This document shows positions 1 through 64,000 of a stretch of 64,000 nucleotides of DNA, piece after piece. Origin of the DNA: Dipteris shenzhenensis (lineage: Eukaryota); the NCBI GenBank assembly GCA_047967505.1, contig CM106538.1, one strand, 5' to 3'. The notes under the pieces are model-generated. The model was not told the DNA's origin. It saw only the letters and a program-made list of their open reading frames with translations, and searched no databases. The first letter of the stretch is position 1, and each line of letters begins with the position of its first letter. A program made the translations under genes and the position numbers.

Positions 1-899
1 GGCCTCAATCTATTATGAGTGACAAAGATCCACGCATGACGAGTCTGTTTTGGAGAGGGCTCTTTGAGAGTATGGGACTACATTAAAGTTATCATCTTCT
101 TTTCATCCTCAAACGGATGGGCAGCTAATTCCACTATACTTGACTTGCTGAAATGTTATGTGTCTGAGCATAAGATACAATGGGAGCAGTATTTTCCCTT
201 AGTGGAGTTTTCTTACAACAATATCGTGCATACTTCCACCGGGAAATCTCTATTTGAAATAGTAGAAAGAGGGAGGAAAGTCCCACCTATCTTGCATACT
301 AAAGATAAGATTTTTGAGGCTGCTAAGTATGTTGAGAGTATGGATGTGGCATATTAGAAGGTGAAGCAAGCTCTCTACCATCGTGAACTAGTGTTTAAAG
401 AAGGTCATTGGGTTCTTGAAGAGGCAAGGCTGAAAAAGAAGAGGGGCAAAGGCTGATTGTTCCCCAAGTTGAGTATGTGATACTAGGGGTCTTTTCAAAT
501 TTCAGAAAAGATAAGCGATGTAGCTTTCAAATTGGAGCTACCAGAGAACTAGAGGATTCACAACGCTTTCCATGTGAGTCTCCTTAAGCCCTTCCAGGGG
601 GATGTATGCCTTTTGAGATGAACCAGAGGTTGAGGAGCTGGATGAGATCCTAGTTCGAGCAGATTTGGACACATAAGGAAAGGAAGATCAGAGGAGAGTT
701 TCCCATCGCTACATGGTGAGATTTTGGAATTATTCACCATTGCATGCAAAGTGGCTAGAAGAGGATGATCTTGCAGATAGACCTCAGTTGTTACAGCTCT
801 ACTTTGAAGCATTTCAGCTTGAGCCAACTTTGGTTGTGGCCCCTTCAAGCTCAGCAGAGCATAGGTCTGGAGCATTACCTAATGCTCAAGAGGGGTAGG
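1..899 (+). mobile_element. Ty3/Gypsy (chromovirus-type) pol remnant: integrase C-terminal half plus chromodomain, degenerate
   Basis: Motifs PLVEFSYNN..H.STGKS.FE and VAFKLELP...RIHNAFHVSLLKPF, chromodomain-like VRFWNYSPLHAKWLEE, then a purine run (AAGAGGGG) as possible PPT. Many stops. Confidence 0.8.
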
Positions 900-984
900 T
901 CCTGTGTTGCTTTTATATAGAGTGTAAACTTCCTCCACTCTCATTTGCTCTCCCTCTCTCCCTCAATAGATACACTAGGGTGTT

Positions 985-1555
985 GCCGCTGCTGCTGCTC
1001 CCCGCTCCCTCCTGCTGCCCGCCTTGCTGCTCCCTCCCTCCCCTCCATGCTGCTTCCTCCCTCCCCCCTACCCTCGTCTCCCCTCCTCCTCTTCCGCTGC
1101 TGCAGCCCCCCCTGCGCGCTGCCTCCTCCCCCCTGCGCGCTGCCTCCCCCTTGCGCGCTACTGCCTCCCCTCTGCGCGCTGCCTCCTCCCTCCCCTCCCC
1201 CTTGCCTGCTGCTCCCCCCTGCAGCCTGCTGCAGCAAACCCCCCCCCCCCCCCGCCTCCCCCTTGCGTGCTACCTCCTCCCCCCTGCGCGCTGCCTCTTC
1301 CCTCCCCTCCCCCCTGCGCTGCTGCTCCCCCCTGCGCTGCTGCCAGCCCCCCCCTGCGCTGCTTCAGCCCCCCCTCGCTGCTGCCAGCCCCTTCCCCTCC
1401 CTCTCCTCCACTCCTCCTCTCCTCTTTCCTCCCCTCCTCTTCCTTCTTCCTCTCCCTTTGCTGCCCCCTCTTCTTCCTCTCCTCTACTTGCTGACTCCTC
1501 CTCTCCTTGCTCCTTCCTCTCTCTCTCTCCTTCCTTTCACCCTCTCCCCTCATCT
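985..1555. repeat. C/T-rich low-complexity tandem region (variants of GCTGCCTCCTCCCCCCTGCGC)
   Basis: Visible imperfect ~21-nt units followed by a CT tract. Probably TE-derived (LTR or UTR). Confidence 0.75.
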
Positions 1556-1792
1556 GGAGTACCCCTATTTTTGTTAGGGGTCTCCTGGGCTTCAGGAAAG
1601 CGGACGGAGTTCTTTTTTTGTAATGAATCTTTTTTTTTCTCTCTTAGATGCAAATGTATACACATGCACTTGCTAACATACATGCACGCCAATGGTTGCA
1701 AATTTATCACCATTTAGATATGTATGCTAAAAGTATCTCAATGTTTTCAGTCACTGATCACGTTTGACTGATTATATTTTTGCGAATTGCAG

Positions 1793-1973
1793 TTTCATGT
1801 TGATGCTGTCTTGGACCTTGCGTCGCACTTCCTCACTCGTCTCCGGCGTTATGCTAGTTTTTGTCGAACTCTAGCAACGCATGCTGCTGGCAATACACCT
1901 CCAAATGTTGCCAACACTCGGCTTCCAACTTCAACTTCAAGTGCAAGTGGATCAACCCCAGCTCCATCTCAAG
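1793..1973 (+). CDS. MED16: Mediator subunit 16 (SFR6), internal exon; upstream exons lie outside the window
   Basis: Acceptor TTGCAG|TTT, donor AAG|GTAACT (phase 1). Encodes FHVDAVLDLASHFLTRLRRYASFCRTLATHAA, recognised as plant MED16/SFR6. Confidence 0.95.
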
Positions 1974-2157
1974 GTAACTCCGATGCTCAAAGAATCGCCT
2001 TTTATAATTAAATTAATTGTGCTCTCTCCACCCTCAGGTTTGCCCCCAGTATCTAGATAAGTTTGATGTAAAGCAATCCAGTGAATATAAATTAACTCAC
2101 AAAGGTTGCCAGTCTTCTTCCTTGGTCAATGTGACCGAGACTGTTTATGCATCTCAG

Positions 2158-2460
2158 GCTCACAAGCTGCATCAGGAAGCAGCAACAGTACAACATCTGT
2201 GCAGGCTTGGGTCCAGGGAGCAATAGCAAAGGTCAACAACAGTTCAGAAGGCGCAGTGTCATTAACTTCGTCTGTCGTGACAGGAACTGTGACACCATTA
2301 CAGCTGACTGTCAGCCAGGCAGCATTTCCAGGGATGCCAGCTGTAAGGCTAATTGGCGACTGTAATTTTCTTCATAGACTTTGTCAACTTCTATTGTTCT
2401 GCCTCATCTTCCGGAGACGGCAGTTACCACGCTATGTAGCTACACCAAAGAATCTCGATG
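2158..2460 (+). CDS. MED16: MED16 internal exon
   Basis: Acceptor CTCAG|GC (phase 1), donor GATG|GTAATT (phase 1). Encodes VQAWVQGAIAKV...FPGMPAVRLIGDCNFLHRLCQLLLFCLIFRRRQLPR. Confidence 0.93.
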
Positions 2461-2564
2461 GTAATTCTCCTCAGCTCTTCGGAGACTATATTTTGCTCTG
2501 ATATAACACCTAGATGAATCCATTGTAGTGTCAAGCATGAGAGCTAGTGGATTCTTTCTTTCAG

Positions 2565-2650
2565 GTATGGATGGCCCAGATGAGCTTGGAGGTGGACGCT
2601 CTTCACGTTCTGGAAGCGGAAATGCTGGTCAAGGGTATACATCAGATGAG
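2565..2650 (+). CDS. MED16: MED16 internal exon (86 nt)
   Basis: Acceptor TTTCTTTCAG|GT, donor GAG|GTTACA (phase 0). Encodes ...RSGSGNAGQGYTSDE, matching the MED16 GSGNAGQGYTxEE motif. Confidence 0.92.
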
Positions 2651-5600
2651 GTTACAATCACACTTGAACATTGTAGTGCTTGAAAAGTGAAATTTGTGGA
2701 GTAATTAATAATGCCATGTGCCCATCATGAATTGCGCAAGTGGAGTTGAAACGTTGCTGCCAATAGGTAATTGGTGTGACATACCCAGGCAGTCACTGGC
2801 TATCCTATGCCATTCATGGATCTAAATAGCTTGATGTCTTTTGTCTGTCTGTTGTAGAAGGCTAGATCATTGAGAAGCTGTTCATTGTCTGTCTGTTGTA
2901 GAAGGCTTGTTCATTCATCTTTGGCAGGGCAGTCTCCAGGCCCTACTGAGCCCTTAATCGATCTGAAAAGATCTCTTTCCTATAGTCTCTGTAGTAGATA
3001 AATAATGCTGGAGCATGTCCTGGTCTGCAGATTACTAGAGGAAGGTGTAGACTTCATTTTCCTGTTTTTATTCTTGTCATTGTGCAAGCCTTTCTACAGT
3101 GAAGCATCTTTCCTTTTGGCTGTTTGCAGCTGGGGTATACTTTCTCTGAAAAGTAGGCTTTGTTCAAGGAATATCATTGACTTCTAGGTATTGAGGGTGT
3201 GCTCAACTGAGTCTTTGGGCCAGAGGTTGGCAAGAGTTACTGGATTATCTTGGCAATACATCCAATTACAGCTGTTCCATGAGTATTGTTCAAAGTATAA
3301 GGCCTTCTCTTCCTTGGCTCGGGCAGTGTGTGGATCTTGACAGACAACCTTAAGCAGTCATATGCTCAGCACTGCTTCAAACTGATTCTTTCCTACAAAA
3401 TGAAATGCTAGGCTCAAATGAACGTTTTAGACCAAAAGAAGAAAATTTATAAGCTTGGCAGACTTAGCAAACATCACCTGGAAAAATGCATAAACAAGTC
3501 CATTTCAAAGTATTTTTTGTTGATTATTACTTATTATGAGTGATACAGCAGGCAAGCATTTTTCGTTTGTTGATGCAATGGACAAAACAAAGACTGTAGC
3601 ATCTATTTGGTTGGAGCTGTGTACAGAATAAATTGAATTAGGAAGTGTTTTCAGGCATGTGAATTGATTGTACCAAAAGCAGATTGTTAGGGCCACTCTA
3701 GGAGACTGAGGAAGGTGTACACTCCAGGATGGGCAAGAACGTTCATTTTGGTATCTGTATGGAGAGAGTCGTTTTTAAAAGAGGCTGTATACATAAATTT
3801 TATGGCCCTCATGAGCTTGTCAAGATAAGTGTATCACAAACATCATTTTCGGTTTGCTTTAATTTTTTGATATACTTTGGGAGAATCATGATCCATCGCT
3901 AACCAGATCTGGTAAGCCCCGGACCCTAGTAGGGTTACAACTTCAAGCGAGAGTTCAAACAAGTCCGAACAAACCACAGGATGGCTTGCACACAACCCAT
4001 AAGGGTTGAAACTAGCAGCTCACCTCCCAGCTGTAGGCTTAGTATGTTGAGTAACCCCTGAGCTAGAGGTGTAGACCACCACAGAGAGCCAGCCAGCCTT
4101 GAAGTTGAGACATGCGTCCCATACCAAATGCTCTTTCCTCTAGCTACCACTCCCAGGCCAGCAGGTCTACATCCGGAGGAGCACACTCCTTGGACCCCTG
4201 CTATCTTTAGCTGTGAGACTATACTTTAGCATCTATAAGTATAGGTCAGGGCTCATTATCAGGGCCCCTGCTATCTTTAGCTGTGAGACTATACTTTAGC
4301 ATGCATGTGTAAAGTAACTTTATTTCGTTGCCACGCGTTGCTAAGTATTGCTCAGCCATGCCACGTCTTTAGCAGGCCAGCTCAATCCATAGGATATAGA
4401 CCTCAATTATGCAAGCTCTGGTCACAACCCAGGCTATTTCTAACCCGAGGTTAGACCACGCTCTAACCTTAGATCTAATCCTAGATGCCAAGTAATCAGG
4501 CCTAGGTTTTGGTTACGCCTATACCCTAACTACTAACTAGTCATGGATGTAACATTCTCCTTTCCTTAAACTAGATGTAAGTCAAGGTAGGAGAGTTGAT
4601 TCTTAGACTATACATCTCAATCGTTCATTTGATTCCAAATGGTATTATCTGTGGTGTGTCCTTTCAAAGGAATTTTGGAATCAAAACATTTACCACGCAT
4701 GGTAAATGGAGAAGTATCAGCTCGAGAGTCTTCTGGTAAAATCAAAGGCTGATTGTAACCAATTCTGATCCAAGGCTTTGAGTAAGTTATATTCAATATC
4801 CAATTGAATGTTCAAATTCTGATTCAGCATGAAACAGAATTAGCGTTGTAATTTTTCATTGTCATGCCTAGGTATAGAAATTCTTCTTTCAGATTTTGGA
4901 TTCTACATAGTAGCTGTAAGGTAGTATCTGAATTGTAATCCCTCAGAATTTATTTGAATACACGTAGGTACAATAGAAGAATTTAGTGCTCCTGGCAGAT
5001 GATGAAACAAGTTACATCTCTATATAATTTTCTTTTTACAGAAAGTTGAATGTGGCTGGCTTACCAAAAATCATTAGTAATTACTAGTCATCTTACCCAA
5101 TATTGTTTGGGTAACAACAGTCCATTGGGTTTGTCTTCTCAGTCACACTCTCCAATGGAGAAAGCAAGATATTACAAAGTATCAAGCTACTGAAGTTCTC
5201 AGCTAGAACTTCTTTGGCTCTCAGTGAATTTATCAGCTTTACTAGTGCCCACCACATTTTGAACCTTACACCAATTATTAAAGGCAAGCCCATTGTTAAG
5301 GGTTCTGAATACCTTGCCACATAGGAATTCTTCCACAATAGTATTTATAGTGTCCCATACAACTACAAACCACCCCTCAAGATGACCTATCTGTTGGAGA
5401 TATCATAGCCAAAGAGTGTGGTGATGTGATGTGTTAGCGTGTATACTAGGTGATCTAGTACTAGTTCATGTGTGAGTCATGTGTGAGTGACACGTGTCAT
5501 TATGGGACTTATCCCACATGCACTAGGTGCGAGTGTGTGTGTGTGTGTAGCCTATATAAAGGCTTGTACTTCACTTGTCATGAAATACTTGATGAATGAA

Positions 5601-5679
5601 TGAAAGCCTTTGTCATGTCTTCATTTGAGCATCATTTCCTCACACCCTAACCTTCTCTCTCACCCTCTTCACTAGAGGA

Positions 5680-6850
5680 GGGGTAAAGGATGCCGTAATG
5701 AAACTTCATAATGGCTGAGCGAAGGATCATGAGGGGTTATGCACTGAGTTCATTGCATATGGGATTAACCTCCTAGCCCCGATCTTAGCAAAGCTTTTAA
5801 ATGAAGCTGTTTGTTTGGGATTTCCACACACTTGGACCATTAACACTATCTCACCCATCCACAAGGCAAGGGATCCCATGAGCCCGGAGAACTAGAGGGC
5901 CATTATGATTGGACATGTCATGTCCAAGATTTATGCATGAGTACTTGACTCCGAGGTTAGCAGACTTGCAGAGTCTCGAGGACTTAGAGCAGTAGGACAA
6001 GCCGGATTCCGGCGTGATCATGGAACCATGGACCACATTCTTACGCTCATATCTATCATCGAGGAGGCAAGGTCACAGAAGCAAAGGGTTTATTGTTTCT
6101 TTGTGGATTTCCGCAAGGCATTTGACACGGTTCCAAGAGCCTACCTCATACGGCGCCTACAGGACTTGGGCTACGACCAGGAGATCATTTGGGCTGTCAT
6201 GGCACTTTACGAGAGAGTTTCATGCAAAGTTCGAGCACCGGATGGACAGACGAGATCATGAGTACCATCGGGGTCAAATAAGGGTGTCCTTTGTCGCCTA
6301 CCTTGTTTGGCCTCTACATTGACGAGCTTGAGACAGTAATGCAGACACAGGGGGGTGTAGGTTGCTCTCTTGCGGGCACGTTGATCTAGATATTGCTCTA
6401 CGCAGATGACGTGGCTCTCTCGTCTTCCTCAGCAGAGGGGCTCCAGAGACACCTAGATGCACTACAGTCCTTTTGTGAGTCTCATGATTTGAAGGTCAAC
6501 CTGGGTAAAACCAAGGTCATGATCTTCAATACATCTCGAGCCATCATGCGTCAGGAGCAGTTCACATTTGAGGGGTCACCTGTTGAGATAGTTCTATCAT
6601 ACACTTATCTCGGGGTTATCTTCTCCGAACCCAGCTTCACTATGAGACCCGCGATGCAGGCACGCTTGAGCAGAGGGTATGCTTCATTGGCTAGACTAGA
6701 GAGGCAGTGCTTCCGCTCACACTTTCAGGATCCACGCACCAAGGGGTTGCTTTTTGACTTCTTGGTTAGGATGTACGGAAGCCCTTGTTGGGGATCGCAC
6801 TTGTCGGATATAGAGTGGGCCCGTGTGGAGCGGTTACAGGTTCTCATGTT
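5680..6850 (+). mobile_element. Non-L1 LINE (RTE/CR1-like) reverse transcriptase fragment
   Basis: Motifs YCFFVDFRKAFDTVPR, GCPLSPTLFGLYID, LLYADDVAL, VNLGKTKVMIFN and SYTYLGVIF, with stops. Exact clade not determined. Confidence 0.85.
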
Positions 6851-8369
6851 CTCCTCCTTGCAGCCATTTGCTTCTGTTTTTGCCTCCTCCATAGCCAGCC
6901 GCCTCTTCATTCCTTGCTGTTTTCGTAGCCACCTTCATTTAAGCCCTCTTGGAGCTGTAACTAGGCTCTTGGCAGCCTCCCTGCTAGCTGGTCGGCAACT
7001 CCTGCAAGGCGCACCTGCCCAAGTGGTTCAACAAAGCTGTTTTGGAGGTTTTCATCGCCAAGAACAGCCTTTCCATTGCTGCTGCAGCAGAGCCGACCAC
7101 CTGCGCACATTCTTGGCAGAAGTTCGAGGTCTTTGAAGGCTTTTTTGAGCTATTCTGAGGTTGCTGCTGCAATTCCGACCTGTTTCTGAGGCTGTTGCTG
7201 CATAGCGGCCCCTAACAAAGCAATTTCGAGACTGATTCTTGGATTCCAGCTCATCTACAGCTGCGATTTTTCATTGTAGTGGCCTGCTACAACATTCGGA
7301 GCTGTTGCAGGGAGCCGCCTTTCACTTCAAAGACCTGCTGTTGCATTTTGGTACCCCACACACTTGCTACAGCACCTCAGTGTACCTTGGAGCTGTTTTG
7401 CTGAGCAGCTTCACAAATTTCGAGGCATAAATCGTTGAAGACAGAGCTGGCAATGACTGTAATGCATAGGGCCGTGTGTCGCGCAATTGGTTACACACAC
7501 ATTAGCAATCTTTGGCTAATCAGTCCATACTTCAATGGAGGTAATATTCATGACATGCTCATGAGCCTACCTTTCATGTATCATGATTATCCGAACTGGG
7601 CAAGGCAAGGCAACCCCTGCAAACAACCTCGCAATGCATGGCATGATACACGGAGTCAGATGCGAGGCTGCTCTCAGATTCGGGTTCACATTTGGAGCAT
7701 CTCAAGGCATTTATATCTGTTCTTTTGCACACAAGGAGATTGCTCTTAAAGACCATGACCAGCCTATTTATTTGCTGGTTCTTCATCTTAGCTTGCTGCC
7801 CGCCTTCACACAAATTTTTGCCATCATGACTTCGTTGTCTTCTACTTCCTTGCTCGTGGAGAAGTTTAAGGGGGAGGGTTTTCCCACATGGCAAACCAAA
7901 ATGCAGCTGCTCCTTATGAGTGAAGGAGTTTGGGAGGATGTTGAGGATGACCAGATTGAGCTACTTGATCAACAACACCAAAGGATAGCATAATGCTAAG
8001 GCCATTGCCGTCATTGGTCTTTGCGTAGCCGACTCTCACATCCATCATGTGGATTTCAAGTCGACAGCTAAGCAGATTTGGAGTCGGCTCGAGACCTTGT
8101 TTGGTAATAAAATCACCAACTCTAAAGTCTTTCTAAAGCTCAAGTTTTATGATCTTAAAACGGAAGAGAGTGATGAGTTGAGTGATGATCTAGCCTGGTT
8201 TCAATCTCTTATTCAACAACTCTCAAGTTTGAAAAGTGTACCTACTGATGAAGATAAGATGGCTATTCTTATGAAGAGTATGCATGGAATTTCTCGCTTT
8301 GAGCACACTCTTTTAAGTCCTTCATCTTGCCACTACCACGTTTGATGATATGGTGGCACTCCTCGTTAA

Positions 8370-11300
8370 GCCCGCCCCTTCCTCTCCCTCTCCTCTCCCT
8401 CTCAGCCCCCTCCCTGCCCCTCCCTGCCCCTCCCTCTCCCTCTCCTCTCCCTCTCAGCCTGCCGCAGCCTCCTCTCAGCCCGCCCCCTTCCTGCCCCTCA
8501 GCCCGCCCCCTTCCTGCCTCTCCTTCCTCTCCCTCTCCTCTCCCTAGCCTGCCCCCTCCTTCCCTCTCAGCCTGCCCCCTCCCCTTCAGCCTCTCCCCTT
8601 TACCCCTCCCCTCCTCGCCCCTTCCCCCGCTCCCTCCTCGCCCCTTCCCTGTTTTCTACCCCCTATCTCCCGCAGCATTTTTTGGAGCGGAAGGAGCCTC
8701 CAAATTGTCAGAGTCGGCCTCCTCACCTCGATTGGCGATGGATACTCCGTCAGCCAATCCTACTCCACCTCCACCAACTATTACCTTTTCTAAAGACGAG
8801 TTGCAGCAGCTCAAGAAGGATGTAGAGATTGAATGCTCTACCACGTTGCTAGCACGCATCTTCAGGTCTCACCCCTCCAGATCCCAAGCCAGAGACTGGA
8901 TGCTTGCGGCTCTCCCCCCAAACCTCACTCCACGATTGTTAGATGTTCGTCTTCTGGGACGAGGTTTTTTCCAGGTTGTTTTTGACACTCCAGAGGCTGC
9001 GAGCACTGTGCTCAAAGCTGAGTTTTTACACCTAGGACACAGGAAGATCTTCTTTGAAGCCTTTCATATTGGTTTCGACCCAGTGGAGGCAGATAAGGAA
9101 ATCTTTTCGCTCTTTATCAGATTTCCCAGGCTTCCCCAGGTTTAACATCGACTTCTTTCTGTTATTGGGGAGCATTTTGGCGCAGTTGCTGAGATCCCAC
9201 CCCTCCCTAGGTTGCCATTGACTACAGCAGAGGCAACCAAGGCTGATGGGGTACCTAGAGTTAGGGTCCTCTGTAAGGATCCTAACCTCCAGCGCCCGGA
9301 TGGTTCCTTTTTTCGCCAGAGAGTAGAGATTTCAGGTAGATAGGACCAATGCAGGATATGCAGGACTATTGGACACTTTGCCATGGATTGCCCTAGGAAG
9401 AAGAAAAGGCCCAAGAAGCCCTCTGGTACAGCTACCACCCCATGGCCTCGACAGGGGGGACAGGGGGATGGTACAGGTCCAGCACTTGCTCCTCGGCCTC
9501 GACAGAGGGGTGGTACAGGTCCAGCACCTGCTCCTCGACCTTCGCATGGCGGTCCTCCTCAGGATGGTGGTGATATAGGTCCAGCACCTGCTCATCGGCC
9601 TCGACAGGGGAGTGGTACAGGTCCATCACCTGCTCCTCGACCCCCACATACCTCAGGGGCACGCGATGCTCTCCAGTGGGTTCCGGCACGTGTGCAGATC
9701 CCTCCTTCAGTTCACGAGGGTACATTAGTGGACTCTGCTTCACCTCGAGCTGTCTCTCCAGTCTCACCTCACACAGTCCGAGACACTGAAGCTTCGACCT
9801 CCTCCCCGGTTGCAGCTTTCTCCCTAGATCCAGCAGTGCCAAACGCTCTTCTTGAGGCAGTAGAGGTCTCCGCGGCTGGGCAGACACAGGATAGAGAGCA
9901 GGCCTCACTTCCTCCCTTGGATAGGGGGAAGGGGATGGTTTACACTATTGATCCTCTTCCCTCGGAAGGGATCCTTCGCACTCCGGTGTCTGGCTTGCTT
10001 CACAGGAACTCGTTTTCAGCCTTGGCAGATGGTTCAGATTTCCCAGAGGAGGAGTTTGTGCCCACTACTTTTGGGGAGCCAGTGATTGGGTTTCATGTTG
10101 ACAGGGCTTCTTCTTCAGGTGGCAGGGTTCTTTCCCCTGTTGATTTTCCGCCACTTGGTTCCATCCCTCCCTCCTCGAGCAGGAGGTCTTTCCCTGTTGA
10201 GGGGTTTGTTTCCGCCACTAGGTCGGGCAAGGTGTTCCAGTCTACATCCTCCCGTCGATGAGGATTATTAGTTGGAACATAGAGGGCCTAGGTGGTGTCC
10301 CACATCGCCGCCGTAGACAGCTGATCCGGGATCAGCTTCATCCAGGTGTTACTGGGGGTTCCATTGATATCTTATTTATTCAAGAGCACAAACTGGATTC
10401 TAGAGAGTGTGCCAAGTCATGCAAGTTGCTTTCTGGCCATACTTTTTGGTCGCCTGCCTTGGGCACCAAGGGGGGCACTTCTATTTCAGTTTCGTAGTCG
10501 GTTCTCCCCTTAGTTGTTGGACACGGAGTCATTATTCCCTCTAGAGCTTAGTGGATTATTCTTTTGATTGGAGGGCGTAAGGTTGGTTTCCTTAACCTGT
10601 ATGCCTCCAACATTAGAGGGGAACGTGTCCTTATGTGGAAGAATTTGCTCTCCTGGGCTCCCATTGTGGATTCATGGGTGATTGGAGGTGACTTTAACAT
10701 GGTCGAGTTACCGTCAAACAAAAAAGGAGGTAGAGAAGGCGGACTTCACTCTTTGGAGAGAGCAGCTTGGGATGCCTTCCTTTTTCACTTCTGTGGCAGA
10801 GATACTTGGTGGGATGATGCCTTTCTTATTCAGCCACAGTCTCTCCTGTTCTCTTCGTCGAACAGGAGGCAGCAGATGCCTATTTATGCACGCATTGACA
10901 AGTTCTATGTAGATGATTGGGCACTAGACAGAGGTGGATCGGTATGCATTGCTGCTGGGGTTTCCACTTCAGACCACTTTCCTATTGTGCTGGCTATCTC
11001 AGAGCCTCACTTGAGAGGACGGTCTGTCAGCATCAGGATTCCAGATGCCTTTTACACAGAGAAGGACCTTACAGAGGCAGCCTGCAGATATGGGTTTCTC
11101 ATGTCCAGGGTGGGCAGCCATATCCATCACATGTAGCCGCTGCCCTTTCTGGTATTAGCAACTTCTACCGCTCAGTTGCTTGTACCAGGAGACGAGATAT
11201 TCTCAGACGTGAGATTGGTGTTCGCCAGCAGTTGGCAGCTTTGCAGAGGGAAGAGCAGAAACGGCCTTCAGATGCTTGGATTCAGGAGCGTCTTGCTGCA

Positions 11301-14300
11301 GCAAGGGCTCATGAGCAGTTATTGCTTGATCAGAGAGCAGAGTATGCCTTTCATGCACGGGAGTCCGTCTGGATTCAGATGGGTGGTAGAGTCAATAAAC
11401 ACTTTTTCTCTACTCTTGGCCCTAGACATAGTAGAGAGAGTGTATCCCAGCTTATTGACTCACATGGGGTTTTATAGACAGAGCCTGATGATGTCTTACG
11501 CATAGCTTCAGATTTCTATGCCACCCTTCCTACTGCTGATCCTGAGACACATGATAGAGAGGATGCTAGACAGGCTATTTGGCAGAGCATCCCTGTGTTG
11601 GTGAATCCGGGTATGCATGTTCTACTCGATGCACCTTTCACCAACATAGAGTTCAGGACTGCACTTTCAGCCCTTCACAAGGGCAAGTGCCCAGGTTCGG
11701 ATGGCCTCACCCCGTCTTTTTTCATTGCATTCTGGGATATGATTGGAGACTATATTACTTCAGCCCTGCAGGCCATTTGGGACTCTGGCGAGATGCCTAG
11801 GTCGCTTACAGAGGGTCTTATCCACCTTATCCCAAAAGGAGGTTGCAGAAATTTAGTGTCCCAGTGGAGGCCTATCACACTTTTGGGGACTTGTTACAAG
11901 ATTCTAGCCAAGGCTATCAGCCTCCGATTGCAGCCCCTTCTCCCTGATCTTATTCATGACACTCAGACCGGATTTGTGCATGGTAGAAGCATTTTTTATA
12001 ACATTTTCTCTTTCTGGGAAGCTTCAGAGTGGGCCATGCAGAGTGGCCAGAATCTAGCCATTCTATTTTTGGATTTTGAGAAAGCTTATGACAGAGTAGA
12101 TTGGGGTTTTTTGGAGGGCACCCTTGTACGCTTTGGCTTTACTGATGCTTGGATCAGAGGTGTTTCATCTTTGTACAGATCAGCCCACAGCCAGGTACTT
12201 ATTGGTGGGGTAAGGGGTGAGAGATTTCAGATTTCGAGATCAGTCCGTCAGGGATGCCCCCTTGCTCCTTTCCTTTTTTTGTTCGTGGCCGAAGCTATGA
12301 GTATCTATGTTAGATCTCAAGCTGACATCTTTGGGCTGAGACTTCCCATCAGAAGGGAAGAGGAGCTACTTGACAGTGAGTTGGCAGACGACACAGCAGT
12401 TTACTTGGATGCCACTCCACAGACGCTCACTTCTTTCAGGACGCATTGGATATATTTTGCTTGGCGGCAGGAGCGCATATAAATTGGCATAAATCCAATG
12501 GCTTTTGGATCAGTGATGAGGACACTCCAGTTTGGGGACTTGACATAGGATTCACTTGGGTTCAGAGGGGTGAGCCTATCAGGTATTTGGGCTGCCAGGT
12601 CAGCTGGGATATTTCTACCACGCAGTAGTTTGCTCCCGTTTTGGAGAGCATCAGGAGGAAGCTTCTTTTTTGGAGCTCAGCCAAGCTGGATCTTGCCTCT
12701 ACAGTTGTGGTGGTCAACCAGGTCCTCTTGGCCACGGCCTGGTTTGTTTGTTCATGCTGGTGCCGTTCTAGGGACTGCATCATTCAGCTCAGAAGACCAA
12801 TCAGAAACTTTCTTTGGAGTGGGCTTGATGGCACAGCAGCAGATGCCTTAGCCAGGGTGGCTTGGGAGACCCTCATCCTCCCTACACAGGAAGGGGGTCT
12901 CAATATTATTGATCCAGATTTACAGTGCAGAGCTTTACTTTGCAAGATGGTGGTGCGGGGACTTATGCCAGGGCAGGAACCGTGGAAGGACTTTCTTATT
13001 AGCAGCGTACAGAGGTGCACACCTTCTTCAAGAGGAGACTGGATGAGCAGTGTTAGGTGGATCTTCACTACAGCACACCTCAGATCACCTTCGTCCCCTC
13101 TCATGGTTGCCATTCTGAAAGCTTGGGCCAGTTTCAGAAGCACTCTTTTTCTCGGGAAGAGATTGATAGGCAACCCATCATGTGGAATGACAGTATTTTA
13201 GATGATCATGGCAGACCACTGGGTGCCTCACTCTACATGCAGTGGTCCAGGTGGGAGAGGGGACCTGCATCATCTATGGGGTCTTGGAAAGCTTTCCGTA
13301 GGCTTCCAGAGGAGACCAAATCAAGGTTGACAGGACATCTCAGAGGGAGTGCAGGGAGGATCTTGCAAATTGAGGCAGCCCTTCCAAAGGTTTGGGTAGA
13401 CACAGATGATATGCCACTCACTTCCTCCACTTGGGCAGGTTCTTTTACGAGAGGCGGTGTTCCACTTCAGGTTTTGGCCTTTCGAGATGCACAGGAGGAT
13501 GCTTTAGTTTTTAGTGTCCAGGATGGTGGCAGATTGCTCAGGTCCACAGAGGACATCTTGCTTGAGTCTGCTTTTCAGCCTATCAGGGTTGTAGGTCTTT
13601 TGGTGCAGGGATCAGATTCAGAGTGGTTCCTAGACGCAGACCCCTGGCTACTCTCCACCGGGTCTTGGAGGCTCTAGATCTTTGGGGGAGTTCCCATCAA
13701 GTATTTGCAGTGGGACCCCGGAGAGTGGGAGTGGGTTGACGCAGGGCATCGAGAGAAGAGCATCCCCTTCTTTCGTTACACGGTCAGTAATGCCAGGAGA
13801 TATCAGCTCAGTAGTAGAGGTTGGAGACCTTCCAGAGTTCCTCATTGGGAGACATTTGATATCACTGCGGATCTGCAGAGGTGCTTTTGGGAGAGACTCT
13901 GGAAATCCCACAGGAATAGAAAGATCACTATCTTCTTTTGGCTTTCTATCCATGGTGGGATTGCAGTGAACCTTTGGAGGTCCAGGTTCGGAGCCGACCC
14001 TACTTGCCCTCGATGCCTCTCTGCTTCGGAGACTATTCAGCATTGCTTATGGGATTGCAGACAGGCAAGGATGATTTGGATGGGGGTAGCCAGGACTTTC
14101 AGTCACTTTGCCCACTCCCCATTTTTTATGACATGGGGCTCAGTGGCTTGGCTTTCTCTCACAGGGCCTCAGGTATTCTATGAGAGATTTGACTCCTCTC
14201 GGGCCATTTCGGTTCGACGTCATCGGACTGAGTCCTGTTCGTTGGATGTGGTACCACACCTTCCTTTTACAGCTGTACATGCCTCTGTGGATACTCCTTG

Positions 14301-14699
14301 GGCGATTCTAGCGAGCATAGCATTCTGGCATATCTGGAGAGCTAGATGCACAGAGGCTTTGGAGGGTACTCAGGTTCATCCCTCGCACACATTGGCTAGT
14401 ATCTGGACAGACACCGTACATACTTTGATGGCCGTATGGACAGGTATGCAGGGAGACTCCCGTGCAGCCTCAGCTAGGAGGGCTTCTTTCTTCAATGAAT
14501 GGAAGGATTCTCCTTTCTTCTCTAAGACTACTACAGGGTTGAGGTGGCACTTTCAGCCTTAGCCTTGGTTGTTTTCCACCTCACTCTGAGGGGGTTGTTT
14601 ATTTATCCTCATGATTTCATGATGTATTCCGATTTGCGCTTGCTCTCGCGGGTTTTTTCTCTTACTTAATAGAAGTCTCTTTCTTGAAAAAAAAAAAAA
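8370..14699 (+). mobile_element. L1-clade LINE #1 (family A), near full length, inactivated
   Basis: C-rich 5' UTR; ORF1 ~8738-10261 (LGRGFF, CxxCxxxxHxxxxC); ORF2 10258-~14589 with APE endonuclease (MRIISWNIEG, IQEHK, GGDFN, SDH), RT (WRPITLL, LDFEKAYDRV, QGCPLAP, LADD) and C-terminal Zn finger (CPRC..ETIQHCLWDC); poly(A) 14687-14699. Confidence 0.95.
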
Positions 14700-14959
14700 G
14701 GGACCAACAAGAACATTATTTGCAAGTTTTGCAAGAGGAAAGGACACATCGAAGCCCATTTCTTCAAGAAGAAAGAACAGGAACAAGAGAAGCATCATGC
14801 CAATCTTCTGGCTGAAGAACAAGTTGAACCTGAAGAGCCCCCGAAGGAGATACATGCGGCTATAGTAGAGGTTCATGGCCTCTCTCTTGATGACGAGGAT
14901 TCATTTGACCAAGATTGGGCTTTCTAGGCTCCTATGCTATGTGTGTTTGTGTTGAGTCA

Positions 14960-17900
14960 GGTGTGTGTGAGAGAGAGAGACGAGAGGGTTTGTCCGCCTG
15001 CTGTACAGCCTCCCCAGGATCCCGTACAGGATCGCGACCTGTCCGTACAGACATACGGATGCCGTACGACCACTGCACAGCCGTACGATTACTCCGTCCC
15101 CTCCCTACGCAGCAGTCCTCAGTATCTCCGCCCCTTTTCCATCGTCACTTCCGCACCTTTTCTGAAACTTCCTTTGTATGTCCGTACCCTCCAGTCCCCT
15201 TCCGTACAGCCTAGCATTCCTGCCCACTTTTCCCTTCTCGTACAGTTTCTGCTCGCCCCCACAGCATCCCCGTACCGTTTAGCCTGTTCCGTACACCTGC
15301 ACGATCCGTACAGTACGTACAGACCGTACAATATGTACTCTTACCCTCTACTTTGTCCGTACTCTCTGCCCGTACAAACCCCACCGTACAGCTCTGTTTT
15401 TTCTGCAATTCCATTAATCTTGCCTTGCTCCCCTCCATGGAAGACCAGCTTAAAAGCTACTCCCGCAAGGACTCGACCCGGGACTCTAAAAGACAGCAGG
15501 TTGATTTCTCTTTTGCAGCCTCCGTGGACGCTCACTATGTCTTCGACATGCTTAAAGATGAATTTCATCACAGTCGAAAGGAGTGGGCCAAACCTCCCCC
15601 TGCTCTCAAATATAAGTTAAAGCTGCCCTCCTTGGTCGCTCCTCTTCGAAAGTTCTCTCAACAAGCAGTTATCATTTTCTTCCCAGGAAAGTTACCGTCA
15701 ACAAATGATGTGGCTCAATGGGTTCAGGCTTTGTTGGGAGATTGCTTTGTTGAAGGTGTATACTTTGCCTCTCGAGGTTTTTATGAAGTGCACTTCTCGG
15801 ATGCCTCATATCGTCAGCAGATATTGGAGATGTCACCTCTTTTCTATGGCAGACAAATGGTGCATGTCATGCCATGGTCGCCAAATAAGGATTATCACAG
15901 TCTCATTCGACATCACTGCCCTGTATGGGTTGAGGTAGTGGATTTTCCGGATTATATGAGGGCTGAGTTACCAAGTTTAGCAGCTACTTTGGGGCAAGTT
16001 GTATGCCCACCCCGTCCTTCGTGCAATCGAAATCGGTTTTGTATTCTTTGGGATACAGATCACCCGACCCCTCCTTCCATTGCGGTAGAAGTGGAGGATG
16101 TTCCCCTGGGTGAAAAATATTTTGACTTGAAATGGGGAGTATTTGCAGGTGCTTGTTTTACATGTCATAAGTTTGGCCACCTGGCCTCACAGTGTCCGGC
16201 AGTCCTGCATCAGCTCCCACCCACAGCCATTGCTCCAGAAAATACCTCCCCCCCCACTTATGGCCCGGGGCCTAAGGCTATGCCAACCAAGCTGGGTGAT
16301 GTGGCATCTAAATCAGTCCCTCCCAAAGAAAATGTGGTTCAGGTTTCAGCCAAGCAAAAGATAAAGGAAAAGGCAAAATTTCAGAATCTCTTGCCTCCTC
16401 CCAGGGTGCCTGGCAGCAACCCAAAAAGGTATTTGCGCTCAAACCACGACCGTTACAATCTCGTCATTGGGATGCCTCAACTTCCACCCCCGGTCAGACC
16501 TCTACCCCAGCTGATAGCCTCGCTTCTCAACTGTGGGTTGATGTGTTAAAGAGGGGCATCCCTGTATGTGACAATGATGAGGATTCTAGAGCCAATGATC
16601 CAGGAGGCCAGGTGGATGTTGACGTCATGGCTGAGGCCTGACAGCTTATACCTCTGCTATGCTTTTTGGTTTGACTGTACATATCTCTCATGTCAACTTC
16701 AATTACTTGCATTACATACAATGTTCAAGGTCTTTGCAATGTCAATAAGTGGAGACTTTTCTGGCATTATGTACATAGAATGCACCCCGATGTAATTTCT
16801 TTACAGGAACACAACCAACACTTCTTGGCTGGCCAGCAAGGTCACTATGCTGGGTATGACATCTTTTATGCTGGTACAATGCACTTTTCGGGAGTCTGCA
16901 TGTTGGTGAAACATGATATGCAGCCCATGGTTGCTTACAATGACCCCCAGGGTCGATGGATGGTGATCAAATGCACTTGTCATGCTGATCTCTATGAAAT
17001 AGCATCTGTCTATGCCTCTCAAACTTCAGCGACAAGAGCTCGAATGTGGGCCTCCCTCAAACAATATCCATGGCTGTCTAATGCCTTTTTGTGTGGAGAC
17101 TTTAATAACTCGCCTGCCACTCAAGACAATACCACTCATTGTTCTCATATGATCCCCACTGAGCTTCAACATTGGGAAGATATGCTTTCTTTCTTGCATG
17201 CAGAAGATCTATGGCTCTCAACAAGGGACAGAGATACGGGTTATACATACCATCACAATGCCCTTACTCATTACTGGGCTCGACTTGACAGATGGTATTT
17301 GTTGCATGCTCAGCAGTATGCCAGTTTTACATGTGCATTATGGGTTGATCATTCCCTCTTGCTATCTGATCACTTCCCAGTATGCTTGACTTTATCTATG
17401 GCACGTTTGACAGATGATATGCCTTTTTTTGGTCGTCGCCTACTTCATGTTAATAGTGCTTATCTACTTCATCAACAATTTCAAAACATGGTGAAAGTGG
17501 CTGTCCGCCCCCTCCTCTCACATGCTCAGGAGGACATGGATTTTGCTTGGATCAGTCTTGCTCATCGCTTGCAGGCTGTTATTCAAGACTATGGACGGAG
17601 TTACATGGGAGACCTCAGGCTCAAGCTGAAATGGGCTCAATCTCACAAGCAACAAATGGATATAATCAGCTCTTATAGGCAGCTCACCTCCTCTGAACAG
17701 GATTCTTGTGCTTATGCGGCTCACATCATCCATCAAAATGATCTTCGTAAATTAAAGAAGTGGCAAATCCGAGCTCGCATGAAACCCCTTTTGGACAAGG
17801 GCTGCTCCTCCAAAGCCTTCTTTAAAAGCCTACATGCAGACAGGCGAAAGGAGGATATTTGCAGGATCAGGAAAGATGATGGCACCTGGACTACCTCCAA

Positions 17901-20549
17901 ATCAGAATTGGAATTGCAATGCTCCAGTCACTTCTAGCATCTCTTTTCTCCTTAGATTGATCATTCCGTGCAAGTGAATGCAGCCAGGTCTCAATTCCTT
18001 ACGCATGTTCAGCCCATATTGTCTCGAGAACAGGCTCATGCATTAGAGCAGCCCTTTAAGCTTAATGAACTGGATGATGCTTTGAGTCATTTACGTAAAG
18101 GCAGCTCTCCTGGTTGGGATGGATTGACTGTTGAATTCTTCCGTGCATTTTGGGATGATCTGAAACACACACTTCTTCTTATGATCAATCATGCTTGGGC
18201 AGAACAATCTCTTCCTCTCCTTGGAAACATGGCCTTGTCAAATTGATCCCCAAAAAAAGGTTATCTGAGACAATGGCTGATTGGCGGCCCATATCTCTTA
18301 TGCCAGTCATTTACAAACTCATTGCCAAAATGATTGTCCTCAGGGTTCGATTCATTTTGCATGCAGGACTTCATCCCAGGCAATATGGGTTTGTTCCCAG
18401 AAGGCAGATTACTGACAATATCTCCAATGCTTTGCTTGCAATTGAGTATGCTAAATATTTCAAACAAGATGTTCTCATCCTACAAGTAGACATTGCAAAA
18501 GCATTTGATACTGTCCATTGGGATTTTATCTCTCAGACTATGCATAAATTAGGATTTGGCCCTCGGCTGGTTCACATTATTTACTGGCTCTACTCTCATG
18601 CCACTGCGCAGTGTTTGCTTGCTGGTGGGTTGTCAAGAACCTAGACTATGACCCGCTCAGATTGTTGCATATGGACCATCTTGCAGATACAGGGCAGCTT
18701 CATGGCTTGCAAATTCCAGGGGCACAGCCATTTCTTGCACAGGCATATGCTGATGACTCATATTTCATGCCCAGGCATTCTCAAAGTGACCTCTCTCACT
18801 TGATGCATACTTTGAACAATTTTGGCATAGCTGCTAGACTGCATATTAACTTTCAGAAATCAAATCTTCTAGCTTTGAAAGAAGCTGATTGGCATGCACT
18901 TCGCTGGCCAGGTCACATTATTTCTTCCCATACTATTGTGAGGCACTTAGGGTATCCCATTGGCTGGAATATTACCCCGCAACAACAGCTCAAATGGGTG
19001 CTTCAAAAGATCAACAAGAAGCTGGAATACTGGCATCTATCCACTTGGCCTCTACACGTTCGACTTCGGATAGTACAATCCATCATTATTGCATATGTGC
19101 AATTTTATTTGCCTCTTCTTTCCTGGTCTCATAAGCATTTGGCTTCCTATATGTCCCAGGCCATGGAGATATTTTGGAAAAGCAAATCTCACAAAAAGGC
19201 TTTGCGACTACTTCCAATGCAGTCTGTTTGTTCACCTAAGACTCATGGGGGGCTGAATATTCTCAATCTTCAGTTTCATATGTTGGCAAGAAAGAGCACT
19301 ATGATTGCTGATTTTTTTCAGCAAAAACAGCCATGGGCCATAATGTTAGCAGCCATGTGTGGAAACATGACGTCCCATACATATGGGCACTGGATTACGG
19401 ATCAGTGGGAAGCAGTCATGACCACATTTCAGGGGAAAATTCCTGGTTGTCCTCTTTCTACTGCTTTCATTCATGATTGGAAGAGAATTCTCTCTTATGC
19501 TAAATGGACAGGTGTTTCTTCTCATCATGGCAATTCCTTTCGCTTGAAAAGCATCCATTGGAGCAAGGTGTTTGAATCGCCCCTCGCTTTACAGGCACCC
19601 ATTAAAGCGTATAATCTAATGAAATTGGGCATAAGATCTGTTGGAGATGTTGTGGATCAACAAGGTTACATGCTTTCATTTCCACAAGCTTGCAGGACAT
19701 TCCCTTTGGGTCTATATCATAGATCCATTTGGAGAACACTTACAACTATGTTGCAGCCATTTGCTCCTGTTCCTCCACTGTGTTTGCACAGGACAGATTA
19801 TTGGACTGGAATCTGATCTCTCCATCTCTTGCTATCTGTTCGCTTTCAATGCACAATTTAACCTCCTCGATGGTCTACAGATTTCTTCTTCCATTTCCAT
19901 GGATTGATAAGCATGCCAACACTCTTTGGAATTTGGATAGGCCTTTATCCTGGTGGCAATCACAACTCAAGAAAATTTGGAAAGCCAAATTGCCATTGAA
20001 ACAAAGGCTTTTCTTCTGGAGATGTATAGTGGGAGCTTTTTCCATTGGGGTGAAATTGGCAGCACGTCGCATTGCTTCCCCTTCCTGCCTCCGTTGCTCT
20101 CATCACCGTGAGACAGTTCCTCATCTATTATGGTCTTGCTCGCATTCCCGGATATTGATCACTCATGTCTCTCATTTGCTGCGGCTTCGGTTTCCCTCCA
20201 TCAGACTCGGGAAACTCTTCTGGATGTTTGGATGCTTCTCATCTTAGATGTCTCCATTCCTCCTTTTCTTTCACTGGACTCGCTTTTGGGTACTATGGAC
20301 CATTTGGACACAGAGATTGCATTCTAGGATGGGACAACAGTTTCCTCAGGCATATGCTTTCTTCAGAATGTCCCTCAAGCAATCTCTATATGATAGTTAT
20401 GCTACGAGGGACTTGGATGCTACTAGCCTTGAAGTGTTTTCTGACTATTTTTGAGTTCTCCCATTAGGCTCTATATCGGAGTCTAATGTCATGTACATTG
20501 ATCTCATGTTAATAATATAGTTACTAGTTTTACAAAAAAAAAAAAAAAA
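14960..20549 (+). mobile_element. L1-clade LINE #2 (family B), full length with 15-bp TSD
   Basis: TSD GTTTGTGTTGAGTCA at 14945-14959 and 20550-20564. ORF1 from 15437 (SRGFYEV, CFTCHKFGHLASQC); ORF2 16690-20454 (TYNVQGL, LQEH, GDFN, SDH, WRPISL, YADD, CLRC..ETVPHLLWSC); poly(A) 20534-20549. Confidence 0.96.
15003..15389 (+). promoter_or_regulatory. Cluster of 13 CCGTAC motifs (18 GTAC cores) in the L1 #2 5' UTR; putative SBP/SPL-binding array
   Basis: Counted directly: CCGTAC at 15022, 15043, 15062, 15081, 15182, 15202, 15270, 15289, 15306, 15324, 15357, 15370, 15384. Function is inferred. Confidence 0.55.
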
Positions 20550-21120
20550 GTTTGTGTTGAGTCAAATAACGGTTCTCAACCTTGAGTTGTCCCTCTAAAG
20601 TGAATGTCTTTGGAGCCAATAAGAGGTACTCTGCTGTGGGTTGTCTCCCAAAAATGAATGTATTGTCTTTTACTTTGGTATTGACCACCCAGTTCAGAGT
20701 AAGAGGGGGTGACGAGTGATGGTCTACCCTTGCCGGTTGACTGAGAAGTCGCCATCACACGGGAGGTGTTGGATAGTTGGACTTGCTCTTTGCAGTATTG
20801 CAGTGGAGGGGGGATCGGTCTGCTCTTTGCGTGTTGGGTCTCACACTCTTTGCTCTGAAGGGGGGTGTTGGAGATATTATAGCCAAAGGGTGTGGTGATA
20901 TGACGTGTTAGCGTGTAGTACTAAGTGATCTAGTACTGGTTCATGTGTGAGTCATGTTTGAGTGCCACGTGTCATTATGGGACTTATCCCATATGCACTA
21001 GGTGCTAGTGTGAGTGTGTAGCCTATATAAAGGCTTGTACTTCGATTGTCATGATATACTTGATGAATGAATAAAAGCCTTTGTCATGTCTTTATTTGAG
21101 CATCATTTCCTCACACCCTT

Positions 21121-21162
<42 letters not shown>

Positions 21163-21293
21163 CACCATGTTTCTAACATGATCTGGATCAGCGAGTGTAG
21201 AATTTAGTAGGATCCAAGTTCAAATCAAGGTCCACAAAGGTCCTTTTGAGGATCCTTTGAATATATTGCTAGATGCTAAAAAATCATTTCAAT

Positions 21294-21603
21294 TTTTTTG
21301 TCTCCCTCCCTTAAAGATGAACATAAGGGATCTCATACGTGTATCTTAATACCATGCCCAGAAGGGAGAGGTGTGGGTGGAAACTCGGCCAAGTATGCAA
21401 CTTGACTTTGTCATGTCTCATATACATGAGTAGCTCTATCCATAACAACTCTTAGTAAAGTTTTTTTCTCTCCCTCCCTTAAAGATAAACATAAGGGATC
21501 TCATACATGTATCTTAATACCATGGCTAGAAGGGAGAGGTGTGGGTGGAAACTCAGCCAAGTACGCAGCTTGACTTTGTCATGTCTCATATACATGAGTA
21601 GCT
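21294..21603. repeat. Two-copy tandem duplication (period 168 bp) in the E1 internal region
   Basis: TCTCCCTCCCTTAAAGAT...CATATACATGAGTAGCT starts at 21301 and again at 21469. Confidence 0.9.
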
Positions 21604-22815
21604 TTAAGTCTTAGTAAAGTTACCTTTAAGCCACTAGAAGGGATCCTTTACCTAGGAATCCACTTCTTTTCTTGCTTTATTCAAAGGGAAAGTATACCCA
21701 CAAGACGGGTTCTCTTAATCCTATATGTAGCAAGAGTTATTAATATCCAAATAGAGGATACACTTATTTATTGCTCAATGGCACTCAGTGTTCTAGTCCT
21801 ATACATTATCTATAGCACTAGTTGAATTGAGTTATCTAAGTGGATATCCAGTACAGGATAACTCTATCAATTGAAAAGGGTTACTTTAATGACATAGCCG
21901 TGTCATCAGGTAATGGTCTTAGCCTTAGTTAATCCAACTAGACAACATTCAATGGGTTTTATAAACATCGGATTAGCCAACCACACACTTTTCTGGTCTG
22001 CATCACTAAAGTGATGCAACCTGCCATTTTCATGGCCGTTTAGTCAATTCATGACTAGTCAATCACTTCTTAGCCTAAAGTCCCATTTATACGTTTTAAA
22101 TAAAGAGAATTTAAAACTTTACTTTTCGAAAAAAGATATAATTTTAGGACCCATAAATTTCTTAAAATAATTCATGGTGGTGGCAAACATATGTATGACA
22201 AAAAGTAATGATCCATTATAACTAATTATCCTTTAAGTGGAAAATTTTATAATTACATCAATTATTCTCCACCCAATAATCAACATGGTGGTTCAAATCA
22301 AAATAAGACCTCAATTCCCAGGTTTCTTAGTCGCAGGCTTAGGCTAGCCAATTAATGAACTCATTATGTGAGTCATCATCGTAAATTCTATTGTCCCATC
22401 CTATAACGGGGACATTCCACGAATGGAGGCTTTGAGTTCCTCTTGTAAAGCCTTGATTTGGACTTTTGCCTACAATCATCCTTAGTGTAAATCAAATCTC
22501 AATCCCGTAAATCATGAAATCAGCTTTTCTTCAAGCATAGAGATGCTTATCCATCTATCTCCTTAGCCCACTTCCAGTAGCTTCTACTAGGACCATGTGT
22601 GTCCCATCTTGAGATGAACACACGCTAAGGAAACTACACTTTCCTCTATGGCAACCGGACTAGGCAAAGCTTGAAGCTAGCTATGATACCAAATGATGCA
22701 TCCCCTAACCAGGTTTGGTAAGCCCCAGATGCTATAGGGTTATAACTTCAAGCTAGAGTCCAAAGAAGTCCAAACAAACCACGTTATACACCCGCAAACA
22801 ACCCATAAGGGTTGG

Positions 22816-23282
22816 TGTCACCAAATTGGTACTTCTCTCAAGACATAAAGAGGAATCTTTATTGCATTGACAATGGTCAAGAAAGTTGACTCTGGTTAAC
22901 TAGAATAAGCTTTGTTTTACTTTTGCTTTGCATTAGTAAAAGAGAACTATGGAGACGCTCACATGGGACTAGGATTAGTCCAAGAATAGGAATGCATGCA
23001 TTTTGCTAACCTCTAATGGGTTAAAGTGTTGGAACTTGTTTGTGCAATGTGTAGGACCTAAGAGAGTGCAAAAAGGATCCAAGAGTGGGAAGAAAGGCAC
23101 AAAAGCCAGGTCCCATGAGGCCAAAAGCATGGACAAGGGGACGCCTCTTTAAAAGGAGGGCCCACTAGATTAAAAAAGGCACCAAAAGCACCAGATTTAA
23201 AAAGAAAGCCTAAAAGCTTGGTTTTTTTTGTAAAAGTAGCTTTTAGAAAGCAGGCCGTAGCTTTTTGCTAGGCCTAGTCTAA
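22816..23282 (+). mobile_element. LTR-like repeat D, partial, inserted into the E1 5' LTR
   Basis: Starts TGTCACCA. Reverse-complement homologue at ~50110-50609 ends in GGTGACA. Confidence 0.7.
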
Positions 23283-23289
23283 AGCAAGG

Positions 23290-24036
23290 AGGAATAGAAG
23301 AAATTGTAAAGATCCACAGTAGAGTGTCCATAAAGCCGAGAAGTACGGGCATGATGTAATGACCATGTTAAAAGCTATACAAGGAAAACGGGCACGAAGA
23401 TAAGTCCCAATCTGGAAAGAAAGTCACAAGCAAGTGGGCAAGTCCAAAGCAGATAACGGTTGTCTCCCTCGGATGCAAACAAGATGGACAATGTGACGAA
23501 GTATTGCGCCTGGCAGCCAAGAAAGAACCCACTGGCAAAGCACCAACCAAACATTACCATAAGAAAAGCCGTTGTCTAAGCGGGAGCTTACTATTCCAAA
23601 TACGGCCAAGACAAACCTTCCACAAGCAAGTGGTTTGTCAAGTTGCCAGGTAGAAAGACCCCTTTCATTAATCCATGGCTGTGGTAGAAGAAGATGATAA
23701 GCTTTCTTGGCAGTGAGATCCACAAAGGAGAAAGTAGAATGACCCGGAATGCCTCGATCAAATCTCCAGTCCAGAAGTGAAAGGTCAGTAAACAAACGGG
23801 AACTGGCTGGAAAGGAAGCAGCATGGTAGTGAGAATACGCCAGATAGACCTGTGATGCATACCCAAAGAGAAATGTGTCCTGGCCTGTGGAAAAGAAAGA
23901 GTAAGGCCCTTGCCATCCACCACATCATCCACTGTGGAGATACCCAGTCGATGTAGAAAGTAGGCCCTCCTAGGCTGAAGATGAGCCAATGGACACGCAC
24001 TCTCACTTTCCCTCACTTTTACACACACACACACAC
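23290..24036 (-). mobile_element. Family-B L1 ORF2 3' fragment with a (GT)n 5' flank
   Basis: Minus-strand peptides GISTVDDVVDGKG..SFPQAR..F.LG.HHRSIWR and VGALPVG..LAARR...CPSC, homologous to L1 #2 19600-20150. Confidence 0.85.
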
Positions 24037-24630
24037 TTTTTGTGTGGTGAAATCCATGTATTTTTGTATTACAAGAGGCTGTCCCCAAAGTGGAGACCAG
24101 CATATACAAGATCAGAAAATTTCATTGTAAGAAAAGTAGACAATGTAATCTATATGACGAACTGACAGACAATCATAAAAGGATTGCCTGAGAACTCAGC
24201 TATCCACAGCATAGAAAAGAGGGAATAAAGAAACGGGAAGGAAGGGAAGGGGTCACTGCACTCACACACACAAAGCAACACACAGTGAGAAAAAACAGCG
24301 ATGAAAACAAGCTCGAAAAGGCTGGGAGAGAGGAAAAGCATTCGCAGCAGGAGATGGAGGGACTAGGAACCAATTGCGACTATTGCAAAGGGGTAGTAGA
24401 TGCGGGGCACAAGGATTGAAAGGCCCATGGAGCATGGTACAAGGTCGCAACAACCAGTCGGGTCTCCAAAAGGAGGCGCAGTAGATGGAAACATCTTGCA
24501 GCAGAAGTATACAGGTTGCAGGAAGGGCGCACAGAGGGCAGAAATGCAGAAGAAGGTCGTGGGGGTAGGGCAGCAGCCTCAGCCTCCATAGCTCAGCCTG
24601 CAGCCTCCTCTCTCCACACACACCACACAC
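24037..24630 (-). mobile_element. Short (~595 bp) non-coding retroposon, putative non-autonomous family-B derivative
   Basis: On the minus strand it starts GTGTGTGGTGTGTGTGGAGAGAGG (like the L1 #2 start) and ends with a stem-loop and CACACAAAAA. No recognisable protein. Confidence 0.55.
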
Positions 24631-26758
24631 TTTTTTTTTTTTTGTGAGAAGAAATAATTTATTGCTATGAAATAATTACATTCATAGTTACTCCAAAAGC
24701 AGAGTAACTACTACTCAACTGAAATTTTCAGTATAAGCCATATATACATCATGATCGATCAAATGAGTCTTAGAACGATTGCCGCAGAGATCGTTTGAAA
24801 AAAATAGGAAAAGCTGTTGCCGAAGAGGGACTTTATAATGCCAAAGGAGATGCAGCCGCTTTCTCCACCACTTCGATGGGCGATCCATATGCCAAACAAA
24901 ATTGGCTCTGTCAGAAACCCAAGGCGGAGGTAACAACACTTTATACAGAGAAGGCACTGTGATATGTGAGAGCTTCAAAGGACGGGCTGAAGAAGAGGAA
25001 GAATGGAGAGTCCAATCCTCAAGCCTATCCTGAAGTTCCAAACAAGGTACCGGCAAGAAAGGTTGAAGCATTTCTAAAATTTTATGCCATAAAGGATGAT
25101 AATGAGCTCCCAAACCATACTTGCGAGCAGCCGCAGATAAAGATAAAAGAGTGCCATCATTTTAAAGTACATCCGCCACAGAAGAAATACCTTTGAAAGA
25201 TATAAAATAAGAACGCCTAGGTTTTTGTATAGCCAAAGGAGGGTGGAATACTTTGGACCAATAAATATTCTCAGCCCTCAAGGAATTTCCCGACAAAGAA
25301 TCCCTGCCATTCCATTCCAAGTGGGAGAAAATATGCTTCCAATCAAGAAGCAAACGAGAGACAAAAGGGTAGCCTGTGATCTTGCCTTGAATAGAGCCAA
25401 ATAGAAAATCCCACTGTGTAGGCTGCCAATGCCCAAAAGCAGAAGTATCAATATGCAACAAAAGAGAGCGGATCATGAAAGCCCAAGGCTGATCCCCTTG
25501 CATAAACTGCAACATCATTTTCCCCCTGTGAGCAAGTATATGCATTTGAATATTGAGTATGTTCAAACCCTCGTGCATCTTTGGAGAACAGATACGATGC
25601 CTAGAGAGTAATCTGAGACTTTGAACACCAGAAAATCTCCATGATAGTAGACATAAAGGAAACCAGATCTGCCTTAGTAAACATGATGAGGGGTAGATAG
25701 AATTGTATGTATGCTATCAAAATGGATTGCGTTATTCGCAAACGAACATGTAATGGCCAAGTTGCAAGCTTCCAATATTCAAGTTTTGCCCTCAACTTTT
25801 TGAGCACCCACTTAGTTTGTTAAGAATGAGTGAGCCCCCAACCTAGAGGATAGCCAAGATGTCGAATCAATTGAGAAGTTGGAACAATTTCCCCAGGCCA
25901 CAAAAGACTATGCCAGTCTTTAGCATGCAATGGCAATAGCTTGGATTTTCAAAAATTCATATGAAGACCAGCAGCTAAGCCATATGTAGAAAGAGCCTGC
26001 ATAATCAATATATTTTGCATTTTCTATTCCAACATAGGCATTAGCAATGTTGTCTGTGATATGCCTACGAGAAACAAAACCATATTGCGCAAGATGCAAC
26101 CCATCATGCAAATAGCCTTTTATCCGATCAACAATCATTTTGGTAGTAAATTTGTAAATGACTGGCATAAGCATGATAGGTCTCCAATCAGCCAAAGATT
26201 CACAGATTTGCTTTTTGGAAGGAGTTTAACAAGACCTCTCTTCCATGTGTTTGGCATTTTCTAATTTTCTGATTTTCTTCTAGCCACAGCATGGTGTGTA
26301 TGCTCTTGTTGGTGCCACTCTAGGGATTGTATCAATCAGCTTAAGAAGCCCGTACGAAACTTTTTATGGAGTGGTCTAGATGGCACAACTGATGTTACAG
26401 CGAGGGTGGCTTGGGAGACCTTGATTCTTCCTACAAGAGAAGGGGGTTTGAATATCATCGACCCAGATCTACAGTGCAGAGCCCTACTCTGCAAGGTCGT
26501 TGTGAGAGGACTTATGCCAGGGCAAGAGCCTTGGAAGGATTTCTTTATCAGATGCATACAGTCTCGCACGCCCACCTCTGGAGAGGATTAGACACACAGT
26601 ACCAGATGGGTTTTCACCACAGCGCACCTCAGATCTCCCTCTTCCCCTCTTATGGTTGCTATCCTGAAAGCATGGGCTAGCTTCAGGAGTACTCTTCTCA
26701 GGATTCCCCTTCCACCCGTGAAGAGATTGAAAGGCAGCTTGGTAAGCCTTCAGGAAGC

Positions 26759-29700
26759 AAAGTGTTACAATTTTAGTGTGGGACGCTCCTGCGAATGCTC
26801 CCTCCCCTCCCCTGCTCCCGTCTACCCCCCCCTCGCGCTGTGCGGCCCCCTCTCCCCTCCCCCTCCTCTCTCTCCGGCTGCGCCCCTCCGCCCCCCTCTC
26901 TTCCTTCTTCGCCCGCCATCCCCCCCCCCCTCTCCTTCCGTCTCCACCCCTCCGTCCTCTCCCCGCCTCCCCTCCCTCGCGTTGCACTACCACCCCCCCG
27001 CCCCTTCCTCCCCCTCCCCGCTGTTGCGCAACGCTCCCCCCCCCTTTCCCTCCCTCCTCGCCTTTCTTCCCCGCCCCCTCTCGCACTGCGCTGCCACACC
27101 CCCCTCTCCTTCCTCCTCTTCCCCGCCTTGCGCTGCGCTGCCCCCCCCCTCCCTCCTCCTTTCCTTCCCCCTCCGCCATTCGCTCCCTCTCCACCACCTC
27201 TCCTCCCCCCGCTTCCCCGTACTTCTCCATCCCTCCCTCTTTCCTCCCCCGCCTCCGCCCCACTCCCCCCTCCCTCGTCTCTGCCATCTCCTTCCCTGCC
27301 TTTTGGAGCGTTCGCAATTTGTCGGTGCGGTATGGCGGCCGTGAGCCCAGAACCGGTGGCCCAGACGAACCCCCCTTCCATCAGCCTACTACATAACACT
27401 GACAGAGCATCAGGTCTCCTTGGTGAAGCAGGCCGCCACGGACTTCTTCCAGACGTCCGTTTATGGGAGAGTCATTGGCTACGCCCCTTCATGAGCAGAC
27501 ATCAGGGACTGGTTGCAGTCCACCCTCTACCTTGAGGACAGCCACATTGAGGAGGTCGCACTCATGGGACGTGGTATCTTCTGGCTCAAGCTCTCCTCCT
27601 CACAGGCTGCGAGCGATATGGTCAGACGGTCTTCTACTTCTGTGGGTGGGAAGATCATCCTTATGGTCCCATGGTACAGGGGTTTCAGTGTAGCGGACTT
27701 CGATGCCCGCTTCCGCATTCCTCGCCATCCAGCTACCCTCATTTTCCCAAGCCTCGCAATCGAGCTTCGCCCGATCATCAAGGACCTGGGGGCGCACTTT
27801 GGCTGGCTCATGCAGGACACCTTCGTTGATGCGGTGGCAGCCCAAGGGGTGCCACATGTCAAAGTGGCAATCCTAGATCCACAGAGTATCCCCTCGGAGT
27901 TCGAGATTGAGACGGACACAAGTGTGGTGACGCAGCGCATTATGGACACTGGTCGCCCAGACCAGTGTCTGAGATGCCACGGCTTCGGGCACCAGGCGCT
28001 CTCCTACCCTCGCTTTACGAGGACAGATCCTCAGATGGCCCCCATCCAGGCAACTCAGGATCCCCCCCGCCAGGCATCAACACCCCCTCCCGAAGGGGAA
28101 GGCTGGACTGAGGTCAAAAGAAAACGGAAAGGAAACAAAACAGGACCAAAAAAGCCTTCCCATCTACAGCAAGAGACCCCTGTGGTGACCAATCAGCAGT
28201 AGCCCGGCAAGGGGAAGGAGAAAGGGAAGGAGGAGATCAGCCAGCCTCCCCCTCATCCTTCACCCCGCCCCCCCCTCCCCCCTGCTTCTCGGTCCCCCTA
28301 CCTCCCCCCCCTCCAGGATCCCGCCCAGCACCTTTGGTTTCAGCCCCCCTCTCTCCCTCGAGCATAATCCCGAGGGAACCCCCCCTTCCGCCTGCGGCCC
28401 CGAAGCCAGCACAGACCTCCTCCGCGCCTATCCCTCTTGGCGCGGTGGAGGGGAGAGGCCCTTCCCCGCAAATGGCCAGCACTACTCCAGCTTGTTCAAC
28501 AGCCAGCACCCCTCTTTCTGATTCAGACTCCTCATCCTCGTCCCCACACCCAAGGGCAGCTCCTAGAGCTCTACCTTTGGAGTTTTACCGAGCAGGACCT
28601 TGGGATTATTTGGATGCAGCGGGTATTGGCTCCTTCCCTGCATGCCTAGACATCAGCATCTTCTTCCTCCGAAAGGGGGCGGAGGGTAAGCTGTCCGTCC
28701 TTGCCCCCCATGATGGTCCTAGCTATTCCTTCACTATCACCAATGACGGGAATGAGCAATGGACGAATGAAAATGTTTGGGAGACGATTCGAGATCAGTC
28801 CCAGGAGCAGGTGCAGGACTGGATCGGTAGCAGAGCAGCGGAGCTTCTTCAGCAACAGTGGAAGGAGGGTGACGTTCGTCTGAGATGGCGCCACAGCGCC
28901 AAACGATTCCGCCTTTTGGTCATCATTCGACCGCCTCTGGAGTGGATGTACGCAGAAGGGCTGCGCCCGTGGAGGACCTCAGAGGTAGCGGGCTTCTACA
29001 GTATTTCCCTGGCGGAGACTTCGAGTTGGTTAGAGAGAGCTTACCACCATGGGACGAAGGGCCTCTCCCCTCTGTTGAAGGTTTTAGAGGATGGGTCCGA
29101 TGATCCGGCCTCTCCTTCGAAACCCTCACAGAAGCGCCTTCGTCTGCACACTGGACATCCTCCGACCACCTCGACATCGACCGCAAGCAGACAGCTGTTT
29201 GTGGCCCATCTCCCCTCTTCATGAGTATACGCATTATCTCTTGGAACGTCAACGGGTTCCGCTCATCAGGAACCCGCGGCCCCAAGAAGATGGTGCTCAG
29301 ACAGGAGCTCCAGCCAGCCTTGGTGGGAAGGGTAGATGTGCTCCTATTGTAGGAACACAAGCTTTCGGCTTCTCAGACCAGCAAGTGTGGGAAGGTCCTC
29401 ACAGGACGCTCCCACACCTACTGGGAACCTTCGATTGGCGAGCAGGGGAGGAGCGGGGGTGTCTGTACCTCCATCGACGCTTCTCTAGTTCAGCATGTGT
29501 GTGGTTTTGGAACCCTGATCCCAGGGCGAGCGCTTTGGGTGGGCTTGAATATTGAGGGATCCCGCATCGGCATCCTCAATATCTATGCCCCGACCGACCT
29601 TAGATGGAGAGCCGCTTTCTGGAGCTCTTTGACAGACTTATTGCCAGAGATGGATTCTTGGATTGTAGGAGGGGACTTCAATAACCTTGAGACTTTAGAG

Positions 29701-32700
29701 GATCAGCAGGGACGGGGCCCAGAGTTCCTCGGTATAGCTCAGGCGGAGCAGGTAGATTGGGACTCCTTGTTCGCTGTGGGAGGTCGGGACAGCTAGAGGG
29801 AGCCTTCCTTTTGCAAATGGACAGGGAGTCTGAACTTCTCTTGGGGTTACAGGAGGGAGGGAGGCAGACTTCTGGAGCGGTTGGACTGTTTCTATGTCAG
29901 CGATTGGGCGCTAGGCAGAGGTGGAGAGTTACGAGTGGTTCCAAGGACGACCCTCTTTGACCAGCCTTCCTTTTGCAAATGGACAGGGAGTCTGAACTTC
30001 TCTTGGGGTTACAGGAGGGAGGGAGGCAGACTTCTGGAGCGGTCGGACTGTTTCTATGTCAGCGATTGGGCGCTAGGCAGAGGTGGAGAGTTAGGAGTGG
30101 TTCCAGGGACGACCCTCTTTGACCATGCCCCAGTCATCCTAGTCCTGGACTCAGCCTCTCACTCCTTACCTCCACGCTTGTGCCGGATCCTAGACTCCAT
30201 CTACTCCAGAGCAGCGGTTCAAAGCAGGATAGTGGACCTGTGGGAGCAGGATTGGGACCCCATGGGGAATATGGCAGCTCAGGTAGCTCAGGTTCTTGCC
30301 GAGTCTAGTCTCATATGTCAGTAGGAGGCGATTCAAGTCAGGCAGCAGTGGTGGGCGAAGGAGAGGGGTCTCAGATGAGATCTTGCCTCGATACAGGGGA
30401 TGCAGCAGTCTTCTCCAGGCTCTGAGGAGCTCAGACGACAGGAGGTTAGAGCCCGAGCCATGCTAGAGGAGATCACCCAGCGACGCTCAGAGTTCTCGTT
30501 TCATGCTTCCAAGTCCTTTTGGACTAGGAAAGGCGACAGGATGTGCAGAGAGTTCTTAAGGACTCATGGCCAGAGGTCAGCAGGGGAACAGCTCCGATCT
30601 CTTAGAGCGTAGGATGGTAGTGTCAGGACAGATCTAGACGAGGTCCGGGACTTGGCGACAGATTTCTACAGATCCTTGTTCCAGCAAGAGCCCCCAAACC
30701 CTCGTGCCCGCCACTGCAGGGAGGAGGTGTGGAGATATACACCGTCGCTCGTGCAACCTAGCATGAGTGAAACCCTTCTCGCCCCTTTCACCGTGGCAGA
30801 GATGCAGGATGCGATGAGCGCTATTGATGGACAGAAATGCCCAGGTGAGGATGGGCTCCCTAGAGCTTTCTTCACCACCTTTGGGGAGCAGGTCCACCAG
30901 CCCTTGCTCGTAGCCTTCCAGCATATCTTCTCTAGTGGACAGATGCCAGAGAGGCTTGATTTGCCTCATCCCCAAAGGGGGGGACCGTCAGGAGATCAGA
31001 CAGTGGCGCCCTATCACCCTCCTCCCGACTGCCTACAAAATCCTCGCCAAGATGATCAGTAGCCGCATCCGCCCCCTGCTACATGACTTGATCCATGACA
31101 CCCAGACTGGTTTTCTCCAAGATTGCAGCATTTTGGATAACATTTTCACATTCTCAGAGGCGACGGAGTGGGCCCAGCACAGTGGCCAGCACCTTGCCAT
31201 ACTCCTTCTTGACTTTGAGAAGGCGTACGACAAGGTAGACTGGTCCTTCTTGGAAGGTACACTCTCTCGGTTCGGTTTTCCGGACGAGTGGATCAGAGGT
31301 ATTACTAGTCTCTACAGGTCGGCCTCCAACCGGGTTATCATCAGCGGCAGGATGGGGGAGAGATTCACCCTCGAGCGCTCGGTGCGTCAGGGCTGCCCAC
31401 TTGCACCCTACCTCTTCCTATTTTTTGCGGAGGCCATGACTCACTTCCTACGAGTCCGTACCACTGGTCTTCGAGGGATGCGCCTCCCTATTCGGGACGA
31501 TGCAGAACTTTTGGACTCCGAGTATGCAGACGACACGGCCTTGTATGTGCAGGATGATATCGAGTCACTAGAGCGAGTGAGACTGTCTTTAGAGGTTTTT
31601 TGCCTAGCCGCTGGGGCGAAAATCAACTGGCGTAAGTCAGTTGGTTTTCTTACGGATCCGGGAGCCTGCTCACAGTGGGGTATTTTCCTGGGGTCTCGCT
31701 GGATCCCTAGAGGACAGACGACACGTTACTTGGGATTCCAGGTAGGTCTGGATATCACGCCGGCTCAGCAGTTCTTACCGGTCCTAGTCTCCATACGACG
31801 GAAGCTAGCCTTTTGGAGCACGGCTCGGCTATCTTTGGCAGGCAAGGCCCTTGTGGTCAACCAGGTCCTTCTTGCCACCGCTTGGTACGTGGCATCTTGC
31901 TGGTGTTTCTCGAGATTGTGTGTAGCCTAGCTGAGGAGACTGGTGCGGAACTTTCTTTGGTCTGGCTCAGATGGTTCCGGCACCACCAGAGCCCGGGTCG
32001 CCTGGCAGACGGTCATTCTCCCCCATACAGAGGGCGGTCTTGGCATCATAGATCCAGAACTGCAGAGTCAGGCATTACTTGGCAAGTTAGTCATCCGCGG
32101 TCTGACCCCAGGAGGGCAGACGTGGAAGCTCTTGCTTCAGCATGGTCTCAGCGCGTGTACCTCCCAAAGAGGGGGTGATTGGCAGCCGTCTATCCGGTGG
32201 ATTTTCACTTCTGCCCCACTGACTCAGCCCCGTTCTCCCTTCCTCCGTAGCCTCGTCTCGGTCTAGAGGAAGCTGCAGCACAGCCTCTCTCAGGTTCCCC
32301 CCAGCTGCCGAGAGGAGATAGACAGACAGCCCCTAATCTAGAGCAGCCAGGTGACTGATGATACATGTCGCTTTGGGCGCGTGGGCCTGCGCGCTCGCTC
32401 CGGGTTTGGAGGGACGTCTATAGCCAGTTGAGCCCAGGCGAGCTGGCAGCAGCAGTAGGTACGGCACGTGGGATCCAGATGCGACGAGCGGAGATTGATG
32501 CTGCCATCCCTGCAGGTTGGAGGATTCCCATGATCACCAGACAGCTCCTCCTGGGAGATGAGAGGTGGCTAGGGCAGTTCACACCCCGTGGCATTTCTTT
32601 GGTGGTTGCAGGCCTTTTCTCGGACTCCTCGATTCACTTCTTCTCCGTCGCTGATGATAGCCGTCACCAGAGCAGAGAGGCCGTGATCGAACCCCAGCTT

Positions 32701-33845
32701 CACTGGCAGCGCCTTCGCATCATAGGGCTGCAAGGGAAAACGTGGCATATAGATCCCCTGATTATGCAGGACCGGGACTAGAGACTCTGGATTTGGGAGG
32801 GCCGCTCCTTGATAGAGGTGGAGTGGGACCCAGGGGAGTGGCGCTGGCCACCACTGGAGACCTCAGAGAACCCTACCCCCTTCTTCTCATACAGTGCGCG
32901 TATTGGTAGGCGTGCTCTTGGGGCTCTCCAGCACAGGCTACCCACACAGGCACATAGTTGGTATGCCCAAGGGATATCTCTGGTTTTTCTTCGTACATTC
33001 TGGAAGACTCTTTGGGCAAGCTGGCGGCCGAGGAAGATCTCTTACTTTCTTTGGATGGTGGCCCACAAGGGGCTACCAGTTGGCAGCTGGCTGAGGTAGA
33101 TGGGGCAGGAGGGGCACTGCCAGATGTGTTTTCAGGAGAAGTCCCTGAAGCACTGCCTCTGGAGTTGCTCGCATGCTCAGACAGTGTGGAGAGTCATGGG
33201 GATCTTAGCGAGGGCTGCACCCGAGCTAGGACCGGTCACTTGGGGAGCCGTTTGCTGGTGCAGCACCGAGATGGGACATCACTTGGCTTATGAGTTCTGT
33301 AGGCAGGATCCAGTTTTCTTCATCACGCAGGCCACCTGGGCATACATGGACAGCTTCCCTTGGCATCTGACAGAGACAGATGCAGGAGCGATGACTCAGC
33401 ACCCAGTTTGGGAGATCATAGGGAGTATTGTAGGCTGGCATATCTGGACTTTCAGATGCGCGCAAACCTTAGGAGATCAGGCTTCTTCTGCTACCCAAAC
33501 CCTAGCGGACATTTGGAGCACGATCATTCACACGCTCAAGGGTCAGTGGGATCAGATTTAGGGGGAGTCCCGGGCAGGGAAGGAGAAGAGACGGCGCTTC
33601 CTTCGGGACTGGGACCATCGAGAGCTGTTCTTCCAGCACTCTGCTCAGAGTCTTCTGTGGCATTACTCCCCCCCACCGTGGCTGTTTGTCCACACTCCGA
33701 TGATTATGCCCTGAGAGGCTTGTAATTAGTATTTTGTTACCACGGGATGTATCCGTTTTGTGATTGCAGCCCGCTGGCCTTTAGGCCCTCTTGTATTCTC
33801 GTTTTCAAGCAATATAAGTAGCACTACTTTTTGCGCAAAAAAAAA
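26759..33845 (+). mobile_element. L1 #4 (family C), full length with 15-bp TSD
   Basis: TSD AAGCCTTCAGGAAGC at 26744-26758 and 33846-33860. C-rich 5' UTR; ORF1 ~27332-29224; ORF2 29221-33714 (APE, RT with EYADDT, Zn finger); poly(A). Confidence 0.96.
29801..30124 (+). repeat. 162-bp in-frame tandem duplication in the L1 #4 endonuclease
   Basis: Units 29801-29962 and 29963-30124. Single copy in L1 #5. Confidence 0.92.
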
Positions 33846-35404
33846 AAGCCTTCAGGAAGCTTCCTGCAGATCAACAGGCCCAATTGGTTCTTAATCTCAG
33901 AGGGAGTGCAGGGAGAGTCCAACAGATTGATGCAGCCTTGCCCTTGGATTGGGTGGACACAGATGATATGCCTATTACTTGCTCCACCTGGATGGGGGTT
34001 TTTCTAGATTAGGCTGTCCAAATCCACAGATGATATCTTGTTGGAGGTACCGTTTCAGCCAGTCAAGATAGTGGGCTTCATGGAGCATGGCTCTCTCTCA
34101 CATTGGTACTTGGATCTTGACCCGCTTCTCATCGCCCTGGGCTCATGGAGGCTGTGGCTCTATGGAGGTGTCCCAATTAAGTTTTTGTAGTGGGACCCTG
34201 GGGAATGGGAATGGATAGAGGAAGGGCACGGAGAGAAGGGCATGCCCTTCTTTCGTTACACGGTCAATAATGCCAGGAAATTCCAGCTCAGCTATAGGGG
34301 TTAGAGGCCTACCAGAGCTCATCATTGGGAGAACTTTCAGATTTTTGCTGACTTGCAGAAATTTTTTTGGCAAAGGCTCTGGAAATCCCACCGGAATAGA
34401 AAAATCACTCTTCTTTTGGCTTTCTATTCATGGTGGGATAGCAGTGAAATAATGGAGATCTAGGTTTGGAGTTGATCCTTCTTGCCCTCATTGCCTTTCT
34501 GCTTTGGAGACAATACAGCACTGCCTTTGGGATTGCAGACAGGCGAGAATCATATGGAAGGGTATTGCAAGACTTTTCAGCACTTTTGTTCGCCTACCCT
34601 TCTTCATGACCTGGGGATTAGTGGCTTGGCTCACTCTTTCAGGGCCCTAGGTCTTCTTTGAGAGACTTGACTCCTCTTAGGCTCTTCACATCCGACGACA
34701 TCTTGTGGAGTCGTGCTCTCTAGAGGATGTTCCGGCCACTCTCTTCAGAGCTGCTCATTCCTCGGTTGACTCTCCATGGGAGATCTTAGCTAGCATTGCA
34801 GCATGGCACATTTGGAGAGCAAGATGCACTGAGGTTGTGGAGGGTTCTCAGGTTCACCCTTCTCATATCTTGGCCAGTACTTGGACAGATACGGTACTCA
34901 CTCTGATGGCCATTTGGGCGACCATGCAAGGATCATCTCAAGCAACCTCCTCCAGGAGAGTTACTTTTCTCAGAGATTGGAGAGACTCTCCCTTCTTTGC
35001 TGAGACTTCTACAGGGTTGACTTGGCATTTTCAGCCTCAGCCTTGGTTTCTTTCTACCTCATTCCTCTGAGGTGTTTTCATTACATGCTTAGCATGTTGT
35101 ATTTCCGCACAGAGCTTGCTCTAGCGAGTTTCTTTCTTAATAGAAGTCTCCTTTTTGTCAAAAAAAAAAAAAAAGAATTCACCATATGCAGCAAAGTATG
35201 CTTCAAAAGAGGCCAACATTCTTAAAAAAACTCAACTGTAAGACCATCCCATCTTGGAGATTTCCATTTACCACAAGATTGGATTGCATCTGACAATTCC
35301 CTTCTAGTAAAAGGTTCCTCCAATTCCAAAGCTTGAGTAGTGGAGATAATAGGAGAAACATGCTGTAAAAGTAAATTTCTTGCAGACAAAACCTGCTGTG
35401 AGGG

Positions 35405-38400
35405 AAGATCCCACCTCACCTCACCCCCCCGCCTCGCTCCGCTCCGCTCACCTCACCTCCCCCTCTCTTTCTCCTCCTTTTTCCCCCGCTTCCCCATTCC
35501 TCCCCCCTTCCTTTTCCTTCCCCTTCCCCACCTCAGGAGTTCGTAGTTAGTCAAGCGATATGGCGGCTACGTGCCCGGAACTGGCACATTGACAGAGCAC
35601 CAGGTCTCCTTGGTGAAGCAGGCCGCCACAGGCTTCTCCCAGACATCAGTTTATGGGAGGGTCATTGGCTACTCCCCTTCACGAGCAGACATCAGGGACT
35701 GGTTGCAGTCCACCCTCTACCTCGAGGACAGTCACATTGAGGAGGTTGCACTCATGGGACGTGGCATTTTCTAGCTTAAGCTCTCCTCAGCACAGGCTGC
35801 GAGCGACATGGTTAGGCGATCCCCTACTTCTGTGGGTGGGAAGATCATCCTCATGGTCCCTTGGTACAGGGGATTCAGTGTAGCGGACTTCGATGCCTGC
35901 TTTCGTATTCCTCGACACCCAGTTACCCTTATCTTCCCAGGTTCCGCAACCGAGCTTCGCCCGATCATCAAGGACCTGGGGGCGCACTTTGGTTGGCCTA
36001 TGCAGGACACCTACATTGATGCGGCGGCAGCCCAAGGGGTGCCACGTGTCAAAGTGGCAGTCCTTGATCCACAGAGCATCCCCTCGGAGTTCGAGATAGA
36101 GATAGACACAGGTGTGGTGACGCAGCGCATTCTGGTCACTGGTCGCCCAAACTAGTGTCTGAGATGCCACAGCTTCGAGCACCAGGCTCGCTCATGTCCT
36201 CGCTTCACGGGTACAGAACCTCAGAAGCCCCCCGTTCAGGCAGCTCAGGATACTCCGCTCCAGTCAGCGACATCCCCTCCCGAAGGGGAAGGCTGGACGG
36301 AAGTCAAACGAAAACGGAAGGGCAACAAAGCAGGCCCCAAAAACCTTCCCAGCCACAGCAAGAGCCCCCTCAGATGATCCCTACTCATCAGCAGCCCTGT
36401 AAGGGGAAGGAGAAGGGGAAGGAGGTGGTCAGCCAGCCTCCCCCTCATCCCTCATCCCGCCCTCCTCCCCCTCCCCCCTCCTCGTGGGACTACTTGGATG
36501 CAGCGGGTATTGGCTCCTTTCCCGCATGCCTAGACATCAGCATCTTCTTCCTCCGCAAGGGGACGGAGGGTAAGGTGTCCATTCTGGCTCCGCACGATGG
36601 TCCTAGCTATTCCTTCACTATCTCCAGTGAAGGGAATGAGCAATGGACGAATGAAAATGTTTGGGAGACGATACGAGACCAAACCCAGGAGCAGGTGCAA
36701 GACTGGATTGGTAGCAGAGCAGCGGAGCTTCTTCAGCAGCAGTGGCAGGAGGGTGATGTTCGTCTGCGTTGGCGCCACAGCGCCAAACGTTTTCGACTCC
36801 TGGTCATTATTAGACCACCGCTGGAGTGGGCCTACGCGGAAGGGCTTCGCCCCTGGAGGACTTCAGAGGTTGCGGGCTTCTACAGCATTTCCTTGGCAGA
36901 GGCGTCGAGCTGGTTAGAGAGAGCTTACCACCACGGGACGAAGGGCCTTTCCTTTCTGCTGAAGGTTTTAGAGGATGCGTCCGATGATCCGACCTCTCCT
37001 TCGAAACCTTCACAGAAGCGCCTTCGTCTCCACACAGGACATCCTACGACCACTTCGACTTCGACCGCAAGCAGACAGCTATTTGTGGCCCACCTTCCCT
37101 CCTCATGAGTTTACGCATTATCTCTTGGAACGTTAACGGGTTCCACTCATCAGGCACCCGTGGCCCCAGGAAGATGGTGCTCAGACAGGAGCTCCAGCCA
37201 GCTTTGGTGGGAAAGGTAGATGTGCTCCTACTACAAGAACACAAGCTTTCGGCTTCACAGACCAGTATTTGTGGGAAGGTCCTCACAGGACGCTCCCACA
37301 CCTACTGGGAACCTTCGATTGGCGAGCAGGGGAGAAGCGGGGGTGTCTGTACCTCCATCGACGCTTCTCTAGTTCAGCATGTGTTTGGTTTTGGCACTTT
37401 GATCCCAGGACGTGCGCTTTGGGTGGGCCTGCATATTGAGGGATCCCGCATTGGCATCCTCAATATCTACGCCCTGACTGATCTCAGATGTAGATCCGTT
37501 TTTTGGAGATCCTTGACAGACCTGTTGCCAGAGATGGACTCTTGGATTGTAGGAGGGGACTTCAACAACCTTGAGACCTTAGAGGATCAGCAGGGACAGG
37601 GCCCAGAGTTCCTCGGTATAGCTCAGGCAAAGCAGGCAGATTGGGACTCCTTCCTCTTTGCAGTGGGAGGTCGGGACAGTTGGAGGGAGCCTTCCTTTCG
37701 CAGATGGCCTGGGAGTCCGGACTTCTCTTGGGGTTACAGGAGGGAGGGAGGCAGACTCCTGGAGCGGCTGGACCGTTTCTATGTTAGTGATTGGGCGCTT
37801 GGCAGAGGAGGAGAGTTAGGAGTGGTTCTAGGGACGATACTTTCAGACCATGCCCCAGTCATCCTAGTCCTGGACTCGGCCTCTCAGTCCTCACCTCCAC
37901 GTTCATGCCGGATCCCAGATTCCATCTACACCAGAGCAGCGGTTCACAGCAGGATAGTGGACCTTTGGGAGCAGGAGTGGGACCCTACTAGGGATATGGC
38001 AGCACAGGTAGCTCAGGCGCTTGCTGAGTCTAGCCGCATTTGCCAGCAAGAGGCAATTCAGGTCAGACAGCGGTGTTGGGCGCGAGAGAGGGGTCTCAGA
38101 CGTGATCTCGCCTCGATTCAGAGGATGCAGCAGTCTTCTCCAGGCTCTGAGGAGCTCAGACAGCAGGAGGTTCGGGCCCGAGCCATGCTAGAGGAGATCA
38201 CCCAGCGTCGCTCAGAGTTTTCATTTCATGCTTCCAAGTCCTTCTGGGCTAGGAAAGGCGACAGGATGTGCAGAGAGTTCTTCAGGACTCATGGATAGAG
38301 GTCAGCAGGGGAACAGCTCCGTTCTCTTAGGGCGCAAGATGGTAGTGTCAGGACAGATCCAGATGAGGTCCGGGCCTTGGCGACAGATTTCTATAGATCA

Positions 38401-41400
38401 TTATTCCAGCAGGAGCCCCCAGACCCTCGTGGCCGCAGTTGCAGGGAGGAGGTGTGGAGATCTACACCGAGACTCGTGCAGCCCAGCATAAGCGACACCC
38501 TTCTCGCACCTTTCACTGTTGCGGAGATGCAGGATGCGGTGAGTGCTATTGATGGGCAGAAATGCCCAGGTGAGGATGGCCTCTCTAGAGCTTTCTTCAC
38601 CACCTTCTGGGAGCAGATCCACCGGCCCTTGCTCGCAGCCTTCCAGCACATCTTCTCCAGTGGGCAGATGCCAGAGAGCCTTGCGACAGGCCTGATTTAC
38701 CTCATCCCCAAAGGGGGGGACCGCCAGGAGATCAGACAGTGGCGCCCAATCACCCTCCTCCCGACCGCCTACAAAATCCTCGCCAAGATGATCAGCAGTC
38801 GCATCCGCCCCCTGCTACACGACTTGATTCATCACACCCAGACTGGTTTTGTCCAAGATCGCAGCATCTTGAACAACATCTTCACTTTCTCAGAGGCGAC
38901 GGAATGGGCCCAGCACAGTGGCCAGCACCTTGCCATACTCCTTCTCGACTTTGAGAAGGCGTACGACAGGGTAGACTGGTCCTTCTTGGAAGGTACACTC
39001 GCTCGGTTCGGTTTCCCGAACGAGTGGATCAGAGGTATTGCTAGCCTTTACAGATCGGCCTCCAGTCGGGTTATCATTAGCGGCAGGATGGGGGAGAGAT
39101 TCACACTCAAGCGCTCAGTGCGTTAGGGCTGTCCATTAGCGCCCTACCTCTTCCTATTTTTTGCGGAGGCCATGACACACTTCCTTCGAGCTCGTACCAC
39201 TGGTCTTCGCGGGATGCGTCTCCCTATTCGAGAGGATGCCGAGCTGCTGGACTCCGAGTATGCAGACGACACAGCCCCATATGTGCAGGATGATGTCGAG
39301 TCACTGGAGCGAGTGAGACTGTCCCTAGAGATTTTTTGCCTTGCGGCTGGGGCGAAAATCAACTGGCATAAGTCAGTTGGTTTTCTTACGGATCCGGGAG
39401 CCAACTCACAGTGGGGTATTTTCCTGGGGTTTCGTTGGATCCCTAGAGGACAGACGACACGTTACCTGGGATTCCAGGTAGGCTTGGACATCACACCGGC
39501 TCAGCAGTTCTTGCCGGTCCTAGCCTCCATACGACGGAAGCTTGCTTTCTGGAGCACGGCTCGGCTTTCCTTGGCAGACAGGGCCCTTGTGGTCAACCAG
39601 GTCCTTCTTGCCACTGCTTGGTATGTGGCCTCTTGCTGGTGTTTCTCGAGGTTTTGTGTAGCCCAGCTGAGGAGACTGGTGCGGAACTTCCTATGGTCTG
39701 GTTCAGACGGTTCCGGCACCACCAGAGCTAGGGTCGCCTGGTAGACGGTCATTCTCCCCCAGGCGGAGGGCGGCTCAGCATCATAGATCCAGAGCTGCAG
39801 AGTCAGGCACTTCTTGGCAAGCTAGTCATCCGCGGTCTGACCCCAGGAGGACAGACGTGGAAGCTCTTGCTACAGCATGGTCTCAGTGGGTGTACTCCCT
39901 AGAGAGGGGGTGTTTGGCAGCCTTCTATCCGATGGATCTTCACTTCAGCTCCTTTGACTCAGCCCCGTTCCCCCTTCCTCCGTAGCCTTATTTCCGTCTG
40001 GAGGAAGTTGCGACACAGCCTTTCCCAGGTTCCCCCTAGCTGCCGAGAGGAGACAGATAGACAGCCCTTGATCTGGAGCAGCCAGGTGACAAATGATACA
40101 GGTCGCCAGCTTGGAGAGAGATCCCATATCCCTTGGGCGCTTTGGGCGCGTGGGCTCGCGCGCTCGTTCCGGGTTTGGAGGGACGTCTACAGTCAAATGA
40201 GCCCAAGCGAGCTGGCAGCAGCAGTAGGCACGGCACGTGGGATCCAGGCTCGACGAGCGGAGATTGATGCTGCCATCCCTGCAGGTTGGAGAATCCCCAC
40301 AGGCACCGGACAGCTCTTCCCGGGAGATGAGAGGTGGCTAGGACAATTCACTCCACGAGGCATTCCTTTGGTGGTGGCAGGCCTCTTCTCGGACTCTTCG
40401 GTACACTTCTTCTCCATCACTGATGACAGTCGCCTACAGAGCAGAGAGGCCGTGATCGACCCCCAGCTTCCCTGGCAGCGCCTTCGCATTATAGGGCTGC
40501 AAGGGAAGACTTGGCATATAGACCCCCTGATTATGTAGGACCAGGATTGGAGACTCTGGATATGGGAGGGCCGTTCCTTGTCAGAGGTGGAGTGGGACCC
40601 AGGGGAGTGGCGTTGGCCACCATCGGAGACCTCAGAGAACCCTACCCCCTTCTTTTCTTACAGTGCACGCACGGGTCGGCGTGCTCTTGGGGCTCTCCAG
40701 CGTGGGCTACCCACACAGGCACATAGGTGGTATGCCCAGGGGATATCCTTGGTCTTTCTTCGCACTTTCTGGAAGACTCTTTGGGCTAGCTGGCGTCCGA
40801 GGAAGATCTCCTACTTCCTTTGGATGGTGACACACAAGGGGCTTCCAGTTGGTAGCCGGCTGAGACAGATGGGGCAGGAGGGGCATTGCCAGATGTGTTT
40901 TCAGGAGGAGTCGTCCCTGAAGCATTGCCTTTGGAGCTGCTCGCATGCGCAGACGGTTTGGAAGGGAATCATGGGGATCTTAGCTAGGGCTACACCCAAG
41001 CTAGGACCGATCACTTGGGGAGCCGTTTGTTGGTGCAGCACTGAGCCGGGACATCACTTGGCCTATGAGTTCTCTAGACAGGATCCCGTCTTTTTCATCA
41101 CGCAGGCCACTTGGGCATACATGGACAGTTTCCCATGGCATCTGACAGAGACAGATGCAGGAGCGATGCCTTGGCACCCAGTTTGGGAGATCATAGGGAG
41201 CATCACAGGCTGGCATATCTGGAATTCCAGATGCGCGCAGACTGTAGGAGCTCAGACTACTTCTACTACCCAGACCCTAGCAGATATCTGGAGCACGATC
41301 ATTCACACGCTCAAGGGTCAGTGGGATCAGATTCAGGGAGAGTCCCGGGCAGTGAAGGAAAAGAGACGACGTTTCCTTCGCGACTGGGACCACCCGGAGT

Positions 41401-41620
41401 TATTCTTCCAGCACTCCACTCGGAGTCTTCAGTGGCATTACGCCCCTCCACCGTGGCTGTTTGTCCACTCTCCAATGATTATGCCCTAAGAGGCTTGTAT
41501 TTAGCATTTTGACTTCTCGGGCTGAATCCGTTTTGTGATTACAGCCCGCTGGCCTTCAGGCCTTCTTGTACTCTCGCTTTCAAGTAATATAACTAGCACT
41601 ACTTTTTGCGCAAAAAAAAA
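35405..41620 (+). mobile_element. L1 #5 (family C), near full length, close relative of L1 #4, no TSD
   Basis: ORF1 ~35560-37108; ORF2 37105-41489 (MSLRIISWNVNG, LQEHK, GGDFN, SDH, LDFEKAYDRV, EYADDT, CQMC..SLKHCLWSC); poly(A) 41612-41620. Confidence 0.95.
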
Positions 41621-42424
41621 GATTGAGATGCATATACAGAAGCAAATTCAAACACCTCGCCTTGAATGATGCATTGAAGAATAATCCGTCTGCCTTGATT
41701 GTCATTTAAAGCAATAACTGGCTGAAGCTCATGCTTAAGCAAAATGACTACACCTGAGAAAGAGTGCTCCCCAGCATAAAAGATATCATAGCCGCAGTAA
41801 TGACCTGTCTTTCTTGCATAGACATGTTGATTGTGTTCTTGTAATGCCACTATATCAGGCTGAAATCGATTGATATACAGCCACACAGATTTCCATTTCT
41901 TACTGTCGCACATCCCCTGAACATTTAATGTAAAGCATTTGATACGAGCAAGCATATTTACAGATATTTATAGGAAAAAACAGTTATGTACAGCAGCAAC
42001 CTTCAGGATGCCAACCCTGCATTTCTACCTTAGAGTCAGGGCCTCTTCCTTGAGAAGAAACATCCGCCTGAGGAGTAGACAGCAACGCAGCAACCTCTTC
42101 TTCAGGGAAGAGGGTTCTGCTCGCTGTCACTGCAGCCCATGTGATTCCAATTCCTGAGTTGACCTTTGGAGAGTTTCCACTAGAAGATGCACCATTCCAA
42201 GTGCGAGGGGGTGGAGGTCGTCGAACAGAAATAATTTTTCTTGGACTTTGCCATCCATCAATTGGAGTTTTTGGTCCTTTTGCTGAGGGTAGAATAGCAG
42301 GAAGCGAAGGTGAAGAAGCACTCCCATTTGAAACAACTGGGGCTTTGCCTTTATCCCAATTCACGAAAAACTGTCTATTACCTTTATTTTTATTCCCAAT
42401 AGATGCAGAAGCATCCTTATTGGG

Positions 42425-43932
42425 CATCTGAGGTGTGGCATAAATATTCTCGAGCTTGTTCTGGGTTTCCTTGGCTGAAGTAGTGAGGTCAAGTGGATGA
42501 ACCAGTTTGTTAGCCAGCCTCACACCAATAAGCGCCATTGCTTTGTCATCCTGTTCATCGCTAGCTGAGAGTGGTGGTGATGTTTCTTCACCACAAGGAC
42601 AAGGCTCCATAGTGTCAATCTGAGTTAGCAAAGCTAAAGGATAACCAGCAAATGAAGAGGCTGGTCTAGGGCTCTGAAATGGATCAGTAGCTTGAGAAAT
42701 GTGTGAATAAACGTGTTAAGCTGCTGGTGGATGACCTCGAAGGTTCCAAAATGCAAACCCTAATGTAAAAGCAGCAAGAATATGCCTTGAAATGTAGAAT
42801 GAACCCGAATCAAAGAGCAGCAAGTAGATGTCCCAAAATGCAAAAATGAGCCAAGAGATGTGCACTAGTGGGCGTGGAAACCACTCCAAGTGCTGTAGCA
42901 GGTCTGAAATCCAAGTACTTGTAGGGGCACCAAATGCAATGATATATCTCGAAATTTCTGAAGCGCCTCAGCAAACCAGCTCCAAACTACACCGAGATGC
43001 TGCAGTAGACGCGTAGATGTACTAAAAATGCAACATCAGATCTAAAACTGATGTAGCATGCCTCTAGAGTATTCCGAAATGTTGCAGCAGGTCACCAATC
43101 CAAAAATCAGCTGTTCTAGATGAGCTGGAGGCTAGGAGCAGCCCCGAAAAAAGCTTCTGGTATAGGCGGTTCTACAGTAGCAGCTTCAAAACAGGTTGAA
43201 AAGCCTCCAAAAGACCATGAACTTCTGCCAACAATGATGGTAGGTGATTGGCTCTGCTGCAGCGGCCTGGAAACCCTAAAAACAGTGATGAAAGAGCTCC
43301 AAAATGATTCGTGTGCATGTGCCTCTTGAAGGAAATGCCGACCAGTAGCACGTGTGCATGCACTTGTGGAACAGGGTACTGACCAGCTGTCCGAGGGGCT
43401 AGGCACAGCTCCAAGAGCTCCCGATTGGTGGCGGCAGGCTATGGAGAAGCAAGACTGATGTAAATAGCTGCAAGAAGAGGCGAGATAAGGCGGCTGGCTG
43501 TGGAGGTAGTAAACAGGCAGAAACGGAGGCAAGGTGAGGCAGACCTGAGGCGGCTGCCAAAGGGAAGAGGCTGAGCAGAGTTAGGGTTAGGATTAGGGCA
43601 GAGATGATGTGGCAGAACGGCTATGGCAGATTGACCTGCTCTGATACCATGTTAGAAACGTGGTGAGATTGAGAGAGAGAGAGAGAGAGAGAGGCTAGGG
43701 AGAAAGGAAACGATACTCAAATGAAGACATGATAGAAAGGCTTTCATTCATTCATCAAGTATGACATGACAAGTGAAGTACAAGCCTTATATAGGCTACA
43801 CACTTGCACCAAGTGCATATGGAATAAGTCCATAGTGACACGTGGCACTCACGCGTGAACTAGTCGTAGATCGCTAGTACTACACACCAATACATCACAT
43901 CAACGCACTCTTTGGCTATGATATCTCCAACA
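42425..43932 (-). mobile_element. Second copy (E3) of the E2 Copia-type family: 5' LTR, PBS, leader and partial gag
   Basis: LTR 43650-43932 is the reverse complement of the E2 LTRs. Perfect PBS TGGTATCAGAGC at 43638-43649. Gag piece DDKAMALIG...TSAKETQNKLENIY. Confidence 0.88.
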
Positions 43933-43934
43933 TA

Positions 43935-45000
43935 CATCAAGGTGCCGAACTATGACAGCCCACTGGCTCTTATGAAATACCTGAGGCCTAGAAAGTGAAA
44001 GCCAAGCACTGAATCCCAAGTAACAGAAAGTTTGGAGGAGGGAAACAGTTATGTTATCCCAGTCCAAATGATCCTGGCTTTGTCTCCACTCCCATGACTT
44101 CACAGTAAGTAATGCCAGAAATTTTCAGATTACTGCAAGAGGTTGGAGACCTTCCCAATTACTGCAGGAGGTTGGAGGGATTGCAATGAACAACTGTATG
44201 AGTATTTCTGGAGCTGATTCCTCTAGTGCTTGGTGCTTATCAGCTGATGAGTCTATTCAGCACTGCCTTCCCTTTAAGTGGTTGTCTGTTACAATCCACT
44301 CCCACTCGCCTAGATCCCATTGAAGAAACTCTATGGGGACACCCCCAAAACGTCAAAGCCTTTAAATACCAAGATGAATATCGTTCAGATGAGGGTCTAC
44401 ATACTAGCCAAAAGCAAAATAACCTGCTCAACAAAGCCCACTACTCTGATTGGCTCTAGATGCACATCGAAAACCATATCAGAATCAGAACATCTGACCA
44501 ATGTCCCTTCAGACTGCATATTGAATGCTAAATTGTCCTCTACAAGAGACCCATGACTTGAAGAGAGACTCCTGTGCTTGAGAAAGCACCCATCCACCTG
44601 ATAGGCCTATGCTGTCCCCCATCTGTAGAAGTTCATCCCAATGTGTCACCTTTGTCCCACAAGAGACCTATGACTTGAAGAGGGACTTGTGTGCGTGAGA
44701 ATGCGCCAATCCACCTGATAGGCATCTTTAGAAGTTCACCCCAAAGGTCCGAGCAGTCCTACTACTACTACCTCTGAGGTGACTAGTCAACTGAAGTCTG
44801 AGTTATTCAAGAAGGTCCTCGAAACTTTCCAAGAGCCCAAAGAAGAAGCAGGACCTCTCTTCCACCTGGACGGGTGTGTACACCCAAAGGCACCAAGAGG
44901 TCTACCAAGCTCATCCAAAATAGAATTATTCCGCATAATTGGCTTCCATCTTGCAGAACAAGGGGAACCCTCCATAATGAATTCTTGAAGCTCCAGCAAG
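43935..45000 (-). mobile_element. Degenerate family-A L1 ORF2 fragment
   Basis: Minus-strand PIMRNNSILDELGRPLGA...RWKRGPASSLGSWK and GGVPIEFLQWDLGEWEW match L1 #1 13170-13740. Confidence 0.8.
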
Positions 45001-45415
45001 ATCTGACAACAGTAGCCGTAAGAGGTGAAGGCATTCTGAAGTCTGCAGAAGAAAAGATCTACGTAATGCTCTTCTCCAGAATATAAGTTAAGCTGACTGA
45101 TTATCACAATATATTTTGTCAGCTTTCTTTCATCAAAGTAGAGTTCAGCTTAAATACAGCCTGTTTTGGAAGACGCATCTCTAGTTGCATAGCTTTATCC
45201 CAAAAAGGTATTTTGATATAAATTCATTAGTTATTGAGTTCGTAATTAAAGATAATTATACTAAAAACAAAGAAGATACGTGTTGCTATGTTCAATTGGT
45301 TTATGGTTTCTGCAATTCTTTATAAAAGTAATCATACATTTTTTAGTTCTTGGTTTGGGCTGTAACCTTTTTTTCCTGGCTCCCCCCTGTATGATGTTGA
45401 ACTCTGTTTGTACAG

Positions 45416-45592
45416 GTTAAGTTCTTGTTTCTTGTGTCAGTAAATTTGTGCAAAAAGACTTCTCCACTTGCTCACCCCATGCCAAAGAGCCAAGTTGGGT
45501 CACCAAGCCCGAGTGTGCGCTTGCACTATCCAGATGGCCACTATTCAGTTGCTCCAGAAGTTGTGGAGGCCTCCCTGGGCCAACATATTCAG
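45416..45592 (+). CDS. MED16: MED16 internal exon (59 codons)
   Basis: TGTACAG|GTT ... CAG|GTCCCC. Encodes VKFLFLVSVNLCKKTSPLAHPMPKSQVGSPSPSVRLHYPDGHYSVAPEVVEASLGQHIQ. Confidence 0.93.
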
Positions 45593-45827
45593 GTCCCCCC
45601 TCATCTGAGATTGCTGTGTTGATGTCTGTGTGCATTTGTGTGGACGGACTTCTCTACCTGCATTCACTGTGTACTCCTGCAAGAGTACTGTGGCTGTTTT
45701 ACTTGTGTGTGGTGGTGTGTTCGTGTGTGTGTGGGGGGGGGGGGGGGGGCGGGGGGATATCTTGGGCGGATTTTGGGAATGGCCACAATCTCGATGTCAA
45801 CTGAGCTTAAATGGCTTTCTGGTTCAG

Positions 45828-46200
45828 AGCTTGCCCCGTCCACGAGGTGCAGATTCTGCTGGTTTGCTCATGAGGGAGCTTGAACTGCATCCACCTGCAG
45901 AAGATTGGGGAAAACGTAACCTTTTTGGTGGGCCTTGGGCTGGTACCCTAGAGATGCATTCACCGTCAGATGAGAGTAGAAATCTGTGTGCCTCATCTGC
46001 CCATATGTCCTCCATGATGGAAAGCCTTGCAGGAGATCCACATCCCGAATTATGGCCCAGAAAGCGTCGATATGCTGAACGGGATACAGCTTTTGGATTA
46101 AAGACTGGAGTAGGCATGGGAGGCTTTCTTGGTTTTATGGGATCCAGAAGGGATACTATAACTGCAGCATGGAAAAATGCTGCACAAGGAGTTTGGCACA

Positions 46201-46202
<2 letters not shown>
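45828..46202 (+). CDS. MED16: MED16 penultimate exon (125 codons)
   Basis: TTCAG|AGC ... AAG|GTCTCT. Encodes SLPRPRGADSAGLLMRELELHPPAEDW...LWPRKRRYAERDTAFG...MGSRRDTITAAWK...GVWHK. Confidence 0.95.
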
Positions 46203-46253
<51 letters not shown>

Positions 46254-46778
46254 TGCATGCATCATTTTGTTTACCTGTTCTTACCCACACATGCATCCTT
46301 GCCTTGTTAGGAAGCATGACTGAAATATCCCCGGCTAATGGGTCTTAGCGAAACAGCATTTTGCTTGGATCATCTGAACATTGAGCTATGTTGCAACCTG
46401 TTACTGGAGCATATGTGTGGGCATTGGCCTTGACTTGTGAAAGCCATTTATCCATTTATCTTGGCTCCATGCATGCACAGCAGTTCGTTTAATTGTTCTT
46501 ACACATGTATTCATCCTTGCCTTGTTGGGAAGCATGACTTAAATATCCATGTCTAGTGGGTCTTAGTAAACAACGTTTTGACACCCATCTACATGTTTTA
46601 GTACATGGTTCTCATTTATTGGTTTCGTGGCTCAAATAGTACACAGTGTGAGTGGCTCTCTCGCGCTCTCTCTCAAATAGCAAGCCCTTTGCTTCAGCCC
46701 ACAGCGGCTCGTATGGGTTATCTTTGTGATTGTACTTTGTCGCATAGGGCCGCAAGGCCTCCCAAAGGCGGTAATACG

Positions 46779-46825
<47 letters not shown>

Positions 46826-47117
46826 GAGTACTAACCAGTTTCCATACTGTTGCATTCTGGAAGTTCTTGTATATCTGCAGTCGCACAGTCCATCCAGAAC
46901 TAACCAGTTTCCGTACTGTTGTATTCGGGAAGTTCTTGTGTATCTACTAGCACACAACTTGTCCAGAAACAATGAAATCCCAGTTCACCTGAGATTTGTA
47001 GGCTCCACAGGCATGCATTGCACTCTCTAGTAGCCAATTCTCTCTGGTTAACAGGTTTGATTTTTTAAAGGTGACATGTTGAAATGATATTTTTCCTCCT
47101 CTTTTTGTAATGTGTAG

Positions 47118-47261
47118 TGTATCCGCTGTGGAAGGCAAACTGGATCTCTTGCAACAGCAAGCATGAACACATCCAGCAGTCCTTCTGTGGATGCATGGTG
47201 GACAGGAAGATGGACATTTGCATGTCCCATTTGTGGAGGTTCATGGATTCAGATCGTATAG
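47118..47261 (+). CDS. MED16: MED16 terminal coding exon (CxxC...CxxC motif, stop TAG)
   Basis: TGTGTAG|TGT. Encodes CIRCGRQTGSL...WWTGRWTFACPICGGSWIQIV*, matching the plant MED16 C-terminus. Not present in the ORF track. Confidence 0.93.
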   Translation, partial: CIRCGRQTGSLATASMNTSSSPSVDAWWTGRWTFACPICGGSWIQIV

Positions 47262-47356
47262 AGGTGTGCCATAATTGATCAACAGTTGACTTCCTCAGAA
47301 CCACCATCTATTTAGAATTCTCAATGTTTTGGAAATGTTTACGTTAAGTTGTGAAT

Positions 47357-47895
47357 TGCATCAGCACTGAAAGGAAACTGGTGTTCTTGTAACACCAAGC
47401 GCAGATGCTTCTAGTGGTTCTTTTAAAGTATGTGTGATGGACAGGATTGCCTCTGCATGTCCTGTTTGTAGAGGGTCCTTTATTTGGACTGTAAGTGGCT
47501 GTGCATTCGGGGCACGTCTCGCGGCTGGAAAATATTTTGTATATAAATTTGAGCTGTCTGAATAGACGAAGTTCTATACAGAAATATGAATGCAGCATCA
47601 TTTTTTCGATGTTCTTAATCTTAAAGGACATAACTTGTCACAATGCCTCTTAGCATAATTGGCTAAGAGTAGCCATTTCTGGGATCCTTTCCCCTTCTAA
47701 CATATGGCTAGGTATTTTGTAAACCTCAATGTGGAATAGAGTATCAGTGCCCTCTCTTAGAACAACCATCCATTTTAAACTTCCATTCTTTCAAAATGTT
47801 TAATCTAAATTTTGAATATGCATTTAAACTGAAAGGAAAACTGGTGCTCTTGCAACATGCTTCTAGCGGTTCTTCTATGCATGAATGATGGACAG
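47357..47895 (+). pseudogene. Two decayed duplicates of the MED16 terminal exon (47357-47493 and 47819-~47895)
   Basis: Copy 2 retains ...WTG...ACPVCRGSFIWTV versus ACPICGGSWIQIV. Copy 3 retains CI*TERKTGALAT versus CIRCGRQTGSLAT. Both have stops or frameshifts. Confidence 0.7.
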
Positions 47896-50109
47896 ATCTC
47901 CTCCTGTGGCTGATAGGGGCAGTTAAATAGAGAAACAGCAGTAGTGATTCTTAAGGACTGACATCTCTTGCATTTGTAGAAGCTGCAGAGTCGCTGGTGT
48001 ACAAGTTTGTATGAACATTGACAAGGACCTGCAAATGATTTACCTGCAAACGAAATCACAAGTAGGTTCGAGGTTATGAGATTGAGTACCTTTTTTTATT
48101 TGTACATGCAGTCTTAATTCTTAAGTGGGGTGGCTCTGAAATCCCAATGGCATGAATCCCAATGGGCCAAGCAAGTGTGCTTCTTTCTCACAATCTTACA
48201 GCGTAAGGTTAATGCCATTGAAGAAAGAAGCAAGAAACCACACTAGTGGGCCAAATACCTCATGCTCTTTGTCCAAGATGAATTTGCACACAATCATTTT
48301 GTCTTGGATTGGTTTTCCACTTGTCTTACTTGCTTGTAAATCAAGTAAAAACCTACAACATTCATAGGAGATTACAAAAGATGATAAATTGACTCCTTGG
48401 TTTCCTCACATCATGCACATGTACCTAGAACCAAATGTGAAGATATTACTAACCTTTAGTACTGTGCATTAACTTTTGTTGAAAGCAAATGCACAAGTTG
48501 CAACTTACATACAAATGCCACCGATCTTCAACAGGAAGCCCTCGAGTTTTGAGGGCAATGTGATCAATTGCTTTCCAAAATCATTCAGGTTGAGGGTTGT
48601 GAATGATGATTTGTTTAAGTGATGTTAAACAGTGACTAGATGTATCTTGAACAAGCTCATAAAAGGCTAACCAAATGAAAAACATGTTTATGTAAATAAA
48701 TAAGAGAACATATTATGATTTTTGTTGCCAATTGTCCTATCATAAACTTAATTATATGTAAAATCTTAGTAGTTGCTTCAATAACAAAGGAGCTTTATGA
48801 TGTGCTAGTGAGCTTGACCCAACAATTGACGTAAGTTTAAAATTAAGCTAAACAAGACAATTCAATTTCCATTGGTCTGAAGTTCGTCTGAAGTTCACTC
48901 TTGATCTTCACTATGTTAAGCACATTAAATGTCAAGTTTAAATGTGTTTTTCCTTGCCAAATGGTTTGTTTCCATGTTAACTCATAATGTATACTTGTTT
49001 TGGAGAGATTTTAAATGAGTAGCTATGTTGTATTGTTTCGAGTTTATGTTGTAGCAAGAATTTTCCTCAACGTTGATACAGTTTTCTCACAAAAGTTCTC
49101 AATGTACCTATTTGAGTTATTGAACTCACAAGCATTGTTAGCATCACGCAAGCAACTCATACAGCAAAGCCCAACTAAGCATCTCAAGATCTATAAGCAC
49201 TCTTGAGGATCTCTCCATGGATCTAGTCATGAGCAAATGTAGTCAACCAATGTGGTTTTAAAGAGGCCTTCAGGCTTGGCCCCTATGTCTTCATCAATGA
49301 GATCTTTCCATGGATCTAGTCATGATCAAATGTAGTTGACTAATGTAGTTTTAAAGGAACTTTTAGATGTGGCCCATATGTCCTCCTCAATGAGAAATGC
49401 CAACATGAAGCCATGTACTCGATACTTGTACTAGCTAGCTGTAACAAGGCTTAGTTTAGCAACAACTAACATTTTTTCTACCAAAGACAAAAGGATGGTG
49501 GTGCAGAGGAGCTATTGGAGAAGTATTGCAAAGCAAATAACTCGAAAGATGAGCTCAACATGAAAAAGAACAGGTTGGTGGCTAGCTGAATGGTTCTAGC
49601 ACTGCCTCCTTGCTTCGTTGCTCCCTCCCGCCATAGCCTCTCCTTCCCCTCATCTCCTATCGCTAAAACCCAATATGATTCTTTCCCATAACAAAATAGA
49701 TAGAAAAACATGAAATTCTCACCATCCTGTGCATGATGGAAGTCATGCAAAAGCTTCCTTAATCTTGCAAAAGTCATGCAAAATGAGAGTCTTGCTTCTT
49801 ACTGAGCCAAGAGATACAAGTTGAACCCAAAGAGAAGCAATAGCCAGAAGTGGATCTTCTATCATCAATGTCTCGTCATGATAGAAATAATCAAACGTAG
49901 ATTGAAAGCTCAAAGCTGAATTTACAATCACTTATCCCATAGAGCTTGGCGACAGAGCATGGGAAAAGAGAAGAGAGAAGCACCACACATAGCACTAGCG
50001 CTCGAAAATAAGGGCTAGAGGACCCTGAAGGTCTTTATTGCAATTGAAAATACTTTGTACAATTGATTCTGAGAAGAAAATGAAGCTAAGTATCCTAGGG
50101 CCTTTCTTT

Positions 50110-50609
50110 GATAGACTAGGCCTAGCAAAAAGCTAGGGCCTGCTTTCTACTTTTACAAAAAATCAAGCCTTTTAGGCTTCCTTTTTAAATTTGGTGCTCT
50201 TGGCGCCTTTTTGTATGCTTTCTAGAAGCTACTTTTACAAAAAATCAAGCCTTTTAGGCTTCCTTTTTAAATCTAGTGCTCTTAGCGCCTTTTTTATCTC
50301 GAGGGCCCTCCTTTTAAAGAGGTGCCCCCTTGTCCATGCTTTTAGACCTCATGGGACTTGCACTTTGTGCTTTTCTCCCCACTCTTGGGTCCTTTTTGCA
50401 CTCTCTTAGGTTCTACACATTTTAGAGGTTAGCAAAATGCATGCATTCCTAGTTCTTAGACTAATCCTAGCCTTGGGAGTTCCCATAGTTCTCTTTTACC
50501 AATGCAAAGCAAAAGTAAAACAAAGCTTTTTCTAGTTAACTAAAGTCAACTTTCTTGACCATCATCAATGCAATAAAGATTCATCTTTATGTCTTGGGAG
50601 TTGGTGACA
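50110..50609 (-). mobile_element. LTR-like repeat D, second copy, inverted relative to 22816-23282
   Basis: Reverse-complement similarity over ~470 bp, with an internal ~80-bp duplication. Left boundary uncertain. Confidence 0.7.
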
Positions 50610-50611
50610 AT

Positions 50612-52900
50612 CGCCTGCCTCCTCCTCCCTACCCCTTCGTTCACCTTCACCCCCGCTTTTTTCCCTCTTTTCTTCGTGCCGCCTCTTCCCATCTTGTAGG
50701 TTGCTTCAACTTGTTTCCTTGTAGCTTGTTAACAGGTCACAATTGGACTAGGAGAGTGTTTTTGGTTGTTTGTGCTGGTTCTTGGGAGGTTCTTAGCTCT
50801 CTTGTAGCTCATTTCTGCGCTCGTGCTTGGCTCGTGGAGGTTTGCTAGTTGTCTCTTGGTTCATGAGTGCTTGGTGTAGTTTTTTCTTATTGCTTCTTGT
50901 GTGCATTGCAGCTTTCTTTGTGGCCCAATTCCTTGCTGAGCCTCATCACCTTTTTGTGGCATGTTTTTCTTAGCAATGGCTATAGGCCTTCACCTCAGCC
51001 CTCTACTGGAAGCCTTTTTGGCTCGCTTGGTCTCCTTTCCAGTGAGTTTTGCAAGCTTGGAGCTGCCTCTTCTGCCCAATCCCTTGGCTAGTCCCTCTAT
51101 GGGAACATTGGTCCTCTTTCCCATCTTTCTTTCCCTTTTTTCAAACCCCTCCCCTTCTTTTTTCGCGATGCAGAGTTTTATTATTTTCAGCCTCGGAGAA
51201 AAGCTTGGTGGTGACCTTTGTATGGCAAGAAGGGTTAAGAACAAACAAAAGATTAAGAATCCAATTCAACCACTTTAGGATAGAGCCTTGTTGGACAAAG
51301 TTGTTGGACTCACACCTTCAAGGAGCCAGGTGTAGGATTGGATCCAGGCAAGCTTAGCAATAGATGGGGAAAATATTCAAGAGGCCATTACCTACAGGAG
51401 GGGAATCTTCATTCTCTAGTTGAACTCCCCTAACATCACCCTGGCCCTAGTGGAGCAAAGTCCCATTTTCTTTGGCCTGCACCTTGTTTATTTCATCCCT
51501 TGGTACCATGGGTTCACAATTGATTACATGGACGCAACAAATCATGGGCCTCATTTTTCGTGACACTCTGCTTCCTAGGGCTTTTGAGGGAGTACCGACC
51601 CATTCTTCCCTCCATTGGGGGAGCTTTTAGAAGAGGGCTAGAACCTTTACCAGCCTCAATCATAGCAAATGATGGGATCCCTCGACTTAGTTCATTATAG
51701 AGTGTCCTGAGACCCTTTTGGAGGAGATCTTCCTTGAGACGCTTGACAGAAAAGAATTCAAACAGAGGATTGAGGTTTCTAGTTTACCAAATTAGTGCCT
51801 GTGTTTTCAAATAGATGAGTCACTTGGCACTTCCTTGTCCCAAGGGGCAATGTTGGGCTCCCTCTTCTACACGATCTCGTTAGGGGAAGCAGAGGCAGTT
51901 TCGTGCCAACAGATCCTATTGTCCATCCAGGCAGCAACAAGAGTCCTAGACCCCCTGGATGGAGCCTTTAAAGGGGGTTTCAACTAGGGTGGAGAGAAAG
52001 AAGCCTGACCGCAAGAGGGCCGCAAAGAACTGCAAAGGGAGTAGGCGAGTGGATCCCACTCGAGATGTCCACGAAATCTTGACGGTGAGATATTCTTTGA
52101 TCTCCTGATAGAGGAACGGCCTAGAGTACTTAGGCTTCTGCTCGCACGCCTGAACTCTCTCTACCGTTGCAATCAATGTCACCACCCACCCTCCCTCTTG
52201 CTAGCAATTCCTCCTGTTTGATCCTCCCGCCCTTCCTCCCCAAAGCCCCAATGTCCTCCCATTCCTAAGCCTTCGGGGAAAGGCAAGGCTAGGACTTCTT
52301 CCTTTCAATCTCAGGCTTCCTCCACTCAATCCTAGTCCCCAGCACAAGATGAGGCTAATTGCACTTTTTCTCAACTTCTAGGTCCGATCCCTTGTCCAAG
52401 TTAGCCCCTCTTGAGCAAGTTCTAGAGCCTTGAACCTTGGAACTACCGTGAGATCCCAAAGGATTACCCCCATGCCTTGAAGGTGACAGTTCTAATCCTG
52501 TAGCCCTACAAGGGGGGTTCCCCGGGGCAATTCATACCTCCTCTCATCTTGTTTGGGGTTTCAACTGTGCTTCTATGAGAGAGAAGTGGACCTCGGTGCA
52601 TTTTTATCTCATGATGAGGGACCAAATATTCCATACGTGGAGTGACTGGGAGCCCAAGGTAGGGAGTGTGGATTCCCCCAAACAGACAGGGACTCAGTCT
52701 GGTAATAGGTGTGCTCCAAGTGGGGCCAGAGGTTAAGCTTACACAAGTTACACACTGGATGCTACAATAGTATGCTATCTAGCTTGGGATAGAGCTTCAT
52801 GTTACATTGGGCCTAGAAGGTAGGCATTAAGATTGCCCTGCGCATCGTCACACGAACGATGACTAGTCTTCCAAATGCCCGTCAAAATCACAGACATCCG
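50612..52900 (+). mobile_element. Highly degenerate L1 5' UTR plus ORF1 (family C-like)
   Basis: C-rich start, then remnants GRGIFF, IPWYHGF, DGIPRL, and SCLGVSTVLL...LSHDEGP resembling the family-C ORF1 extension. Confidence 0.6.
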
Positions 52901-54690
52901 CAGTTGTCATTCAGGCTCCCATCCACACAAGGGGCTTGTTTTCCAACTCTCTCTCCTCCCCATGAGGTGGACCATGGTGAGTTGCAACATGAATGGGCTC
53001 CACGATCATGTGTGACAGGTAGCCACATCAGCTGTTGATACTTCGCCAAGAGTTGCAGAGGGTTGTGGTAGGTCAGGAAGTCAATGCTCAATTGAATTCA
53101 GGAGCATATGTTTTTAGCATTTGATATTTGACATGTCACCACCTTCTTCCTTGATGGAATAAGGTTTGGTCCCCCCCATACTAGGCAACAGTTGAGGTTT
53201 ATATTTCTGTTTTTGAATCTATCTTGTGAGCTCCCAAACATATCCTCTACATTGCAGATCAGCCCCATTGACAATGTGGAATCATCTCCAACACTATCTA
53301 TGCAACCGTGTAAACTACCATCTACCCACATCTACTCCAACCAACGGCCCATGGGCAAGCCTCCATGCACCACCATCTATAAGAAATAGGAAATCTTATG
53401 TGGCCTAAGGTTGGTCCAAAGATATGACAAGTTAAACTCTAAGGGAACCTGCTGCTCAACCAAATTATGCTCTCTCAAGAGGGTTCAAGATATTGCCTCC
53501 AACTGAAGACGTTAGCCTATGTGAGTCATGTTAGAGAAAAAGAGCACCTGTTCCACCTTATTTAAGTGCACTAGATTGAACAACCGAGAACCGCTCATCG
53601 AGAATCTCTTGAAAAGGTCAATTCTCCCCAAGCCAAAGGCACTACCTTGCCCTTTCCTATCCTTCCAAGACTTGCACTAGTCGATGGTCCAATCCTTGCC
53701 CAAGTGACCAACAACCCTGACCCTCTACCAATCGAATGAGACAAAAACTCATGGTCCTCAAGGTATCTTATCATATGGGGCTAAAAACATCAGTAGGATC
53801 CACGGGACTGACGCAAAAAAGTGAATCCTGAGAGGCACAACAATTCTAAAAAATTGTGCATACCAATGATGGGGGGTTGAGGCACTGCACAATCCCTCCC
53901 ACCATGACTTGGGGATGATCGCATTGATCATTCTAGTGCTTTCCCCCCTCATATGAGAAAGTGCCTACCCTCATGACTCTACCTCCATGGGCAGGTAGCT
54001 CTAAGTCCTAAAATACCAAGCTTGGCCACTATCCCAGTATGCCCAACCAATGTGTGTCCACTTCCCAAGCATGAGCCCTCATGATCTTGAACCTCCAGGT
54101 GCCAAATGAGTGGCTACCACTTAAAAATCTCTGAGCACGTGGGCATGGCTTAAATTAGTCCTCTAAAGAATCAGTGCCCAACCTTGTAAAGGTTCCTCAT
54201 CAAGATGGAGCCCTTCCTTGTGAGGGGATGCTTGAGAAAATTCACCTATGGGACTACTGCTATTGTCCTCCTATACGAGGGTGTGTTCCTAAGAAGCAAG
54301 AGCTTCAAGGGCTTGAAGCTTGGGATGGGACCTAGTGCCCAAAAGAGTTCTAGTCTGTATCTCCATCTCCTAGCTCTAGTGTTCTTAATACCATACGAAC
54401 CCCCTATAAGAAATTATGCATAGGGCGCCAACTACTGTGAAAACAATAGAAAGAGGCTATATACCATGCCATCGCCAGGAGGCCTATTTGGCCATGAGAG
54501 CCCAATCTACTAGAGAAAGTCTGTCCCAACTCTAGTACAGAGCTTGCGCCTCACTCTCTCCAACACTAAGGTAATTTGCCGCTTTATTGAAATATCAATG
54601 CCAACTCGACAGCTTAAGTATCTCACTGTATGCCCTTGTGGAATACATTGAAATCCAAGCACAACCCCCAAATTGTGGACCTCTTGGACC
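52900..54690 (-). mobile_element. Degenerate L1 ORF2 (post-RT) remnant
   Basis: Minus-strand LGFQCIPQGHTVRYLSCRVGIDIS...VLERVRRKL is homologous to LGFRWIPRGQTTRYLGFQVGLDIT...SIRRKL in L1 #5. Confidence 0.65.
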
Positions 54691-54789
54691 TCCTCATTTT
54701 CCTTGAGGAAGTCTACTTGTTGGAGTCTCTTTCGACAACCTAAGATTCGATGTGGCTATTAGACAACTGCCTCTAGAAGGCAGTGCATT

Positions 54790-55438
54790 GCTGTCTGCAA
54801 GCAGGAGTGTACATTTTTGGTGGCCAACACATAGAGGAGGATCCAGTAAGACTTCACTTGGGATAGTTACTTGTATAAAAGAGGGGGTTCATGCCTTCTC
54901 CATTGACCCAACCTCCCTAGCCTACAAGATCTAAGGCTAATGAGTCTTCAAGATCGAGGCACAGGATGCGATGCCTCCTTCCTACCTGCGTCCTTTGCCT
55001 TTACTAGAGGATAGTGTTTGGGAGAAGGTGTCCAAAATCATACTTGCAACATCTAGGTTGCTTCTTGCGATTATGTGGAGGCCATCGGGTTCCCCCAGCA
55101 GCCACCCTCATTGCCATCTTGCAAGATATCACCTCCACCTTGCGTACCATTTAGGACTGCTTCAGGTTCTAGAGCGGACACCAAAAGGCAGGATTGTTTC
55201 TGCAAGGTTTGGCCTATAGGAATCGTTTATGTCATCACCGCAAGAGGTATTCGATGGATGTATAAACCTCCAACTTGGTTGTTAGCTTTGTTTTTTATAG
55301 ATTCTTTGGAAATAGACTAGTTTCTATCTTATAGCCAAGTTGTCTTTTCTTTATTTCCCCATGATTAGCACCTCCCGGGTTGCTGATTTGTATGGTTGTT
55401 TGTTCAAGCATTAAGTTCTTTTCTCTAGAAAAATAAAA
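54790..55438 (+). mobile_element. Degenerate L1 3' end
   Basis: FWWPTHRGG and GIRWMYKPPTWL resemble family A/C C-termini (FFWLSIHGG, WHYAPPPWL), followed by an A-rich tail. Confidence 0.55.
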
Positions 55439-56329
55439 GTGAGAAGTGTTGTAGCAAAGAAGTATCCTATGAATCCCCTTACTAGAGCAAGTCCATCTAG
55501 TTGAGAGCCTTGGTTTGATGTGGACATCCTCACACAAGTTAAGAACATGATGTGTAATCCAAAAAGCAATCAATTTAAGCCAATTGATTGGCTCTCAATG
55601 TGTAACTTAAGGTCTTTATGGCTTTTGTGTTGTGCATTTTTAGAGGGCCAAAATATCATCTACTTTCTCTCCATCCACCAAATCCATTCTAGAGAGGAGA
55701 GTTATTGGCTAAAAGTTCCAAGGCAATGAAAATGACTCATTGCCTTCTAAATCTTAGATGCTAAGATGCAACTATGATGTGCAGAGCTAGAAGGTACAAT
55801 ACTAAACCCCTTGTAATGATCACACTCGTACAAATCAAGCAATATAATGTTCATATCACTTTAATTTTAAAAATCAAAATCTCATCGAAGTGGATTATAC
55901 TTCACGTGATTACATGCTTCCTTTAGGCCCATTTTATTGGAGAATCCCCAGAAGGCTCAGATCTTGTTCCATACTCTTGTGCTATTTTAAGCAATCATTT
56001 GGAGAGTGGGTTGACTTCTACTGGTATGGTAATAAATAAGACATATCCTCTTGGAAGAGGTCTATCAAACAAAGTAGAAAAATCTACAATGATCAATGTC
56101 GATAGGATCATCAACCCCACTTAATGGTGTAAGGTATTTTTGTAGAGTGGGATAGACCACCTTGATAACAGCCTATGTGGACTTGACCATTTAGTCGAGT
56201 GGGATGGATTTTGATATCAGGATCGAGGGGGTGTTTGGGAGGTCCTTAGCCTAAGTAGCATGGGGGTCTAGCAGGGTGGCAACCCCCATAGTGACCTAGA
56301 GATAGTGGTCTCTGTTAGCCCTCAACCTG

Positions 56330-57060
56330 ATGGTATGACTTGTACGATCTATAGTTGTCTTAACAATGCAACTTCTAAAGGATATATAGTCAACGAGTCT
56401 AATTGATCTGCATGGTGCATTATATAATAGTGGCTCTCATTTTCTTAAGATAATCCAATATTCTAATCTCTCACTTGTTACAAACAATTAATATTTTGAA
56501 CATTGATGTGATCATTGAATTTGTGGCAGCTTACATTCAATGCTTTGCAACCAACCTTGCTTTATAGCATTTTACTAATGCTTCAAACTTATAGGCACCT
56601 TTTCAAGCCTATATCTTTCTTCCCTAGTGGCAAAGGCACAAGTTCCCATGTTTCGTTGCGTACTAATGCATCCATCTCCTCATCCATGGTAGTTTCCCAC
56701 TCAAGTTGTCCAAATGCCTCTCGGAAACATGTAGGTTCCTCATGCTACACTTGAGAAACCATATATGCATAGTGCATCCTCATGTACCCCACATCAACTT
56801 GTCAACTGGGTATCTCACCCGTTCCAACCGTCTAGATTGTAATGCATTTTTTCTTCCATTCTTGCATGTGCTAGCACATTATTTTCTACTTGTGTTGTGC
56901 TTGGTGTCATGACATGAGGCAAGCTGAGCTCCTCATCAGGGCTTTCCTCACTTGAGCTCTCTTTAATTGGCTTCTTTCTTTGCCTTATTTCAAACTTTTT
57001 TTTTGTGTCTCTCAATCTCCATGCATTAACACTTGTGATTTTCAATTGCTCTTGTGGTCA
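56330..57060 (-). mobile_element. Ty1/Copia RT N-terminal remnant
   Basis: Minus-strand MDEEMDALVRNETWELVPLPLGKK and KARLVAK. Confidence 0.8.
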
Positions 57061-58126
57061 TGGCACATCCTCAACATGTTGTCTACAATAAGTACGCACA
57101 TCCTAGGGCTGATTTTCCTCGTAATCCTCAACCTCTATATGTTTTAGTCATACCAAGACTTGAACTCACTGAAGTTCACATCTCTACTCACATAAACCCT
57201 CTTGTTGAGTGGGTCATAGCAAGTGTAACCCTTCATCTCTACAAGGTGTCTAAGAAAGATGCATTTGACTGCTTAGGCTCAATCTTTCTCCTTACTTGTG
57301 ATCTATAGGAGATTAAATTAAAAGATCACTTTGCTTATAGATGCCATGTGTACCATGTGAGATTTGAGGTCGGCACATGATCTTTGCAGAGTTGGATACA
57401 AACATCCCTCCAGCCTCTTAGTTTACCCGAATCAAAGCTATTTGATGACCTTCATTCATGAGGCCGTATGATATAGAGACCAGTTGCTTAGAGCACATAG
57501 ACGAGATCAAGGTACTAAGTCAGAATCCACCTAGAGCATAGACGAGATCAAGGTACCCAGTCAGACTCCACCACCTAGAGCATGATCGTTGAGTCTTTTT
57601 AGTAGGATAGCATGGACCAACAGTCTCCAACGAAACATCATAGTCGATGCCAAGAGCAAGAGACATGATAGACATGTCACCATGTAGATGCACAAATAAG
57701 GCTTGGAGATATGACCTCCATGTTCACGAGATAACCAACACAACCAATGGGGGTGACAATCGTGTCACTTGTTTGATGGAAGGTCATGGCTAGGAGACCA
57801 TAGTAGACCATGCAAGCCACCCAAGTTCAATGAATAGATGTCGCCAAACACCCACCATCACTAGAGCCTCTCTACCAAGACACTCTTCTCCATTTTGAGC
57901 TGCTTAGTGGACTTCGTTTCTCATATAGCATACAAAGGACCACCACAGTTCCCATCCTCTCCATGGGCTTAGATAGTTTGTACTAGTGTTTTTGTGTTTC
58001 TGTTTGTCTTGGGGTATTGTCTTGGGGTATATGCTTGTTTAGAGGCTCCACCCACTTTGCTCATAGTATTTGGGTTTTTTCAATCTCATAGGCCCTTCAG
58101 TATTTAAAAAAATAATAATAAACTCT

Positions 58127-58177
<51 letters not shown>

Positions 58178-58599
58178 CTCAAGAGATCCCCTTCGGAACG
58201 TCCCTTAGCTTGCTCCTTCTATCATGCACCATTGCAGGACCTCAAGCTATGGCCCATTTTGGCTAATAAGACTTGCCCCTGCAGGATCTACCTCCTCTAG
58301 GCTATTCTAGCCTCTAGTAGCCTTTAGGCTACCCACTAGTGACCAACATTGTTACGCTAGATTCCCTTTCTTCATTGGATTCTATTCCAAAGATGTGATT
58401 TCGGAGCCTACTTACACTAAAGTGCGACTCACTAGAATCCTAACTAGGATTCCCCCACACTCCCAACTGCGAGGTGAACCTTTTCAATCCCCTCTAGTAG
58501 CAACCCTTGCACTCCCACTCCCACCACAGGAATTAGATTCATAAAGTTGGGAGCTATACAAGGCAAAGGTGACATCTGTCCCCTCTAAAATCAATAAAC

Positions 58600-60460
58600 T
58601 CTTGCTAGAAAAAGTGAGAGAATCCATGTTGGATGAGATGGTCTCCATCAGCGCAAGAGAGTAGCCCTAAAAGTAAAGAAGCATACCATTAATGGAATTC
58701 CACTGACCAAATTGTCAATTTTGGTCATTTCTTGATGGAGCTGAATGTATTTCGTTCTATCCTAACATAATGAAGGGTATATCTATCATTTTATTATTGT
58801 CTATACTTGGGATGCATTCTTTCATGGCTACAAGATGATAATAGGTGTGAAATGGTATGGTATCATGAAGATAATGGATGATGCTCCTTTTTTTAATGTC
58901 ATCTCACGAGATGAAAAGGCCAAGGAAGTTCATGACTTCAGTCTGAAGACATGCCTTGGGTCCTACGTGGATGGAATTGGCATCCAACGGGATGCCTTTG
59001 AGAATAGAGGGCTATGGAAAATAGTGGATCGTCAAGTATCCATTATTAAGGCACTTCACCTACTAGAGATCCAAAGAACTCAAGAAAGGAGAGTAAGGGA
59101 AGCTAGGCTTCAGTGCCTTGGAGTTTTTAAAACATGAGAACATCCTTATTTTGCCAGGCACATGTACTAGCAAATGCATCCAAAGAACTTCATGTAAGCC
59201 AATGTTAGCTTCCTATCATAAATCTTCCTAACTGGTGACATATCATGAATGATAGCAGTGGGTGTCTTGGTTATAATATGTGCTACAATGTGCACGGCCC
59301 CAATAGTTCATCGAATTTCATGGACATATCCTTCCCACCATTGTTGGATCTTAAGCACTTCACATATGTGCCAAACTCCTTCTTGGCTATTGTCCTAAAC
59401 TCAAGAAATTTATCCAAGGCCTCACTTTTATGCTTCGAAAAATACACCCAAGTCATGTGAGCATGATCATCTTAGAATATAATGTAAAATTTGGCACCCC
59501 CAAGTCACATTCTCTGGCATGGTCCCGAAATATCAATATGCACAATGTCCAAAGGTCTAATGCTCAATCTCCCCCTCTTTAGAAATGGGAGTCTACTTTG
59601 ATTTTCAAATTGGCATGCCTCACAAACATGCTAAAAATTAATAAGCCCAAATTTAGGAAGACCGCACACTATGTCTCTAGTCTGCATGTGCTTCAACTTC
59701 TATAAATTCACATGGCTAATTCTTCTATGCCATAACTCCACATCACAATTTTTTTCATGTCCTTTTTCAACACTTGTGTAATAAGTGTTTTGCATCCAAT
59801 GCATTTCTTCCTTCCATGACTATTAATCTACCCGGTGTGTCATTCTTAAACTGCTCATTAAAGCATCCATACTTATTAAAACTCACTTGCATATCCTACT
59901 CAATTATCGGTCCAACGCAAGCTATATTCTTTGTTATGGTTAGCACATAAAGTACATCTCCCAACTTATTGTGACATTCATCTCTTGTGGGCAACGGTAC
60001 ATCCCCAATATGTGTAATGGGATGCATAGTGTCATCTCTTGTGGCTACAAATTCTTCACTCAACATAGACCGCTTATGCTCAAATCATTCCTCATGGTGT
60101 GTCATATGATTAGTAGCACTTGAATCTATGAACCGATCATCGTCACTCGATGGCTATGACGTGCTCCCTATCACATGCTTCATTGCAAATTGATGTCTTC
60201 TTGATCCTCTATCATAATATTGGTCCTTGTGTCCTTTAACATATAGGCTGATAATAGCATTCATACTGCACATGTCCATACCCACATCCATAACACTGTA
60301 TATCCTATTGTGTAAGCCTTATATGCGGCCTCTACCTCTACCACAAGGTGGTGCTCTCCTCATGTCTCTAGGCATGAAACTACCTCACCTCTGGGCATCC
60401 TTGACCAGCTCTACTAAATCCAAATTAACACACTGCCAAAATGAGGCTGTTTCTAATGTC
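58600..60460 (-). mobile_element. Ty1/Copia protease-integrase remnant
   Basis: Minus-strand FIDSSATNHMT (protease), HIDISGP and TWVYFSKHKSEALDKFLEF...KCLRSNNGG (integrase). Confidence 0.8.
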
Positions 60461-61386
60461 ATAAGATGAATAAGGTAGGTTTTTGGAGCTTTCTCTTGCT
60501 ACTTTCCAACAATTTTTGTGATAGTTTTAGCTTCGGTCTTGCCATCCATGAACTAAATTTGGCCTTGCCTCTCTCATAGATGCAGATTTTGCTACACTTA
60601 AGTGTCTCAAGTAGTTTAGAAGAAGGTATCACAAGACCATAGTGACTGCAATGGAGAGTAAAGTTGAAATGGAAGACAACAAGTTTCACTGACTGTGGCC
60701 ATGTAATGATGGAGTAGCAAGTATTGAACCTATAGAGACACTTGAGAGTGTTTTTTTGTAAGTGTACCTTCCTCAAATTGCACACATCTTGGATTCCTCT
60801 AGACACTTTTGAATTAATGCAAGGAATGCATTAGACAAAGACCGTGCTCGGCATCCCACTCATCACAACATGATCTCCATGAGACTGTAGGAGATGGTGC
60901 AGAAAGCAATTCGAGATTCAAGCGGACAAAGTTATATTCTATCCTACCCCTTGTGCTTCATATGCTTAGGAATTTAGAATCTATGATTTATACCACACTG
61001 GTGGGCATACATTATGTAGCAGCGTTGTACTCAACTTTTGTGAGCATTTGCAACTAGCATGCCTTGCATAAGACTTTAGCTAGCGTGATTGACATGGCTT
61101 GTTCTTCTCCATCCTAGAGAAGAGGCATTCCAACAGTGCCTTTTGTACAAGACGTCCATTCTTTTCTATCTTAACCTGGGTCAAATGCAAACGTTTCCCT
61201 TGCCAGCCTTCAAGACAGGTTACTATACAAACCTATAAAAATGATACTTTTTGTCTTTCCTAGCTAGCCTTCAAGATAGGTTACAACATTACAAATTTAC
61301 CAAAATGATACTTCTTACACAACGAAGAGATTTGCAAGCCAATATTCCAAACAATTATTGAGGCTTTGATAGCACACTATAACTAC

Positions 61387-61390
<4 letters not shown>

Positions 61391-61427
<37 letters not shown>

Positions 61428-61437
61428 TTGTGCATGC

Positions 61438-61523
<86 letters not shown>
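61391..61523. repeat. Compound (TG)n(CG)n(TG)n microsatellite
   Basis: Directly visible. Other SSRs: (CT)n at ~21125-21160, ~46204-46232 followed by (CA)n, ~46781-46822 and ~58128-58175. Confidence 0.97.
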
Positions 61524-63429
61524 ATCCACGAGTGTGTGGTTAGGGGGGGGAGACACACAAGAACTAGCTTCTTCTCCATCAAATCTTCATCTCCATTGTT
61601 GTCCTTCTCTTTATGTTTAACATGTCTCTTATTCCCTTATAATGCAAAAGGTATGTTTACACATAAACTCATATTTTTAACATCAATTGCATGGCCTAAT
61701 TGTCTTAAATATAGTAGCATGTCAAGTACAATAGGATGATAGTAGGAGGCTTTGGCTTGCTTGAACTGGCCTTTCAGATAGGCCTAACAATATCACACCC
61801 TATATCACCTTTGAGTACCCAATTTTCTTGCATGAAGCTTACGTATGAGACCCAAAATCTCTCCACCCTTTGTTTTCTAATGATGAATATACATACTATT
61901 GTTGGTTTGCTTCATCATACCATTAAATTTTCACATATATGAAAATTCTTGAGTAAACTCACATTCGAGAACACATATATGTGCATAGTGCTCCAAAGAA
62001 AAGAAAGCCAGCCCACAGCTATTTTTATTTGAGGTTTTACCCGTGACCTGCTAAAGTCTCGAGTTGTTTAGTGTTGTTCCATTTTTATGTCTAGTTTGCA
62101 TAGATCCTATGCTATGCCTCAAATCATTTTCTACACCATACTATTTCACCTCAATATTTCTTGATGCTTTGTATTTTGCTTTTTTTTATGTTAAAGTTAC
62201 AATTAGTCGTTTCTTGCTTTTCCATGACATGGTCATTAAATCAAGATCAGAGGATATTCACTCACATTTCAAACCATTATATCATGTACCTTTGAAATAT
62301 GTGGATACTCTTTTGGCTACATGGAGATGATCCTTCTTGAGATTTTGCATACATCGATTGAGAACACCAATTGAATAAGAAATGTCTAGCCTAGTGATTG
62401 TCAAGTAGGTAGATAAAGAAGAGTCAAAGCGAAAGAGCATATAGAGCTCAATATACCTATTGGATCAAAGCATTGGTTTATACTATTGAGGTTGTATCTA
62501 AAGAGATATGTCACAAGCTAATAATTTAACAATTGAGTTTATGCAAACCAGATCACCAACTAAATAAGAATAATCTAGCCTTGTGATTGTCAAGTAGATC
62601 CATAAAGAGGCTCCAAGAAGCTCGACTATGTATAACTGTTGGCAAGCAATAGGCTTATTTTCTTTTGGAGATATATCAATGACCTTGTTCGACTCTGTAT
62701 AAGAGTGCTATATTCATCATCCTAGCACGTTCCCATTTTGATCTTTAACTACTTCTCTAAAAGATGTCGATTCTTCAAATTCCATGACTTTGGCCATAAA
62801 TTCGATGATTATTCTATAAGTCCATCTTTCTAATCCTTTTCGTTCACAACCAGAGTTGTGAAACTTTGCATTAAGAATTTATACATCTGCGTTCCTTGTT
62901 CCCATGCAAGCATGTCATTTTGGTGCTCCTTTTACTTAATCCTCTTCCCTGACCCTTGCCAAGTATCCTCTTTTTTTACTCTTCCATTTCAAACCCTAGA
63001 TTCACCTCCTTTCCATGCTCTACAAGTGCTTATGTAGGAATGCATCATGATGAGTCATCCCCCATAGCCATGATTGCTAGAGCTCAAAGCATGGCTTTGA
63101 TTACTTACAAAATTCAAACATTTCATATCCATTAGCAGTAGTAGTACTAGCATCATTTTCTATAGCTTGCAATTATTCACGGTCATCCACCTTTTGCTCT
63201 CAAGGCTTGAAGGGGAGGAGAAGGAGAAGAAGCAAGATTATGTGCAATCCTGGGTTAGCAAGTGGGATGCATATTTTTATCCCTCATACACCATTGTTTA
63301 GAGTATCATGCCTCAGATCGGCGGTCATCACAAATAGGACAAGCATGGTACCCACTTATTCTCAGGCCTACATGCATAAGAGAGAGCATTAGTACCATGC
63401 ATCTTAAGATTAAATAGGGAATTACTCTT

Positions 63430-63990
63430 ACCTAAGCACTCTCGATATCCACGGAAGTCATGCATGGTCCAGATTCCTCTTATCGAACCATTTGGATTCT
63501 ATTGAGAAGCTCTAGAGATATCCAAGACATGAATTGTCACTCCATAAGGTTTGCATCTCCTCTATTAATGGTTCCATGTACATGCCCATATTCTTTTCCT
63601 TGAGCCTTTTGCAAATATTACCCTAGCATATCGCTAAATATGTCATTAAAATATAAGATCAAATGTTGATTTGCAACATTCCTTCATAGGTGGGACATTT
63701 GTTGTGTATGGCTCAACCAATTACAATGCATAAAAGGTGCTCTATTTTTTGAATTCTCATGTTGTGATTAATTACTCTTTGGTATAGTGAGGCTATGCAA
63801 TACCATCACCTTTACATACAAAGGTGAGAGTCATGGCATCAAAATCTACACAAATTCATCCATAGATTGCATCTCAAACTATGTGGTAGCATGTTGATCA
63901 TGTGTTGCCCATTGGTAGCCTCAACTTTCAACCCATGATCAATTTTGGTGCCTGCAAGTTTCACTTTCTACAAGTTGTTGCTGTCGATGC
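63430..63990 (-). mobile_element. CACTA/EnSpm transposase (Tnp2-type) remnant
   Basis: Minus-strand MYMEPLIEEMQTLWS and GIWTMHDFRGY resemble the CACTA motifs YL.PLI.EL..LW and WTI.DFP.Y. Confidence 0.6.
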
Positions 63991-64000
63991 TTGTGGTTAC

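Follow-up and report, generated by a model that had tools for sequence, protein, structure and literature searches.

A strongly conserved domain at the probable C-terminus of ORF1 in an L1-type LINE family of Dipteris shenzhenensis

The window analyzed here, a stretch of 64,000 nucleotides from contig CM106538.1 of Dipteris shenzhenensis (assembly GCA_047967505.1), carries several LINEs, two of which, copy 4 and copy 5, encode between the zinc knuckle of ORF1 and the start of ORF2 a domain that LINE families A and B lack, as an earlier note on this DNA had observed; a six-frame profile search of the window (E ≤ 10) recovers copies 4 and 5 only. The features of the two copies are as follows.

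Copy 4, 27393..28202, plus strand: N-terminal part of ORF1, of the DUF4283 type, akin to the ORF1 of the window's other LINEs
Copy 4, 28203..28561, plus strand: Pro-rich linker, inside which the coding frame switches
Copy 4, 28562..29116, plus strand: folded part of the new domain, about 185 residues
Copy 4, from 28979, plus strand: predicted helix-turn-helix-like hairpin, SEVAGFYSISLAETSSWLERAY
Copy 4, 29048-29062, plus strand: conserved HGTKG motif
Copy 4, 29117..29221, plus strand: conserved basic tail of 35 residues (SPSKPSQKRLRLH...TSTASRQLF), pI 12, predicted to be disordered
Copy 4, 29221..29224, plus strand: ATGA, an overlap between the stop of the domain frame (29222-29224) and the start codon of ORF2 (29221-29223)
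Copy 4, 29221..33561, plus strand: ORF2 (endonuclease and reverse transcriptase), decayed, with several stops and frame changes
Copy 5, 35583..36377, plus strand: N-terminal part of ORF1, carrying a CCHC pattern that is still intact (36156-36197)
Copy 5, 36479..37105, plus strand: new domain and tail, without the RALPLEFY start motif and without the long linker
Copy 5, 37105-37108, plus strand: ATGA, in which the stop (37106-37108) overlaps the ORF2 ATG at 37105

Pfam matches in ORF2 identify the element as an L1-type LINE (an APE-type non-LTR retrotransposon), with both an endonuclease (Exo_endo_phos in copy 5 ORF2, 37105-38298; E 8.3e-12, 45.7 bits vs. a cut-off of 24.5) and a reverse transcriptase (RVT_1 in copy 4, 30914-31930; E 5.9e-34). 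By tblastn, the N-terminal part of its ORF1 is related to the ORF1 of family A (28% over 233 residues, E 8e-14) and to that of family B (E 1.7e-4). DUF4283 is matched by Pfam in the family B ORF1 above the cut-off (1.7e-7) and in family A below it; the same scan gave no direct DUF4283 match for the ORF1 that carries the domain. The knuckle of copy 5, CLRCHSFEHQARSC (36156-36197), has the CCHC pattern of Type I ORF1 proteins (C-X2-C-X4-H-X4-C), while that of copy 4 (27966-28007) is decayed, its final Cys having changed to Tyr; zf-CCHC was not found at E ≤ 1 in the copy 4 N-terminal part. Transposase_22 is absent at E ≤ 1 from the 370-residue frame described below, from the 235-residue N-terminal part of ORF1 and from 29 members of the domain family. 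We rate the ORF1 of this element as a Type I-like LINE ORF1 to which an undescribed C-terminal domain appears to have been added.

The domain of copy 4 lies in a stop-free frame of 370 codons (28112-29224, plus-strand frame 2) that holds the residues quoted in the earlier note (read from 28601). Its conserved unit extends from the motif RALPLEFY (28565) to the stop at 29222-29224 and includes the basic tail; the stretch is thus stop-free, as the note had stated, and is longer than the approximately 165 residues it gave, comprising about 185 folded residues plus the tail of 35. In neither copy does the domain's own frame contain a stop, vs. two stops in the rest of each ORF1 (knuckle frame of copy 4, 27492 and 28200; of copy 5, 35772 and 36153). 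Copies 4 and 5 are both dead elements in which the knuckle part and the domain are now in separate frames. In copy 4, the domain follows 308 Pro-rich bases (28290-28597, from the alignment) that are absent from copy 5, and its frame differs from that of the knuckle; in copy 5, the frames switch at an A-run near 36344 that differs by one base in length from that of copy 4. The earlier statement that ORF1 of copy 4 continues into the domain therefore fails for the sequences as they stand. However, 3' of the A-run the domain frame of copy 5 and the knuckle frame of copy 4 share the linker peptide KGKEKGKE..SQPPPHPS, and because of this common peptide the ancestral element most likely possessed one ORF1 that continued into the domain; this continuity is inferred from the frame correspondence of two decayed copies, between which there is no single intact frame. 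The ATGA overlap of stop and start codons seen in both copies is also present in family A (10258-10261), a separate LINE family, and the domain's frame would therefore be the one that ends ORF1.

The domains of copies 4 and 5 are 93.2% identical in protein over 207 residues (36485-37105 in copy 5) and share 554 of 621 bases, and the 67 base differences are distributed over the first, second and third codon positions as 16/4/47, in accordance with the earlier remark that the stretch is nearly identical in copy 5 with many third-position differences. The resulting dN/dS is 0.083 (dN 0.037, dS 0.453; Fisher p 3e-21; 207 codons), which for this pair of copies is far from the value of about 1 that would have denied the domain a function, and both alternative frames of the same stretch give values above 1. 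The domain is translated and has been kept under strong purifying selection, and it is the most constrained portion of ORF1: dN/dS is 0.03 in the 35-codon tail, 0.23 in the N-terminal part of ORF1 and 0.14 in the first 130 codons of ORF2. Given the low dN/dS, most of the divergence between these dead copies must have arisen in active lineages under selection at the protein level.

Beyond the window, an exhaustive scan of 1.84 billion protein representatives with the domain returned 30 matches, of which 21 are fragments of this domain, 55-173 residues long and with identities as low as about 35-50%. The fragments retain the LPLEFY..WDYLD start after a Pro-rich stretch (an arrangement found in six fragments and in copy 4), many Trp residues, the HGTKG motif and the tail, SPSKPSQKRLRLH..TSTASRQLF. 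An index of 5.8 billion proteins yielded 7 short fragments with a single sequence and 23 with a profile; among 1711 candidates for longer relatives drawn from that index, 0 reached E ≤ 0.001. The remaining nine of the 30 matches are proteins of 483-5142 residues with repeated matches to query residues 13-77 only, which we attribute to chance; in the four that were examined, the individual stretches resemble YSFLVTNDGN and earn 3.4-10.5 bits apiece. A match to DUF7507 (E 0.1) is likewise a chance motif match multiplied by repeats. No host relative of the domain was found among the 1.84 billion representatives, and the suggestion that it is a captured module accordingly lacks support.

Contigs of four public runs (X1, X2, X4, X6) that match 27400-29400 cover the N-terminal part of ORF1 as well as everything from the domain to ORF2, and leave the linker at 28137-28538 almost bare while covering both of its flanks. 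In DNA run X2, for example, 8259 contigs match 27400-29400, covering the N-terminal part of ORF1 and 28539-29400. We read the bare linker as variability between copies. The domain is present wherever reads of the family cover that part of the element; together with the fragments, this coverage indicates that the domain is a constant part of an abundant family and the linker a variable one. The contigs of run X6 come from an RNA library, a coverage that is no proof of transcription. Among the runs listed, 20 of 24 contain 5-20% of the sampled words, including air and plant metagenomes, a spread that we do not take as evidence of habitat or host range.

Other sequence in the window was compared with the domain as well. 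The extension of the family A ORF1 shows no similarity to it (129/500 and 327/500 shuffles match the observed score). The diverged trace that had been proposed at 52540-52860 is not supported: the family profile finds nothing there, and tblastn on a 3-kb sub-region yields only two short matches, one of 23 residues at 52581-52649 (E 0.09), the other of 18 residues at 52500-52553 (E 2.2).

As far as sequence searches reach, the domain falls outside every described sequence family. Pfam gave nothing above its cut-offs for the window proteins or the 29 family members, searches of PDB sequences by single sequence and by profile gave nothing below E 0.07, and the ESM Atlas contained no usable match. 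Phage_P2_GpE is matched below the Pfam cut-off in 4 of the 29 members (best E 0.004) over 14-20 residues of the hairpin, which we regard as chance. Two AlphaFold2 models, one based on 29 aligned sequences and the other on 31 (mean pLDDT 63.0 and 63.5; pTM 0.44 and 0.46), agree on one order of elements: a long strand, a short strand, a third strand, a 20-residue helix, a 13-residue helix, two strands and the helix-turn-helix-like hairpin, with the tail disordered in both. As model confidence is only moderate, statements about the fold are tentative.

The models were compared exhaustively with 48,161 PDB representatives, and the Nudix-fold C-terminal domain of MUTYH ranks first for both. Among the 50 rows listed for each model, about 15 and about 25 are Nudix-fold proteins (6 and 13 of them titled as such, the remainder being assigned by us from general knowledge and presumably of this fold), and the others are mostly beta-grasp domains. 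Scores are to be read against a stated noise level: unrelated models typically reach 7-8 as their best Z, and rows within 1 Z are ties. Foldseek likewise places Nudix proteins first for both models (E 0.17 and 0.023; TM-scores 0.2-0.36), and 7 of 50 weak rows listed in a search of viral structures are named Nudix. The structural comparison that had been proposed thus put Nudix proteins at the head of both rankings, with all Z scores below the noise level. Type II ORF1 structures are absent from the 50 rows listed in either fold search, an absence that excludes nothing. The robust part of the prediction would be a beta-grasp-like alpha/beta core.

The closest structural matches, though weak, are the MUTYH C-terminal domain (7efa_B, 1x51) and the decapping protein X29 (1u20). 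Like Nudix proteins, the domain is predicted to have three strands, a helix, further strands and a C-terminal helix, with a Gly opening the loop before the long helix; unlike them, it is devoid of a Nudix box, shows no signal in sequence or profile comparisons, has a second helix in addition, and reaches only fold scores below noise. Beta-grasp proteins (ubiquitin-like, PB1, staphylococcal SSL/Eap) tie with Nudix proteins in Z (4-5.3) and share the strand-strand-helix-strand-strand core, but they align over 62-79 residues and leave the third strand, the second helix and the hairpin of the domain unaccounted for.

What the domain does can be approached from its composition and position. The folded part is acidic (pI 5.2, with 9 Trp in 169 residues), which is unusual for direct RNA binding, and the elements known to bind RNA in Type I ORF1 proteins (the RRM-like part, the knuckle and the basic linker) all lie upstream of it. 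A homodimer prediction scored 0.00, with the alignment unused by the predictor, and is evidence neither way. We lean, with moderate confidence, towards the view that the ORF1 protein of one L1-type plant LINE family has a genuine accessory domain at its C-terminus, one that acts as a non-enzymatic binding module. The earlier note had likewise placed an extra globular domain at the C-terminal end of ORF1, and the dN/dS of 0.083 together with the lack of any Pfam or PDB sequence relative bears it out.

A more specific version, which we consider doubtful, is that the alpha/beta part is by descent a degenerate Nudix domain that is no longer catalytic and instead binds a nucleotide, a cap or the end of an RNA or DNA; non-catalytic Nudix folds do bind nucleic acids in the MUTYH C-terminal domain and in CPSF5. 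Beyond the number of Nudix rows in the fold searches and the Nudix names among the viral ones, this idea draws on the greater number of residues aligned in Nudix rows (81-102, vs. 62-79 in beta-grasp rows), on the sole local profile-profile alignment, which sits on the Nudix-box helix, and on the box register, with its invariant first Gly and an R-E pair largely retained as R/K-E/D. It is weakened by the moderate confidence of the models on which the fold rests, by fold scores that all lie under the noise level with beta-grasp domains among the ties, by the low TM-scores, by PF00293 (NUDIX), which is matched by 0 of the 29 family members at E ≤ 1, and by hhalign against 14 Nudix domains of E. 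coli K-12 (probability 0.5%, P 0.12, 29 columns), whose register is one residue off the manual one. In the only plausible register, 16 sequences depart from the box GX5EX7REUXEEXGU: E7 is D/N/Y/G, and U, E, E, G and U (5 of its 9 positions), which are not conserved, are Q/W/H, variable, E/A/D/S, V/I/M/L and Q/C/H. The two catalytic Glu positions are variable (Q/H/K/R and E/A/D/S), and since these glutamates are not kept, an active Nudix hydrolase is, on the residues present, excluded. Of the earlier Nudix proposal, the lack of an intact box therefore stands, and the fold itself is neither refuted nor established (P 0.12; no Pfam NUDIX at E ≤ 1).

We think it improbable that the functional core is instead the C-terminal helical hairpin, serving as a helix-turn-helix that binds target-site DNA or structured RNA. 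The pattern EVAGFYSISLAETSSWLERAY resembles, in our own reading, the helix-turn-helix of transposase-type domains, DUF1153 is matched weakly in Pfam by one fragment (E 0.1), and the hairpin helices are among the most confident blocks of model 1 (pLDDT 82 and 81, with the central helices at 79-85); but no helix-turn-helix family is matched significantly, the fold-search rows span residues 23-129 or 9-117 and barely reach the hairpin, the hairpin region is acidic (pI 5.1), and the equally conserved alpha/beta part would be left unexplained. That the domain lies outside the ORF1 protein, as a third reading frame of its own between ORF1 and ORF2, is improbable as well: the different frames of knuckle and domain in both window copies would fit this arrangement, but the frame changes differ in place and kind between copies 4 and 5, the linker peptide is common to the domain frame of one and the knuckle frame of the other, and there is no conserved start codon before the domain, copy 5 being without any between the knuckle and WDYLD. 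Nothing beyond the lack of a known family favors an open frame that arose by chance, or a piece of a host gene carried along without a role for the element, a view that is hardly tenable, as it is contradicted by the dN/dS of 0.083 with off-frame values above 1, by the retention of the domain across diverged subfamilies and by the failure to find a host relative among the 1.84 billion representatives.

Under the preferred reading of an accessory binding module, the ancestral ORF1 protein would have consisted of a DUF4283/RRM-like part, the CCHC knuckle, a variable Pro-rich basic linker, the domain and the basic tail. The folded part, predicted to be a Trp-rich combination of a beta-grasp/Nudix-like alpha/beta unit and a helical hairpin, would most likely aid assembly of the LINE ribonucleoprotein without enzymatic activity, in that it associates with itself, contacts the ORF2 protein or some host factor, or holds a nucleotide or RNA end. 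It would thereby take over from the coiled coil and C-terminal domain that the mammalian-type ORF1 protein has, and the tail, with its KPSQKRLRLH sequence, would most likely be a nuclear import signal or an RNA clamp. A bolder proposal, which we hold to be unlikely, is that a Gag-like LINE ORF1 recruited a catalytically dead Nudix fold together with the helix-turn-helix-like hairpin and the nuclear-import-like tail, the Nudix part reading an mRNA cap, the end of an RNA or a nucleotide and thereby enabling the element to recognize or protect its own transcript. We know of no other Nudix-fold module in the structural protein of a retrotransposon, and if the link is true, it would represent a new use of that fold.

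Among known systems, the Type I ORF1 class (Khazina and Weichenrieder 2009, quoted in PMC5203782) provides the framework for this protein. Plant L1 ORF1 is described, in the part of PMC5203782 available to us, as DUF4283/RRM plus zf-CCHC, with further domains in some species. The present ORF1 agrees with Type I plant L1 ORF1 in an N-terminal half akin to the DUF4283-type ORF1s of the window, in its C-X2-C-X4-H-X4-C knuckle and in the APE and reverse transcriptase of ORF2; it differs in the approximately 185 folded residues and basic tail after the knuckle, which are unlisted in that part of PMC5203782. By position and presumed role, the nearest analogue is the C-terminal domain of the mammalian Type II (Transposase_22) protein, which is also small, folded and C-terminal, after the RNA-binding part. 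Unlike it, however, the present domain has no Transposase_22 match, is acidic, and comes after a knuckle and a long linker and not directly after the RRM. The ORF1 of CR1/L2 LINEs in animals has gained PHD finger and esterase domains, according to the available part of PMC4120745, which is a precedent for modular domain gain, albeit with other domains, in another LINE superfamily and in animals. Full-text literature searches found no description of the domain, nor of Nudix in a LINE ORF1, in agreement with the earlier note, which did not know the domain from plant L1 ORF1; these searches had subscription journals and tables S10/S11 of PMC5203782 (plant ORF1 domains) outside their scope.

How the ORF1 protein of plant L1 elements multimerizes, enters the nucleus and chooses its RNA is poorly understood, because, unlike its mammalian counterpart, it has neither the coiled coil nor the C-terminal domain. 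As the most constrained part of ORF1, the domain described here therefore offers a concrete experimental handle on the assembly of the plant LINE ribonucleoprotein. A new protein family entry could be based on it as well, to the benefit of annotation in large plant genomes.

The ORF1 of LINE family A continues beyond its knuckle for 290 residues (window 9344-10261), and therefore long C-terminal extensions of ORF1 are not confined to one family here. This extension is built of Gly/Pro-rich repeats together with Ser-rich stretches and has no detectable similarity to the additional C-terminal domain of family C ORF1 (the new domain). Among the families present here, family C is the only one with a predicted folded ORF1 extension. 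In the protein-library fragment P0004, which belongs to the new-domain family, the opening residues MSIRIIS are those with which ORF2 starts, and they are fused directly to the start of the new domain, pointing to a rearranged copy elsewhere.

The two decayed family C copies in the window differ in the endonuclease part of ORF2, where roughly 162 bases of copy 4 are duplicated in tandem (29803-30126) and a unit of 54 residues, PSFCKWTGSLNFSWGYRREGGRLLER...TTLFD, occurs twice; copy 5 lacks this duplication (451 versus 397 residues in the tblastn alignment). Directly adjoining copy 5 on its upstream side is a stretch (34681-35225) in which an A-run comes after sequence similar to the C-terminal end of a LINE ORF2 (WEILASIAAWHIWRARC...); this stretch probably represents the 3' end of a further truncated LINE.

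Upstream of ORF1, both copy 4 and family A carry several hundred bases of C/T-rich low-complexity DNA (G/A-rich on the other strand):

26484-27380, low-complexity stretch upstream of ORF1, copy 4
8303-8800, low-complexity stretch upstream of ORF1, family A

These stretches are open on both strands in several frames, encoding Pro/Ser-rich or Gly/Arg/Glu-rich sequence, and may represent a common type of 5' region or promoter.

At the ORF1/ORF2 junction of the unrelated family A, as in family C, the ORF1 stop overlaps the ORF2 start as ATGA (10258-10261). In family B, by contrast, about 140 bases lie between ORF1 and ORF2, and there is no overlap of the ATGA type:

16547-16549, ORF1 stop, family B
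near 16690, first ORF2 Met, family B

The stop-start overlap may be a translational coupling device common to several L1 families of this genome.
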